From contig JAUQPZ010000002.1 in the NCBI GenBank assembly GCA_030550155.1, forward strand, positions 769 through 64,768: a DNA stretch of 64,000 nt. The letters are read 5' to 3'. Of the stretch, positions 1 through 64,000 are shown piece after piece. The notes beneath the pieces are model-generated. The model was not told the DNA's origin and made no database searches. It saw nothing but the letters and a program-made list of their open reading frames with translations. The position numbers and the translations under genes were made by a program. This DNA is from Thermoproteota archaeon (lineage in GTDB: Archaea > Thermoproteota > Nitrososphaeria_A > Caldarchaeales > Calditenuaceae). Within the stretch, counting starts at the first letter, position 1, and every line of letters starts with the position of its first letter.

Positions 1-167
1 AGTTGTGACAACATATCCACCCGGTATGGGTAGAGCCGCTGAGTCGTCTGGATAGTCGAGGCCGACTCCGCCGTTAAGATTCTTCATCCAGTCAGGGACC
101 CGGTTTAAAATAAGTTGCTGGATGAGCTTCGAGGTCTCGGTTCCACCTGAGCCGTGGGCTAGCGATA
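1..167 (-). CDS. hypE: Hydrogenase maturation protein HypE, N-terminal fragment; the gene continues beyond the window start
   Basis: Reverse-strand translation of 1..167 reads (L)SRISLAHGSGGTETSKLIQQLILNRV..., matching the conserved HypE N-terminus (ITLAHGSGG). A TTG start at 165-167 lies 3 nt after the hypC stop. It sits downstream of hypC-hypD in the canonical order. Confidence 0.6.
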
Positions 168-173
168 TCCTGC

Positions 174-497
174 TCAAGGCCTATCCACGTCCCCTCCAGC
201 GAGATGCGTAGCCTCTGTTTTCTCCTTCAACCTGACCCTGACCCTCTCAAGATATTTCATGGCCTCTTGGTTATTTTCTCCAATCCGTCTGGCCGCCTCT
301 TCAAGGATACTGAAGACCTGTGCGAAGTCCTTCTCGCTGAGACGGGACACAATTACCCCTGCATGGACAACAACGTAGTCTCCCCCCTTCACATCCTCGA
401 CGCCTACTAAAACCTCCTTGGTTAAGCCGCCTCCGAAATCCACCACCGCCAACTCGCCAGTCACCCCCAACACCCTGCCGTAAACTCCGAGACACAT
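174..497 (-). CDS. hypC: Hydrogenase assembly chaperone HypC/HupF
   Basis: 107 aa starting MCLGVYGRVL (the MC(L/I)G/A start typical of HypC); small OB-fold size; immediately downstream of hypD. Confidence 0.8.
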   Translation of the reverse strand: MCLGVYGRVLGVTGELAVVDFGGGLTKEVLVGVEDVKGGDYVVVHAGVIVSRLSEKDFAQVFSILEEAARRIGENNQEAMKYLERVRVRLKEKTEATHLAGGDVDRP

Positions 498-502
498 CTA
501 CA

Positions 503-1666
503 CTACACCTCCAACACGACTCCGCTCCCACCCATCCGAGCCCAGATAGAGCAGGCCCCTTCAGTCGACACCATACAGGGGCCGTAGGGTGTGCCAGGCG
601 TGCAGGCCTTCATAAACATTTTACAGTCTGAAGGCTTAGCCGAACCTAAGATCACTTGGCCGCAGATGCAACCGGGGAGAAGGTCATGCCGCCACTCCTC
701 TCTGCTGGGCTCCCTGATACCGTAGACTCTGAAGGCGTCGAGGTCGCTGTACTCTTCCCTGAACGCGAGGCCGCTTCTCTCGATAAAGCCTATACCCCTC
801 CATGCAGCGTCAACGACCTCGAAATACCTCTCGAGAAGAGCTTTGGCCTTCCTGTTCCCCTCCCAGGTCACGGTCCTCGAATATTCGATCTCAAGCCTCG
901 GCTCACCCTCCAATATCTGCCTCAATATCAGCGCGATGGCTATCAGGACATCAAGGGGCTCGAAGCCAGCGACCACCGCCGGAACTCCATACTCCTCTGG
1001 TAGGAAACGCCAGACTCCGGCACCAGTAATTGTGGAGACGTGTCCTGGAGCTATGACCCCCGAGACCTTACCAACCCTCTCCACAGAGTATTTCGCAGCG
1101 GGGGGAGTGAGCCTGCCAGCCATAATAAGTGTCAGGTTGGGTGGGACGAGATTGTTTGAGATCGCTGAGGCGTAGGCGGGGCATGTCGTCTCGAATCCTA
1201 CTGCGAGGAAGACCGAGGGCTTCTTATGGGTTGCCGCGTCCCTCGCCGCGTCTAGGAAGCTGTAGACCACTCTAACGTCATGGCCCATCATCCGGGCGTC
1301 TGAGAGGCTTCTACAACCATCCACGGCCTTTACCGCGGGCAGTTTATAGGAGTCTCCATAAGTATAGACCGTGACACCCTCAATAGCGAGCTTAACGGCG
1401 GCCTCAACATAGAATGAAGGGGTTATACAGACGGGGCAACCCGGCCCCGCGACCAATTCAACACCAGGCGGCAGCACGCTTCTTATGCCGTAGTGAGTCG
1501 AAGCATATTCGTGTGTGCCGCAGAAATTCATTATCTTGACCACAGAAGTTTCCTTTAACTTAACCTGCTCCCAGTAGTCGTTGATCATCTTCACGATCTC
1601 GCCTGCAAGCACCCCGTCCCTAAACACGGATTTCGTAAGCGTCCGGAGGTCTTTTGCGTGTGCCAC
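503..1666 (-). CDS. hypD: Hydrogenase maturation factor HypD
   Basis: 387 aa with the HypD signature motifs FCGTHE (CGxH), GPGCPVC and CPVC. Confidence 0.9.
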   Translation of the reverse strand: MAHAKDLRTLTKSVFRDGVLAGEIVKMINDYWEQVKLKETSVVKIMNFCGTHEYASTHYGIRSVLPPGVELVAGPGCPVCITPSFYVEAAVKLAIEGVTVYTYGDSYKLPAVKAVDGCRSLSDARMMGHDVRVVYSFLDAARDAATHKKPSVFLAVGFETTCPAYASAISNNLVPPNLTLIMAGRLTPPAAKYSVERVGKVSGVIAPGHVSTITGAGVWRFLPEEYGVPAVVAGFEPLDVLIAIALILRQILEGEPRLEIEYSRTVTWEGNRKAKALLERYFEVVDAAWRGIGFIERSGLAFREEYSDLDAFRVYGIREPSREEWRHDLLPGCICGQVILGSAKPSDCKMFMKACTPGTPYGPCMVSTEGACSIWARMGGSGVVLEV

Positions 1667-1748
1667 ATTTATATCAACCCCCTGTTATTTAAAAAGGTTA
1701 TCACTCTAAATAAACGCGGGTGCAATACTATTGTAATAGACTATTCAC

Positions 1749-4076
1749 TTGGATGCTGCATGGGTGAGTTTTGTGAGGGCTGTGCGGCTGAGGCTCTCCG
1801 GCATAGTTCAGGGTGTGGGGTTCAGGCCATTCGTCTATAGGGTAGCACATCGGGTTGGCGTTGCAGGATATGTTAGGAACATAGGAGGGAGTGGTGTTGA
1901 GATTCACGTTGAGGGGAGGTCAGAGGAGGTAGACGAGTTTCTGCGCGTTTTGATGATGGAGAAGCCCGAGAATGCGCGAATAGATTCGCTGCAATCTGAA
2001 GAAGTGGCGCCCATCGGCCTAAGAGGCTTCCAGATAAGAGAGAGCGACGCCTCCACTCAGCACAGGTCCATCATACCTCCAGACTTCTCGATATGCCGCG
2101 ACTGTCTAAATGAAATTCTCTCAGAAAGCCGTTGGAAACACTACCCCTTCAACTCATGCGCCTTCTGCGGCCCAAGATACTCGATGCTTTACAGCATACC
2201 ATACGACAGGGCAAATACTTCTATGCATGCCTTCCCTCTCTGCCCCCAGTGCCGAGCCGAGTATGAAGACCCTCTTAACGATAGGAGATTTCACGCGCAA
2301 GGCATAAGCTGCCCAGCATGTGGCCCACGCACGCGGCTCTACACAGCGAGGGGTGAGCTTGTTCTTGACGGTTTGGAGGCGGTAAGGGAGGCCTCCAGGC
2401 TTCTCGATGAGGGATTTATAGTCGCAGTGAAGGGGCTGGGTGGTTACCACATAGCCGCCTCGGCTGTCGATGACTTGGTAGTGGCGCGTCTGAGGGAGCG
2501 GAAGAGAAGGCCAACGAAGCCCTTCGCCGTAATGGTCCTCGACTTAGATGTTGCTGGAAGTCTCGTTGAGCTCAGCCCGGAGGCGTCAGCGGTGTTGGAC
2601 TCGCCCGAGAAGCCCATTATGCTTCTTCCTAGGAGAGATGGTGCGCAGGTCTCCAGCCTCGTGGCGCCGAATTTAAAGAAGCTCGGAGTCTTCCTCCCAT
2701 ACACGGCTCTTCACCACCTTCTCCTCAAGTGGACCAGAGAGAAATACTCGATAATGACGAGCGGCAACCCGCACAACGAGCCCATGTGCACCAAAGATGA
2801 GGAGGCTTTCAGCAGGCTCTCGGAGATCGTGGACTATTTTCTCACGCATAATAGAGAGATTGTGAATAGGGTGGATGATAGTGTGGTCCGTTTCAGCGGT
2901 GGCAGAATAGCTATGCTGAGGAGAGGTAGGGGATATGCTCCCAGGTGGATTCAGCTCCCATTCCGCTCTAAGAAAAATGTGGTCGCCTTCGGCGCTATGC
3001 TCCAGAGCGCTGGCGCAGTCTGTTTCGAAGACAATGTTATTCTGACACAGTTTATAGGCGACGTAGATGAATATGCATCCTTCCTTGAACTCGAGAAATA
3101 TCTAAGCTTCCTCGTCAGAACATACAATATCCAGCTGAACACTTCGCTCCACGCCTCCGACCTCCACCCCCAGTATCCATCGACTCTCTTGGCTGAGGAG
3201 TGGGCGCAGAGAAATGGCGGAGAGCTTATGCGGATTCAGCACCACTGGGCACATATTGCGGCCGTGATCGCGGAGTATGGTCTCCAAGAGGAAGAGGTGG
3301 TGGGTATCGCCATCGACGGCGTGGGCTTTGGGTCTGATGGCTCGGCCTGGGGAGGAGAGGTCTTGATCGCGGGTCTGAGGGAGTTTAGGCGTGTAGGATG
3401 TTTGAGGCCTCAGCCTATGCCCGGCGGCGATCTGGCGGTTGAGTATCCTGTGAGGATGCTTGCAGGGATACTTTCCAGCGGTCTTGGTAGGGAGCAGCTC
3501 GCAGAGGTATTTAGAGAGCTCGGCATAACTGAAAAGGGTCTGAGGCGTGGCTGGGCTGAATTTGAGTTCGTCTTGAAGCAGCTAGACGGCTCGCCGCCTC
3601 TCACTTCAAGCACCGGTCGGGTCCTAGATGCTGCGTCATCAATGCTCGGTTTCTGCCACAGGAGGACATATGAAGGTGAGCCAGCCATCGTCTTAGAAGA
3701 CAACTCTCGCCCCACGTCTGAGAGAATAAGGCCGAAGATCGTGGAAGGTGAGATAGCCATCCTCGACACAACCACCATTCTTCTCGAGGCCCTTGAAAGG
3801 CTAAGGAACGGGGAGTCGAGGAGCGAGGTAGGATACATGGTTCAGCATGCTTTGGGCTACGGCCTCGGCCTCATCGCGCGGAGAGTGGCGGGAAAGAGGC
3901 GTTTCGTCACCGTCTCGGGGGGAGCAGCCGTGAATGACTATCTCCTCGAAGGCATAAGAGAGGCTTTGACGGGAAGCTCTCTCGAGACTCTCTTGCCGAC
4001 TCAAGCACCTGCAGGTGACGGCGGCATCGCTCTAGGCCAAGCAGCGATAGCTGCTTACCGCTCCTTAAGTGACTGA
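1749..4076 (+). CDS. hypF: Carbamoyltransferase HypF
   Basis: 775 aa with an N-terminal acylphosphatase motif (VQGVGFRPFVYRVA), two CxxC...CxxC zinc-finger pairs, a YrdC-like region and a C-terminal Kae1/carbamoyltransferase region. The call starts at TTG 1749; a GTG at 1776 is an alternative. Confidence 0.9.
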   Translation: MDAAWVSFVRAVRLRLSGIVQGVGFRPFVYRVAHRVGVAGYVRNIGGSGVEIHVEGRSEEVDEFLRVLMMEKPENARIDSLQSEEVAPIGLRGFQIRESDASTQHRSIIPPDFSICRDCLNEILSESRWKHYPFNSCAFCGPRYSMLYSIPYDRANTSMHAFPLCPQCRAEYEDPLNDRRFHAQGISCPACGPRTRLYTARGELVLDGLEAVREASRLLDEGFIVAVKGLGGYHIAASAVDDLVVARLRERKRRPTKPFAVMVLDLDVAGSLVELSPEASAVLDSPEKPIMLLPRRDGAQVSSLVAPNLKKLGVFLPYTALHHLLLKWTREKYSIMTSGNPHNEPMCTKDEEAFSRLSEIVDYFLTHNREIVNRVDDSVVRFSGGRIAMLRRGRGYAPRWIQLPFRSKKNVVAFGAMLQSAGAVCFEDNVILTQFIGDVDEYASFLELEKYLSFLVRTYNIQLNTSLHASDLHPQYPSTLLAEEWAQRNGGELMRIQHHWAHIAAVIAEYGLQEEEVVGIAIDGVGFGSDGSAWGGEVLIAGLREFRRVGCLRPQPMPGGDLAVEYPVRMLAGILSSGLGREQLAEVFRELGITEKGLRRGWAEFEFVLKQLDGSPPLTSSTGRVLDAASSMLGFCHRRTYEGEPAIVLEDNSRPTSERIRPKIVEGEIAILDTTTILLEALERLRNGESRSEVGYMVQHALGYGLGLIARRVAGKRRFVTVSGGAAVNDYLLEGIREALTGSSLETLLPTQAPAGDGGIALGQAAIAAYRSLSD

Positions 4077-4089
4077 TGATATCGTCGAA

Positions 4090-4196
4090 CGCCGGGGGAG
4101 GGATTTGAACCCTCGCGGCCCGTGGAGGGCCACAGGCTCTCAAGGCCTGCCCCTCTGGACCCCGTGGAAGGCTGGTCCGGACTTGGGTACCCCGGC
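4090..4196 (-). tRNA. tRNA-Ser (anticodon UGA), 107 nt, with an approx. 21-nt intron in the D-arm region
   Basis: The reverse complement gives acceptor GCCGGGG/CCCCGGC and an anticodon stem-loop CAGGC-CUUGAGA-GCCUG (anticodon UGA). It has a long variable arm (GGCCC...GGGCC) and a T arm GAGGG-TTCAAAT-CCCTC. The D-arm segment is about 21 nt too long compared with the intron-less tRNA-Ser at 24754..24839. No CCA is encoded. Confidence 0.7.
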
Positions 4197-4244
4197 TCCC
4201 GGCCCCCCATAGCACTTCTCATTAATAGCTATTTAAGATAAGTA

Positions 4245-5840
4245 GTGAGGTTATGGCGAGGGTATCGCGGGTTGGAGAGGGCGATTCCCAAGACGATGGC
4301 CTCTCAGCATCCGGACAACGCCAACGTTCCAGCCTGGTGTAGTAATCAGATTATCGCTGGGGAAGATGAGGTCAAGGAGGCCTATATGGCGTTCAAAGAG
4401 TATGGCTGCCAAGAGGTTATGTGGGACTCCGAGGGAAAAGACATCGATCCTCACGTCGTCAGGAAGTTACTCAGCTCCTACCCGGATTTCTTCGGGGAAA
4501 AGATGCTTGGAAGAGACATATTCCTAACATTCAGGGTCCCTAACCCCCTCATAGAGGAGGCCGAGAGAAAGGTATTCCTCGAATCCCTGCAGTCGATACC
4601 GCGACACAACGACATAGCGAGGCTCTTCTACGGAGACAACAGACACTTCATCTTCGAGATAATACTACCCTTCACATCCAGCCAAAACGACATAATAAGG
4701 GTGAAGGAGGTTTACAGACGCGCAGTCGTGGAGCCACTCAGCTCTTTAATAGACTTCAAAGGTTACACGCTGAGAGACCTTATAGGCGATGTCTCCCCCA
4801 AAGACATCGAAGTAATTCCGCTGGTCGAAGACATGGATTCAATACTCAGCATAGACCTGATCTTAACCAAGTATGTTGAGCTCATCACACCATCATACGT
4901 GAGGCTCTTCATCGCGCGCTCAGACCCAGCATTATCCTATGGATTCATCTCAGCCACACTTCTGGCGAAACTAGGCCTTTCTAAAGCTAGACAAGTAGAG
5001 GAAACACTCGGAATTCCGATTTACCCAATAATCGGCGCGGGATGTCTCCCATTTAGAGGTCATAACTCGCCTCTCAACACAGACAAATTCCTAGAGGAGT
5101 ACTCAGGCGTCTATACTGTTACTATACAGTCAGCCTTCAGATACGACTTTTCCTTGAACGATTCAATCAAGGCTGTTGAGCAACTTAACTCCCAGCTGCC
5201 CGCTCGGGAAGCAGATATTCTTGATAGGGACATCGAAGAGCTCGCTACTACATGCATCTCAAAGCTCATGAATATTTACAGCGAATCTCTCCAGCTCTCT
5301 GCTAAAGAGGTCAACAAGAAGTCGAGGCTCATACCTTCGAGAAGGTCGAGAAAACTCCACATAGGGCTTTTCAGCTATTCGAGGAAGTTCAGAGGTTTTG
5401 AGCTTCCAAGGGCCATCCCGTACTCAGGATTCTTTTACACCTTGGGTCTGCCTCCCGAATTTATAGGTCTGAGGGGTCTGAGGGCGCTTAGTGAGGAAGA
5501 GTTCGATACCGTGTTATGGCTTCACAGGAACTTGAAACATGACCTTAGTTTTTCGGCTAGGTTTGTGAGCTGGGAAAACCTCTCTCTCCTAGCAGAGGTT
5601 GGCTCCGAAGTTGAAAGAGTTTTCGGGCAAGAATTTTTGAAAGGCTTTATACCAAAATATATGGAGGACATAGCCGCTTCAGAGGAAATGCTTGGGATAA
5701 AATGCGGCCCGAAGGTTCCCAGTGACAGGAAATACGTGAACACTGTGGAGAATTTCTTAATCTCGTTGATCGAGGGCGATGAGGAGCAGGCTAAGGCCGA
5801 GTTACTATCAAGCGCGAGAATGCGGCGAAGCCTAGGCTAA
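4245..5840 (+). CDS. ppcA: Archaeal-type phosphoenolpyruvate carboxylase
   Basis: Conserved N-terminal block RAIPKTMASQHPDN(A)NVP and extended collinearity with the archaeal PEPC family. The called start is GTG 4245; TTG 4272 or ATG 4296 are alternatives. Confidence 0.85.
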   Translation: MRLWRGYRGLERAIPKTMASQHPDNANVPAWCSNQIIAGEDEVKEAYMAFKEYGCQEVMWDSEGKDIDPHVVRKLLSSYPDFFGEKMLGRDIFLTFRVPNPLIEEAERKVFLESLQSIPRHNDIARLFYGDNRHFIFEIILPFTSSQNDIIRVKEVYRRAVVEPLSSLIDFKGYTLRDLIGDVSPKDIEVIPLVEDMDSILSIDLILTKYVELITPSYVRLFIARSDPALSYGFISATLLAKLGLSKARQVEETLGIPIYPIIGAGCLPFRGHNSPLNTDKFLEEYSGVYTVTIQSAFRYDFSLNDSIKAVEQLNSQLPAREADILDRDIEELATTCISKLMNIYSESLQLSAKEVNKKSRLIPSRRSRKLHIGLFSYSRKFRGFELPRAIPYSGFFYTLGLPPEFIGLRGLRALSEEEFDTVLWLHRNLKHDLSFSARFVSWENLSLLAEVGSEVERVFGQEFLKGFIPKYMEDIAASEEMLGIKCGPKVPSDRKYVNTVENFLISLIEGDEEQAKAELLSSARMRRSLG

Positions 5841-6740
5841 TATCCTCTCGATCAGAAACTCTTTTCTGAAGGGGAGCAGGTCATCTAATCCCTGCCCGAC
5901 ACCGAGAAAAATTATGGGCCTCTGAATCTCGTGGCAGACTGTGAGGGCGAGCCCTCCTCGAGAGTCGCTATCAAGCTTCGTGAGTATTACACAATCCACG
6001 CCCACATCGTCATGGAATCTCCTGGCCTGCTCTTGCGCCACGGAGCCGGTCAGAGAGTCAAGGACTAGGAAGACAGAGTCAGGGTTTGTAATCCTCTTAA
6101 TCTTGTTCATCTCATCCATAAGATTCCTTTTCGCCTCGCTTCTCCCCGCGGTGTCTATGAGGACGACGGCCTCCCTCCCCGCCCTGGCAGACATTATCGC
6201 GTCAACTGCGACAGCTGCGGGGTCCGCACCATATTTCTGGCTGACAGCCCTAATCCCCACCTGACCCGCCAAGTTTTTAGCCTGCTCTATCGCGGCGGCT
6301 CTGAATGTGTCGCTGCAAGATAAGACAGAGCTCAAGCCGTGCTTCTTCAACCAGTACGCTACCTTAGCAATTGTTGTTGTCTTCCCACCTCCATTCGGGC
6401 CGACAAAGAGCGCGACGTATGGTTCCCCTCTCACCTTATTCTTCTCCAAGATGTCGTGGAAAAGCCTGTCGGGTGATGCTTCGATGAGAACATCTAGTAA
6501 AGCCCCCCGGTATATCGACTTTATAGCCTCGTCGCCGTTACCCATACGCGGTACACGTAGCCCGGCGAGCTTCGGTCTAATTAGCTCAGCTATATGTTCA
6601 GCCGTCTTGACCGAGACGTCGCTCGTGATTAGTTGGAGCTTGAAATCGTCAAGGACCTGCTTCAGCTCGCTTTCAGAGAGGTGTGTTGTGGATATTTTTT
6701 CGGTGAGTATTTGAAAGGCTTTTTTGAGCCCCTCAAGCAT
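5832..6740 (-). CDS. ftsY: Signal recognition particle receptor FtsY (SRP GTPase)
   Basis: 302 aa with an SRP-GTPase NG domain: GPNGGGKTTT (G1), DTAGR (G3), TKLD (G4). The short form and its position next to pfdA indicate FtsY rather than SRP54. Confidence 0.8.
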   Translation of the reverse strand: MLEGLKKAFQILTEKISTTHLSESELKQVLDDFKLQLITSDVSVKTAEHIAELIRPKLAGLRVPRMGNGDEAIKSIYRGALLDVLIEASPDRLFHDILEKNKVRGEPYVALFVGPNGGGKTTTIAKVAYWLKKHGLSSVLSCSDTFRAAAIEQAKNLAGQVGIRAVSQKYGADPAAVAVDAIMSARAGREAVVLIDTAGRSEAKRNLMDEMNKIKRITNPDSVFLVLDSLTGSVAQEQARRFHDDVGVDCVILTKLDSDSRGGLALTVCHEIQRPIIFLGVGQGLDDLLPFRKEFLIERILA

Positions 6741-7193
6741 CTAAGACCTACCCGCCTCACCCTGCCCCTCTCTTGCAGCTCTCTCAATCGTGCTTAGAAA
6801 CCTTCTGATAGCCTCTATCCTCTCGAGGTAGGCCTGTAGAGCGCGCGAAGTCTCGGCCCTAGCCTGCTCAAGTCTCTGCTTCCTAAGCATGAGCCAGCTC
6901 CGACACCTGTCGAGAGGCATGTCTATGAATATGTTTTCCCCTATATTCACCCTGTACGTGTTTATGTTTGTTATCACGCCCTCAACTAGGACCCCCGCAC
7001 CTATCGGCATAAGGCCTTTAACCTCGCTCTGAGACTTCGCTATCTCATCGAGAAGTTCGAGGCTCCTGTCATGCTCACTAATAGAGCTCTCAAGCGCTAA
7101 GACTCGGGCTTGAAGCTCACGGACTACGCGCTCCAGTACCCCCAGCTCTGAGACCGCTCTCTCGACGTCCTCCCTAGTGACCTTAATACTCAT
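6741..7193 (-). CDS. pfdA: Prefoldin alpha subunit
   Basis: 150 aa with a coiled-coil/beta-hairpin/coiled-coil layout; sits in the conserved archaeal eif6-pfdA-ftsY neighbourhood. Confidence 0.7.
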   Translation of the reverse strand: MSIKVTREDVERAVSELGVLERVVRELQARVLALESSISEHDRSLELLDEIAKSQSEVKGLMPIGAGVLVEGVITNINTYRVNIGENIFIDMPLDRCRSWLMLRKQRLEQARAETSRALQAYLERIEAIRRFLSTIERAAREGQGEAGRS

Positions 7194-7241
7194 ATCATCC
7201 TTGTATGATTTGTCTCACGCAGTATAAATACGATTCACCAT

Positions 7242-7940
7242 CTATAGGCCGAGAGCGGTGGAAATCGTCATCAGCTCGGGGCCCAGCGTTCTCCTCCCAA
7301 TGAGTGCTCCCTTTCCGTTTGCCAGTATCCCGCTCTTCACAAACAGGTTACCGTTGTTCACTGTTGCCCTCATGACTCCGACCTTTGAATACTCCTCAAT
7401 CTTTTGAATCTCTTCATCGCTTGCTTCCACGTGAACCAGTCCTCCACGATTCGTTAGGAGGCATATCGACCCAACATGTCTTCTTCCAGCGATGGACATG
7501 GTGTGGGCTTCCACACCAAGAGCGTCCGCAATACTTCTCCTCTCTTCGACCGGTATGTCGGGAGAGAGAATTACGCAGCGGTCGTTGACGCATATCATAT
7601 TGCCCATTGCTGTTTCTTTTCCGTTATAAATGTAGATGTTTAGGCTCGGGTCTGCGGCCTTCAATGCTGAGACCTCATCCTCGAGCGCAGTTTTTGGTAG
7701 TATGGCGCCATTGCTGTTAATGCATAGAAGCGGGCCTATGAGAATAGAGCCTGAAACATAGGTCTGAACGGCCACGACGCCCAATATGCTTGACATGAGA
7801 TCGATTTTCTTCGCTGGCAACCCGGTCGGGACTACCAGAATCTTCTCACTCACAGCTGCAAAAAGCCCCACGTGAGGGGTGCCATAAACATCTATGAGGT
7901 GAACATTAGCTGTCTGTGCCCTGCTCGGCAGCTCCCTCAC
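7242..7940 (-). CDS. eif6: Translation initiation factor 6 (aIF6)
   Basis: 232 aa with five-fold pseudo-repeat aIF6 similarity (…GTPHVGLFA…, C-terminal …ISTALGL). The called start overlaps rpl31e by 35 nt and the true start is uncertain. Confidence 0.8.
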   Translation of the reverse strand: MRELPSRAQTANVHLIDVYGTPHVGLFAAVSEKILVVPTGLPAKKIDLMSSILGVVAVQTYVSGSILIGPLLCINSNGAILPKTALEDEVSALKAADPSLNIYIYNGKETAMGNMICVNDRCVILSPDIPVEERRSIADALGVEAHTMSIAGRRHVGSICLLTNRGGLVHVEASDEEIQKIEEYSKVGVMRATVNNGNLFVKSGILANGKGALIGRRTLGPELMTISTALGL

Positions 7941-8190
7941 CTCCCAGCCTCACTATTGCTTCACCCTCCTCATCCTTCTCAACAACTATCGTGATTTTCC
8001 GTGGGGGCCGTTCAACACTTTTGCTGTGAATAAACCTTGTGAGCTCCTCAGAGATCTTCACCCTCTCGGTCTTCGCCACCCTCTCCGCCTTCCTCTTGAT
8101 AATGTTCAGCGCGCGCCTCGCGCGCCTCATCTTCGGAGCCTTGTAGGCATCTCTCAAATTGAGAGTAATCTCCAAGCGCCTCTTAGACAT
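7906..8190 (-). CDS. rpl31e: 50S ribosomal protein L31e
   Basis: 94 aa, basic, L31e-like (EITLNLRDAYKAPKMRRARRALNIIK…); conserved position upstream of eif6. Confidence 0.8.
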   Translation of the reverse strand: MSKRRLEITLNLRDAYKAPKMRRARRALNIIKRKAERVAKTERVKISEELTRFIHSKSVERPPRKITIVVEKDEEGEAIVRLGGEGAAEQGTDS

Positions 8191-8200
8191 GTTAAACCAC

Positions 8201-8353
8201 CTACGGCTTTATCCTGCCAGAGTTCCTCCAGTTTCTCCTTCGATGGCTGACCCTTACCTCCTGCCCCGTCCGAACAATAATCCAGGCTGGGACACCCTTA
8301 GCCCTCTTTAGTGCCGCCGCGAGCCTCTTCTTCACCGGCAAAGTCTTCGCCAT
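8201..8353 (-). CDS. rpl39e: 50S ribosomal protein L39e (absent from the ORF track, under 60 aa)
   Basis: Reverse translation gives MAKTLPVKKRLAAALKRAKGVPAWIIVRTGQEVRVSHRRRNWRNSGRIKP (50 aa), a typical L39e. ATG at 8351-8353 and stop (cta) at 8201-8203. Conserved position upstream of rpl31e. Confidence 0.8.
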   Translation of the reverse strand: MAKTLPVKKRLAAALKRAKGVPAWIIVRTGQEVRVSHRRRNWRNSGRIKP

Positions 8354-8416
8354 TTCACTCACCAATAAGTGAGACAATGCAGGACTATATGAGTATTCGA
8401 CTGGGGAGGGGACCTC

Positions 8417-8764
8417 TTAGAGCTCGTCCTTACTAAGCCTGACTATCTTGGTCTCCTTTTTCGGAGGCATGATCTTCTCGAGTATCTGTCGGAGGAGGTC
8501 GTCTGTTATCTGCCCTCTGAGGTTCCCTGAGCGCGCGAGGTTCATTATGTAGTTCTCTATCGCCTCTGCGACAGCGGGCCTAGCCATTTTTATGTTTGCG
8601 AGCCTCTGCCGCGCCTCCGGAGTGAGCACTACTCTAAGAACAGCTGCTCTCTCAGCCTCAGCCCTCCTCTTCTCCTCCTCTTCCGCAACCCTAGCCTGAA
8701 GCTCAGCCATCTTCCTTCTACGGATCTCTTCAAGCTCCTCGTCCTCTTGCTCCGGTGCAGTCAA
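8417..8764 (-). CDS. DNA-binding protein, PDCD5/TFAR19 family (COG2118)
   Basis: 115 aa with an acidic/Lys-rich N-terminus and the conserved block LTPEARQRLANIKMARPAVAEAIENYIMNLARSGNLRGQITDDLLRQILEKI. Usually adjacent to rpl39e in archaea. Confidence 0.7.
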   Translation of the reverse strand: MTAPEQEDEELEEIRRRKMAELQARVAEEEEKRRAEAERAAVLRVVLTPEARQRLANIKMARPAVAEAIENYIMNLARSGNLRGQITDDLLRQILEKIMPPKKETKIVRLSKDEL

Positions 8765-8853
8765 CTGAAGCCACCCTACTTATGGAAACGAGCGATTACT
8801 TAAATACATATTCCGTTGTGCGCCCCTCCGGTCTAAAATTGCTGCGACTTGCC

Positions 8854-9150
8854 CTATTTCTTCTGCTCAATCCCCTGTCTGACAAGTCGGTATCGGGGCT
8901 CGAATAATCTTAGTGTTGCTGGCGTGTCGTATTTATGGACCGTCACCGTTGCCTCTGGGGAGCCGTATCTTGGCATGATATTGACGAGGGCGAGCCTGTC
9001 CTTGTCTATGCCTAAATACTTTGAGACCGCCTCAAGCGTCTCGGCCCTGCTCGGCGTGCCTCCCCCGCTAGAGATAAGCAACACAATCTCGCTTCTACCG
9101 ATCAGCTCATTTCTTTTCTCAGAGAGCTTCTCTACCACCTCTGTCACCAA
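8854..9150 (-). CDS. rps24e: 30S ribosomal protein S24e
   Basis: 98 aa; pattern …NELIGRSEIVLLI…GGTPSRAETLEAVSKYLGIDKDRLALVNIMPRYG…ATVTVHKYDT matches the S24e family. Confidence 0.7.
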   Translation of the reverse strand: MVTEVVEKLSEKRNELIGRSEIVLLISSGGGTPSRAETLEAVSKYLGIDKDRLALVNIMPRYGSPEATVTVHKYDTPATLRLFEPRYRLVRQGIEQKK

Positions 9151-9196
9151 CTCTGGGGAATCTCTTTATCGACCCGTTATATTACTGTAATCTGTT

Positions 9197-9817
9197 TTAT
9201 CTTGACTTTTGGAGTAGCGCAAGTCTTATGAGCTCCTCGTGGATTGCCGTGCTTTCCGAGAGCTCCGGGTGAAATGTTGTCCCCAAGATACTCCGCTGCC
9301 TGACCGCTACAGGCCTACCAGACAGAGTTGCCAGTACCTCAACATTCTCCCCCGTCTCAATTATTCCTGGCGCCCTGATGAAGACGGCCCTATACTCTCT
9401 CAGCCCCAGAGCGGGGATGTCTATTAAGGCCTCGAAGGAGTCTCTCTGCCGTCCATAAGTGTTCCTCTCAACCAGTATGTCTAAAACACCGAGAGTCGAC
9501 TGCCCAGTCTCGCCAACCACCCTGTCATAAACCCTTTTAGCGAGCAGTATCAGCCCGGCGCAGGTCCCTAACACAGGTGTTCCTGCGAGAATCTTTCTTC
9601 TCAGAGCGTCCAGCGCCTTTGTATGGCTGGAGAGCCTACCCATCACAGTGCTCTCGCCTCCAGGGACTATGAGAGCGTCAGCCGCCTCGATCTCCTCAGG
9701 AAGCTTGACTGTCACAGCCCTCCCGCCGACGTTGACTCTCTTTAAGGCCTCTCTAGTTGCTGACAGGTGCTCCTCCACGTCCCCTTGAAACGAGGCTACC
9801 CCGACTGTTACCTCCAT
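9197..9817 (-). CDS. pdxT: Pyridoxal 5'-phosphate synthase glutaminase subunit PdxT
   Basis: 206 aa class-I glutamine amidotransferase with PGGEST, GTCAG (catalytic Cys) and TTFHPE motifs. pdxS is not adjacent. Confidence 0.85.
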   Translation of the reverse strand: MEVTVGVASFQGDVEEHLSATREALKRVNVGGRAVTVKLPEEIEAADALIVPGGESTVMGRLSSHTKALDALRRKILAGTPVLGTCAGLILLAKRVYDRVVGETGQSTLGVLDILVERNTYGRQRDSFEALIDIPALGLREYRAVFIRAPGIIETGENVEVLATLSGRPVAVRQRSILGTTFHPELSESTAIHEELIRLALLQKSR

Positions 9818-9840
9818 GCCGTGATAGATAGTTCTGCCCT

Positions 9841-11115
9841 CTATTTATCTGAGACGAGGCCCAGCTCCTTGTTAATCCTCTCCTGATAACGCTCTGTCTT
9901 AAGCTCTAATATCCCATCTAGGCTAACCGTTCTTCCAAGATGAGAGGACTCGAGAGCTGCTAAGACCATGGCGACGGAGAGCATGCCCTCAAACCCGCCA
10001 GTCTCCGGTCGTCCGCCATCAACGACGCAGCGGAGAAAGTCCAGCAGCTCAAGGGCGATGAGTTTTCTGTCGACTTCCCAGAAGTCCATTTTGTAGCCGT
10101 TTATCAGCCCCGGAAACAGTGCCCGCGTCTCTTTGTCGTAAACCTCCGCGGCAGTGGATGGTGAGAGAGAATAAGGCGTACCCGTTCTCTGGCCGGTGAA
10201 GACTGTGTGGGGCCTGAGTGTGAGGTAGTCGCTGTCACTGGGTCTCGAGGTTTTTACAGGCTCACCCGTCCTCTCCATGGGCACATCAATCGACCCTTCC
10301 TCGAGATAGACTGTTCTCCGCCAGATGCCCTCACCCGAGGCTGCGAGATTTACGAACAAGGTTGCAACAGCGCCGCCATAGAAATAGCATGCACTGAGAA
10401 AGTCTTCAGCCTCCGCTTCTAAGGAAGTTTTCTCGACCGAGTCGCCTCTCACACGCCTCTCGTACCTAGTCCTCCTTAGGAGAGCTGAACTCCCTTGGAC
10501 GCCTGAAGGGGGACCGAAATAGTAGAGGAATATATCCGTATAGTGGCAGCAGAGGTCTATGAGTATCCCACCAGACTTTTTATGGCGCCACGGGGTTAGC
10601 AAAACGTTGTCACCTCCACCCACAACGATCTGTGCTGCAGCCAGCCAGCCGCCCAGTTCTCCACCCTCAATCATCCACTTTGCCAGCCTGTTGGCAGGGT
10701 CTCTCCTGTAGTTCTCAGCTAGGGCGAGTATGCCTCCTCCCCTATTCGCAGCGTCCAGCATTAGTTTGCATCCGCGCACAGTGGGTGAGAGAGGTTTCTC
10801 AACGATGCAGCTCACTCCTCTCTCCAGTAGGGGCTGAGCTATCTTATGATGTGTTGCGGGGTCTGTGCAGATGTCGGCGGCCTCGAACTCGGCTGCCCTT
10901 TCAGCTTCATGTAGGGAGCTGAATTGCATCGGCCTCTCACCCAACATCTTCTCAGCTAGCTGAGCGGCTTCCGAGGCGCGCTCTGGAATCGCGTCAACCA
11001 CTCCGACCAGCCTTGCCTGGAATAGCCCGCTTTTCCTAATCTCATAAATCCCGCCGATATGTCTTTTACCCATTAAGCCGCAACCAACGAGCAGCAGGCG
11101 CGGTGTGTAGCTCAT
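9841..11115 (-). CDS. Gfo/Idh/MocA-family NAD(P)-dependent oxidoreductase (possible nucleotide-sugar 3-dehydrogenase, WbpB-like)
   Basis: N-terminal Rossmann motif LLLVGCGLMGKRH and the EKP motif (CIVEKPLS). The functional guess rests on its co-location with the DegT aminotransferase and LbH transferase genes. Confidence 0.65.
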   Translation of the reverse strand: MSYTPRLLLVGCGLMGKRHIGGIYEIRKSGLFQARLVGVVDAIPERASEAAQLAEKMLGERPMQFSSLHEAERAAEFEAADICTDPATHHKIAQPLLERGVSCIVEKPLSPTVRGCKLMLDAANRGGGILALAENYRRDPANRLAKWMIEGGELGGWLAAAQIVVGGGDNVLLTPWRHKKSGGILIDLCCHYTDIFLYYFGPPSGVQGSSALLRRTRYERRVRGDSVEKTSLEAEAEDFLSACYFYGGAVATLFVNLAASGEGIWRRTVYLEEGSIDVPMERTGEPVKTSRPSDSDYLTLRPHTVFTGQRTGTPYSLSPSTAAEVYDKETRALFPGLINGYKMDFWEVDRKLIALELLDFLRCVVDGGRPETGGFEGMLSVAMVLAALESSHLGRTVSLDGILELKTERYQERINKELGLVSDK

Positions 11116-12362
11116 GGCAGGTCGCTTTTATGCCCCAGCACCCCTGTCCTCTCGCTTCTAGTCAACTCATACAGCTTCCTGACGAGTTCCAGGTATCTCT
11201 CGCTTGGTGAGATTCCTCTCCTCCTCATCATTCTCTCTAGGACTCTTAGCTCAACCTCCAGCTCCAGCTCATACATCTCTCTCTGGAAGTCTATCCCCGT
11301 GAAGGGCGGAATATTCTTGACTACCACCCCGCTCAGGACCGCGAAGGGGCCTGCGAGTCTTCCAGTCATGAGTGTTGTGTCAACCATTGTTCTCACATGA
11401 TCGCCTAGCACGGAGCCAAAGAACTGTCTGCCGGTGTGCACTACCTTGTCACCCATTTTCACTTTTATCTCGCCGTAGGTTGTTTTGAGATTGGATGTGG
11501 TTGTTCCCGCTGCTATGTTAACCCACTCGCCAATCATGCTGTGGCCTATGTATCCGTAGTGGTGTTTGTTGCTGTATCCTGTCATGATCGTGTATTCTAT
11601 TTCGGCTGATATCCTGCATACTGGGCCTGTATAGACGTTTGGCCCCACTCTGCCGCCATAGACAATCGAGTCTTGACCAATCACACATGGCCCAATCAGC
11701 TTCGTGCCAGACTCCACCTTCACATTCTCACCCAGAATCACAGGGCCCCTACGCGCATCTATCACGGTGAATGGCTCTATCTCGCAGCTGGGCGGGATGA
11801 AGACGTATTCAGGTCTTCCAAGCACTACAACATGCTGGTCATGCTGATAGGGCTCGCTTACAGGTGGAGTAGGCGGTGTCTCCTCTAAGAGGTCCCACGG
11901 AAAGTTGTAGAGGCTGTCGCCGGGCGCCTCCAATGCTTCAACCTCCCCAACCATGGATTTTAAGAGCGTAGTGAGGGCGGCTGGGTCCTCAATCTCTGAG
12001 ACTCTGTGGCCTCTCAGCAGGGCGGCGCATATCCTGTCACCTGCCAATAGTATGAACTCGCGGCCAGCAGTTTTCTCGATGAGCCGGAAGACTATGTCTG
12101 ATCTCTTTATCAGCCCGTTGATAATTACAGCCCCATCATCCCGGCTGGGACTGGTGTTAACTCTGAGCGACGGCTCCCTCACCTTCTCAAACTCAGCCAA
12201 GTAGTCTCTGATAAACGCATACATCTCGTAGCCTAGAAAGCCCTTCCTTATCCTGTCCAATATGAGGCCGCTCGGCGTCAGCAATCTGTAGGCAGGCCTA
12301 GTATACGTTACCTGTGTAAAGTTCCTCCAAGCCTCATCCTCGAACACGATTAGATTCATCAA
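11112..12362 (-). CDS. Left-handed beta-helix (hexapeptide-repeat) acyl/acetyltransferase with an N-terminal nucleotidyltransferase-like domain (GlmU/WbpD-like)
   Basis: The C-terminal half carries hexapeptide repeats (VIGQDSIVYGGRVGPNVYTGPVCRISAEIE…IGHSMIGEWVNIAAGTTTSNL). The N-terminal approx. 200 aa lack the canonical GxGTR nucleotidyltransferase motif. Its 4-nt overlaps with the flanking genes imply an operon. Confidence 0.5.
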   Translation of the reverse strand: MMNLIVFEDEAWRNFTQVTYTRPAYRLLTPSGLILDRIRKGFLGYEMYAFIRDYLAEFEKVREPSLRVNTSPSRDDGAVIINGLIKRSDIVFRLIEKTAGREFILLAGDRICAALLRGHRVSEIEDPAALTTLLKSMVGEVEALEAPGDSLYNFPWDLLEETPPTPPVSEPYQHDQHVVVLGRPEYVFIPPSCEIEPFTVIDARRGPVILGENVKVESGTKLIGPCVIGQDSIVYGGRVGPNVYTGPVCRISAEIEYTIMTGYSNKHHYGYIGHSMIGEWVNIAAGTTTSNLKTTYGEIKVKMGDKVVHTGRQFFGSVLGDHVRTMVDTTLMTGRLAGPFAVLSGVVVKNIPPFTGIDFQREMYELELEVELRVLERMMRRRGISPSERYLELVRKLYELTRSERTGVLGHKSDLP

Positions 12363-13549
12363 AGCTCATCCCTGTTTTTCTCGACCTTTCTGAGTGCTTT
12401 GAAGACGTCCTCAACTTCCTTGTATCCGCCTAGCAATACTCTGTGATGTATGAAGATGTGAGTCGCCGCGGCCGCCTCAGTGTTCGGGAACGCGTCGGGG
12501 TCGGATCTGACGCCTTTGTGCTCGAGATACCTTGCGAGGGGCGGGTATCGATAGAGTGGGACAGGCCAGCCAGCGGAGGCTGGGATTCCTTCCGCCCTGA
12601 GCGCCTCAACTATTCTCCTCTTCGGAACTCCGCGGAAAAGCTCTGCTTCCACGCGCAGCATCACTAAGTAGTGACAAGTCCTTGATGCGCCGGGTGGAGG
12701 CTTGATGACGCTGAACCCCTCCAGCTCTTCGCACAGCTTAGAGAGAAGAGTGAAATTCTGTTGACGCCTCTCAATCTGGCTGTCAAGCCTCTTCATCTGT
12801 TCTAGAAGTATCGCCGCCTGAAACTCACTCATCCTGTAGTTGTAGCCCAAGATGTCGTTCTCGTACCAGTCCTTGTCCGGCGTCCTACCGCAGTCTATCA
12901 GTGAAGAGCAGAGACTAGCTACCGCCTCGTCGTTTGTGGTTATTAAACCGCCTTCACCGCTCGTGACGACCTTGCTTGACTGAAAGCTGAAGCACCCCGC
13001 AGTCGAGCTACTCCCCACCCTCCTACCCCTCCACTCGCTTCCATGTGCCTCGGCGGCATCCTCGATGACGGAGACGCAGTGCTCCCTTGATATGCTATTG
13101 ATAACGTCGATGTCTACTGGGTGTCCGCCAACATGCACGGGGAGTATCGCTTTTACGTCCCCGTCTACGCGCTCAGCCACGAGGCTGAGGTCTATGTTGA
13201 CTCCGCCCTCAACTATGTCGACATATATCGGGACTGCGCCGAGCTCCACAATTACGGACGAGGTGGCGACGAATGTATAAGGTGTTGTAATGACTTTGTC
13301 TCCCGGTCCAACACCAGAGGCCCGTAAAGCCACTTTCAGGGCTGTCGTCCCATTCATGCATGGGACGCCGAACCTTGAGCCTATGTAGGATGCAAAAACC
13401 TCCCCCAGCCTCTGAGTAAGCTGCCCACCTCTACCCCAGACACCACTTCTCAGCGCCGCGAGAAGTGCCTCCTCCTCTTCGCGCCCCCAGACGGGCCAAG
13501 AAGGGAAGGGCTCTACACGGACGCGCTCTCCACCCTTTATGGCGAGCAA
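12359..13549 (-). CDS. DegT/DnrJ/EryC1/StrS-family PLP-dependent sugar aminotransferase
   Basis: 396 aa with the fold-type I aminotransferase signature and the PLP-lysine motif FSFQSSKVVTSGEGG. Confidence 0.85.
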   Translation of the reverse strand: MLAIKGGERVRVEPFPSWPVWGREEEEALLAALRSGVWGRGGQLTQRLGEVFASYIGSRFGVPCMNGTTALKVALRASGVGPGDKVITTPYTFVATSSVIVELGAVPIYVDIVEGGVNIDLSLVAERVDGDVKAILPVHVGGHPVDIDVINSISREHCVSVIEDAAEAHGSEWRGRRVGSSSTAGCFSFQSSKVVTSGEGGLITTNDEAVASLCSSLIDCGRTPDKDWYENDILGYNYRMSEFQAAILLEQMKRLDSQIERRQQNFTLLSKLCEELEGFSVIKPPPGASRTCHYLVMLRVEAELFRGVPKRRIVEALRAEGIPASAGWPVPLYRYPPLARYLEHKGVRSDPDAFPNTEAAAATHIFIHHRVLLGGYKEVEDVFKALRKVEKNRDEL

Positions 13550-13651
13550 ACCTGAATCTTAGCTTGCATTGGGGATATATTTGGATGTCTAATTTTGGAG
13601 ACTGGAGCACTCCCTCTCTACTTTTTAGAGAATACAGGGCAGCCAGCTCTA

Positions 13652-15697
13652 CTACTTGAAAACAACTCTTAGCCGGGGGGATGTCAGTGAGAGGGGTTTG
13701 AAGAGGATGCCCTCGCCCGTGAAGAACTTGGTGAAGAACTCGTAAAGATGAAGCCTCAGGGCCTGGATGAAGACCAGAAGCCCCTCGAGCCCCATCACGC
13801 CTATGTTCCCGATAATCAGTATGCCGATAGAAGCGTAGGAGAGTGCCTCCCATGCGGAGTTGATAAGAAACATCAGGGCCACATGAATAATCATAAGTAT
13901 GGAGATTCTGAGGTAGCTGAGAGTGTTCGACATAAAGTGTATGATGTTCTCAAGAACCTCCAAAAGCCCTGTGCCGATGTGACTTAAGGGGCTCGCCTTA
14001 GGGAAAAGGCCGAAGAAGGAGCTGACAAGCCTACCACCGACTAAGAGCGCAATGCACAGCAGGACCCCATATACTCCTATGTTTCCAACCAAGGATACCG
14101 GAAGGCCCAGCAGGGGGACGGGCTCCTGGCTGGTAAAGAGTGTCCCGAATCCTCTCACGGTTAGGAAGGCGAGGGCGAAGAGTAGTCCGAAGACATACAT
14201 TGCAAGCGAGGTCACCTTCGAGAAAATCGCCTCCCCATACTCGCCTTGTCTAAACAATATGTATGCCGCCAGTCCAAGCCCTATTGAGACGTGGATAAAG
14301 CCTAGTAGTGGTGCGAAAGAGAAGAGAGTTATAACGGCCTCTGTGTTGAGTGCCGCAGAACCTCCGTGGTGCTCGATGAGCTCCAAGATGGGCTTAATCC
14401 CGGTGATCGGCGAGAGCTTGAATCCGAACGCCTCCTGTATCAGGAAGCCTGTGGTCGCCGCTGATGCTCCGAGGATTAAGAGTAAGCGGCCCCAGAGCTT
14501 CAAGGAGCCTTTGGCGCGCATGCTCAGTACCAGCCCCAAGGCGGCTATCACGAGGCCTTGGCCTAAGTCGGCGAACATTATTCCATAGAATATCGTCAGA
14601 AAGATGGAGACTATCGGCGTGGGGTCAATCTCGTAGTAGGAGGGTGGGCCCTGAATGAGTGTTACGGGCTTGAAGGCCTCGGTAAACCAGTTGTTCCTCA
14701 TCCTTGTAGGCGGTTTCTCCTCGTGTCCCTCGATGTGAGCTTCGCGTTGAGGGATGGGGGAGATATCTACGTATGCGAGGCCGCCGACCTCTCTCAGGAA
14801 CTCCTCCCTCATGGATGAGGGAATATAGCCCTCCAAGACTACTAACCGCCCAGCTCCGCCCCCTATCCTCTGAATCGAATCCATGAGGCCCCGGGCTAAG
14901 TCCCTCAGCGAGATGAGCTCGGACCCCCACTCGGCCTTGATCTTAACCCTCTCCTGTTGGAGCCCCTCAAACTCATCTCTGAGCTTAGAAAGCGTCTCCT
15001 TGAGCTCTGTTAGGTGCGCCGATAGCTTCTCCAGAGCCTCGAAAGCGACAGGCTCTATTGGGGTCAGGTTAAATGTCCTTAGAATCCTCTCCACCCTCTC
15101 CCTATTCTTCACCTTTGAGACGACAAGCAATAGTGAGGAGCCTCTCTCAAGCGGCTTGACAGCTACAGAGGCCTCTTCAAGAGCTCCCATAATCTCTTCT
15201 AAGTCACGTGTCGAGGCTATGAAGGCCGCCACGTAGAGTCTTCTGGCGCTATAAAGTGCTGAAAGGTCGAGGCCTATGGCCGACTGAATTGAGAGCCTGG
15301 AGGCCTCCTTCTCAACCCTGTCAATCTGGGTCCTAAGCTCCTCGATTCTAGCATCTGTCCCCTTTAGCTTTGAGAGAATCGGGCGGCTTCTCTCCTCAAT
15401 GTAGTGGCACAGCTCCTCCACATTTTCCAAGTCTAAATTCTGGGGCTCGGGCTCCCCCCTCAAAAGCACCTCGACGACACCCCCACCAGCCTCCACTTCA
15501 AGGAGCCTAACAGCCGCCTCCAGATCCAGGTATAGCCTTCTCGACCTCTCATATAGCGTCCCAAGCCTAAAAGAGATCTCGGCGTCTTCGCGCGTCGCAG
15601 GGTGGAACTCGCCAAACTTTAGCAGTGTGGTTAAGAGGTCGGGGCTACGCTTGGCGGGTGCTACTATCCTCACTCGTTGCAGCTGCTCTACGACCAT
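13652..15697 (-). CDS. atpI: A/V-type ATP synthase subunit I (a-subunit)
   Basis: 681 aa with an N-terminal cytoplasmic coiled-coil region of about 350 aa and a C-terminal polytopic membrane domain. It matches the V/A-ATPase 116-kDa subunit family, including the conserved Arg in …LSYLRISILMIIHVAL…. Confidence 0.8.
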   Translation of the reverse strand: MVVEQLQRVRIVAPAKRSPDLLTTLLKFGEFHPATREDAEISFRLGTLYERSRRLYLDLEAAVRLLEVEAGGGVVEVLLRGEPEPQNLDLENVEELCHYIEERSRPILSKLKGTDARIEELRTQIDRVEKEASRLSIQSAIGLDLSALYSARRLYVAAFIASTRDLEEIMGALEEASVAVKPLERGSSLLLVVSKVKNRERVERILRTFNLTPIEPVAFEALEKLSAHLTELKETLSKLRDEFEGLQQERVKIKAEWGSELISLRDLARGLMDSIQRIGGGAGRLVVLEGYIPSSMREEFLREVGGLAYVDISPIPQREAHIEGHEEKPPTRMRNNWFTEAFKPVTLIQGPPSYYEIDPTPIVSIFLTIFYGIMFADLGQGLVIAALGLVLSMRAKGSLKLWGRLLLILGASAATTGFLIQEAFGFKLSPITGIKPILELIEHHGGSAALNTEAVITLFSFAPLLGFIHVSIGLGLAAYILFRQGEYGEAIFSKVTSLAMYVFGLLFALAFLTVRGFGTLFTSQEPVPLLGLPVSLVGNIGVYGVLLCIALLVGGRLVSSFFGLFPKASPLSHIGTGLLEVLENIIHFMSNTLSYLRISILMIIHVALMFLINSAWEALSYASIGILIIGNIGVMGLEGLLVFIQALRLHLYEFFTKFFTGEGILFKPLSLTSPRLRVVFK

Positions 15698-15793
15698 TCA
15701 AAGCAGATTGTCTTGTTCAGAATTTAATCCTTAGTCTCGGTATGGTGGTTGTGCTAATAACAGTTAAAAAGGGCGGCCCGAGTAGTATAGGGC

Positions 15794-16438
15794 ATGAGCG
15801 CTATACTTAAGCCGCGAGACAGGGAGTTTGTGAGGAAGAAGCTCGAGGAAGGGATGAGGGGAGGAGTGAGGATGCTCTTTTTCACCCAAGAGATTGAGTG
15901 TGAGTACTGCGAAGTGACTAGGAGTCTATTGGAGGAGCTCTCAGGGCTGAATAGCCAGCTCAGGCTGGAGGTCTATGACTTGGTGAGGGATAGAGATGTG
16001 GCTGATAGGTGGCGGATAGACAAGATTCCCGCCACACTACTCTTGGGGGAGAAGGAAAGGTGGGTTAGGTTCTTCGGCGTCCCCAGCGGCTACGAATTCG
16101 TCACACTATTGGAGGACATAGTCGATGTCTCCAGAGGTAGCTCCAGGCTTCCGCCACAGGCATTAGAGATGTTGAAAAAAGTAGACAAGCCACTCCACAT
16201 ACAGGTCTTCGTCACGCCCACCTGCCCATACTGCCCTCGAGCAGTAAGAGCAGCTCACCAGATGGCTATAGAGAACCCCAACATAGTCGCCGACATGGTC
16301 GAGGTTATAGAGTTCCCCCACCTCGCGCAGAGGTATCAAGTCATGGCTGTTCCGAAGACCGTTGTTAATGACCGTGTCTCTTTTGAAGGGGCTTTACCAG
16401 AGCTACACTACATCGAGCACGTTCTACAAGCACTGTAG
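15794..16438 (+). CDS. pdo: Protein disulfide oxidoreductase (glutaredoxin-like, two thioredoxin folds)
   Basis: 214 aa with two CxxC active sites (CEYC and CPYC) in tandem thioredoxin-like units, typical of hyperthermophile PDO. Confidence 0.8.
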   Translation: MSAILKPRDREFVRKKLEEGMRGGVRMLFFTQEIECEYCEVTRSLLEELSGLNSQLRLEVYDLVRDRDVADRWRIDKIPATLLLGEKERWVRFFGVPSGYEFVTLLEDIVDVSRGSSRLPPQALEMLKKVDKPLHIQVFVTPTCPYCPRAVRAAHQMAIENPNIVADMVEVIEFPHLAQRYQVMAVPKTVVNDRVSFEGALPELHYIEHVLQAL

Positions 16439-16461
16439 TAAACGTTGATAAAAACGCTGGC

Positions 16462-18387
16462 GTGTATTTTGAGATAGTGATAGAGAAGACGAAATTCGAG
16501 GTAAACAGCATAGACATCGCTGCGATAGTTAGTGAGCTCGCCAATCAGCTGCCCCGTTACGCCTCGCAGATATACCGCGGGCTCGACGGCTCATACATCC
16601 TCAGGCTGACAAGTAAAGAGGATGTCCGTGACTTAAAGATCGTGCCTGGGAAGGCCTTGTTCCTCGCGGAGGGGGTATTCAAGCAGCACGGCGAGCTGGA
16701 CTCCCTCACCATCACGCTCCGCCGAACACTGAGGGGATTTACCCTCAAGTCCTGCGAGCATGTCCTTGGCGAGAGAATCGCCATCCTACACTTCGAGAGA
16801 GGAGAAATCCGTTATAGACTGGTTGCAGAGGTCTTCCCTGGGGGCGGTCTAAGCCTTCTTGACGCCGGGGGCAATGTGGTAGCCTCCACATCTCTGGAGA
16901 AGGGAAGGCCATACTCTCCGCCACAGGCAAGACGAACAGTGACCAGTGGTGAGGAGCTTCTCAGAGTTTTAAGTGTTATTGAGAGAAAATCGAGGATAGG
17001 AGTCGTCCTCGCGAGAGAGCTGGGCCTGGGTGGGAAATATTCTGATGAGGTCCTTGCCAGGGCTGGTGTCGAGCCCTCAAAGCGTGTTGGAGAGCTAGCT
17101 GAGTGGGAGAGAGCGGCCATCGCTGAGAGTCTTGACAAGGTTCTGAGGCTGGCCTCTGTGCCTGAACCAAGGCTTTACAGGAGCGGAGACCAGTATGTCG
17201 CGTTCGCCCCATTCCCGCTGAAGCATCTCGCAGAGAAGGGCCTCTTGGAGGAGTTTGAGACGAGCATAAACCGGGCCGCGATGCGAGTATACGAGTCGTA
17301 TCTCAGAGGCGCTAGACTAGTTGAGCATCAGAGAAAGATCCTTGAAGAAGCTAAAAAGATCGAGAAGGAGATTGCTGAGAAAAAGGCTTTAGCAGAGCAG
17401 TTGAGGACCAAGGCCTCGGAGCTCAGAGAGGTTGCTGACCTGCTCTTCAGTAAGATTAGTGAATTGAAGGATTCTTGGTTGGAGATACGTGAGGGCAGGC
17501 GTCTCGAGGGGCTGGTTATGTCGATTGACAGCGTCGCAGGGACTGCAACACTTTTGATAGAGGGGAGGGAGGTAAAGCTAAGCATTCGTGAACCTGTGAC
17601 GCGGCAGATCGACGAGCTCTACCAATCCTCTAAGACTACGATGAAGGGGGCCGAGAATCTCATGAGCGAGATAAGTGAGCTGGAGAGGAGGCTCTCAAGC
17701 CTAAGAGAGAGCCCACCCCCCACCGCTCTGGAGGAAGTAGTGGAGAGGAGGAGCAGAGGGGCTGAATGGTATCAGAGATATAGATGGTCCCTGACGGCCG
17801 GCGGGCACTTGATAGTGCTTGGGAGAGACACATCCTCCAACATTCGGCTTCTGAAGAGGCATCTGGAGTCCCCCGACCTCGTTTTTCACGCCGAGGTGCG
17901 CGGCTCCCCCGTTGCGATATTGAAGGAGGGTGCAGAGGCCGGGCAGGATGACCTGCGCGCGGCGGCAACGCTATGCGCCAGCTTCAGCAGGGCTTGGAGG
18001 GAGGAAGTCTCCTCAACGACGGTTTACTGGGTGAAGCCAGACCAGATAAGCTTCTCACCCCCCCAAGGCACATATCTTCCCAAGGGCTCCTTCATAGTCA
18101 AACCACCCAAAAACTACATAGCTGTGAAGCTAGAGATCTGCGTCGGATATTCGAGGCGTCTTGGACCAATAGTCGGTTGTGAAGAGTGGGTATCACGGGA
18201 GGCCGATGTCTATGCAGTCATTACGCCGGGGAAGGAAGCGGCTTCAACCCTATCACGCACACTGATCGAGATCGCTGAACGCTCGATAGGTGTAGCGAGG
18301 GGGGAGATAAAGCCTTACCAACTCGAAGCGATAGTCCCTTACGGTAGATGCCGCGTTCTAAGATGGTCTCACAGAGGACATGCTTGA
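16462..18387 (+). CDS. NFACT-family protein (Rqc2/NEMF/FbpA homologue; ribosome quality-control-like)
   Basis: 641 aa with an NFACT-N region (…LGERIAILHF…), a central coiled coil and a C-terminal NFACT-R/DUF814 block (GGHLIVLGRDTSSNIRLLKRHLESPDLVFHAEVRGSPVAILKEG). Confidence 0.75.
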   Translation: MYFEIVIEKTKFEVNSIDIAAIVSELANQLPRYASQIYRGLDGSYILRLTSKEDVRDLKIVPGKALFLAEGVFKQHGELDSLTITLRRTLRGFTLKSCEHVLGERIAILHFERGEIRYRLVAEVFPGGGLSLLDAGGNVVASTSLEKGRPYSPPQARRTVTSGEELLRVLSVIERKSRIGVVLARELGLGGKYSDEVLARAGVEPSKRVGELAEWERAAIAESLDKVLRLASVPEPRLYRSGDQYVAFAPFPLKHLAEKGLLEEFETSINRAAMRVYESYLRGARLVEHQRKILEEAKKIEKEIAEKKALAEQLRTKASELREVADLLFSKISELKDSWLEIREGRRLEGLVMSIDSVAGTATLLIEGREVKLSIREPVTRQIDELYQSSKTTMKGAENLMSEISELERRLSSLRESPPPTALEEVVERRSRGAEWYQRYRWSLTAGGHLIVLGRDTSSNIRLLKRHLESPDLVFHAEVRGSPVAILKEGAEAGQDDLRAAATLCASFSRAWREEVSSTTVYWVKPDQISFSPPQGTYLPKGSFIVKPPKNYIAVKLEICVGYSRRLGPIVGCEEWVSREADVYAVITPGKEAASTLSRTLIEIAERSIGVARGEIKPYQLEAIVPYGRCRVLRWSHRGHA

Positions 18388-18440
18388 AGGGGATATATAC
18401 GGTTCCGCGTAGCGTTAGATAGATTTTTAATCAAGAGGAC

Positions 18441-19028
18441 ATGATGCATGAGTGGATGACGCCGTTCCTAAGCGAGGAGATAACGGTAAAGGAGGTCATG
18501 ACTAGCCCGGTCATAGAGCTGGACTCGAGCAGCACGACGGACATGGCGGCCGGGCTCATGGCCAAATACAAGATTAGTAGCATCCTTGTTAGTAGGAATG
18601 GTAAGCCCGTCGGGATCGTGACCAAGAGAGACTTGGTGGAGAAGGTTGTGGCTCTCGATAGGAAGCCGAGCGAGGTCAGGTTGGAGGAGATCATGTCTTC
18701 TCCGCTCGTGACGATAGACCCTACCGCCACGCTGGAGGAGGCCCTTAGGCTCATGACCCGTCTAGGAATAAGCAGGCTCATCGTCAGTTACAAGGGTAAC
18801 GTGCAGGGTATCATCAGCTTGAAGGACGCTCTAAAAATAACTCCAGACATAATCACGATAGCTAAAGAGCAGTTCAGGTTGAGGGGTATCCCCATCTCTA
18901 AGAGCGAGCCGTATCTCGAAGGATACTGCGACTCTTGTGGAGAATGGAGTGATATGCTTGTGAGGGTCGAGGACCAGTATGTCTGCGAGGAGTGCAGACT
19001 CGAGCTCGAGAAGAGAAGCATCACATAG
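18441..19028 (+). CDS. CBS-pair domain protein with a C-terminal CxxC…CxxC zinc ribbon
   Basis: Two CBS motifs (VKEVMTSPVIELD…, LEEIMSSPLVTID…) followed by CDSCGEW…CEECR. Confidence 0.7.
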   Translation: MMHEWMTPFLSEEITVKEVMTSPVIELDSSSTTDMAAGLMAKYKISSILVSRNGKPVGIVTKRDLVEKVVALDRKPSEVRLEEIMSSPLVTIDPTATLEEALRLMTRLGISRLIVSYKGNVQGIISLKDALKITPDIITIAKEQFRLRGIPISKSEPYLEGYCDSCGEWSDMLVRVEDQYVCEECRLELEKRSIT

Positions 19029-26837: not shown

Positions 26838-27017
26838 CTCAGATCCAGCAGACTCTCTAATAGCCCATCTCAGTATTGCGTCCCTCAAACAGGCCTGGCA
26901 TAAGTATCCCCCGAAGATCCTTGCTACACGCTTTCTACTTCTGCCAGAACCTCTCCCGTCTTCAACCCCGCTCAGAGCTCGTTTGCACCAGGCGCACTTT
27001 CTCGGAGCACCACCCAT
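26832..27017 (-). CDS. rpl34e: 50S ribosomal protein L34e-like, short form of 61 aa
   Basis: MGGAPRKCAWCKRALSGV…RSRKRVARIFGGYLCQAC… matches the C-terminal two-thirds of L34e (KCxxCxxxLxGV…RPYGGxLCxxC). The conserved N-terminal RSRSxRRVxTPGGR block is not encoded in any frame upstream; an in-frame TGA lies 6 nt before the ATG. Confidence 0.5.
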   Translation of the reverse strand: MGGAPRKCAWCKRALSGVEDGRGSGRSRKRVARIFGGYLCQACLRDAILRWAIRESAGSES

Positions 27018-27033
27018 CTTCTGTCACCTCGAT

Positions 27034-27501
27034 TTACTTCGCAGCCGGACTACTTATCTTTAGGCTCAAATACTTGTTGATCGGCAGGTTAACAGCGAAG
27101 AAAGTTAAAAGATACCAGCCGAAGAAGCCGATTCTCCCATTTGAGGAGATAAACGGCAGCTCAATTCCCTGAGGAGTGCTTAGAATCGGAGTCTGACCAT
27201 AGAAAGCGTTGGCGAAGAAAAAGAATGTAAAGAATATCACCATCGAGATGAGCATCAAGATCATGTTTTTGCCGAAAATTTTGGCCTGCATCTTTTGCAC
27301 GTACTCTTTCTTTTTCTCAAGCTTCTCAACAGTCTTCATGTCCTTCTCCCTCAGCGCCTTCATGAGCTCACGGTTAAACTTTGTAACCTCCTGCATCGCG
27401 ATCATGTCAGCCTTTGTGAGTATGACTCTTCGGAGGCCTGTGGAGATGAGGGATAATATGACTGAGAATCCTAAAATCTCGAATACGGCGCTCTCAACCA
27501 T
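27034..27501 (-). CDS. DUF106 membrane protein (archaeal Oxa1/YidC/EMC3-like insertase homologue)
   Basis: 155 aa with 3 predicted TM segments and a central basic coiled-coil loop (KALREKDMKTVEKLEKKKEYVQKMQAKIFG). Conserved position next to secY. Confidence 0.65.
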   Translation of the reverse strand: MVESAVFEILGFSVILSLISTGLRRVILTKADMIAMQEVTKFNRELMKALREKDMKTVEKLEKKKEYVQKMQAKIFGKNMILMLISMVIFFTFFFFANAFYGQTPILSTPQGIELPFISSNGRIGFFGWYLLTFFAVNLPINKYLSLKISSPAAK

Positions 27502-27504
27502 CCC

Positions 27505-28935
27505 CTACTCCTCACCCACGAGTCTCGCAATCGCCGGATACATCTCCGCCACACGCTCACGCACGAGTATCTGGTAATATTGATAGAGTATCCCGATCAT
27601 TAGCAGGAGGCCTGTCCCTGTTCCGAATGCGTTTACGTAGTTTGCTACGCTGGCGAGTAAGCCGACAAAAACTGAACCAATAATTGCCACAGTGTTGATG
27701 TATCTCCTGAGAATCGAGGAGATGACCAGCGGGGACCTTCTGAAGCCTGGGACCTGCATCCCCGACGCGATAAGCTGGTCTGCGACTCTTTCTGGGGCGA
27801 GACCGCCCACGGTTATCCAGAATCTGCCAAGTAAGACGCAGAAGACCACCATGAGGCCGACGAAGGACGCGGCCCTAATCGGGTCTGCGGCGGCCTCTGT
27901 AAAGTTTACGGGGCCGAGTGAATAGTATGCAAGTCCGCCTGTAGGTATGGGCTGAGTGGCCCCTTCCTCCAACTTGAACGTGCCTATGAGGTTTAGGAGT
28001 GGGTTAGAGTTGTCGGAGTTGTAGCGTGACCAGACTATCGAGGAGAGGTAGTATATGTTGGTGAAGATCGTCGATGCGAGTATCACGGGGACGTTAGAGA
28101 CGTATAGTAGTTTGATTGGATAGGTTCCTCTGAAACCACTATACCTCGAGTGACTTATCGGTATGTTAACCCTAACGCCCTCTAAGTAGAGCAGCATGAG
28201 TATTATTGCGGTCGTGGAGATAAGTCCAAGGATGTCTCCCCGCTGGGCGACATGCCTTATGAATAGTTGTGATAAGCCGTCGGGCGTTGATAGACCCTGC
28301 ACAACTGCTAAGATGATTCCGTGGAAGTATCCGTCCTGGAGTATTACCGGGGAGAAGAGGTCTGCAAATATCTGACCCGCAACTCCGGCGGCGATGAATA
28401 GGCTTATTCCGCTGCCCAGCCCCCAGCCCTTCTGGACAAGCTCGTCCATAAGCATTATCACTAAAGTGGCTAGGAAGAGCTGGGCGAAGACGAGAAACTG
28501 CACGCTGGACGTGAGTGTGCCGAAGTAGCCTGCGAAAATGTATGCAGCGGCCTGAAATATCGCTATGACCATTGTGAATAATTTGCTTAGGGATGTGAAG
28601 AGTGCTCTGTCCTCGCTTTTCTTCAGGTCCAGCCTCAGAATCTCGGCTCCGACCAGCAGCTGTAGTATGAGGCCGCCGGTAACTATAGGGCCGATGCCCA
28701 GTGTAGTGAGAGTGCCTATGTTTGAGGCGAAGATTATGTTGAGCAGGAGGGGGCTTGCCTGTGTAGGAGAAGTTGAGATGCCGTAGAGGGCTGTGCTGCT
28801 CATCGCCTCGTAAACCACGAGTATGAGCGCAGTCCAGATCAGGCGTTCGCCCAGCGTTAACTTCCTGACAGGCTTAGAGACCTCTGGCAGAATTCTTGAC
28901 AGAACCTCTCGAAAAGTTCTCCTCTCCTCGGACAT
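27505..28935 (-). CDS. secY: Preprotein translocase subunit SecY
   Basis: 476 aa with 10 TM helices and a SecY/Sec61alpha family fingerprint; located in the ribosomal protein cluster. Confidence 0.9.
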   Translation of the reverse strand: MSEERRTFREVLSRILPEVSKPVRKLTLGERLIWTALILVVYEAMSSTALYGISTSPTQASPLLLNIIFASNIGTLTTLGIGPIVTGGLILQLLVGAEILRLDLKKSEDRALFTSLSKLFTMVIAIFQAAAYIFAGYFGTLTSSVQFLVFAQLFLATLVIMLMDELVQKGWGLGSGISLFIAAGVAGQIFADLFSPVILQDGYFHGIILAVVQGLSTPDGLSQLFIRHVAQRGDILGLISTTAIILMLLYLEGVRVNIPISHSRYSGFRGTYPIKLLYVSNVPVILASTIFTNIYYLSSIVWSRYNSDNSNPLLNLIGTFKLEEGATQPIPTGGLAYYSLGPVNFTEAAADPIRAASFVGLMVVFCVLLGRFWITVGGLAPERVADQLIASGMQVPGFRRSPLVISSILRRYINTVAIIGSVFVGLLASVANYVNAFGTGTGLLLMIGILYQYYQILVRERVAEMYPAIARLVGEE

Positions 28936-28939
28936 GCCC

Positions 28940-29374
28940 CTACCCAGCCGCCACTATTAAGGAGTTAGAGGCTGTTATTTTCTCTTCGGCGCTCCTCGTC
29001 CAAGACTTGGCTATGATCTTTACCGGATAGGTGAGCCTGCCGCCTCCCAGGACCTTGTCGTATCCTAAAGAGACGATATCGACGACGATTCTGTCGCCCT
29101 CCTTCTGTCCTTGACCCGACCTGGCCAGCTTCTCGGCTATGTTGGAGATCTGGTTAAGGTTTAGGGCTTTGATCTTTCGAGAGGTGGGTGGGAGGAATCC
29201 TTTTTCACCGAAGTGCTCGGGCTTATACTTTACAATCCATGTCCACTTGTGCTTATGTCCTCCCGCCATGCCTCTGCCGCCTTTGGCTCCGTGCTTCCTG
29301 TGTTGTCCTATCTGCCCCCAACTGTGGGTGCGGGACCCGCGGAGCCTCCGAATTTTTCGAAGCCTAGTCGGCAT
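28940..29374 (-). CDS. rpl15: 50S ribosomal protein L15 (uL15)
   Basis: 144 aa with a Gly/Lys/Arg-rich N-terminus (RKIRRLRGSRTHSWGQIGQHRKHGAKGGRGMAGGHKH) typical of uL15. Confidence 0.85.
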   Translation of the reverse strand: MPTRLRKIRRLRGSRTHSWGQIGQHRKHGAKGGRGMAGGHKHKWTWIVKYKPEHFGEKGFLPPTSRKIKALNLNQISNIAEKLARSGQGQKEGDRIVVDIVSLGYDKVLGGGRLTYPVKIIAKSWTRSAEEKITASNSLIVAAG

Positions 29375-29432
29375 TCATAAACACCTTAATTCATCTTCCA
29401 CAGCCCCGGATATATATCCTCCCGAGATTCTC

Positions 29433-29906
29433 TCAACACATGGCTCTCAGCAGGCCGGCAATCTCTTTTCCCGCATAGCCCAGCACTCCCTTCTGTCCTA
29501 TAGGCCTCTTGGTGCTGCCCTTGAACCCCCCTCTCGGGGGATGCAGCCTAAACGCCGGCTTGAAAAGTCTCCTAACAACCGAAGGCTCAATCTCGCCCCT
29601 GAAGAGTTTCTGGGCAAGCTCCTCCAGGCTGGACACTCCCAGAGCAGAGAGCTCCTCCCCAAAGTTTATCCCAGGATTTGGGTCGCCCCTCTTCAATAAC
29701 TTGGTTATAAGCTCCGGGCAAGGCTCTCCCCAAGTAACATAAGCATTCACCTTCCTCAGCATGCCTCGGACGCTCTCATCGTTGGGCAGAATTACGGCGT
29801 GGTTTATCTTTGTCAGGTTTAACAGCCTCAGGACAAGCTCTGTCTCGGCGCTGAGCTCGCTTGGCCCCCGAATCCTGACAGCCACGAGTACCGATGACTC
29901 CTCCAA
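29433..29906 (-). CDS. rpl30: 50S ribosomal protein L30 (uL30)
   Basis: 157 aa; N-terminal LVAVRIRG…LRLL, the archaeal long uL30 form, between rps5 and rpl15. Confidence 0.85.
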   Translation of the reverse strand: MEESSVLVAVRIRGPSELSAETELVLRLLNLTKINHAVILPNDESVRGMLRKVNAYVTWGEPCPELITKLLKRGDPNPGINFGEELSALGVSSLEELAQKLFRGEIEPSVVRRLFKPAFRLHPPRGGFKGSTKRPIGQKGVLGYAGKEIAGLLRAMC

Positions 29907-29913
29907 GTAAGGC

Positions 29914-30522
29914 TCACCAGGCCTCAGGCAGAACCATGTAGTTTGTCCTCTTCAGAGCGTCGTAGACCGCGCCAGCCATGCTTAGGGACGTCCTAGTCTC
30001 TCCGAAGCTTCTGAGCCAGCAGTCTTGTACCCCCGCCAGCCTGAGCATGATCTTAGCTATGTTGCCTGCGACTAGGCCGAGGCCCCTCGGTGCCGGGAGC
30101 AGCTGAACCTCCACGCTTCCGCACTTCCCCTTAACGGCAACTCTGAGGCTGTGTGATTCTCCGCACGCGCATTCCCAGCTCCCACAACCTCTCTGAATAT
30201 ACATCAGGTTCATCTTAGCCCTGCTGACGGCCCGCTCAATAGCCATGACGACCTGCGCTGATTTCGCTGTTCCCAGCCCCACCAGCCCGTCACCGTTGCC
30301 TACCGCCACTATCGCCTTAAACCTTGACTTTTCACCCGCATCGGTCTGCCTCTGAACCAGCTTGATGTCAATAACCTCCTGCTGAAGGTTGGGCACAAGA
30401 AAATCAACTATCTCCGGCTCCGTTATCCTGTAGTTATTTGCAAACAGCTCCTCGATAGACGTTATCCTGCCCTCCTTCACCAGTCTCCCCACTAGCGTCT
30501 TAGGCTCCCACGCAGTACTCAT
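29914..30522 (-). CDS. rps5: 30S ribosomal protein S5 (uS5)
   Basis: 202 aa with the dsRBD-like N-domain and the S5 C-domain (…IVAVGNGDGLVGLGTAKSAQVVMAIERA…). Confidence 0.9.
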   Translation of the reverse strand: MSTAWEPKTLVGRLVKEGRITSIEELFANNYRITEPEIVDFLVPNLQQEVIDIKLVQRQTDAGEKSRFKAIVAVGNGDGLVGLGTAKSAQVVMAIERAVSRAKMNLMYIQRGCGSWECACGESHSLRVAVKGKCGSVEVQLLPAPRGLGLVAGNIAKIMLRLAGVQDCWLRSFGETRTSLSMAGAVYDALKRTNYMVLPEAW

Positions 30523-30580
30523 CTACTCCACCGTTTAGCCTGAAGCGCCTTAAGAACCTTAATTCTCCCAGAACTTATTT

Positions 30581-32839
30581 CTATGTAGTGGGAGAGAAAC
30601 CCGCCGTCAGCCGGAAAGGGATATACCTGGAGGCGAAATAGATTACATAACCCCCATCCATGAAGGCTGAATACGTGTCGACCTGGAGCTGGACCTGGAG
30701 CGCTGGGACGAGCCATCCGCCCGAGAAGTCCATCACCATCAACGAGTAAAGCACCCTCCTCTTCTCCTCAGCGCTTAGTGACGAGACAACAGACCTCAAC
30801 TCCTTGGCATATTCTCCGCCAAGCCTAACTTGCTCCGAGGTTAATTCTTTAAACCAGACGGGCGACTTCGCCACGACGTAGTCTGCATAGTTCAGAAGCC
30901 TCCTTAACGCCTCGGTGCCAGCGGCTGGATCGTAGCCGTCGACAAAAAGCTCCTTCGACGGGCCTAGCTCGGCTCGTAATTCTATTAGGAGTGGCTCAAG
31001 CCACTCGACCTCGCTGACCGATTTAACGCCTGCTTCCGGAGTTAGAATGTAGACGCCGTCAAAATTCATGACCCTAAGTGTCTCCGAGATTTTGCGGGAG
31101 TATAGCTCTGCGAGGGTAGTGTTGTCGGGTAACACGAGGCCGAACAGCATTCTGTCTTCGCCGTCTATTAAGTGCGAGTTGTCGTTAAACCATGTAGACT
31201 CGTATCCCTGGATCCCGTAAGACACGAGCAAGTCTTTACTCTTCGTAAAGACTCCCAGCAACACCTTCACACCCATTCTTCTGAGACCGCTGACGAGGTT
31301 CTGCAGCTCCGCGTAGGTCCAGCTGCCTGAGTCGATCCTGAATCTAAAGTATCCGGAAACGATCGAGGAGGGCCCTATACTCTCTCGCCTCATCACGAAG
31401 TCCGGGGATAGAGGAATTACTATGTGTGTAGGCTTTGCGATGTTCTGGTATATCTCCTGCGGCATTCTGGTGGCTCCAGGCTGAAAGAGGGAGTCAGGGC
31501 TCTCTAAAATTGCCACTCGGACGGGCTGTTCGGGAAGTCTTACGCCGGCGGGGCTTGGTAATAGGGTGATAACTATCAAGGCCACGATGACTATGCTCGC
31601 CACACCCGCCCTTTCATTCAGCCTCCTCTTCAGGGGGAGCAGGTTGTTAAGGACCAGGAAGAGTTTTACGGATTCCCATCCCGCGATCCCCGCACTAACG
31701 GTGAGCAGGAATCCTCCGAGGCTTGCTTCTAAGAGGCTCAGACTGTAGATCTTGCCCATGTTGGACGGGTCGTAGCCTATGGCGAAGGCGCTCCCTAGAA
31801 TGAAGGCGAGCGCCGCCAGGAGCAAGATGTTGAGCCTCCTCCTAACCTCTGACCCGTATTGCTCATCTCCTCCGGTGTAGGCTGACAGTATGAAGAGAGG
31901 GAGACCCATAACTAGGTATTGGACGTTAACTTTGGGTGAGGTTGCGAGAAACAGCGCGAAAGCGGAGGCCAAAAGATTGACGGGTCCGCCACCTGCGTGA
32001 GGCCTCTTCAAACCTCGATACAAGATAAAAACCATTCCAGCCCCGAATAGGATCCACCCTAACGTGCTTGCATACTCGCCGCCGATAAACATGCCGACGA
32101 GGGCCCAGTAGGTAAACTGGCCAACGTTAGACCTGTGATAGAGAATCTTCCCGAGAAAGCTCTGCAGGTCGCCCATGAATGGCAGAGAGATCAGCAGGAG
32201 GCTGGCAGTGAAGGGTGCGAGGAAGCCGATAATGGCGTGCTTAATGCCTCTCTTCCTCGCCAGCTCAACGAGTATGGGGGGCAGGAGGATGGCGGGGTAG
32301 ACCTTGAAAGACGTGGCTATACTTAGTGAGAGGGCTGAAGCGGTCTCCCTCCCCTCCATCAAAAAGTAGAGCACTAGGAGTGTGAAGAATGCTGGTATAG
32401 CATCGAACATGCCCCAAACACCGGATATGAAGATCGTTAGAGGGTTCATGAGGTAGAGAAGGGCCGCGCTATATGCTTTCTCGGGCTCTAAGCCTAAGCG
32501 CCTTGCCACGAGCCAGAGAAGCAAGCCGCAGAAAACATCCGCGACTATTATTGGAAGCTTCATGAAGAGTATCGTTACCTCTCTGCCTCCTCCCAACGCT
32601 GCTCCGGCATAGTATGCACCTGAGAGGAGATATAGCCAAGGTGGCGGATAGGCGTAGAAACCCCAAGGAAACCCTTCGAGTTGGGGATAGCTGTAAATGT
32701 TGATCTGTTCTCGTAGGAAAAGCTCGGATGTTTTAAACCACACGTAGAGGTCCCATCCGTGGCCTGTAAAAGGGGCAAATGGCAGCCTGACGACGAGGGC
32801 TAAGGCTGCAAACCACGCGAGCCTCCTGCCCAGAGACAA
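30581..32839 (-). CDS. Large polytopic membrane protein (GT-C-like glycosyltransferase candidate) with a C-terminal extracytoplasmic alpha/beta (glycoside-hydrolase-like) domain
   Basis: 752 aa. The first approx. 420 aa are highly hydrophobic with at least 10 TM segments (Pro/Trp/Tyr-rich loops, FPWGFYAYPPPW). The C-terminal approx. 330 aa are soluble-like with alternating beta/alpha character. No STT3 WWDYG motif. Confidence 0.45.
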   Translation of the reverse strand: MSLGRRLAWFAALALVVRLPFAPFTGHGWDLYVWFKTSELFLREQINIYSYPQLEGFPWGFYAYPPPWLYLLSGAYYAGAALGGGREVTILFMKLPIIVADVFCGLLLWLVARRLGLEPEKAYSAALLYLMNPLTIFISGVWGMFDAIPAFFTLLVLYFLMEGRETASALSLSIATSFKVYPAILLPPILVELARKRGIKHAIIGFLAPFTASLLLISLPFMGDLQSFLGKILYHRSNVGQFTYWALVGMFIGGEYASTLGWILFGAGMVFILYRGLKRPHAGGGPVNLLASAFALFLATSPKVNVQYLVMGLPLFILSAYTGGDEQYGSEVRRRLNILLLAALAFILGSAFAIGYDPSNMGKIYSLSLLEASLGGFLLTVSAGIAGWESVKLFLVLNNLLPLKRRLNERAGVASIVIVALIVITLLPSPAGVRLPEQPVRVAILESPDSLFQPGATRMPQEIYQNIAKPTHIVIPLSPDFVMRRESIGPSSIVSGYFRFRIDSGSWTYAELQNLVSGLRRMGVKVLLGVFTKSKDLLVSYGIQGYESTWFNDNSHLIDGEDRMLFGLVLPDNTTLAELYSRKISETLRVMNFDGVYILTPEAGVKSVSEVEWLEPLLIELRAELGPSKELFVDGYDPAAGTEALRRLLNYADYVVAKSPVWFKELTSEQVRLGGEYAKELRSVVSSLSAEEKRRVLYSLMVMDFSGGWLVPALQVQLQVDTYSAFMDGGYVIYFASRYIPFRLTAGFSPTT

Positions 32840-32931
32840 ACTGACATTACAATCCCGAAGCAGATATATTTAAGTTGATTTTCCCCGGAGAAGGGAAATG
32901 CTAATACACAGTGGGCGACAAGTTTGCATAG

Positions 32932-35457
32932 ATGCAGTTGAGCCTAGACGAGCACCTGAAACCAGACTGCAGACTGCTACTTCTATCCTCGGGCTACGAC
33001 GGCGAAAAGGGACAGGCCTACCTCAAACTCATGCGGGAAGATACCGGAAAAGTGGAAGTCTTATACGATAATACAGGCCACCAACCATATTGTTACAGCG
33101 ACCTAAACGCTTCAGAAATTTTGGAGAGCCTAAAAGACATCTCAGACAGCATCTTATCCATCGATGATGAGGAGAAGTTTGACGCACTTCGGTTGAGAAA
33201 TGTGAGGCTATCCAAGATCGTGGTTAAGGACCCCCTCACGGTAGGTGGTAGGAAGAACTCCATCAGGGAGCGAATTAAGACATGGGAGTCAGACATACCT
33301 TATCACTTGAACTATCTCTTCGACCGGGGACTTATCTGCGGTATGATATACACCATGTCAGACGGAGAACTGAAACCAGTCATACCTGAGGCTGCTGAGC
33401 TCCAGAAGCTCGCTTCGCAGCTCCGGAAAATCGAAATAAGCGACCTAGACGAGATTTTAAAGTGGCTTGAGATATTAGAGTCTGGACAGTTAGACCCTCC
33501 CTACTGTGCACTTGACATAGAAGTGTTTAGCCCAGTCGCTACAAGGCTTCCAGACCCATCCAAGGCGGAAGACCCTGTGATCGCGGTATCTATGCGTGGG
33601 TCAGACGGGAGAAAAGAGGTCTTCATGCTGAGAAGAGGAGACACCGCAATCGAGACCGCAGGCTTCGATTTCAAGGTTTCCATCTACGACTCAGAGAAAA
33701 AGATGCTCGAAGACGTCTTCGACGCTCTCTCAAACTACGCAATAATAGCCACATTCAACGGCGACCAATTCGACCTGCCTTATCTTCACAACCGCGCCAA
33801 GAGGCTCGAGGTTGGTAAGGATAAGAATCGGATCGTGGTGGGAAGGGAAGGAGCAACATTCACCAACGCCGCCCACGTAGACCTCTACAGCTTCTTCCTT
33901 AACAGGTCGATTCAAATTTACGCGTTCGACAACAAATACAGAGAATACACCTTAGACGCAATCTCCCAGTCTCTCTTAGGTAAAGGCAAAATCTCGGTAG
34001 AGAGGCCCATCTCCGAGCTCTCTCCCAGGGAGCTCGCCGCTTACAGCTATGGGGACGCCCTGCTGGTATACGAGCTTTTATCGAATAACGAGCGACTAAT
34101 CATCCGGCTGATACTTGTCCTCTGCCGAATCAGCAGGCTGCCAGTCGAGGATCTCTGTAGACACGGCGTCTCGGGATGGATTAAGAACCTTCTATACTAT
34201 GAACATAGGAGGAGGGGCTGGCTAATTCCTAGATCAGAAGAAATATTGCAGGAGAAGGGGATGACTACGACGAAAGCGATCATAGAGGGGAAGAAGTATA
34301 GGGGTGCTATCGTCGTTGACCCGATTCCCGGAATACATTTCAGCGTCAAAGTGCTTGACTTCGCCTCACTTTACCCCTCAGCTCTTAAGAGGTGGAATCT
34401 TAGCTACGAGACTGTCAGGTGTCTCCACGCTGAATGTAGGTCGAACATAATTCCAGAGACAGGGCACTGGGTCTGCACGAAAAGGAGAGGGCTTCAGAGC
34501 CAGATTATAGGGTCTCTGAGAGATATCAGAGTCGGCATCTATAAGCCTAGGAGCTCAGACGCCGCGATCCCGCGCGAAAAGAGGATCTGGTATGACGTGG
34601 TGCAGAAGGCTCTCAAAGTATTTCTGAATGCAAGCTACGGCGTCTTCGGGTTTGAAGAGTTCCCTCTGTATTGTCCGCCTCTAGCCGAGAGCACGGCTGC
34701 CATCGGTCGATATGTCTTCTCTCAAGCAATCGAAAAAGTCAGGACGCTGGGAGGCACAATAATCTATGGAGACACTGACTCCCTTTTCCTTAAGGGCGCG
34801 GATGAAGAGCTTCTGAGAGCCCTCATCAACTGGGCGGGCGAGGAATTAGGCCTTGACCTCGAAGTGGATAAGGAGTACGTATACATTGTCCTGTCTCAGC
34901 GGAAGAAGAACTATCTAGGCCTCACCAGTAAAGGCGTAGTAGATGTTAAGGGACTGACGGGTAAAAAGAGACACATATTCAGCCTCGCACACCGACTCTT
35001 CGAACAGATGATCGAGGATCTCAAACAGATTAAGCACCCCGACGACTTCGAGCGATTCAAGGCGGACCTGGTGAAGCTCATCAGGGACAGCTACAACACC
35101 TTGATAAACCGGGAGTTCGAGGTCTCGGACCTCGCCTTCAGCGTGATGTTGTCTAAATCTCCAGAGCAATACACAAAGACGACGCCTCCCCATGTCAAGG
35201 CTGCGCAGAAGCTGGCCGCGATAGGGGTTAAGGTAGGCTCAGGAGACATAATACAGTATGTCAAGACAAAGGACAGGCTGGGTGTCACGCCTCTTCACCC
35301 GAGAATAGAGATTAACAAGAACCAAGTTGATGTTGAGGCCTACGTTGAGTATCTCAAGGGCGTCTTCCAGCAGGTTCTGGACAGCCTGGACATGGATTTC
35401 GACGAGATTGTGAGCAGCGGTAGGTCTGTGAAGAGGACTCTGGACGAGTTCCTTTAA
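32932..35457 (+). CDS. polB: DNA polymerase, family B
   Basis: 841 aa. Exonuclease motifs in the N-terminal half; polymerase motif A (DFASLYPS) and motif C (YGDTDSLF). Confidence 0.9.
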   Translation: MQLSLDEHLKPDCRLLLLSSGYDGEKGQAYLKLMREDTGKVEVLYDNTGHQPYCYSDLNASEILESLKDISDSILSIDDEEKFDALRLRNVRLSKIVVKDPLTVGGRKNSIRERIKTWESDIPYHLNYLFDRGLICGMIYTMSDGELKPVIPEAAELQKLASQLRKIEISDLDEILKWLEILESGQLDPPYCALDIEVFSPVATRLPDPSKAEDPVIAVSMRGSDGRKEVFMLRRGDTAIETAGFDFKVSIYDSEKKMLEDVFDALSNYAIIATFNGDQFDLPYLHNRAKRLEVGKDKNRIVVGREGATFTNAAHVDLYSFFLNRSIQIYAFDNKYREYTLDAISQSLLGKGKISVERPISELSPRELAAYSYGDALLVYELLSNNERLIIRLILVLCRISRLPVEDLCRHGVSGWIKNLLYYEHRRRGWLIPRSEEILQEKGMTTTKAIIEGKKYRGAIVVDPIPGIHFSVKVLDFASLYPSALKRWNLSYETVRCLHAECRSNIIPETGHWVCTKRRGLQSQIIGSLRDIRVGIYKPRSSDAAIPREKRIWYDVVQKALKVFLNASYGVFGFEEFPLYCPPLAESTAAIGRYVFSQAIEKVRTLGGTIIYGDTDSLFLKGADEELLRALINWAGEELGLDLEVDKEYVYIVLSQRKKNYLGLTSKGVVDVKGLTGKKRHIFSLAHRLFEQMIEDLKQIKHPDDFERFKADLVKLIRDSYNTLINREFEVSDLAFSVMLSKSPEQYTKTTPPHVKAAQKLAAIGVKVGSGDIIQYVKTKDRLGVTPLHPRIEINKNQVDVEAYVEYLKGVFQQVLDSLDMDFDEIVSSGRSVKRTLDEFL

Positions 35458-36683
35458 CCCCCCCTCTTGGCCGCAGAGACGATAGAGATAACGTCGCCGG
35501 GCTTCAACACATAGTCGGCCGCGAGTTTGAGCTTTGTTCTGGCGTCGATTGCGTAGAGGTAGCCCTCTCCGAGCTCCGTGTGTATCTTATAGGCCAATTC
35601 TCGTGGACCCGAGCCGGGCTTGAGGAGGTAAACATCCGGCAGGACGTTTCCGTTCCTATCAGACAGCCTGGTCGGGTCCTCGACGGGGAAAACCGGTACA
35701 TATCCCAGAACCTCCAAGTAAACCTTGTCAATCAGGTTTTGCACCCCTGTCCCTTGATTCTTTTCCATGAACGCTGCAATCCTTTCGAGAGCCCTTCTTT
35801 GCATCTGTGTAAGCCTCGACTCATCGACCATTGTAAACGTCTTATCGCCCGGCCTATACCTTATGTAACCCCTCTCCGCTGCGATTCTGAGAGTTCTCTC
35901 AGCCTCTGCGCTGCAAGGTATCGTATCGTATCCTGCATCCATAAGCCTCTTGATCCCTCTCTGGGCTGTGGGCATGTCGGCCTTGTTTGCGGCAACGATT
36001 AGAGGCTTTGCTAAGGACCGTAGCTCGCTGACAAACCTTCTTAGCTCGTCCTGCTTCCAAGCTGTTGGGTGTGACGGGTTAAGCTCAGACCTGTTTATGG
36101 CTGACTCGACATGTATCTTCTCTATTCCAAGGCCAGAGAATATCCTTGTGACCTCATCTTCGAGTGTTGCCTGTTTCGCCTCTGCAGCCCTCGCAATTCT
36201 CGGCCAATCTTTAGAGATTATTCCGAGCAGCCACTCAGACAACTCTCTCTCAACAAGCCTAACATCCTCTACCGGGTCCTGTGTGCCTGGCTCAACTAAG
36301 TTCCCCTCAATATCTGTTCCACCAGACGCGTCGGCAACTACGATTAGAGAGCTAGCCTGCCTAATCTCGTCGAGAAACTGCAATCCCAGCCCTCTTCCGA
36401 GATGGGCCTGAGGCACGATTCCGGGGCAATCAATAATCTGGATGGGGATAAGCCTTACGCCGTCTATGCAGAGAGAGTTCTTGGGATTGTCTTTAACGCC
36501 AAGTGATTTGCATACGCAATTAAACCTCAGATAAGTTACTCCTCTGTTTGGCTTTTTTGTGGTGAAGGGATAATTAGCGATTGGGACATCGACCAATGTG
36601 AGGGCTGAGAAGAGTGTGCTTTTGCCTACGTTGGGCTTTCCAACCAGACCAGCTAACTCCATCCACGTTGCAACTATACTCAC
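35454..36683 (-). CDS. Obg-like ATPase / GTP-binding protein, YchF-OLA1 family, with a C-terminal TGS domain
   Basis: G1 GLVGKPNVGKSTLFSALT, ANYPFTT, G3 DCPG, G4 NKAD; the C-terminal TGS-like beta-grasp ends …DVISIVSA. Confidence 0.7.
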   Translation of the reverse strand: MSIVATWMELAGLVGKPNVGKSTLFSALTLVDVPIANYPFTTKKPNRGVTYLRFNCVCKSLGVKDNPKNSLCIDGVRLIPIQIIDCPGIVPQAHLGRGLGLQFLDEIRQASSLIVVADASGGTDIEGNLVEPGTQDPVEDVRLVERELSEWLLGIISKDWPRIARAAEAKQATLEDEVTRIFSGLGIEKIHVESAINRSELNPSHPTAWKQDELRRFVSELRSLAKPLIVAANKADMPTAQRGIKRLMDAGYDTIPCSAEAERTLRIAAERGYIRYRPGDKTFTMVDESRLTQMQRRALERIAAFMEKNQGTGVQNLIDKVYLEVLGYVPVFPVEDPTRLSDRNGNVLPDVYLLKPGSGPRELAYKIHTELGEGYLYAIDARTKLKLAADYVLKPGDVISIVSAAKRGG

Positions 36684-36761
36684 TGGGCTATAACTTCAGC
36701 GCTAACTCTGCCGCCCCATCAGGGCTTATTCTTGGCTAGACGTTGAGCGGTCAACTCGCGG

Positions 36762-36781
36762 CAAGCATCTAGGCATGCTTG
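36762..36781. promoter_or_regulatory. Near-perfect palindrome CAAGCAT-ctaggc-ATGCTTG in the divergent intergenic region between the YchF-like gene and hyuA; candidate operator
   Basis: 7-bp arms with a 6-nt spacer, read directly. Lies about 20 nt upstream of the hyuA TATA-like TTTTATATTAAT (36800..36811). A second small palindrome GTTGA-gcgg-TCAAC sits at 36742..36755. Confidence 0.3.
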
Positions 36782-36857
36782 TTTCGCCCAACTCAAAGGT
36801 TTTTATATTAATGAAAATGGTTAAACGTTTGATAGGTGGTGCGATCTGGTTTTTAGA

Positions 36858-38897
36858 ATTGGCATAGATATAGGTGGAGCTTTTACGGATTTAGTAGGAT
36901 ACGATGACGAGACTGGTGAGTTCGTCTGGGTGAAGGATGAAACAACTCCGATAGACCCCTCAATCGGCGTGGTGAAAACAATACAGAAGAGCGGAATAGA
37001 TTTCTCGAGAGTTACCTCGATAATACATGGTCAAACGCTTGTCATTAATACTATCATTGAGAGGAAAGGGGTCAAGGTAGGGCTCATAACAACCGAGGGG
37101 TACAGGGATGTTTTAGAGCTGCAGCGATCCAACAGGCGAGATATGTACAATTTCAGGTATAAGAAACCAGACCCTATCGTCCCAAGGTATCTTAGGCTCG
37201 AGGTTGAGGAAAGAGTTATGTCTGATGGCACGGTTTTGAAGCCTCTCAATGAAGAGCATGTGAGGGGCGCCGTCGCCAAGCTACTGAAAGAAAATGTCGA
37301 GAGCATCTGTGTCAGCCTAATTAACTCCTATGCAAACCCCTCACACGAAGAGAGAATAGGCGAGATAGTTCAGTCGCTCACGAATACCCCCGTCACTCTT
37401 GGGCACGAGATAACGAGGGAGTGGAGGGAGTATGAGCGCACCATGACTGCTGTCTTGAACGCATATGTCAAGCCGAAACTTTCCACCTACTTATCCAAGC
37501 TCGAGGGGGAGTTTAGGAGCAGAGGCTTCAAGAGGCACCCCTTCGTCATGCTCTCTAGTGGAGGCGTCTCAACCTTCGAAGCCGCGAAGAAATACCCGAT
37601 CTTCACGATCGAGTCTGGCCCCGTGGCCGGCGTGATAGGCGGTGTTTACATAGCTAGACTCATCGGCGAGAATAACATCATAGTCTTAGATGGCGGCAGC
37701 ACTACCACCAAGGCAAGTCTTGTTGAGAATCTCATACCGAGAGTCCATACAGAGTATTTCGTGGAAAGAACAAGGTACACCGCTGGATATCCGGTAAGGA
37801 TCCCCGTCGTTGATACGTTTGAGATAGGTAATGGGGGGACAAGCATCGCGTGGATTGACGAGATAGGTAACCTGCGCGTGGGGCCGAAGGCTGCGGGCGC
37901 GTTTCCGGGGCCGGCCTGTTATGGAAAAGGTGGTAGTGAACCTACCGTGACGGATGCCTACGTTGTCAACGGCCTGATTAACCCTGAATATCTGCTAGGC
38001 GGGGCGATGAAGATTCATAAGCAGCTTGCTCACAGGTCAATAAAAGAAAAAGTAGCCGACCATTACAATATCTCCGTGGAGGAGGGTGCTGAAGGCATCA
38101 TAAAGCTTGCAAACGAGAACGCGGCATTCGCTATCAGGGTCGTATCTGTTCAGAGGGGCTATGACCCGAGGGACTTTACCCTGATAGTGCACGGTGGCTC
38201 CGGACCCATGTTCGCCCCCTTCATAGCTCAGGAGCTAGAGATAAAGAAGATCATCGTGCCAGTAATTCCTCCCGGAGTCTTCAGCGCGTGGGGGATGCTC
38301 ACCACAGATATTCGACACGACCTCGTTTTTACAGAGATAGTGAGGCTGGACAAGAGGGAGCAGGTTCAAAAAATAAATCAAAACTACGAGCAGTTGGAGG
38401 AGAGAATGATTAGCATCTTTAAGGAGGAGCTGGGTGTGGGTGAGGTCGTGGTTCACAGATATGCTGACATGAGATATTATGGGCAGGAGCACACTGTTAA
38501 AGTCCCCATACCGAATATGAAAATTGGTGAGGAGGAGGTTAGGCTAATCGCGAATAGGTTCCACGAATATCATGAGAGGGAATACGCGTTTAGGCTCGAC
38601 GGGCCCATAGAGATAGTTAACTTCCACGTCGTTGGGGAGTACAAGATAAAGAAGTTTGAGCTAAAGGAAATTCCGCAGACGGCTGACTCACCAGACGACT
38701 CTCTAATAGGTGAGAGAAGAGTCTACCTGAATGGAGACGACTTAACCTTATCGGTATATGACAAGCAGCGGCTATCTCCGGGCTTCAGTTTCGATGGCCC
38801 GGCTATAATAGAAGACCCGACCTCGACTATCCTGGCCCTAAAGGCGCAGAGAGTCTCGGTGGACAAGTATGGAAATGTCATCATTAGCGAGAGGTGA
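36858..38897 (+). CDS. hyuA: Hydantoinase/oxoprolinase family protein, A-subunit (N-methylhydantoinase A / acetone carboxylase beta-like)
   Basis: Strong family match with Hydantoinase_A motifs. The conserved N-terminus (R)IGIDIGGAFTDLVGYDDETGEF is encoded from about 36855 upstream of the track's GTG 36930. The in-frame stop is TAA 36822-36824, and no ATG/GTG/TTG lies between it and the IGIDIGG motif. The feature starts provisionally at ATT 36858. Confidence 0.8.
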   Translation: MGIDIGGAFTDLVGYDDETGEFVWVKDETTPIDPSIGVVKTIQKSGIDFSRVTSIIHGQTLVINTIIERKGVKVGLITTEGYRDVLELQRSNRRDMYNFRYKKPDPIVPRYLRLEVEERVMSDGTVLKPLNEEHVRGAVAKLLKENVESICVSLINSYANPSHEERIGEIVQSLTNTPVTLGHEITREWREYERTMTAVLNAYVKPKLSTYLSKLEGEFRSRGFKRHPFVMLSSGGVSTFEAAKKYPIFTIESGPVAGVIGGVYIARLIGENNIIVLDGGSTTTKASLVENLIPRVHTEYFVERTRYTAGYPVRIPVVDTFEIGNGGTSIAWIDEIGNLRVGPKAAGAFPGPACYGKGGSEPTVTDAYVVNGLINPEYLLGGAMKIHKQLAHRSIKEKVADHYNISVEEGAEGIIKLANENAAFAIRVVSVQRGYDPRDFTLIVHGGSGPMFAPFIAQELEIKKIIVPVIPPGVFSAWGMLTTDIRHDLVFTEIVRLDKREQVQKINQNYEQLEERMISIFKEELGVGEVVVHRYADMRYYGQEHTVKVPIPNMKIGEEEVRLIANRFHEYHEREYAFRLDGPIEIVNFHVVGEYKIKKFELKEIPQTADSPDDSLIGERRVYLNGDDLTLSVYDKQRLSPGFSFDGPAIIEDPTSTILALKAQRVSVDKYGNVIISER

Positions 38898-38903
38898 GAA
38901 GGG

Positions 38904-40658
38904 ATGAGTAAGTCTGATTTCTTCACATTAGAGATCATCAAAAACGGCCTCATCACCGCTAACGAGGAGATGTTTTATGCATTCGGAAGAACCGCCAAGA
39001 GCCCCGTAATCTATGAGGTTTTAGACTACGCAGTAGCGATGGCTGACCAGCGTGGAGAGCTGATAGCGCAGGCCCCAGGCGTACCCGGGTTCTCGGGCGT
39101 CCTCGACTTCGCGGCTCGTGAGGTGCTTGAAAAGTGGAATGGCGAGCTTTATCCAGGGGATGTCGTCGCCCTTAATGTCCCCTACAAGTCAGGCACACAC
39201 CTGAACGATGTCACATTGGCGTTACCGGTCTTCCATAGGGGTGAGCTTCTCTCGCTCATTCTGAATAAGGGGCATTGGAGCGAGGTTGGTGGCATGCATT
39301 TTGGTAGCTGGACCTCTGACTCAAGCGAGATTTATCAGGAGGGGCTCTTGCTCCCGTGCGTCAAGGTGTATAATGAGGGGAAGCCCAATAGAGACGTCAT
39401 TGACATAATCTTGGAGAATTCGAGGCTTCCACAGCATACGCTAGGAGATATGGAGGCGCAGGTTGCCTCAATGAAGGTTGCCGCGCGCCGCGTCGAGAAG
39501 CTCGTAGAGAAGTATGGGGTAGACATGGTTAAGAAGGCGATGGATAAGATCATCGATGACGGATACAGGCTGGCGCTGATTAATCTTAAGAAGCTGCCAA
39601 AGGGTGTCTTCGAAGCCGAGGACTATGTTGATGATGATGGCTTGACGGATAACCCTGTATATGTCCGAGTCAAAGTCTCTATTACGGATGAAGAGTTTAC
39701 CGCCGACTTTACAGGCAGCGGCACGGCTAAGGGGTCCATAGCCTCACCATACGCAGCCACGGTATCAGGTGTGAGAGAGACCTACATGGCGGTAACGGAC
39801 CCCCATGTCCATTTCAACGGAGGATACTTCAGGCCGCTCAAGGTAATTGCGCCGCCCGGCTCAGTCTTCCACCCCACAAAGCCCACGCCGACATCAACCT
39901 ACTGGGAGTCCATGGCCTACACAACTGACCTCGTATGGAAAGCCCTCGCACCACATGTCCCTGATAAGCTCACAGCTGGCCACTTCCTATCGATCCTAGC
40001 CACGATACTAGGCGGCGTAGATGACAGGACTGGGGAGCCGTTCGCAATTGTAGAGCCTCAGCCCGGCGGCTGGGGAGCCGGCCATGATAAGGACGGTGAG
40101 AGCGGGCTCGTGGCTTGTGGAGACGGTGAAACATTCATCGCATCCAACGAGGTGTATGAGAAGCATATGCCGATACTGGTGGACAGGTATTGCTTAAACA
40201 TCGACAGCGGAACAGGCCACGGGAAGTTTAGGGGTGGGTTCGGAGTAATCAAGGATTACAGAGTCCTGTGCAACGAGGCATATTTTACGGTGTCTATAGG
40301 CCGAAGCAAGTTCCCGCCCTGGGGAGTCGCTGGCGGACTGAACGGTACTCCCAACTACTGCGTCATCTTCAAGCATGGCGAGGAGCCCAGGGTTGTCCGG
40401 AAGATTGCCGCACTGAAGCTGAGAAAGGGTGAGGTCGTGAGCCTTAGGTCTGGAGGAGGCGGGGGATGGGGAGACCCGTTGGAGAGAGAGCCTGAGAGGG
40501 TGCGGATGGATGTAAAGAACGAGTACATCACCATCGAGACGGCCCGGAATATCTACGGCGTCGTCCTCGACCCGGAGACGTTAGAAATAGATAGGGAGGC
40601 AACCGCGAAGCTGAGGGAAAGGCTGAAGCGAGAGAAAGGACAGAGAGCAAGCAAATAG
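38904..40658 (+). CDS. hyuB: Hydantoinase B/oxoprolinase family protein (N-methylhydantoinase B-like)
   Basis: 584 aa, Hydantoinase_B family-wide similarity; starts 7 nt after hyuA. Confidence 0.85.
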   Translation: MSKSDFFTLEIIKNGLITANEEMFYAFGRTAKSPVIYEVLDYAVAMADQRGELIAQAPGVPGFSGVLDFAAREVLEKWNGELYPGDVVALNVPYKSGTHLNDVTLALPVFHRGELLSLILNKGHWSEVGGMHFGSWTSDSSEIYQEGLLLPCVKVYNEGKPNRDVIDIILENSRLPQHTLGDMEAQVASMKVAARRVEKLVEKYGVDMVKKAMDKIIDDGYRLALINLKKLPKGVFEAEDYVDDDGLTDNPVYVRVKVSITDEEFTADFTGSGTAKGSIASPYAATVSGVRETYMAVTDPHVHFNGGYFRPLKVIAPPGSVFHPTKPTPTSTYWESMAYTTDLVWKALAPHVPDKLTAGHFLSILATILGGVDDRTGEPFAIVEPQPGGWGAGHDKDGESGLVACGDGETFIASNEVYEKHMPILVDRYCLNIDSGTGHGKFRGGFGVIKDYRVLCNEAYFTVSIGRSKFPPWGVAGGLNGTPNYCVIFKHGEEPRVVRKIAALKLRKGEVVSLRSGGGGGWGDPLEREPERVRMDVKNEYITIETARNIYGVVLDPETLEIDREATAKLRERLKREKGQRASK

Positions 40659-40734
40659 TGCTCTGGGAGAGAGGCCATACATTTTCCAACTGCTCCAAAC
40701 TCTTATAATCCACTACTTTCACCTGTTACTTGTT

Positions 40735-41838
40735 ATGTTTGAGCCTCGGGTTGAGAAGCTTAGAGGAGAGATGAGGCATCCGGGTCTCGACGCAGCGATC
40801 TTAACATCCGAGCACAACATGCTATACCTCTCAGGGTATAGCGCTGTATCTCTGGAGAGGTTGATAGCTTTGCTTATCTTCAGAGAGCAGGACAAGTCGT
40901 GTCTCATAGTGCCGGAACTTGAGAGGGAGAGGGCGGAGGAGAACTGTAAACTTCAGGGCGTAGAGATACTCTCTTACAGAGATAATGAAAACCCTGTGTC
41001 GATTCTGGTGGGGCTCCTCTCGAAAAACCGCGTCTCCAGCCTCGGAGTGGAGGGAAGCACACCCTACAGATTCATCTATCCGCTACACTCCTCTCAGCCC
41101 CCCATCACCCTTTCCCTAATCGACGACATCATGTATTCACTAAGGATAGTCAAGGATGAAAGGGAAGTCGAGTGCCTAGAGAAGGCGGCGGAGATCAATA
41201 ACAAGCTGCTTATAGATGCTGTTAACCATGTAAAGCCGGGTTTATCCGAGAGAGATTTAGCGTCCTTCGTGAGGGCGCGGGCGCTGGAGCTCGGGGCCGA
41301 TGAAGTTGCATTCGTCCTTATCCAGTCGGGAAGCAACTCAGCTCTGCCGCATCAAGAACCGACCACGAGAAAGATAAGCAGCGGCGACATAGTGCTGTTC
41401 GACATAGGAATAAGGTACATGGGTTACTACTCCGACATAACTCGTACGGTCACGTACGATAAGCCACTTCCACGACAGCAAGAAATCTTCGAAATTGTGG
41501 AGAGGTCTCAGTCTGAAGCCCTCTCTAAAATCTCGGAGGGCGCGAGAGCACAGGAGATAGATGGTGAGGCGAGGAGAATAATAACCGAGGCTGGTTATGG
41601 CCGATTCTTCATTCACAGGACAGGGCACGGGCTGGGCCTAGAGGTGCATGAGCCCCCCTACATAAGGGAGGGAAACCTTCAGGAGCTGAGGAGAAGCATG
41701 GTCTTCACTGTTGAGCCTGGCATATACCTTGCGGGGGAGTTCGGGGTCAGGCTGGAGGACAACGTTATAGTGAGCGGGAATGGTTATAGGAACCTGACAA
41801 AGCTCCCGAAGTCTCTCCAAATCAAAGACTATGCCTAG
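40735..41838 (+). CDS. Xaa-Pro dipeptidase / M24B-family metallopeptidase (prolidase-like)
   Basis: 367 aa with a creatinase-like N-domain and a pita-bread C-domain carrying metal ligands (…HRTGHGLGLEVHEPPYI…, …VFTVEPGIY…). Confidence 0.85.
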   Translation: MFEPRVEKLRGEMRHPGLDAAILTSEHNMLYLSGYSAVSLERLIALLIFREQDKSCLIVPELERERAEENCKLQGVEILSYRDNENPVSILVGLLSKNRVSSLGVEGSTPYRFIYPLHSSQPPITLSLIDDIMYSLRIVKDEREVECLEKAAEINNKLLIDAVNHVKPGLSERDLASFVRARALELGADEVAFVLIQSGSNSALPHQEPTTRKISSGDIVLFDIGIRYMGYYSDITRTVTYDKPLPRQQEIFEIVERSQSEALSKISEGARAQEIDGEARRIITEAGYGRFFIHRTGHGLGLEVHEPPYIREGNLQELRRSMVFTVEPGIYLAGEFGVRLEDNVIVSGNGYRNLTKLPKSLQIKDYA

Positions 41839-41843
41839 ACCCG

Positions 41844-42812
41844 CTACTCGTATAGCCAACACCTGACAACGTGTTCCTTGTCTGCCAAGATGTCGGGCGG
41901 CTCACGCTCGCTACAAATCGGCTTCGCGAAGGGGCACCTGGTATGAAACCTACAGCCCTTTGGAGGGTTCAAGGCGCTGGGAATTTCTCCGATGGACTCT
42001 ATACCCTTGGGCTTTACACTCTCATCCTCTTTGGAGAGCGCGGGTATTGAGGAGAGAAGCATCTGAGTGTAGGGGTGCAACGGCTTGCGGAAGAACTCCT
42101 CCGTCGGAGCTTCCTCGTACACCTTGCCCAAGTACATAATCAGGACCCGGTGGGCGATGTTCCTTACAACGCCTAAGTCATGGGTGATTAGCAGATAACT
42201 GAGGTTACGCTCCCTCTGGATTTTGTTCAGGGTGTTGAGCACCTTTGCCTGTGATGAGACGTCGAGGGCTGAAGTTGACTCGTCGAGAATAAGGAATGAG
42301 GGGTTGGGGGCCAGCGCCCTCGCTATCGCCACGAGCTGTTTCTCCCCTCCTCCCAATTCTTGAGGATACTTGAAGAGGAACTCCTCGCTAAGCCCGACGA
42401 ATTCCAGAAGCTCGGCCACCTTGCTGTGAAGCTCTCTCTTGTCCGTAACTCGATGAATCCTGAGGGGCAGCCCAACAATGTCTTTCACCATGTGCTTGGG
42501 GTTAAGCGAGGTGCCCGGGTCCTGAAACACTATCTGCAGGTCTCTCTTGAGCTCAAGGCTTCTCCTCTTTATGGGGACTGAGAGGTCGTAGGAGTCCTTG
42601 TATGTGAGCTGTCCGCCGTCAGGAGTGTAGAACCCCATGATTAGGTGCCCAGTGGTTGTTTTTCCAGACCCTGACTCACCCACGAGTGCGAGAGTCTCGC
42701 CATACTTGACCGAGAAGCTTACACCATCCACAGCCTTGACAGTCCCCTCTTTAATGTTGAAGTATTTTCTAAGATCGGAGACATTTAGTATGAAGTTGTT
42801 CTGAAGGCTCAT
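41844..42812 (-). CDS. oppF: Oligopeptide/dipeptide ABC transporter ATP-binding protein (OppF/DppF-like)
   Basis: Walker A GESGSGKTT, signature LGGGEKQLVAIARAL, C-terminal oligopeptide-transporter extension with Cys cluster (CRFHTRCPFA…C). Confidence 0.85.
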   Translation of the reverse strand: MSLQNNFILNVSDLRKYFNIKEGTVKAVDGVSFSVKYGETLALVGESGSGKTTTGHLIMGFYTPDGGQLTYKDSYDLSVPIKRRSLELKRDLQIVFQDPGTSLNPKHMVKDIVGLPLRIHRVTDKRELHSKVAELLEFVGLSEEFLFKYPQELGGGEKQLVAIARALAPNPSFLILDESTSALDVSSQAKVLNTLNKIQRERNLSYLLITHDLGVVRNIAHRVLIMYLGKVYEEAPTEEFFRKPLHPYTQMLLSSIPALSKEDESVKPKGIESIGEIPSALNPPKGCRFHTRCPFAKPICSEREPPDILADKEHVVRCWLYE

Positions 42813-42819
42813 GCCCTAC

Positions 42820-43800
42820 TCACTCGTATAGATGGCATGCGACAGTATGGTCGGCATTAACCTGTGTCCTTCCCGGCTTCACGTTGTAACACTTCTCCAT
42901 AGCGAAGGGGCATCTTGGAGCAAATCTGCACCCGCTAGGGGGAGACCTGTAATCAGGTAGCTTCCCCTTTATTCCCTCGCCGATGCCTCGCTCACTTATC
43001 CTTGGCGCGCTAGCTATGAGTAACTGAGTATAAGGGTGCTTTGGATGTTCGAACAGCTCCTCTGTACCCGCCTCCTCCATTATATCTCCAGCGTATAGGA
43101 CATAAGACCGGTCAGTCATCTGCCGAACCATCCCCAAGGCATGTGAGACAAGAACCGTGCTCAGGCCCCTCTCCTTCACAAGCCTTCCTATCAGCCTTAA
43201 TATCTGGTCTTGAATAGTCACATCTATGTTTGTGGTGGGCTCGTCCGCAAGCAGAAGCTTACCTGCGGATAACAGGGCCATAGCAATCATAACCCTCTGT
43301 CTCATACCCCCGCTGAGCTGGAAAGGATAGGATTCTAGTACCCGTTCATGGTCTGGGAGCCGGACATCGCTTAACACTCTTAAAGCCTCTTCATGCAGCT
43401 CCTCCCTCGAGGGGCTCACGCCATCAGCGAGCATCTTGTACTTTATGATGTCGTACAGCTGGTCCTTTATTTTGAAGACAGGGTTCAGCGCTGCCATGGG
43501 GTCCTGGAAGATCATGCCAATCTCCCTCCTCCTCACCGATGCCAGAACCCTGTCGTCGGCCTTCAGTATCTCTATGTCTCTGAACCTTATCTGGCCCCTC
43601 GGAATCACGCTGTTCTGAGGAAGAACCTTCAGGATGGACTTCAACAACGTGGTTTTTCCGCTCCCCGTCTCCCCAATTATTCCAACTCTCTCACCCTCGT
43701 TCATTCTCAGCCAAACACCATTTAACACCTTATGTGTATACCAGTAACTTTTGTAGTGGACGTGCAGGTCTTCAACGCTCAGTATCATCCTCTCAATCAC
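42820..43800 (-). CDS. oppD: Oligopeptide/dipeptide ABC transporter ATP-binding protein (OppD/DppD-like)
   Basis: Walker A GETGSGKTT, signature LSGGMRQRVMIAMAL, C-terminal Cys cluster (CRFAPRCPFAMEKC). Confidence 0.85.
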   Translation of the reverse strand: MIERMILSVEDLHVHYKSYWYTHKVLNGVWLRMNEGERVGIIGETGSGKTTLLKSILKVLPQNSVIPRGQIRFRDIEILKADDRVLASVRRREIGMIFQDPMAALNPVFKIKDQLYDIIKYKMLADGVSPSREELHEEALRVLSDVRLPDHERVLESYPFQLSGGMRQRVMIAMALLSAGKLLLADEPTTNIDVTIQDQILRLIGRLVKERGLSTVLVSHALGMVRQMTDRSYVLYAGDIMEEAGTEELFEHPKHPYTQLLIASAPRISERGIGEGIKGKLPDYRSPPSGCRFAPRCPFAMEKCYNVKPGRTQVNADHTVACHLYE

Positions 43801-44701
43801 CCGCGAAGACGTCTCTTATTCCGTCGCCAAGTAAGTTAAATGAGAGTATTATTAATATGATTCCCATTGCGGGGCCTATGCTCATCCACCAGTATTCGGG
43901 AAGGTACTTGCTGTATTCCGAGACCATCGTGCCTAGGTCTGGCGTGGGGGGCTGGGCTCCTAGACCCACAAAACTTATCGCGGCTCCTATCAGGACCACC
44001 CAGCCCGCGTCGAGTGTGACTTTGGTGAGGATTATGCCCAGCTGATTCGGCAAAAGTTCTCGAAACAGTATGTGGAGGCTGGAGGCGCCCTGAGCCTCTA
44101 CAGCTAAAATAAAAGGCTCATTCCTTAGGGAGGTAGTGACTGAGTGTGTCAGCTTTACGTACCAAGGCCACCACATCAGCGAGACCGCCAGCATCGCATT
44201 GTATATGTTGGGCTCCAATATCGAGGCTATGGCGAGTGCCAGCACAAGGTACGGAATTGAGATAAAGATGTCAGATAACCTGATAATGACTGTCTCGACG
44301 ATAGTCCCCCTATAATATCCGGCGATGAGCCCCAGAATGACCCCGGTCGGCACAACCAGGGATAATACGATTCCTATGAGGAGGAATGCGAATCTGAACC
44401 CAAAGATCACGCGGCTCAACACGTCTCTGCCATACATGTCCGTGCCTAGCCAATGTTCCCAGCTGGGCGGCTTGTACGCGTCTGCGAAGTTAATGTATAG
44501 CCCTGCGTGCTCTGGATATGGAGCTATAAACTCGGCGAAGGCCACCATGACCATGAGGCCGCTTATGAGCGTGAGCCCTACTATCGAGAGCTTACTTCTC
44601 TTAAACCTAAACCAAACCCTCCTCAGATTCTCTCTCCTTACCTTGGACTCGAGCTCAGCATATCTCCTCTGTAATTCTGAGGCTTTCTCCACACCCCTCA
44701 C
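43793..44701 (-). CDS. oppC: Oligopeptide ABC transporter permease (OppC/DppC-like)
   Basis: 302 aa with 6 TM segments and a BPD-transporter EAA-like loop. Confidence 0.85.
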   Translation of the reverse strand: MRGVEKASELQRRYAELESKVRRENLRRVWFRFKRSKLSIVGLTLISGLMVMVAFAEFIAPYPEHAGLYINFADAYKPPSWEHWLGTDMYGRDVLSRVIFGFRFAFLLIGIVLSLVVPTGVILGLIAGYYRGTIVETVIIRLSDIFISIPYLVLALAIASILEPNIYNAMLAVSLMWWPWYVKLTHSVTTSLRNEPFILAVEAQGASSLHILFRELLPNQLGIILTKVTLDAGWVVLIGAAISFVGLGAQPPTPDLGTMVSEYSKYLPEYWWMSIGPAMGIILIILSFNLLGDGIRDVFAGD

Positions 44702-45786
44702 CTCTTATGCTTCACGCGTGGGTCCAGCCGCGAGACGATCAGATCAATAAATATCGAGGCCAACGTGTATGCGAGCCCTATCACCAGAACCACCCCAACT
44801 ATGGCGTTCAAGTCCTTCCTCAGCATAGCGGTTATACCATACCTTGAGAGGCCGGGCCAATTAAATATGACCTCGACAAGGAACGCGTTCCCGATGAGCG
44901 AAGCCATGTCGAGAGTCATTATGGTGACTGTTGGAATCATCGAAGGCTTGAGGGCATACTTGAAGAATACGGTGGAGCTGGGAAGTCCGTGAGCGTACAT
45001 GTTAAGAATGTAGTCCTTGTTTACGTTCTCTATCAGGTTTGCCCTCAGTATTCTCGCTTCTTGTGCTATGGTCCCTATTGCCAGTGCGAGAGACGGTATG
45101 ATGAGGTGGCTTAGGGCGTCGAGAAATGCAGGCAGGTTACCTTGTAGGATTGAGTCCAGAGTGACTAGCCCCGTTATCCTCCTGACATCGTAGCCCAGAC
45201 TAAGCCTCCCATAGGCTGGGAGCAAATCAAGCCAGCTTGCGAGGACAAGCTGAAGTATTATAGCCCAAACAAAAGATGGGATAGCTATTCCCGCATAGGA
45301 AAAAATCCTCACCAAGTTGTCAACTAAAGAATTAGGCCGCCTGCCACTAATCACGCCTAAAGCGAATGCTCCGATAACGTCTATAATAAGCGCAAAGATC
45401 AGGAGCTCTAAAGTCGCGGGGAGAAACTCTAAGATGTCTGTTGTGACATCTCTGAAAGTAACCAGCGAGATTCCCAGTCTGCCGCGGAAGACATCTGAGA
45501 GCCAGGCAAAATATTGAATATAGAGGGGCTCATTGAGGCGTAGTGCGGCTCTGTACTGCTCGACCACCTCTTCCGGGGCACGGGGGCCCAGAGCGAGTCT
45601 AGCGGGGTCTCCCGGCAAGACCCGCGCAATAGTGAAAATCAGTATCGAGATGCCCAAGAGCGTAAATATGCTGTACGCCATTTTCCTGACGTAAAAGTTG
45701 TCGAGCAGCTTGTTCATCCTTGACCCCAACCCCCGTGGTTTGAGGGGGCTAATTCCTGGGGCTGGCTCGGGGGAATTATTCTTCAT
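44698..45786 (-). CDS. oppB: Oligopeptide ABC transporter permease (OppB/DppB-like)
   Basis: 362 aa with 6 TM segments, BPD_transp_1 family. Confidence 0.85.
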   Translation of the reverse strand: MKNNSPEPAPGISPLKPRGLGSRMNKLLDNFYVRKMAYSIFTLLGISILIFTIARVLPGDPARLALGPRAPEEVVEQYRAALRLNEPLYIQYFAWLSDVFRGRLGISLVTFRDVTTDILEFLPATLELLIFALIIDVIGAFALGVISGRRPNSLVDNLVRIFSYAGIAIPSFVWAIILQLVLASWLDLLPAYGRLSLGYDVRRITGLVTLDSILQGNLPAFLDALSHLIIPSLALAIGTIAQEARILRANLIENVNKDYILNMYAHGLPSSTVFFKYALKPSMIPTVTIMTLDMASLIGNAFLVEVIFNWPGLSRYGITAMLRKDLNAIVGVVLVIGLAYTLASIFIDLIVSRLDPRVKHKR

Positions 45787-45807
45787 GGCGGATCCAGGAG
45801 CAGGGCA

Positions 45808-46557
45808 TCATAAGAGGTCGCTCAACTTCCACCTCTCAAGCTCAGATGCCGGGGGAGGCTCATAGCTGTAGATTCTACTGTGAGTCCATCCGCAGAGCTC
45901 CTTAACTCTGACATATTGCTCTGCGTGTTTAAGCGACGCTATTATGGGGTCTATAACGGGTATCCTGTATCTCTCCTGCACGTCGCGGTAAAAACCGAAA
46001 AAGACTGTGCAGCCAAGTATCACGACCTCCGCCCCCTCTCTTATGCTCTCCTCAACAGCCCTCAGAAGCCTCTTTTCTGTCTCACTCTCGTCTCTGTGGA
46101 GGTCGTGAACCCCCAGCTCTATATCTTTGAAGGAAGTGAGCCTGCTCTCTAACCCGTATTCCCTCACCCTGCTCATCATTAATGGGATCCATTTTTTCCT
46201 GCCAACTATGATTGAGAACTTGTCGCCGAGAGAGAGGGCGAGACTCGTCGAAGACTCCAGAGGCGCTGTTACAACTAGATTGCTTATCTCCCTAGCCTCC
46301 CTGAGCCCAGGGTCGTAGAAGCAGCCTATGATGCAGGCGTCGTATCCCGCCTTCTCAGCACTCTTAACCTCCCTCAAGATGTGTGGCACAACCAGAGCAT
46401 CATATGAGTAGTATTCTAGGTGGTGGGGGCCTGATTTGAAGGAGACTACGTCAAGTTTTGTTGATGGCTCGGTGTAATGGCTCAGGTACTCCTTCATAGG
46501 TGAGTCGAAAACGTCTGTTCCGACGGGGTTTATGAAGAGGATTTTAGTCAAGTTCAA
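45808..46557 (-). CDS. Asp/Glu/hydantoin racemase-family protein
   Basis: 249 aa with a two-domain racemase-like pattern and conserved Cys-containing segments (…DACIIGCFYDPG…, …VVILGCTVF…). Embedded between oppA and oppB. Confidence 0.65.
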   Translation of the reverse strand: MNLTKILFINPVGTDVFDSPMKEYLSHYTEPSTKLDVVSFKSGPHHLEYYSYDALVVPHILREVKSAEKAGYDACIIGCFYDPGLREAREISNLVVTAPLESSTSLALSLGDKFSIIVGRKKWIPLMMSRVREYGLESRLTSFKDIELGVHDLHRDESETEKRLLRAVEESIREGAEVVILGCTVFFGFYRDVQERYRIPVIDPIIASLKHAEQYVRVKELCGWTHSRIYSYEPPPASELERWKLSDLL

Positions 46558-46602
46558 CAGCCTCTAAAAAACTCTTGAAAAAACTTGGTGGCTCGCTCCG
46601 CG

Positions 46603-48276
46603 TCATTTGGGAATCCTTTCCGGAAAGACCTCAAACCATCTGAAGTCCAGCTCATACTCCGCTATCGGCATAATCTCTCCCCTGGCAGCAGGATAATCAA
46701 CGTAACTCGCTTGGTAGGCGCGAAGCACTACATGCTCATATACGTATAGAGAAGGTGTCAGCTCAGCGAGCTTTGCCTGTATCTGATAGTACTTCTGCAT
46801 GCGCTGGTTGAAGTCAACGGTTGTTAAGGCGTCCTCGATCATCCTGTCAATCTCCGGGTTCATCAGCCACTCACCCTGTTCCCACGTGCCTGTTGACTCG
46901 GAGTGGTATCTCGACATTAGAATGGAGCCAGCCTCAGCGTAGTGCGCTATAACAAAGATGGATACTGCGTTCGGTGTGGTCTCTTTCCTTGTCATGCCCT
47001 CCACAACAGAGAGCCACGGAACCTTTACTACGTTGACTTTAAGCCCTATTTCCTCCATGTTAAGCTTGAAGAGGAGGGCGACTCTCTCCTCCCAAGGAAC
47101 CTCCGCGATCCACCAGAACTCTATTGGATACTGGTCGAGCCGCCCATAGTACTTTGATTTCATTAGCTCTTCTCTAGCGGCCTCCACGTTCCTCTCTAAA
47201 GGCTTCAGTTTTGGGTCTGCGCCCGGAATCATGCCAGGCACGGGGCCTGAGGGCTGCTTCTCGAAAGGCATTATGTCCTTGATCGCTGTCTCGTAGTCGA
47301 ACGCCAGCGCTATAGCTCTTCTGACGTGGATGTCGTCAGTCGGCGGCTTCTGGGTGTGGAGCATTATGTAGAAGATCATAGCTGATGGCACTTTCGCTAT
47401 CTCTACTCCCTCTATCTTGTCCATGGCCTCGTAGTTCTCAAGTGGCTGCCACTGGTCTGTCACCTCCAGTTGCCTCTTCTCGATCATCGTGCGGATAGTC
47501 GTCGGCTCCGTAAACCCGTACATTATGACTTTGGTGGGAGAGTTTTTAGCACTCTCTCCCCAGTAGCCATCGAATTTGACCAGCGTCACTGACTCCCCTC
47601 TCTTATGCTCGAGCAGTCTATACGGCCCCGAACCAGCATCCGCCTCTCCAGCCATCAGCCAATTTTTCCCATAGTCGCCCATATCTCCATAGGGTCCCTC
47701 GCCTATGTGCTGCTTCACCAGAGTGCTGTCAACAATGTAGAGACGTACAAGAGTGATGAGGAATGGGCCGAAAGGCTTCTTTAAGACTATCTGCACCGTG
47801 TAATCGTCCAATGCCCTCGTCTTGTCTAAGTCTATGTATGGCTTGAAGAGGTAGCCGTAACCCTCGCCGATGGCAATAACTCTTCTCAGAGAGAAGACAA
47901 CATCCTCAGCCTTCAGTTCACGGCCGCTGTGAAACTTGACGCCCTTCCTCAAGGTGAATGTCCAGACGGTTCCGTCCCCCGAAACATCCCACTTCTCCGC
48001 CACGTGGGGCCTCACTGTGCCGTCCTTGTTCGGATAAACCAGTGTATCGTAGACATTCAAGAAATAAACAGAGCTCGCCTCGTCAGAGCCTACCGCGGGG
48101 TCCATATAGGGGACATTCGCGAATGATACTCTTAACAACCTCTCTTGCTGTTGTGCCGGGGGAGTAACTAGTCCAGGGCTCAGTATTAGAACTCCGATGA
48201 CTGCGGCTATCGCGATTACAACGACTACAGCTGCTAATACAAGTCTTCTAGAACCTGCACCACTTTTTCGCTCCAT
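46603..48276 (-). CDS. oppA: ABC transporter substrate-binding protein, family 5 (oligopeptide/dipeptide/nickel type), membrane-anchored
   Basis: 557 aa with an N-terminal signal/anchor helix (LVLAAVVVVIAIAAVIGVLIL) and SBP_bac_5-type similarity. Confidence 0.8.
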   Translation of the reverse strand: MERKSGAGSRRLVLAAVVVVIAIAAVIGVLILSPGLVTPPAQQQERLLRVSFANVPYMDPAVGSDEASSVYFLNVYDTLVYPNKDGTVRPHVAEKWDVSGDGTVWTFTLRKGVKFHSGRELKAEDVVFSLRRVIAIGEGYGYLFKPYIDLDKTRALDDYTVQIVLKKPFGPFLITLVRLYIVDSTLVKQHIGEGPYGDMGDYGKNWLMAGEADAGSGPYRLLEHKRGESVTLVKFDGYWGESAKNSPTKVIMYGFTEPTTIRTMIEKRQLEVTDQWQPLENYEAMDKIEGVEIAKVPSAMIFYIMLHTQKPPTDDIHVRRAIALAFDYETAIKDIMPFEKQPSGPVPGMIPGADPKLKPLERNVEAAREELMKSKYYGRLDQYPIEFWWIAEVPWEERVALLFKLNMEEIGLKVNVVKVPWLSVVEGMTRKETTPNAVSIFVIAHYAEAGSILMSRYHSESTGTWEQGEWLMNPEIDRMIEDALTTVDFNQRMQKYYQIQAKLAELTPSLYVYEHVVLRAYQASYVDYPAARGEIMPIAEYELDFRWFEVFPERIPK

Positions 48277-48324
48277 AATTACGAACTAACTCACAAGCCT
48301 GCTTACGTATAATCTTTTCCATAG

Positions 48325-48342
48325 TCGATTCTGATGAATCGA
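48325..48342. promoter_or_regulatory. Perfect palindrome TCGATTC-tgat-GAATCGA in the 250-nt divergent region between oppA and the FAD oxidoreductase gene; candidate regulator binding site
   Basis: 7-bp perfect inverted repeat with a 4-nt spacer, read directly; 49 nt upstream of the oppA start on the minus strand. Confidence 0.3.
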
Positions 48343-48525
48343 AAATCAAGTTCGGAATAGGCGGTGAGGCCTGTTAAAAAGGTAAAGAGATGAGACGCGC
48401 ATTGGGGCTGGCGGAGATAGGGCGTGTGTCTGAATTTAACCGTCGAGCGGGTGAGAGCGCGTCATCTAAAACATTTTTAGGAGCATAGCAGGCGTCTATA
48501 GCGTGGTTTGCTGGGTGTTTTGTAG

Positions 48526-49791
48526 ATGAAGTATGACCTAGTTGTCATCGGTGGGGGGATAGTGGGTTTAACATCCGCATACCATTTTGCAAGACAGTTT
48601 GGGGGGAGGATTCTTATCGTGGACGCTCAGCCCGGCCCGGCACAGGGGAATACCGCCCGGAGTGTTGGAGGATTCCGCATGGGGCTCTTCACCTCAAAGG
48701 TGAACCGCCTAATATCCGAGACCACCGTGAGATTCTACTTGGATGTTCAGAACAGCGGCTACGACCTCGGTATACATCAAGTGGGATACCTGATACTTCT
48801 CGACGAGGCCAGATACGACCAATACGTGGCGACTGTTCGCGAGCTTTTCGAGGCGGGCACGGCCAATCTGCTCCCAGCCGCTGATCTGAAAGAGATGATA
48901 GGCTTTATCGAGCTGGACCTATCCGATGAGGAGTCCGAGCTACTGGGCTTGAAGCCGATTAAGGGTGCCATATTCTCTCCGTACAGCGGATATTTGGATG
49001 TAGAGAAACTGGCGAGGTTCTATTACGAGGAGCTCGTGAAGATGGGTGTGGACTTTCTCTTCAATACGAGGGTCGAGAAGCTTACCTTAGCAGCCGTGAA
49101 CAAGATAGGGCATCCGAGGGAGCCTTTTGCTTGGCAGGAGAAGAGGATAGAGTTTGTCGAGTCGTCAAACGGTACATTTGAGGCTGACACATTCATACTG
49201 GCCGCGGGGGCTTGGACTCAGGAACTTCTCGACCCCATCGGTATTGACTCGTATATCAAGCCAAAAAAGAGGCAGGTTTTCGCCGCCCACGCGCGGGGGG
49301 ACCTAGAGGCCTTCTTCAACGTGCAAGGATTCAACAGCTATGGCACACTTCCGATGACCTTTATCCCACGTGGGCCGTTCGTCGTTCCCCGTGTCAGGGA
49401 TAGGAGCATCTGGATGGGGCTCAGCGACGACATAGGCCGCAAGTGGGGGATTGACTTCGAGGCTGAGGACATCTTCTACTATGACAACGTGTATCCCCTT
49501 CTGAGGAAGATTTTCCCAATAATAGAGGGTGCGCGCCCGATGTCGAAATGGGCTGGCTGCTACTCCATCAACTCGATAGACGAGAATCCAGTAGCTTTCA
49601 GGGTTATGAATCTCGTCGTCGCGACGGGTGGTAGCGGTAGCGGTGTTATGAAAGCCGACTCCCTGGGCAGAATTGCGGCAGCCCTCGCCCTTGGAAGGCA
49701 GGAGGCTGAGCTGTATGGAGGCACTGTTGTTCCTTCAACGCTCTTGGGCATTAAGGGGAGGAGTGTGGAGCCTGAGCTTCTTGTTTTTTAA
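48526..49791 (+). CDS. FAD-dependent oxidoreductase (DAO family; D-amino-acid/sarcosine/glycine oxidase-like)
   Basis: N-terminal FAD dinucleotide-binding motif DLVVIGGGIVGLTSAY with a DAO-family layout. Confidence 0.75.
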   Translation: MKYDLVVIGGGIVGLTSAYHFARQFGGRILIVDAQPGPAQGNTARSVGGFRMGLFTSKVNRLISETTVRFYLDVQNSGYDLGIHQVGYLILLDEARYDQYVATVRELFEAGTANLLPAADLKEMIGFIELDLSDEESELLGLKPIKGAIFSPYSGYLDVEKLARFYYEELVKMGVDFLFNTRVEKLTLAAVNKIGHPREPFAWQEKRIEFVESSNGTFEADTFILAAGAWTQELLDPIGIDSYIKPKKRQVFAAHARGDLEAFFNVQGFNSYGTLPMTFIPRGPFVVPRVRDRSIWMGLSDDIGRKWGIDFEAEDIFYYDNVYPLLRKIFPIIEGARPMSKWAGCYSINSIDENPVAFRVMNLVVATGGSGSGVMKADSLGRIAAALALGRQEAELYGGTVVPSTLLGIKGRSVEPELLVF

Positions 49792-49862
49792 ACCGTAAGC
49801 ATTCAGGTAATATTTCCTTTTACAGGCAATCAACTTAAATAAACCCCCCCAGCGTTTTTGCA

Positions 49863-52061
49863 GTGGAAAGGATGAGCAGCTCGGTCCAGCCCGTGAGTGA
49901 GCTGAGGCTTAGGGTAGCTGAGGCAAGGCAGAGAGATGTGGGTTACGGCATAGCAAGGATTGATAGAGAGGTCGGGGCCTCTGCAGGGCTCACCACGGGC
50001 GACGTGATAGAGATCAGGGGGAAAAAGCTTGCCGTGGCGACTCTGTGGCTAGGCTATTTGGAGGAGGAGAAAGACATCATAAGAATTGACGGCTACATTA
50101 GAAACAATGCTGGAGTCGCACTCAACGATTTCGTGCTGGTCAGGAAGGCGCAGGTGAGAGAAGCCAAGCTGGTGACGCTTGCGCCGGTCAACAGCACGAT
50201 CAAGCCTGATGAAAACTTTACAAAGCTTGTGAAGAGCAGGCTAATCGAGTATCCCGTAGTTCAGAAAAATATCGTGCCCGTTCTGTTCTTCGGCAACCTA
50301 TTCAACTTCGCTGTAATTCAGACGAGGCCGACAGGCGTTGTTAAAATTACGCCCAATAGCAGGATAGTTATTCAGAGCCGCGCGGTTCAGGAGAAGGCCT
50401 TAAGCACTCATGTAACCTACGAGGATATAGGGGGGCTGGAGGAGGAGATTCAGAGAATACGGGAGATGATAGAGCTCCCGCTGAGGTTTCCAGAGCTTTT
50501 CCAGCGCTTGGGTATAGACCCGCCCAAGGGTGTTCTGCTTTATGGGCCGCCGGGTTGCGGAAAAACACTTCTAGCTAAGGCTGTCGCGACGGAGGCTGAG
50601 GCTAACTTCATATTGATAAACGGTCCCGAGATAATGAACAAGTATTATGGTGAGACAGAGGCTAAGTTGAGAGAGATCTTCAGGAGGGCTGAGGAGGAGG
50701 CGCCCAGCATAATTTTCATCGACGAAATAGACGCCATCGCTCCTAAGAGAAGCGAGGTTACAGGAGAGGTTGAGAAAAGAGTTGTCGCTCAACTTCTGGC
50801 CCTCATGGACGGACTGGAGAGCCGAGGCCAAGTAATAGTCATAGGCGCGACCAACAGGCCTAACGCCCTCGACCCCGCCCTCAGAAGGCCTGGAAGGTTT
50901 GACAGGGAGATAGAGATAGGGATTCCCGATAAGAAGGGAAGGAAGGAGATTCTGCAAATTCATACACGGGGCATGCCCTTAGCTTCTGACGTCGACCTCG
51001 AGAAGCTCGCCGAGATGACCAGGGGCTACACTGGGGCTGACATCGCAGCTCTCTGCAGGGAGGGAGCAATGAAGTGTATCCGGAGAATACTGCCCAGCAT
51101 AGACTTTAACGAGGAGAGGATCTCCCCCGAGATACTGAACTCGCTGGAGGTGACGATGAAGGACTTCCACGAGGCTTACAGAGAAATTACGCCGACAGCT
51201 CTGAGGGAGGTGGAGATAGAGACGCCGACGGTTCGTTGGGAAGAGGTTGGAGGGCTTTTTGAAGTGAAGCAGAGGCTTGTTGAGGCGATTGAGTGGCCCT
51301 TAAAGTATCCTGAAAAGTTCGAGAGAATGGGTATAAAGCCGCCGAAGGGCATCTTGCTATACGGCCCCCCTGGATGCGGCAAAACACTTCTAGCCAAGGC
51401 GATAGCCACAGAGTCAGAGTCGAACTTCGTCACTATCAAGGGACCCGAGATCTACTCTAAGTGGGTTGGCGAGTCTGAGAAGGCGATCAGGGAGGTCTTC
51501 AGGAAGGCGAGGCAGGCGGCGCCATGTATAATCTTCTTAGACGAGATAGAGACGATTGTTCCCCGGAAAGACCTACTTGACGATAGCTCAGGAGTCACAC
51601 ACCGTGTCGCGAGCCAGCTTTTATCGGAGATGGACGGCATCGAGGATTTGAGGGAGGTGGTTGTTATAGGCGCAACAAATAGGCCCGACCTAATGGACCC
51701 CGCTGTGCTCAGGCCGGGGAGATTCGACAGGCTCATCTACGTTCCTCCACCGGATGAGAAAGGGCGGTACGAGATTCTCAGGATCTATACTCGCTCGATG
51801 CCCTTGATGGCTGATGTGGATCTGCGGAAGTTGGCAGCTATGACGGAGGGGTATTCAGGTGCTGACCTCGAGTCGCTTTGCAGGGAGGCCGCCATGTCTG
51901 CTCTGAGGAGGGACAGGGAGGCCCAGTATGTTGGTTGGAGCGACTTTCAGGAGGCGCTAAAGATTGTTAAGCCAAGCATAACGCCGCCGATGCTTAAGGA
52001 GTATGAGAAGGTTTCAGAACAGCTGCGGGGGTCGGAAAAGTCTCTGCCAATGTTCGGTTAG
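49863..52061 (+). CDS. cdc48: AAA+ ATPase CDC48/VCP (two AAA domains)
   Basis: 732 aa with an N-domain and two Walker A motifs ([13 protein letters not shown], twice), Walker B DEID/DEIE and SRH segments. Confidence 0.9.
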
Positions 52062-52066
52062 AGTTT

Positions 52067-52270
52067 ATGGAGCTTCAGGAAATCATCGAGGTTTTGAGAA
52101 GAAATAATAAGAAAATGATTGAGTCGGCGCTGTTAGAGTCGTTAAACACTCGTGGAAGAGAGCTTAGCCCCAAAGAGCTGAGAAACGCGCTGCTCGTGCT
52201 GGAGGTTAGGGGGCTAGTCAGGATTCACAGCCTAGACGAGGAGAGGCGCCTAGTAGTGCTCTTAGAGTAG
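52067..52270 (+). CDS. Hypothetical small protein (possible winged-helix)
   Basis: 67-aa ORF starting 6 nt after the cdc48 stop, with plausible operon coupling; no family assignment. Confidence 0.35.
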   Translation: MELQEIIEVLRRNNKKMIESALLESLNTRGRELSPKELRNALLVLEVRGLVRIHSLDEERRLVVLLE

Positions 52271-52278
52271 GAACGCCG

Positions 52279-53316
52279 TCACATAAGCCATCTGTCGAGC
52301 GAGGTGACCCTCCTCTTCTCAGAGAGGATTGATTCAACCTCGTTCAGCTCCTTCTCCACACGCTCGGGAGAGAAGTCATGCTCGTCGCAGAGTATCCTCA
52401 TTGTTGCTTCTCTGTCGATCTCCCTCCACTTCAGCTCATAGTCTTTCTTAACTTCAGGCTCAAGGAAAAGCCTCCTCACCGCCTCTATATCCACGTCGAG
52501 AGACTTTTTAATCGCGTCGAGTGCCTTATCGGCCGCGCCGTATTCTTTGATGAGGCTGTAGGCCTTCTTAGGGCCAATCCCCCTAACACCCTCAAAGTAG
52601 TCTGTGCCGATTAGAATAGCCATCTCAACGAGCTCCCTCCTCGTGATGCCCAGCGATGCGAAGAGCTTCTCAGAGTGCAAAACCTCAGGCTCAACAACCA
52701 CGTACTCGTTCCGGCGCGGAAGCTTCCTCCTACCCACGAGCGAGAGATTCCTTACAAGCCTAGGCGTCCCAAAGAGGATTGAGTCATAGTCCTGTGAAGA
52801 GGATGCCCATACATCACCCCTCGCCGCCATGTAGGCCGCCTGCGCTTCGCCCTCCGCAGGCGCAATGATGTAGGGGATACCCATAGCCTCAAGTAGCTGT
52901 ATAGCTGTCTCGACCATGTATTTCTCTATCGAGGATGACTGTGCTGCGTATTTTCGGGCCTCAGCCACCACGCCGGCAGCCAGAGCCTCCTCATACATCT
53001 TTCTGGCCCTCTCCCTGAGCTCAATCCTCTTCCTGATCGTCTCTATCTTGAGCGCTGGTGGCTGGCCGTCGAAGACATAGACCACTCTTATCCCCTCTTT
53101 AATGAAGTTGGTGGACCTGAAGAAAACTCCGCTAAGGTGGCTCGTGACCCTACCCTTGCTGTCCTGTAGTGGCTTTCCATCAGGGCCCCTGATATTAGAT
53201 AGGAACTGGTAGAGTATGTTGTACCCGTCGATAGCTATAGACTTGTTAGAGAGGTCGCTGAGCTGAACAGTCTGAACCGCCTCTGGCGGGATAATGTCTC
53301 CGAGCTTTACACCCAA
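52279..53316 (-). CDS. fen: Flap endonuclease 1
   Basis: 345 aa with XPG N and I domains (MGVKLGDII…, acidic active-site clusters) and a C-terminal PCNA-interaction tail. Confidence 0.9.
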   Translation of the reverse strand: MGVKLGDIIPPEAVQTVQLSDLSNKSIAIDGYNILYQFLSNIRGPDGKPLQDSKGRVTSHLSGVFFRSTNFIKEGIRVVYVFDGQPPALKIETIRKRIELRERARKMYEEALAAGVVAEARKYAAQSSSIEKYMVETAIQLLEAMGIPYIIAPAEGEAQAAYMAARGDVWASSSQDYDSILFGTPRLVRNLSLVGRRKLPRRNEYVVVEPEVLHSEKLFASLGITRRELVEMAILIGTDYFEGVRGIGPKKAYSLIKEYGAADKALDAIKKSLDVDIEAVRRLFLEPEVKKDYELKWREIDREATMRILCDEHDFSPERVEKELNEVESILSEKRRVTSLDRWLM

Positions 53317-53422
53317 ACCCCTTCTAAAAAGATTAAGCCTCTAAGACGGATAAATCTTTCCCCAAAAATCGATAAGAAACTCCAACCGAGGCCCAGTCCT
53401 CGCTGGCACCCCTCAAAGCACT

Positions 53423-54481
53423 TCAAACACAGACCGCGATATCAGCCACCATCAACCTCCTTCTAGGAGAAACCTCTCTCAAAACTCTAACATCAGCCCT
53501 ACAGGCGAGGCCCAAGCTTGAAACCCTCATCTCGAGGTCTCGACGCCAAGCCTCAGCCTCCTCCGCGAAGCCGTAAACATGCATGGTGGCTTCGTCCTTC
53601 AGAATCTTAGTAGCTGATTCGAGAAAGCTGTAGGGGTCTGAGGGATAATTCATCACAACTCTGTCGGCCCTAACCTGATTCTGCAGGAAGACGGTTTTGC
53701 AGTCTCCGTGAAGAGGTCTGACGAGGCCTCTGACCTTGTTAAGCTCTATGTTCTTGACTAAGAGGCTGTAGGCGTCGGGGTTGAGCTCGGCCGCATAGAC
53801 CTTTGCTCCCGAGTGCTTGGCTATAGTGATGCTGAAGGGGCCGACTCCTGCGAACATGTCTGCCACAGTCTCGCCTCTACCCGCCAACGCCGCTATCCTC
53901 ATCCTCTCTCCAGAGAGCCTCGGTGAGAAGTAGGATTTCGAGAGGTCAACCTGGAAGACGCAGCCATTCTCCCTGTGGGTGGTGGTTGTCCTTCTCTGGC
54001 CCGCAAGATGCACCAGCCTCCTTAGCCTGAAGACGCCCTCCACAACCCCCGCCTCGCCCAAGACGACCTTGACGGAGGGGTTCACCCGCATTATAGCCTC
54101 GCCGATGAGGGACATGTATTGCTCGACTCCGCGCGGTAGGTGGATCAGAGCAATGTCTCCGACTATGTCGTAGGATGAGGGGAGTTTTTCCAGGATCGCT
54201 TGAGGGAGGGTGGTGGACAACGCCTCTCTTATGCTCCGTGGCCTCCTCTGCTTCTCGGCGAATTCAGCCTCCACGAGGTCGGCCTCAAATATGGATAAGA
54301 GCGTCTCGAGTATCTTCGCACCCTCACTCCTTAAGGGCAGAACCACTCTCTCTCCATCCTTTATAATCGCTAGTGCCGTGTCTAGCAAGCCGGAGGCTTT
54401 CAGGAACTCTATCGCCTTTTCAGCGTTCTTTTTCGGGACCGATAAGCCCCTCCCTCTTCGAGCCCTGTCCCTCTCATGCAT
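53423..54481 (-). CDS. trm5: tRNA (guanine37-N1)-methyltransferase Trm5 / Taw2-like class I SAM methyltransferase
   Basis: 352 aa Met-10+ like, with SAM-binding motif DMFAGVGPFSI and the NPDA-like ELNP motif. Confidence 0.75.
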   Translation of the reverse strand: MHERDRARRGRGLSVPKKNAEKAIEFLKASGLLDTALAIIKDGERVVLPLRSEGAKILETLLSIFEADLVEAEFAEKQRRPRSIREALSTTLPQAILEKLPSSYDIVGDIALIHLPRGVEQYMSLIGEAIMRVNPSVKVVLGEAGVVEGVFRLRRLVHLAGQRRTTTTHRENGCVFQVDLSKSYFSPRLSGERMRIAALAGRGETVADMFAGVGPFSITIAKHSGAKVYAAELNPDAYSLLVKNIELNKVRGLVRPLHGDCKTVFLQNQVRADRVVMNYPSDPYSFLESATKILKDEATMHVYGFAEEAEAWRRDLEMRVSSLGLACRADVRVLREVSPRRRLMVADIAVCV

Positions 54482-56048
54482 ATCTGAGTATTTTCCTGAT
54501 TACACCTATCCCCTTCGTCCGCCCCTCCCTGAGAACGAACCTGTCCTGAGGGTAGACAAGCATGGGGCTATACTTGAACTCGAGGACGGCCTGGCACTGC
54601 TCGCCCGGTCTGATATAATCTCTGTCCAGCTCCGTGATCTTGACGCTCTGGGAGATTGTGTGGCACTGTATCACGGGCTCGTATCCTGCGGCGAATCTGC
54701 TCGGGCTGTTAAGTACTAAGACTTCTGCCTCAAAGCTCCATACAGCCCTGGGTTCCAGCTCCTGCTCGCAGACGACCATCCCTCTCCTAATCTCGTTGTG
54801 CGGCACCCCCCTTATCGCTACACCGATGACGTATCCGGCCACGGCCTCCTCGACTCTTGCGTGATGTATCTCTATGCTTCTGGCCTTGATGCGTTTGAAC
54901 CCTCCGTCGGGGTATGGGCCTAGTAGCAGCTCTGCACCAGCCCTCAGCCTGCCCTGCCTAACTGTCCCCGAGATTACGCTCCCCACGCCCTCTATGTCGT
55001 ACACCCTGTCGATGTATAGTAGGAATGGCTTGTCCAGTGGTTTTTCCCTCCGGGGCAGGAGGCTTAGGAGGCTGTAGAGTCTGTCAAACCCTGAGAGGGT
55101 CCTCGCTGAGGTCTCTATTATGGGGACTACAAGCCCTATCTTGTCGTAGACTACGTCGACGTCGGATGTGTCGCGGATGTGTAGTGGGATGCGTCCTACT
55201 TTTTTGAGGAGCTGTGCAGCCTCCTCCCGGACCTCGGCCACTCTGCTGGGAGAGACTTTCTCAGTCTTAGTGATGCAGACTATGACGGGCATGCCGAGGC
55301 CAAGCATTATCCCGAGGTGCTCTCTGGTGAGGTGTGTTATGCCATCATCGGCGGCGACCACCAAAATTCCATAGTCCACCTCCTGCCCTACAAGACCTCT
55401 TATCGTTGTTCGGAGCCAGGGCTCGTGTCCGACTGTATCCACGAAGCTTACTAGCTTTTCGCTCTCCTCAACCACTCTCGCGCGCTCGAGCTTGTCGAGT
55501 GGGTTGTTTAGCGTGACGGGTTTGCCGTTCTTAAATCCTAGCACTGCGAGGTGGATATCTGCGGAGAGATTCCTCTCAACCTCGTGTGGAAGAGTGTCGA
55601 GAAACAGCCACTTCTTACCGTCGTCAGGCTGATTTGTCAGAAGGCAGGCTATGAGCGTGGACTTGCCGTGATTAACGTGCCCCGCTACCGCTAATGTTAT
55701 GTGAGGCTTGGCAGCCGCGGGCTGAGCCTCAACCACAACCCTTGCTATGTATCCCTTCTCAGTCTCGAATCTCTCAACTCTCCTAATCCTCGCGCCACAC
55801 TCAGCAGCAATGGTGGAGAGGACTGAGATGCTCATCTCGAGCTCGTATTCTCCGAGCCCCATGATCACGCCATCATCATTCACGCCTAGGAGATACACCG
55901 CCACACCCCCTCCATCCAGTAGATGTGATTTGAGCTGTATGCCGAGCTGCTGTCTTCTCTCGGGCTTTAGATGAACAAGCGGTATGAGCCTCTCCTTAAA
56001 CTCGATGTGCTGGCCTTCGCTCGGCGGAATCTTTACTTTTTTCGACAC
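54474..56048 (-). CDS. GTPBP1-family translational GTPase (EF-Tu-like domains II/III)
   Basis: 524 aa with an N-terminal approx. 100-aa extension, a G domain (AVAGHVNHGKSTL, DTVGHE, TKTE) and two beta-barrel domains. Confidence 0.7.
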   Translation of the reverse strand: MSKKVKIPPSEGQHIEFKERLIPLVHLKPERRQQLGIQLKSHLLDGGGVAVYLLGVNDDGVIMGLGEYELEMSISVLSTIAAECGARIRRVERFETEKGYIARVVVEAQPAAAKPHITLAVAGHVNHGKSTLIACLLTNQPDDGKKWLFLDTLPHEVERNLSADIHLAVLGFKNGKPVTLNNPLDKLERARVVEESEKLVSFVDTVGHEPWLRTTIRGLVGQEVDYGILVVAADDGITHLTREHLGIMLGLGMPVIVCITKTEKVSPSRVAEVREEAAQLLKKVGRIPLHIRDTSDVDVVYDKIGLVVPIIETSARTLSGFDRLYSLLSLLPRREKPLDKPFLLYIDRVYDIEGVGSVISGTVRQGRLRAGAELLLGPYPDGGFKRIKARSIEIHHARVEEAVAGYVIGVAIRGVPHNEIRRGMVVCEQELEPRAVWSFEAEVLVLNSPSRFAAGYEPVIQCHTISQSVKITELDRDYIRPGEQCQAVLEFKYSPMLVYPQDRFVLREGRTKGIGVIRKILRYA

Positions 56049-56049
56049 T

Positions 56050-56634
56050 CTATAGAGAAATGCTTCGAGGCGAATTTAGTCTTATCTCTGCCCCCTCATG
56101 TCTAAGAAGCCTCATCTTCAGCGAGGGGCCGCAGCTGAACCCGCCGAGCCGCCCATCCGACCGAATGACCCTGTGGCATGGGACGATCAGAAGGAGGTGG
56201 TTGGCCGCGAGCGCGCCACCCACAGGCCTCGGCGATGCGCAGCCCACCCTCCTCGCAACCCATGAATAGCCGCGAACAGAGCCGTAGGGAATCTCCATAA
56301 CAGTCCTCCAGACCTTGGATTGAAACTCTGTACCCAGCAGCTTCACAGGCAGCTCAAAGCTCCTCCTCCCGCCTTCAAGATACTCCCGTATCTGCGCCTC
56401 AGCCTCATCGATGAGTCCGCCGGTGTCTCCTCCCTCTCGTATGCCTCTGCTCCTGAGAAATCTTCGCCCACCTCCTCTACCGACGCCCACATAGAATACG
56501 TAGTCCCGGCTGGCCGCTATCTCCACGACTCCGAGCCAGGAATATAGGGCGCGCACACAAGCCCCCAGGTCAAGGCTCAACACGGTGAAGAGAGGGTCGA
56601 AGAGATTAATAACACTGCGCGCGCCACTACACAC
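56050..56634 (-). CDS. ogt: Methylated-DNA-protein-cysteine methyltransferase (Ogt/MGMT)
   Basis: C-terminal active site IVPCHRVI and an HTH segment (YGSVRGYSWVARRVG). The called GTG start abuts the divergent mmsB-like start with no spacing; an internal GTG at 56583 is a more plausible start. Confidence 0.75.
   Translation of the reverse strand: MCSGARSVINLFDPLFTVLSLDLGACVRALYSWLGVVEIAASRDYVFYVGVGRGGGRRFLRSRGIREGGDTGGLIDEAEAQIREYLEGGRRSFELPVKLLGTEFQSKVWRTVMEIPYGSVRGYSWVARRVGCASPRPVGGALAANHLLLIVPCHRVIRSDGRLGGFSCGPSLKMRLLRHEGAEIRLNSPRSISL
56604..56611. promoter_or_regulatory. Shared AT-rich ATTAATAA element between the divergent ogt and mmsB-like genes; possible bidirectional TATA box
   Basis: This is the only AT-rich block in an otherwise GC-rich segment. 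It lies about 27 nt upstream of GTG 56635 (plus strand) and about 25 nt upstream of the alternative ogt GTG at 56583 (minus strand). Confidence 0.3.
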
Positions 56635-57546
56635 GTGGCAAGAATCGGATTCATCGGTTTAGGGCTTATGGGGAGGCCTATGGCCAAGAGGCTGCTGGAT
56701 GCTGGACACATGCTCAAGGTCTACAACAGAAGCAGGGCCCCTGTCGAGGAGCTTGTGAAGCAAGGGGCCAGGGCTGCCTCATCACCGAAAGATGCTGCTG
56801 AGGGATCTGAGTATACGATACTCATGCTCCCCGACTCTGGAGACGTGTGGAACGTTGCGCTCGGCGAAGAAGGCGTGGTGAAGGGTGCTGCGCCGGGCTC
56901 GATAGTCATCGACATGTCAACGATCTCGCCTCTAACGGAGAGGAGAATAGCGGAGGAGTTGGCGAAGAGAGGAGTCAAATACCTCGACGCCCCGGTCACC
57001 GGTGGGACGATAGGCGCGGAAAAGGGAACATTAGTCATAATGGTCGGTGGCGACTACGAGGCCTTCAACGCCGCTTACGATGTATTACGTGTCCTCGGTC
57101 AAAAAGTGGTCTATATGGGGGCTAGCGGCTCAGGCCAGCTCACAAAGCTGAGCAACCAGATCTCCGTGGCTCTCTCACTACTTGGTTCTTGTGAGGCGTT
57201 ACTGTTTGCATCTAAGGCCGGGCTTGACCTTGGGAAAGTAATAGAGGTCATAGCCTCGGGGGCCGGGTCGTCTTGGCAACTCGCCAACCTCGGACCTAAA
57301 ATCGTGGAGAGAGACTTTAGACCAGGATTCAAAGCAGAGCACCTATCGAAAGACCTCCGCATCACACTCGAGGTTGCGCAGGAGCTCTCCCTTCCACTAC
57401 CTGGTACAGCCCTGCTACATCAGCTCTTCAAAGCAGTAGTTGCCCGCGGCGATGGTGTCCTCGGGACACAGGTCCTCTCCAAGATACTGGAAGACCTTGC
57501 GAGACACGATCTCTCAAAAACTCTGTCAGGCGCCGAGAAATCTTAG
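56635..57546 (+). CDS. NAD(P)-dependent 3-hydroxyisobutyrate/2-hydroxy-3-oxopropionate dehydrogenase-family oxidoreductase
   Basis: N-terminal motif IGFIGLGLMGRPMAKRL and a 6PGDH-like C-terminal domain. GTG start. Confidence 0.8.
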   Translation: MARIGFIGLGLMGRPMAKRLLDAGHMLKVYNRSRAPVEELVKQGARAASSPKDAAEGSEYTILMLPDSGDVWNVALGEEGVVKGAAPGSIVIDMSTISPLTERRIAEELAKRGVKYLDAPVTGGTIGAEKGTLVIMVGGDYEAFNAAYDVLRVLGQKVVYMGASGSGQLTKLSNQISVALSLLGSCEALLFASKAGLDLGKVIEVIASGAGSSWQLANLGPKIVERDFRPGFKAEHLSKDLRITLEVAQELSLPLPGTALLHQLFKAVVARGDGVLGTQVLSKILEDLARHDLSKTLSGAEKS

Positions 57547-58251
57547 GTAATTCTCATAGACAATCCTGACGACCTCCTCGGGCCTCAGGTTCTTGGACTC
57601 CGCGATAACCTCGATCAAAGATGGGAGATTGCGGGGGCTCAGGCTTAATCCTCTATAATTGTATGGGCCGTCGCTCTCTGTCAAGAGGATCTCGGAGTCA
57701 GCGCTCCTCAGGACCTGCATGTGTCTGGGCTGAATTCTGACGGCGGGATTGATCGAGATGAAGTAGTCTGAGTCTTTAATCTCTCTTAGGAGCTCGACTG
57801 GGCCAGTGTACCAGTGAAAGAGCACTGCCCTTACTCCCAGTCTCTTGCTTGTCTTTATGACTGAGTCCCATCCGCCTAGTGCGTGGACGTTCAGGGGGAG
57901 GTTGAACTCTACGGCAACCCTGCACATCTCCTCAAATATCTCAAGCTGCTCCTTCAGCGGTGCCCTCGCGAAACGGACATCCACCCCCACCTCTCCTAAC
58001 CCCACAGGGTGTCTATCCGCGATAAGCTCCCTAATCTCCTTCAGCCTCACCGGCCCCTGTCTGAGGTTCCACGGGTGCACCCCTACAAATGGGTCTATGT
58101 TTTTGAACTTGTCAGCGAGTATGAGAGTCTTTTCAGAAGACTCGAAATCCATTGCGACGCCCGCTATCCTAATTTTCCCGAAACTCTTGATCTCTTCGGG
58201 CTCGTACTCTGCTATGTGGCAGTGGGCGTCGATAAGCGTGATGTCGCTCAT
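57526..58251 (-). CDS. tatD: TatD-family metal-dependent hydrolase (DNase)
   Basis: 241 aa with the N-terminal IDAHCH motif and a TIM-barrel amidohydrolase pattern. Confidence 0.8.
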   Translation of the reverse strand: MSDITLIDAHCHIAEYEPEEIKSFGKIRIAGVAMDFESSEKTLILADKFKNIDPFVGVHPWNLRQGPVRLKEIRELIADRHPVGLGEVGVDVRFARAPLKEQLEIFEEMCRVAVEFNLPLNVHALGGWDSVIKTSKRLGVRAVLFHWYTGPVELLREIKDSDYFISINPAVRIQPRHMQVLRSADSEILLTESDGPYNYRGLSLSPRNLPSLIEVIAESKNLRPEEVVRIVYENYLRFLGA

Positions 58252-59873
58252 CGCGCCTTGACCCCTATCTCCTTAATTTTAACCTCGCGGAGACAGGCGG
58301 AGATGAGGCCCCTGAAGACTGGCTCAGGTTTGCCTGGCCTCGATTTAAACTCAGGATGATACTGAGTCGCGATAAAGTATCTCCTGTTCGGCAGCTCGAT
58401 TATCTCTACGCGTCTTAAGTCTGGTGAGAGGCCCGAGAAGACCAGTCCTCCACCCTTTAAAGAGTCGTGATAGTTTGGATTGACCTCGAACCTGTGTCTA
58501 TGTCTCTGATATATCTGTTCTGATTGGTAGAGCCGGTAAGCCAGAGTATTTTGTTGTATTATGACGGGGAGGGAGCCGAGGCGCATAGTTCCGCCCTTCT
58601 CCTCAACTCCCACCTGCTCGGGCATGAGGTCTATCACCGGGTGAGGTGTCTCGGGGTCGTGCTCAGTCGAGTTGGCATTCTCAAGCCCCAAGACGTTTCG
58701 GGCGAACTCGACAACCGCCATCTGAAGCCCGAAGCAGAGCCCCAAGAATGGTTTGTCCTGAGTCCTCGCATAGTTTATAGCCATGATCTTCCCTTCCGCC
58801 CCTCTTCTCCCAAATCCGCCGGGTACAAGAACACCATCAGCCTCCTTCAATTTCGAGTACTCGGACGCGTCCCCCTGCTCCAGCTTCTCGGTATCCACCC
58901 AAAAGATCTTCAACTGAGCTCCCTCGAAGGCCGCAGCGTGTTTCAGGGCCTCCTTGATGCTGATGTATGAGTCGGTCAGGGCGGTGTATTTTCCACAGAC
59001 CGCGACCTTGACCAGCGGGCCACTGGTCTTAAAAGTCCTGACTATCTCGCCCCACTCCGCTAGGCCCATTCCATCATTTCTTAGGCGGAGATGTTTGGCT
59101 ATGTAGTCTCCGAGCCCTTGGCCCTCCAAGATTAGGGGGACCTCGTAGATCACGTCCGTGTCATAGGAGCAGAAGACTGCTTCTTTGGGGAGCGTTCCGA
59201 AGAGAGCTATCTTCCGTCTCGTGGGCTCGTCGATAATCCTCTCGCTCCGTGCTACGATTATGTCGGGCTGGATTCCGGTTCTCCTCAGCTCGTTGACGCT
59301 GTGCTGGAGAGCCTTGGTCTTAAACTCGCCCGTCGCCTTGAGATATATGACGAGAGAGACGTGGACAAAGAGCGTCTCTTCCTCGAGCTTCATCTGCCTC
59401 GCCGCCTCGTAGAAGGGCTGCCCCTCGATGTCCCCCACCGTACCTCCTATCTCGACGATAACTATGTCGGCCTTCCTCCTCTCGGCCACCACCCTTATTC
59501 TACGCTTAATCTCATCGGTCACATGTGTAACGATCTGGACACATTGGCCAAGATACTCCCCAGCCCTCTCCCTTCTAATCACCTCCTGGAAAACCTGACC
59601 CGTAGTTAAGTTGTTGAGCTTGCTCATCGGAATATCCATGAACCTCTCATACCAGCCGAGGTCGAGGTCAGTCTCTCCTCCGTCATCCGTTACGAAGACT
59701 TCGCCGTGGCTATAGGGGTTCAGAGTCCCGGCGTCCACGTTTACGTAAGGGTCGATCTTCAGAAAATCCACACTATAGCCCCTTGACTGAAGAATCTTCC
59801 CGATGGATGCTGCGACTGTCCCCTTCCCTACGGAGGAGACGACGCCACCAGTTACGAAAATGTATTTCGGCAC
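58248..59873 (-). CDS. pyrG: CTP synthase
   Basis: An N-terminal synthetase domain (YIFVTGGVVSSVGKG) and a C-terminal glutamine amidotransferase domain (GLCFGLQ, catalytic Cys-His). The ORF track extends to 59984, but a GTG at 59873 gives the canonical start MPKYIFVTGGV. Confidence 0.9.
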   Translation of the reverse strand: MPKYIFVTGGVVSSVGKGTVAASIGKILQSRGYSVDFLKIDPYVNVDAGTLNPYSHGEVFVTDDGGETDLDLGWYERFMDIPMSKLNNLTTGQVFQEVIRRERAGEYLGQCVQIVTHVTDEIKRRIRVVAERRKADIVIVEIGGTVGDIEGQPFYEAARQMKLEEETLFVHVSLVIYLKATGEFKTKALQHSVNELRRTGIQPDIIVARSERIIDEPTRRKIALFGTLPKEAVFCSYDTDVIYEVPLILEGQGLGDYIAKHLRLRNDGMGLAEWGEIVRTFKTSGPLVKVAVCGKYTALTDSYISIKEALKHAAAFEGAQLKIFWVDTEKLEQGDASEYSKLKEADGVLVPGGFGRRGAEGKIMAINYARTQDKPFLGLCFGLQMAVVEFARNVLGLENANSTEHDPETPHPVIDLMPEQVGVEEKGGTMRLGSLPVIIQQNTLAYRLYQSEQIYQRHRHRFEVNPNYHDSLKGGGLVFSGLSPDLRRVEIIELPNRRYFIATQYHPEFKSRPGKPEPVFRGLISACLREVKIKEIGVKAR

Positions 59874-59952
59874 ATCAAAAATAGATTGGGCGAGTATTAT
59901 AGTCTTTCTCCAACCTCTGCGAGAAGCATAATCCCTGAGTGAAGCCGCGCTA

Positions 59953-60273
59953 CTATTCCTCGATATAGATGTCTTCACCTTCAACGACTACTCGATAAGT
60001 CTTCAAGGCGGAGATGGTCTCGGGGGGCTCACCGTCAGGCCCCTCAACCACGGCTCCATCTGAGAGTTTGAATTTAGCTCCGTGGAGAGGGCAGGTAACG
60101 ATCTCCCCACTCATTATTCCGAGGCTCAAGTCCCCCTCCTCGTGAGTACACTTCACATCAGTCACATATACCCGTCCCCCAACTTTAGCCACGAGAAGCT
60201 CCTTTTTCCTAACGTCCACCCTAATCATCCCTCCCTCTGGAATCTCCCTGAGCCCGCAAACCCTCACGCGCAC
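59953..60273 (-). CDS. Rieske [2Fe-2S] domain protein (ferredoxin-type)
   Basis: 106 aa with CTHEEGDLS (CxH) and CPLHGAKF (CxxH) Rieske ligand boxes. Confidence 0.75.
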   Translation of the reverse strand: MRVRVCGLREIPEGGMIRVDVRKKELLVAKVGGRVYVTDVKCTHEEGDLSLGIMSGEIVTCPLHGAKFKLSDGAVVEGPDGEPPETISALKTYRVVVEGEDIYIEE

Positions 60274-60330
60274 AAAAAACGGCCTGCATAGGCTATACTA
60301 AAACCTATAACCTCGACCTGGAACCTCCCG

Positions 60331-60882
60331 CTAAAGTGGAGGCGGGAGAAAGTCGAGCTCCGGCCTCTTCTCTTCCTCCTCCTTTAGCTGCACGACGAGC
60401 TCGTGCGCCCTTTTCAGGATTGAGTAGTTTCTATGGGGGAGAACTGCTATGATCCGGTCGATATCTCTGGCAGAGGTCTTCAGAGCCACCGCTTTACAGG
60501 GGAGCTGGCTTCCAGCCAAGTCGGCGTTTCGAGCCTTTAAGATGTAGCTGAAGACTCCGCCCACGCTCTTCTTTCCCTCAACAATCAAGTTACCCTCAGG
60601 TGTCTCACGAATCGTCTCAATGAAGAGCTCAATCTTGCCGGCGTCGGGGAGTGTTGAGGATGGCTTAACCTCGTAGGCAGCGGTTATGGTTCTCCCATGC
60701 TGACCGGGGAGCCTCTCAAGCTTGCAGGAGATTTTGGAGCCTATCTCGAGCCAGTCAGGAGGGTCGTGAAGAACGGCGTCAATTACCTCGCCTAAGAGGG
60801 TGGAGATAGAGATCTCTATAATGAGCGCCTTTCCTGCGCGCCTCGGCCTAATTCCTGAGATGTAGCCGTGGACCTCCTCCAT
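60331..60882 (-). CDS. Hypothetical protein
   Basis: 183-aa ORF with coding-like composition and an acidic C-terminus; no recognisable motif. Confidence 0.4.
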
Positions 60883-60975
60883 GGATTATACCTGAATATA
60901 CGGGGCTCTGAAGAGTTTAATAAGTTATCAGGGAACAGTTTTTGGAGATTGCCTCGATACTCATCGCGTATCAAC

Positions 60976-62985
60976 TTGAATAGGCTGGCTGATGCCAAGA
61001 GCCCCTATCTCAGGTCTCACGCAGACGACCCGGTAGACTGGTATGCCTGGGGGGAGGAGGCTTTCAAGAAGGCTAGAGAAGAGGATAAGCCCATACTGCT
61101 CAGTGTGGGATACTCCTCTTGCCACTGGTGCCATGTAATGCAGAGAGAGTCCTTCAAGAACCCTGCGATAGCTGACATAATAAACAATAATTTCGTCCCG
61201 GTGAAGGTGGACAGGGAGGAGAGACCTGATGTCGACTCAATCTACATGAGGGCTGTTATTTTGATGACAGGGCAGGGTGGCTGGCCGCTCACGGTCTTCC
61301 TTACACCAGACCTAAAACCCTTCTTCGGGGGCACATACTTTCCGCCAGAGCCGAGGCACGGCCTCCCCAGCTTCAAGCAGGTCCTACTCGCGGTGAGGGA
61401 TGCTTGGGCGAGGCGGAGGGAAGAGGTCCTCAATAGTGGCAGTACCCTTTTTGAAATGGTGGCTGGCTCACTCAGCATCGGCGGCGGGGCTGAGGCCGAG
61501 ATTGATAGGGATGTGATGAGTGCGGCTTATGAGCAGCTGGTCCTTCTCTTTGACGAGGAGTTTGGGGGTCTGAAGGGAGCCCCTAAGTTCCCTATGCCTG
61601 TAAACTATCTTTTCCTTCTCAGATACTGGAGACTGAGCCGCGAGGGCTGGGCGCTCCGGATGGTAGAGAAGACCTTGAAGGCCATGTTTCTCGGAGGAGT
61701 ATACGACCACGCTGGGGGAGGATTTCACAGATACTCGGTCGATAAGGCCTGGTTCATTCCTCATTTCGAGAAGATGCTCTACGACAATGCCCTCCTAATC
61801 AAGCTATACGCAGAGGCATGGGTCGCCTCCAGAAATCCTCTCTTCAAGTTTGTCGCGAAAGACACCTCCAACTGGCTCCTATCCGAGCTCGCATCTCCCC
61901 GAGGAGGGTTCTATTCTTCGCTTGACGCTGAGAGCGGCGGTGTCGAGGGAGGATACTATCTCTACAGCTGGAGAGAGGTCGTGGACGCCTTAGGCGAGGA
62001 GACGGCGAGGATGCTTGGCTGCACAGAGAGCGGTAACCTTGGAGATGGCTTGAACCTGGTCAGGCTTCCGGAGGAGCTGGAGAGGATCTCGAGACACTTG
62101 GGTATGAATATCGAGGAGGCCCTTAAACACATTAAAAATAGGCTCCTCCAAGCAAGGGAGAAAAAGGAGAGGCCTGCTGTCGACGAAAAGATAATAGTCT
62201 CGTGGAACGGGCTCGCCATCAGCTCCCTCTCATACGCGGGGGCCGTCTTCTCGGAGCGCTCCTTTGTGGAGGCAGCAACTCAGGCCGCCGACTTCATTCT
62301 AGACAACCTGTACTCGGGAGGTGTGTTGAGGAGGTATTGGCTGGACGCGCCTTCTGAGGCTGGAGGTCTTCTCGAGGACTACGCCCTTCTCGGATGCGGC
62401 CTCTTAGATCTTTACCAGTGGACGGGCGCGCCGAGGTATCTTGAAGCGGCTGCCAGCCTCGCAGGAGATATTCTTGAGAAGTTCCAGTCGAGTGAGGGTG
62501 GATTCTACGATGCTCCTCCTGAGCATGACACGCCCATCAGGCCATTTACGGTCGAGGACCACGCATATCCGAGCGGATACTCGGCCACGATACTGCTCCT
62601 ATCTCAGCTATACCTCTTGACGGGTGAGACTCCGTATGAGAACGCGGCAAGGAAGGCGCTCAAGAGAATTTGGGGAAGAATCGTTGATGACCCCTTAGGC
62701 CGTCTCGCCGCGGTCTCCGCTGTGCCCTATCTTTTGGGCTCTGGTGCGCAGCTGGTTGTTACCGCTGAGGGGGAGTTTTGGCGCGAGATAGGCGGATTCG
62801 TCTCTAGGTTCTATGAGCCATATATGGTTGTCTCGGGGGGTAAGTCGGAGCTGGTCAGCGGCCTCTGGGAGGGGAAGAGTGCAGTTGAGGGGAAGCCTAC
62901 TTACTACCTATGTAAGGGGTTCAAGTGTTTACTTCCTACAACAAGTCTTGACGAGCTGGAGAAAATGCTGAGCAACACATCTTAG
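60976..62985 (+). CDS. Thioredoxin-domain protein, DUF255/YyaL family (thioredoxin-like N-domain plus six-hairpin (alpha/alpha)6 C-domain)
   Basis: Conserved N-terminus [24 protein letters not shown]…[11 protein letters not shown]. Starting at TTG 60976 gives the family-typical MNRLA start and removes the overlap with the upstream minus-strand ORF; the track ORF begins at 60868. Confidence 0.8.
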
Positions 62986-63848
62986 TCGACGACTCTGTCA
63001 AACCTCTTCATGACATATGGCATCATCTCGATGACGTCTGTAGGCAGTATGTGAAGCCCGAGCTTCTGCTCAGCCATCTCCCCGCAGAGGCCGTTGATGT
63101 ATGCGGCCGCCGCGGCGGACTCAAGCGCTCCGACCTTCTTAGCCCTTAGACCTGCTGTGAGGCCTGTGAGGACATCCCCCGTCCCCCCGACCGTCATCGC
63201 GGAAGACCCAGTCCTGTTTACCAAGACTCTCTCGCCGTTAGAGATTATGTCGAGCTGGCCCTTCAGGAGGATGGTTACCCTGTGTTCTCCGGCCTCGGAG
63301 CGAGCGGCCTCACACCTCTCCTCCAACCCTCCCTTAACAGGCCTGTTGAAGACCCTCGCGAATTCTCCGGCATGCGGAGTCAAGACCACGTCCTCGCCGC
63401 TCACAGCCTCGAGTATGTAGGGCTGGAGCGCAGACGCGTCTAAGACCAGTTTGACACCCTTATCGATCAGGCCCTCTATCAGCTTTATCAGCGCCGACTC
63501 CTTCGAGACAGAGAGGCCGGGTCCTATGGCCGCTGCATCGACCTGTGGCGTGTTTTGAATTATCTGTTCAGAGACGCGGGGGGTCAGCTTAACCTCAGAG
63601 AGGGGGTAAACTATGAGCGAGGGTGAGAGGGCTCTGATCGGGGAGGCAATTTTCTCGGGGACAAACAGGTAGACCAAGTCCACACCAGACCTCATAGCCG
63701 CCATCGCCGAGAGATAAGGTGCCCCATGATAGAGACGGCTCCCCCCGACGACCATCACCACCCCGTTCTCGCCCTTTCTCGACCCTGCCCTTCTCGGAGG
63801 AATAACAGAAGCCACCCACTCTTCACTCACGACCTCAGCCCCAGACAT
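62982..63848 (-). CDS. nnr: ADP/ATP-dependent NAD(P)H-hydrate dehydratase (YjeF C-terminal / Nnr2 carbohydrate-kinase-like domain)
   Basis: YjeF-C pattern ([30 protein letters not shown]…, GGTGDVLTG). The ATG at 63848 gives a 289-aa protein of typical length; the ORF track runs to 63980. Confidence 0.8.
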
Positions 63849-63892
63849 CTCTGCATAATTCTCTCCGAGAATAGATAACCGTGTCCCCGCCA

Positions 63893-63917
63893 GCTCGGTA
63901 TCGTTTAAATACCGAGC
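63893..63917. promoter_or_regulatory. Perfect 9-bp inverted repeat GCTCGGTAT-cgtttaa-ATACCGAGC enclosing a TTTAAATA box upstream of nnr
   Basis: Read directly; centred about 57 nt upstream of the nnr ATG (63848). The TATA-like TTTAAATA spans the loop and 3' arm. Confidence 0.3.
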
Positions 63918-64000
63918 CCGCAAAATAAACGGCGAGAAGCGAGTATAGGTGGAATAAGTTGGCTGCACCCGCTGTTGCAACCAAGTATGTGATAGAGGCA

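Follow-up and report, generated by a model that had tools for sequence, protein, structure and literature searches.

The tRNA-Ser(UGA) gene described here raises the question of what the extra sequence in its D region is and, if it is an intron, where its ends lie. The gene occupies positions 4090–4196 on the minus strand of the window (the whole stretch of 64,000 nucleotides that was analysed). Its span from U8 to G26 comprises 40 nt, compared with 19 nt in the intron-less tRNA-Ser(GGA) gene at 24754–24839 of the same window. A first-pass annotation had given these two counts, which proved correct, and had proposed an intron of approximately 21 nt in the D stem-loop rather than in the anticodon loop. 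The placement in the D stem-loop holds, because a splicing motif is found at the insert, uninterrupted syntenic orthologues are equal to the predicted product, and four further lineages carry divergent inserts at the same site. Judging from structure and comparison, we consider it very probable that the product of the gene is a precursor tRNA-Ser(UGA) and that the insert is a single bulge-helix-bulge intron of 18 nt at position 21/22, removed by protein-based splicing.

The gene, its surroundings and its recognition by tRNA finders

The reverse complement of 4090–4196 (GCCGGGGUACCCAAGUCCGGACCAGCCUUCCACGGGGUCCAGAGGGGCAGGCCUUGAGAGCCUGUGGCCCUCCACGGGCCGCGAGGGUUCAAAUCCCUCCCCCGGCG) is a pre-tRNA-Ser(UGA) gene of 107 nt that has a 7-bp acceptor stem, a 5-bp T stem, a long variable arm and a serine anticodon, as in class II tRNA-Ser. 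Its 3'-end is the discriminator G73, and CCA is not encoded. The T arm contains GGUUCAAAUCC. The anticodon arm CAGGC-CUUGAGA-GCCUG is uninterrupted, and its loop CUUGAGA carries the anticodon UGA (TGA on the minus strand, 4140–4142), which ARAGORN also assigns to the spliced sequence. As had been observed in the first-pass annotation, the acceptor stem, anticodon arm, variable arm and T arm are intact and closely match those of tRNA-Ser(GGA). The minimum-energy fold of the precursor (−58 kcal/mol, z = −2.55) shows a cloverleaf whose D arm bears an additional hairpin, and there is a weak match to the tRNA clan. The identical pre-tRNA was found in six independent assemblies from NCBI, JGI, ENA and Logan (assemblies with this locus include JGI 3300000865, GCA_038828395.1, GCA_054177495.1 and GCA_038885475.1), and therefore it is not an assembly artefact. 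Positions 4090–4196 hold a real tRNA-Ser(UGA) gene of a hot-spring archaeon.

The gene order at the locus is prefoldin, ftsY, the archaeal-type phosphoenolpyruvate (PEP) carboxylase gene (PF14010; ppcA), the tRNA gene and hypF-hypD-hypC. The placement of the gene between hypF and ppcA was accurate: HypF is convergent with the tRNA gene and ends at 4076, and PEP carboxylase is divergent and starts at about 4272. Four tRNA genes were found in the window using a T-loop motif search. The gene at 4090–4196 is the sole tRNA-Ser(UGA) seen there, and the other two tRNA-Ser genes (CGA and GGA) are indeed distant, lying about 20 kb off. A protein that NCBI lists under 'Nitrososphaerota archaeon' matches the window PEP carboxylase at 100% identity. 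Among named relatives Ca. Calditenuaceae archaeon HR02 comes closest (70%), and there are further matches from Aigarchaeota and Caldarchaeum. According to a lineage look-up, Calditenuaceae belong to the order Ca. Caldarchaeales ("Aigarchaeota") of the phylum Nitrososphaerota. The organism is accordingly a Caldarchaeales archaeon and not one of the Thermoproteales, among which the first-pass annotation had placed its relatives.

An A/T-rich box, CTTATCTTAAATAG, is located at 4229–4242, 33–46 nt upstream of the tRNA 5'-end and some 30 nt ahead of the point where the divergent ppcA begins. Read on the minus strand as TTATCTTAAWTAG, it is conserved in the same place at every orthologous locus. The box, sited between two divergent genes, is probably an archaeal promoter element of the TATA/BRE type and perhaps one that both genes share or that acts in both directions.

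Standard tools do not recognize the gene. ARAGORN made no call at 4090–4196, its sole call in the window being the GGA gene, and Rfam at the gathering score found three tRNAs near 24.4–24.8 kb and none at 4090–4196. Both miss the gene because 18 nt interrupt the D-loop between nucleotides 21 and 22. With permissive Rfam thresholds the tRNA-Sec model alone aligns, with a 31-nt insertion in the D arm and 31.5 bits against a cut-off of 47. A tRNA-Sec identity was rejected given this score and the anticodon, which is UGA instead of UCA. In contrast to the precursor, the 89-nt spliced sequence is called tRNA-Ser(tga) by ARAGORN, and its cloverleaf is a normal one for class II.

Three of the four tRNA genes of the window are interrupted, with four introns in all. 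The tRNA-Gly(GCC) gene (24392–24507, plus strand), found by the motif search and Rfam, has two of them. The first, 23 nt long (pre-tRNA 31–53), is at the non-canonical position 29/30, which is present in the available part of the published position list, and has three of four pairs in the central helix, 7 bp in the outer helix h and 6 bp in the inner helix h'. The second, 19 nt long, is at the canonical position 37/38 and has a strict motif. ARAGORN recognizes the 74-nt spliced product as Gly(gcc), and Rfam reports a tRNA with one 53-nt insertion. The tRNA-Ser(CGA) gene (24566–24681, minus strand) has a 30-nt intron at 37/38, the central helix of which has one mismatch (3/4).

Predicted splice sites and the bulge-helix-bulge motif

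The precursor contains a single full hBHBh' motif with a short intron, so that the 5' exon ends at pre-tRNA nucleotide 24 and the 3' exon starts at nucleotide 43; all window coordinates below refer to the minus strand. The predicted central helix H has 4 bp, formed by exon GGAC (tRNA nucleotides 18–20a, pre-tRNA 19–22, window 4175–4178) and intron GUCC (pre-tRNA 37–40, window 4157–4160). It would be bordered on opposite strands by two 3-nt bulges, CAG at the 5' splice site (pre-tRNA 23–25, window 4172–4174) and AGA at the 3' splice site (pre-tRNA 41–43, window 4154–4156). On one side the intron would fold into a hairpin with the loop UCCAC (pre-tRNA 29–33) and the 3-bp inner helix h', in which CCU (pre-tRNA 26–28, window 4169–4171) pairs with GGG (pre-tRNA 34–36, window 4161–4163). 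On the other side U16, C17 and C17a of the D-loop (pre-tRNA 16–18, window 4179–4181) would form the 3-bp outer helix h with G23–G25 (pre-tRNA 44–46, window 4151–4153).

The splice sites were set by the rule that each bulge is cut after its second nucleotide. The rule follows from the published motif, which has a 4-bp helix, two 3-nt bulges and, for the canonical intron, the first two anticodon nucleotides in the helix (PMC4090602). It was calibrated on the canonical intron of tRNA-Gly(GCC), where it recovers the 7-nt anticodon loop CUGCCAC. The predicted cuts at the locus are 4173/4172 and 4155/4154. The 5' exon is then 4173–4196 (pre-tRNA 1–24, GCCGGGGUACCCAAGUCCGGACCA) and ends at tRNA nucleotide A21. 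The 18-nt intron at 4155–4172 (pre-tRNA 25–42, GCCUUCCACGGGGUCCAG) sits at the boundary between the D-loop and the 3' strand of the D stem. The 3' exon at 4090–4154 (pre-tRNA 43–107) starts with A22 and holds the 3' strand of the D stem, the anticodon arm, the long variable arm, the T arm and the 3' strand of the acceptor stem.

These ends agree with the motif geometry, with the orthologue alignment and with the absence of the block from intron-less orthologues. Moreover, excision of nucleotides 25–42 is the sole deletion to recreate the D arm found in intron-less relatives, ...GGACCAAGGGG / ACCCAAGYCMGGACCAAGGGG. At the predicted junction ...CCGGACCA is joined to AGGGGCAGG..., that is, GGACCA to AGGGG. 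Excision would leave a class II tRNA-Ser of 89 nt, in which the D stem has 3 bp (CCC/GGG) and the D-loop 11 nt (AGUCCGGACCA), with the anticodon UGA, the long variable arm and G73. The earlier length of approximately 21 nt has to be corrected to 18 nt, because the mature D-loop is 3 nt longer than in tRNA-Ser(GGA).

Splicing at other boundaries, for instance removal of the approximately 21-nt segment suggested by the comparison with tRNA-Ser(GGA), might be considered, since the D region is longer by that number of nucleotides and ARAGORN is tolerant of the exact ends. When it was applied to each deletion of 10–29 nt in the D region, nearly any deletion of 17–25 nt was called tRNA-Ser(tga). Hence cloverleaf scoring alone cannot fix the intron ends. 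The excision of 25–42, on the other hand, is the only one that fits a motif cut at the second nucleotide of either bulge and the only one that yields the D arm of the uninterrupted orthologues, whereas a 21-nt deletion produces a D-loop seen in no close relative with the CCC/GGG D arm. Different boundaries are therefore very improbable.

In composition-preserving shuffles of the 18-nt insert the full motif appeared in the correct register in 0.1% of cases, and the 4-bp central helix alone in 1.7%. Given these rates, the motif of the insert exceeds chance. Its exact form in the precursor depends on the D stem. The first-pass annotation had stated that a relaxed bulge-helix-bulge substrate is required; in fact the strict hBHBh' can be drawn, though the pairing of U16-C17-C17a in the D-loop with G23–G25 makes its outer helix and the D stem mutually exclusive. 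With the D stem in place, the splicing substrate is of the relaxed HBh' type. The strict form is possible, and the enzyme may meet either conformer. The motif conformers lie 5–11 kcal/mol above the minimum-energy fold at 37 °C. Constrained folds at 75 °C were disregarded, as the forced pairs were lost in two sequences.

The seven nucleotides GGACCAG, covering the exon end and the first intron base (4172–4178), differ by one base from GGUCCAG, the last seven of the intron (4155–4161). This near repeat is no evidence that the intron arose through tandem duplication of GGACCAG, since it follows from the GGWCC palindrome of the central helix.

In the predicted pathway the archaeal splicing endonuclease EndA would cut the precursor at these two bulges, and an RtcB-type ligase would join the exons. 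Aigarchaeota are reported to have a conserved EndA of the heterotetrameric (alpha-beta)2 type and to carry introns in the D, V and T arms of their tRNA genes (PMC3082918, PMC3293823, PMC5829648). A non-exhaustive search within the 64 kb found no EndA domain in the ten scanned open reading frames of suitable size (167–255 aa). Pfam (E ≤ 0.001) gave no match for two of these frames, one of 186 aa at 29139–29699 on the plus strand and one of 183 aa at 60331–60882 on the minus strand. The remaining eight are ordinary: CBS, Mut7-C RNase, AMMECR1, AAA_assoc_C, ABC transporter ATPase, ribosomal protein S5, methylguanine methyltransferase and TatD.

Orthologous loci beside ppcA

Orthologous genes were retrieved using PEP carboxylase as a guide, and syntenic intergenic regions were fetched; identities below are relative to the window protein (100%, insert of 18 nt). 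Four other lineages carry an insert: L127 (77%; ACCCUUCUCUCGGUCUAG, 18 nt), L131/L132 (69%; ACGCUGAGCCGGUCUAG, 17 nt), L138/L139 (69%; ACAGGGCUCUGGUCUAA, 17 nt) and L128–L130 (70%; ACCACCCAGGUCCAA, 15 nt). In all four it lies between exon ends identical to those of the window gene, GGACCA and AGGGG. In L128–L130 a tRNA-Ser(GGA) gene was also observed about 0.8 kb from the UGA gene. Uninterrupted genes are found in L141 and L142/L143 (62%), with the D arm ACCCAAGCCAGGACCAAGGGG, and in L135–L137 (51%), with the D arm ACCCAAGCCCGGACCAAGGGG. Calditenuis genes have a related D arm, GCCCGAGUGGACCAAGGGG. The alignment with orthologues proposed in the first-pass annotation thus bore out the intron, as uninterrupted genes carry exactly the predicted spliced D arm. 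The genes of the HR02 lineage (L133/L134) and of L140 (70%) are uninterrupted as well and have a different, GGA-like D arm.

In all five intron-bearing lineages the central helix has 4/4 pairs (with a GC-to-GU change), both bulges have 3 nt, and h has 3 bp. The inner helix h' varies from 1 to 3 bp and is down to 1 bp in two lineages; at its second pair three lineages have CG, GC or AU and one has a mismatch. The exons are nearly invariant across orthologues, while the loop of the insert varies in sequence and length (15–18 nt for the insert). The T stem and the variable arm show compensatory changes. Since the intron-bearing orthologues share ancestry, the five sequences are not five independent tests.

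The genes of L135–L137 came from a pattern scan of metagenomes that allowed 0–30 nt at the junction, and they stand in the same order as in the window, prefoldin-ftsY-ppcA-tRNA. That scan returned only intron-less alleles. The window's own sequence, present in a JGI assembly (L123), was not returned either, so that absence from this collection means little. A broad pattern scan of genome contigs gave no intron-bearing orthologue among the matches listed; those came from the protein-guided look-up. The matches listed (at least 120) were mostly from unrelated archaea, with some chance bacterial matches and useful intron-less Caldarchaeales genes. The uninterrupted genes are recognized by standard tools, L135 by ARAGORN and by the Rfam tRNA model (49.2 bits) and L141 by the latter (49.8 bits), whereas neither ARAGORN nor the Rfam tRNA model recognizes the interrupted orthologues.

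These comparisons also bear on two explanations without splicing. If the insert were retained, the D arm of the mature tRNA would be unusually long and bear an additional hairpin; the minimum-energy fold, where the D stem is preserved and the insert is stacked into a longer hairpin, is compatible with this. Retention is nevertheless hardly credible: the insert-free genes of relatives are the exact excision product, the insert diverges while the exons do not, and the parts of it that are conserved are those building the central helix and the bulges. A D arm of this kind is not known to us from any class II tRNA. The failure of standard tRNA finders to call the gene might alternatively point to a decaying pseudogene whose D-loop was disrupted by an insertion. 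But all its stems are intact, its exons are conserved where PEP carboxylase is only 69–77% identical, and its stem changes are compensatory. It is, furthermore, the only tRNA-Ser(UGA) of the window and keeps a promoter-like box, and the insertion has exactly the geometry required for its removal. Decay is thus most unlikely, and the spliced 18-nt intron at 21/22 is the reading followed below.

Probable gain of the intron, possible replacement of the gene, and relation to known cases

On the neighbour-joining tree of PEP carboxylase the five intron-bearing lineages group together. The uninterrupted L141/L142 and L135 are outside this group, and HR02/L140 are nested inside it. This single-gene tree suggests a single gain of the intron, within one subclade of Caldarchaeales. 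The syntenic tRNA-Ser(UGA) gene of the HR02 lineage (L133, 3846–3933; L134/L140) is identical to the window tRNA-Ser(GGA) in 79 of 86 positions, compared with 72 of 89 for the spliced UGA gene. The simplest reading of the sequences and of the same single-gene tree is that in this lineage the interrupted gene was replaced by a GGA-type copy, the anticodon of which changed from G34 to U.

Taken together, the loci may record a single and fairly recent gain at 21/22, a position absent from a partial published list, with the intron-less state, five diverged intron-bearing descendants and the HR02 replacement all kept beside ppcA. We put the chances of this whole scenario slightly below even. Within it, the outer helix h is built from two extra D-loop cytosines that predate the intron.

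D-arm introns of tRNA genes are already described in Caldarchaeales and elsewhere, and the window intron is one more example. The closest in lineage are those of Ca. Caldiarchaeum subterraneum (Aigarchaeota), where D-arm introns include one at 24/25 of tRNA-Thr(GGU) (PMC3082918, PMC3293823). The two organisms share the Caldarchaeales clade, short protein-spliced D-arm introns with bulge-helix-bulge junctions and intron-rich tRNA sets, and in both cases presence or absence of introns differs between close relatives; the window intron differs in the tRNA (Ser UGA) and in the position (21/22).

In Methanopyrus kandleri, pre-tRNA-Glu(UUC) has a D-loop intron of the HBh' type at 20b/21, which is cleaved in vitro by the (alpha-beta)2 EndA of the crenarchaeon Aeropyrum pernix (PMC5829648). 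This intron, too, lies towards the 3' end of the D-loop, one nucleotide from the window site, and its motif would be matched by the window gene if the D stem stays formed. The two cases differ in the organism and the tRNA; moreover, the strict hBHBh' can be drawn as well for the window gene, which is known from sequence alone.

Non-canonical positions including 20/21, 22/23, 25/26 and 29/30, as well as multi-intron genes of Thermoproteales and Thaumarchaeota, are given in PMC4090602 and PMC8450103. The mechanism and the gene disruption are alike, although the window organism does not belong to Thermoproteales. Position 21/22 is not in the partial list of PMC4090602, which ends with 'etc.'. In total, 673 non-canonical introns are reported in 217 archaeal genomes, and tRNAscan-SE 2.0 detects such introns by default (PMC8450103).

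Inserts of 14–24 nt in the D-arm region, resembling bulge-helix-bulge introns, were also seen in at least six tRNA-Ser(UGA) loci of unrelated archaea (L052, 4934–5042; L038, 2986–3092; L043; L034; L028; L047) from Nitrososphaerota, Anstonellales, Thermoproteota and Geoarchaeota. Their boundaries are approximate. Two of them, in L052 and L038, are at about 22/23 (HBh', with h = 0 and h' of 5–6 bp), and one is near 8/9–9/10.

The window intron does not challenge current understanding; its minor additions are the position 21/22 and the series of gain, loss and replacement. For annotation, ARAGORN and Rfam overlook the gene in the window and in four related lineages, and without intron-aware prediction the genome would seem to lack its sole visible decoder of UCA codons. 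A series at a fixed position, with intron-less, intron-bearing and replaced genes, is modestly useful for studying the gain and loss of non-canonical archaeal tRNA introns. If the single-gain scenario is true, the loci beside ppcA would provide a clean natural series in which the origin and disappearance of such introns can be followed.
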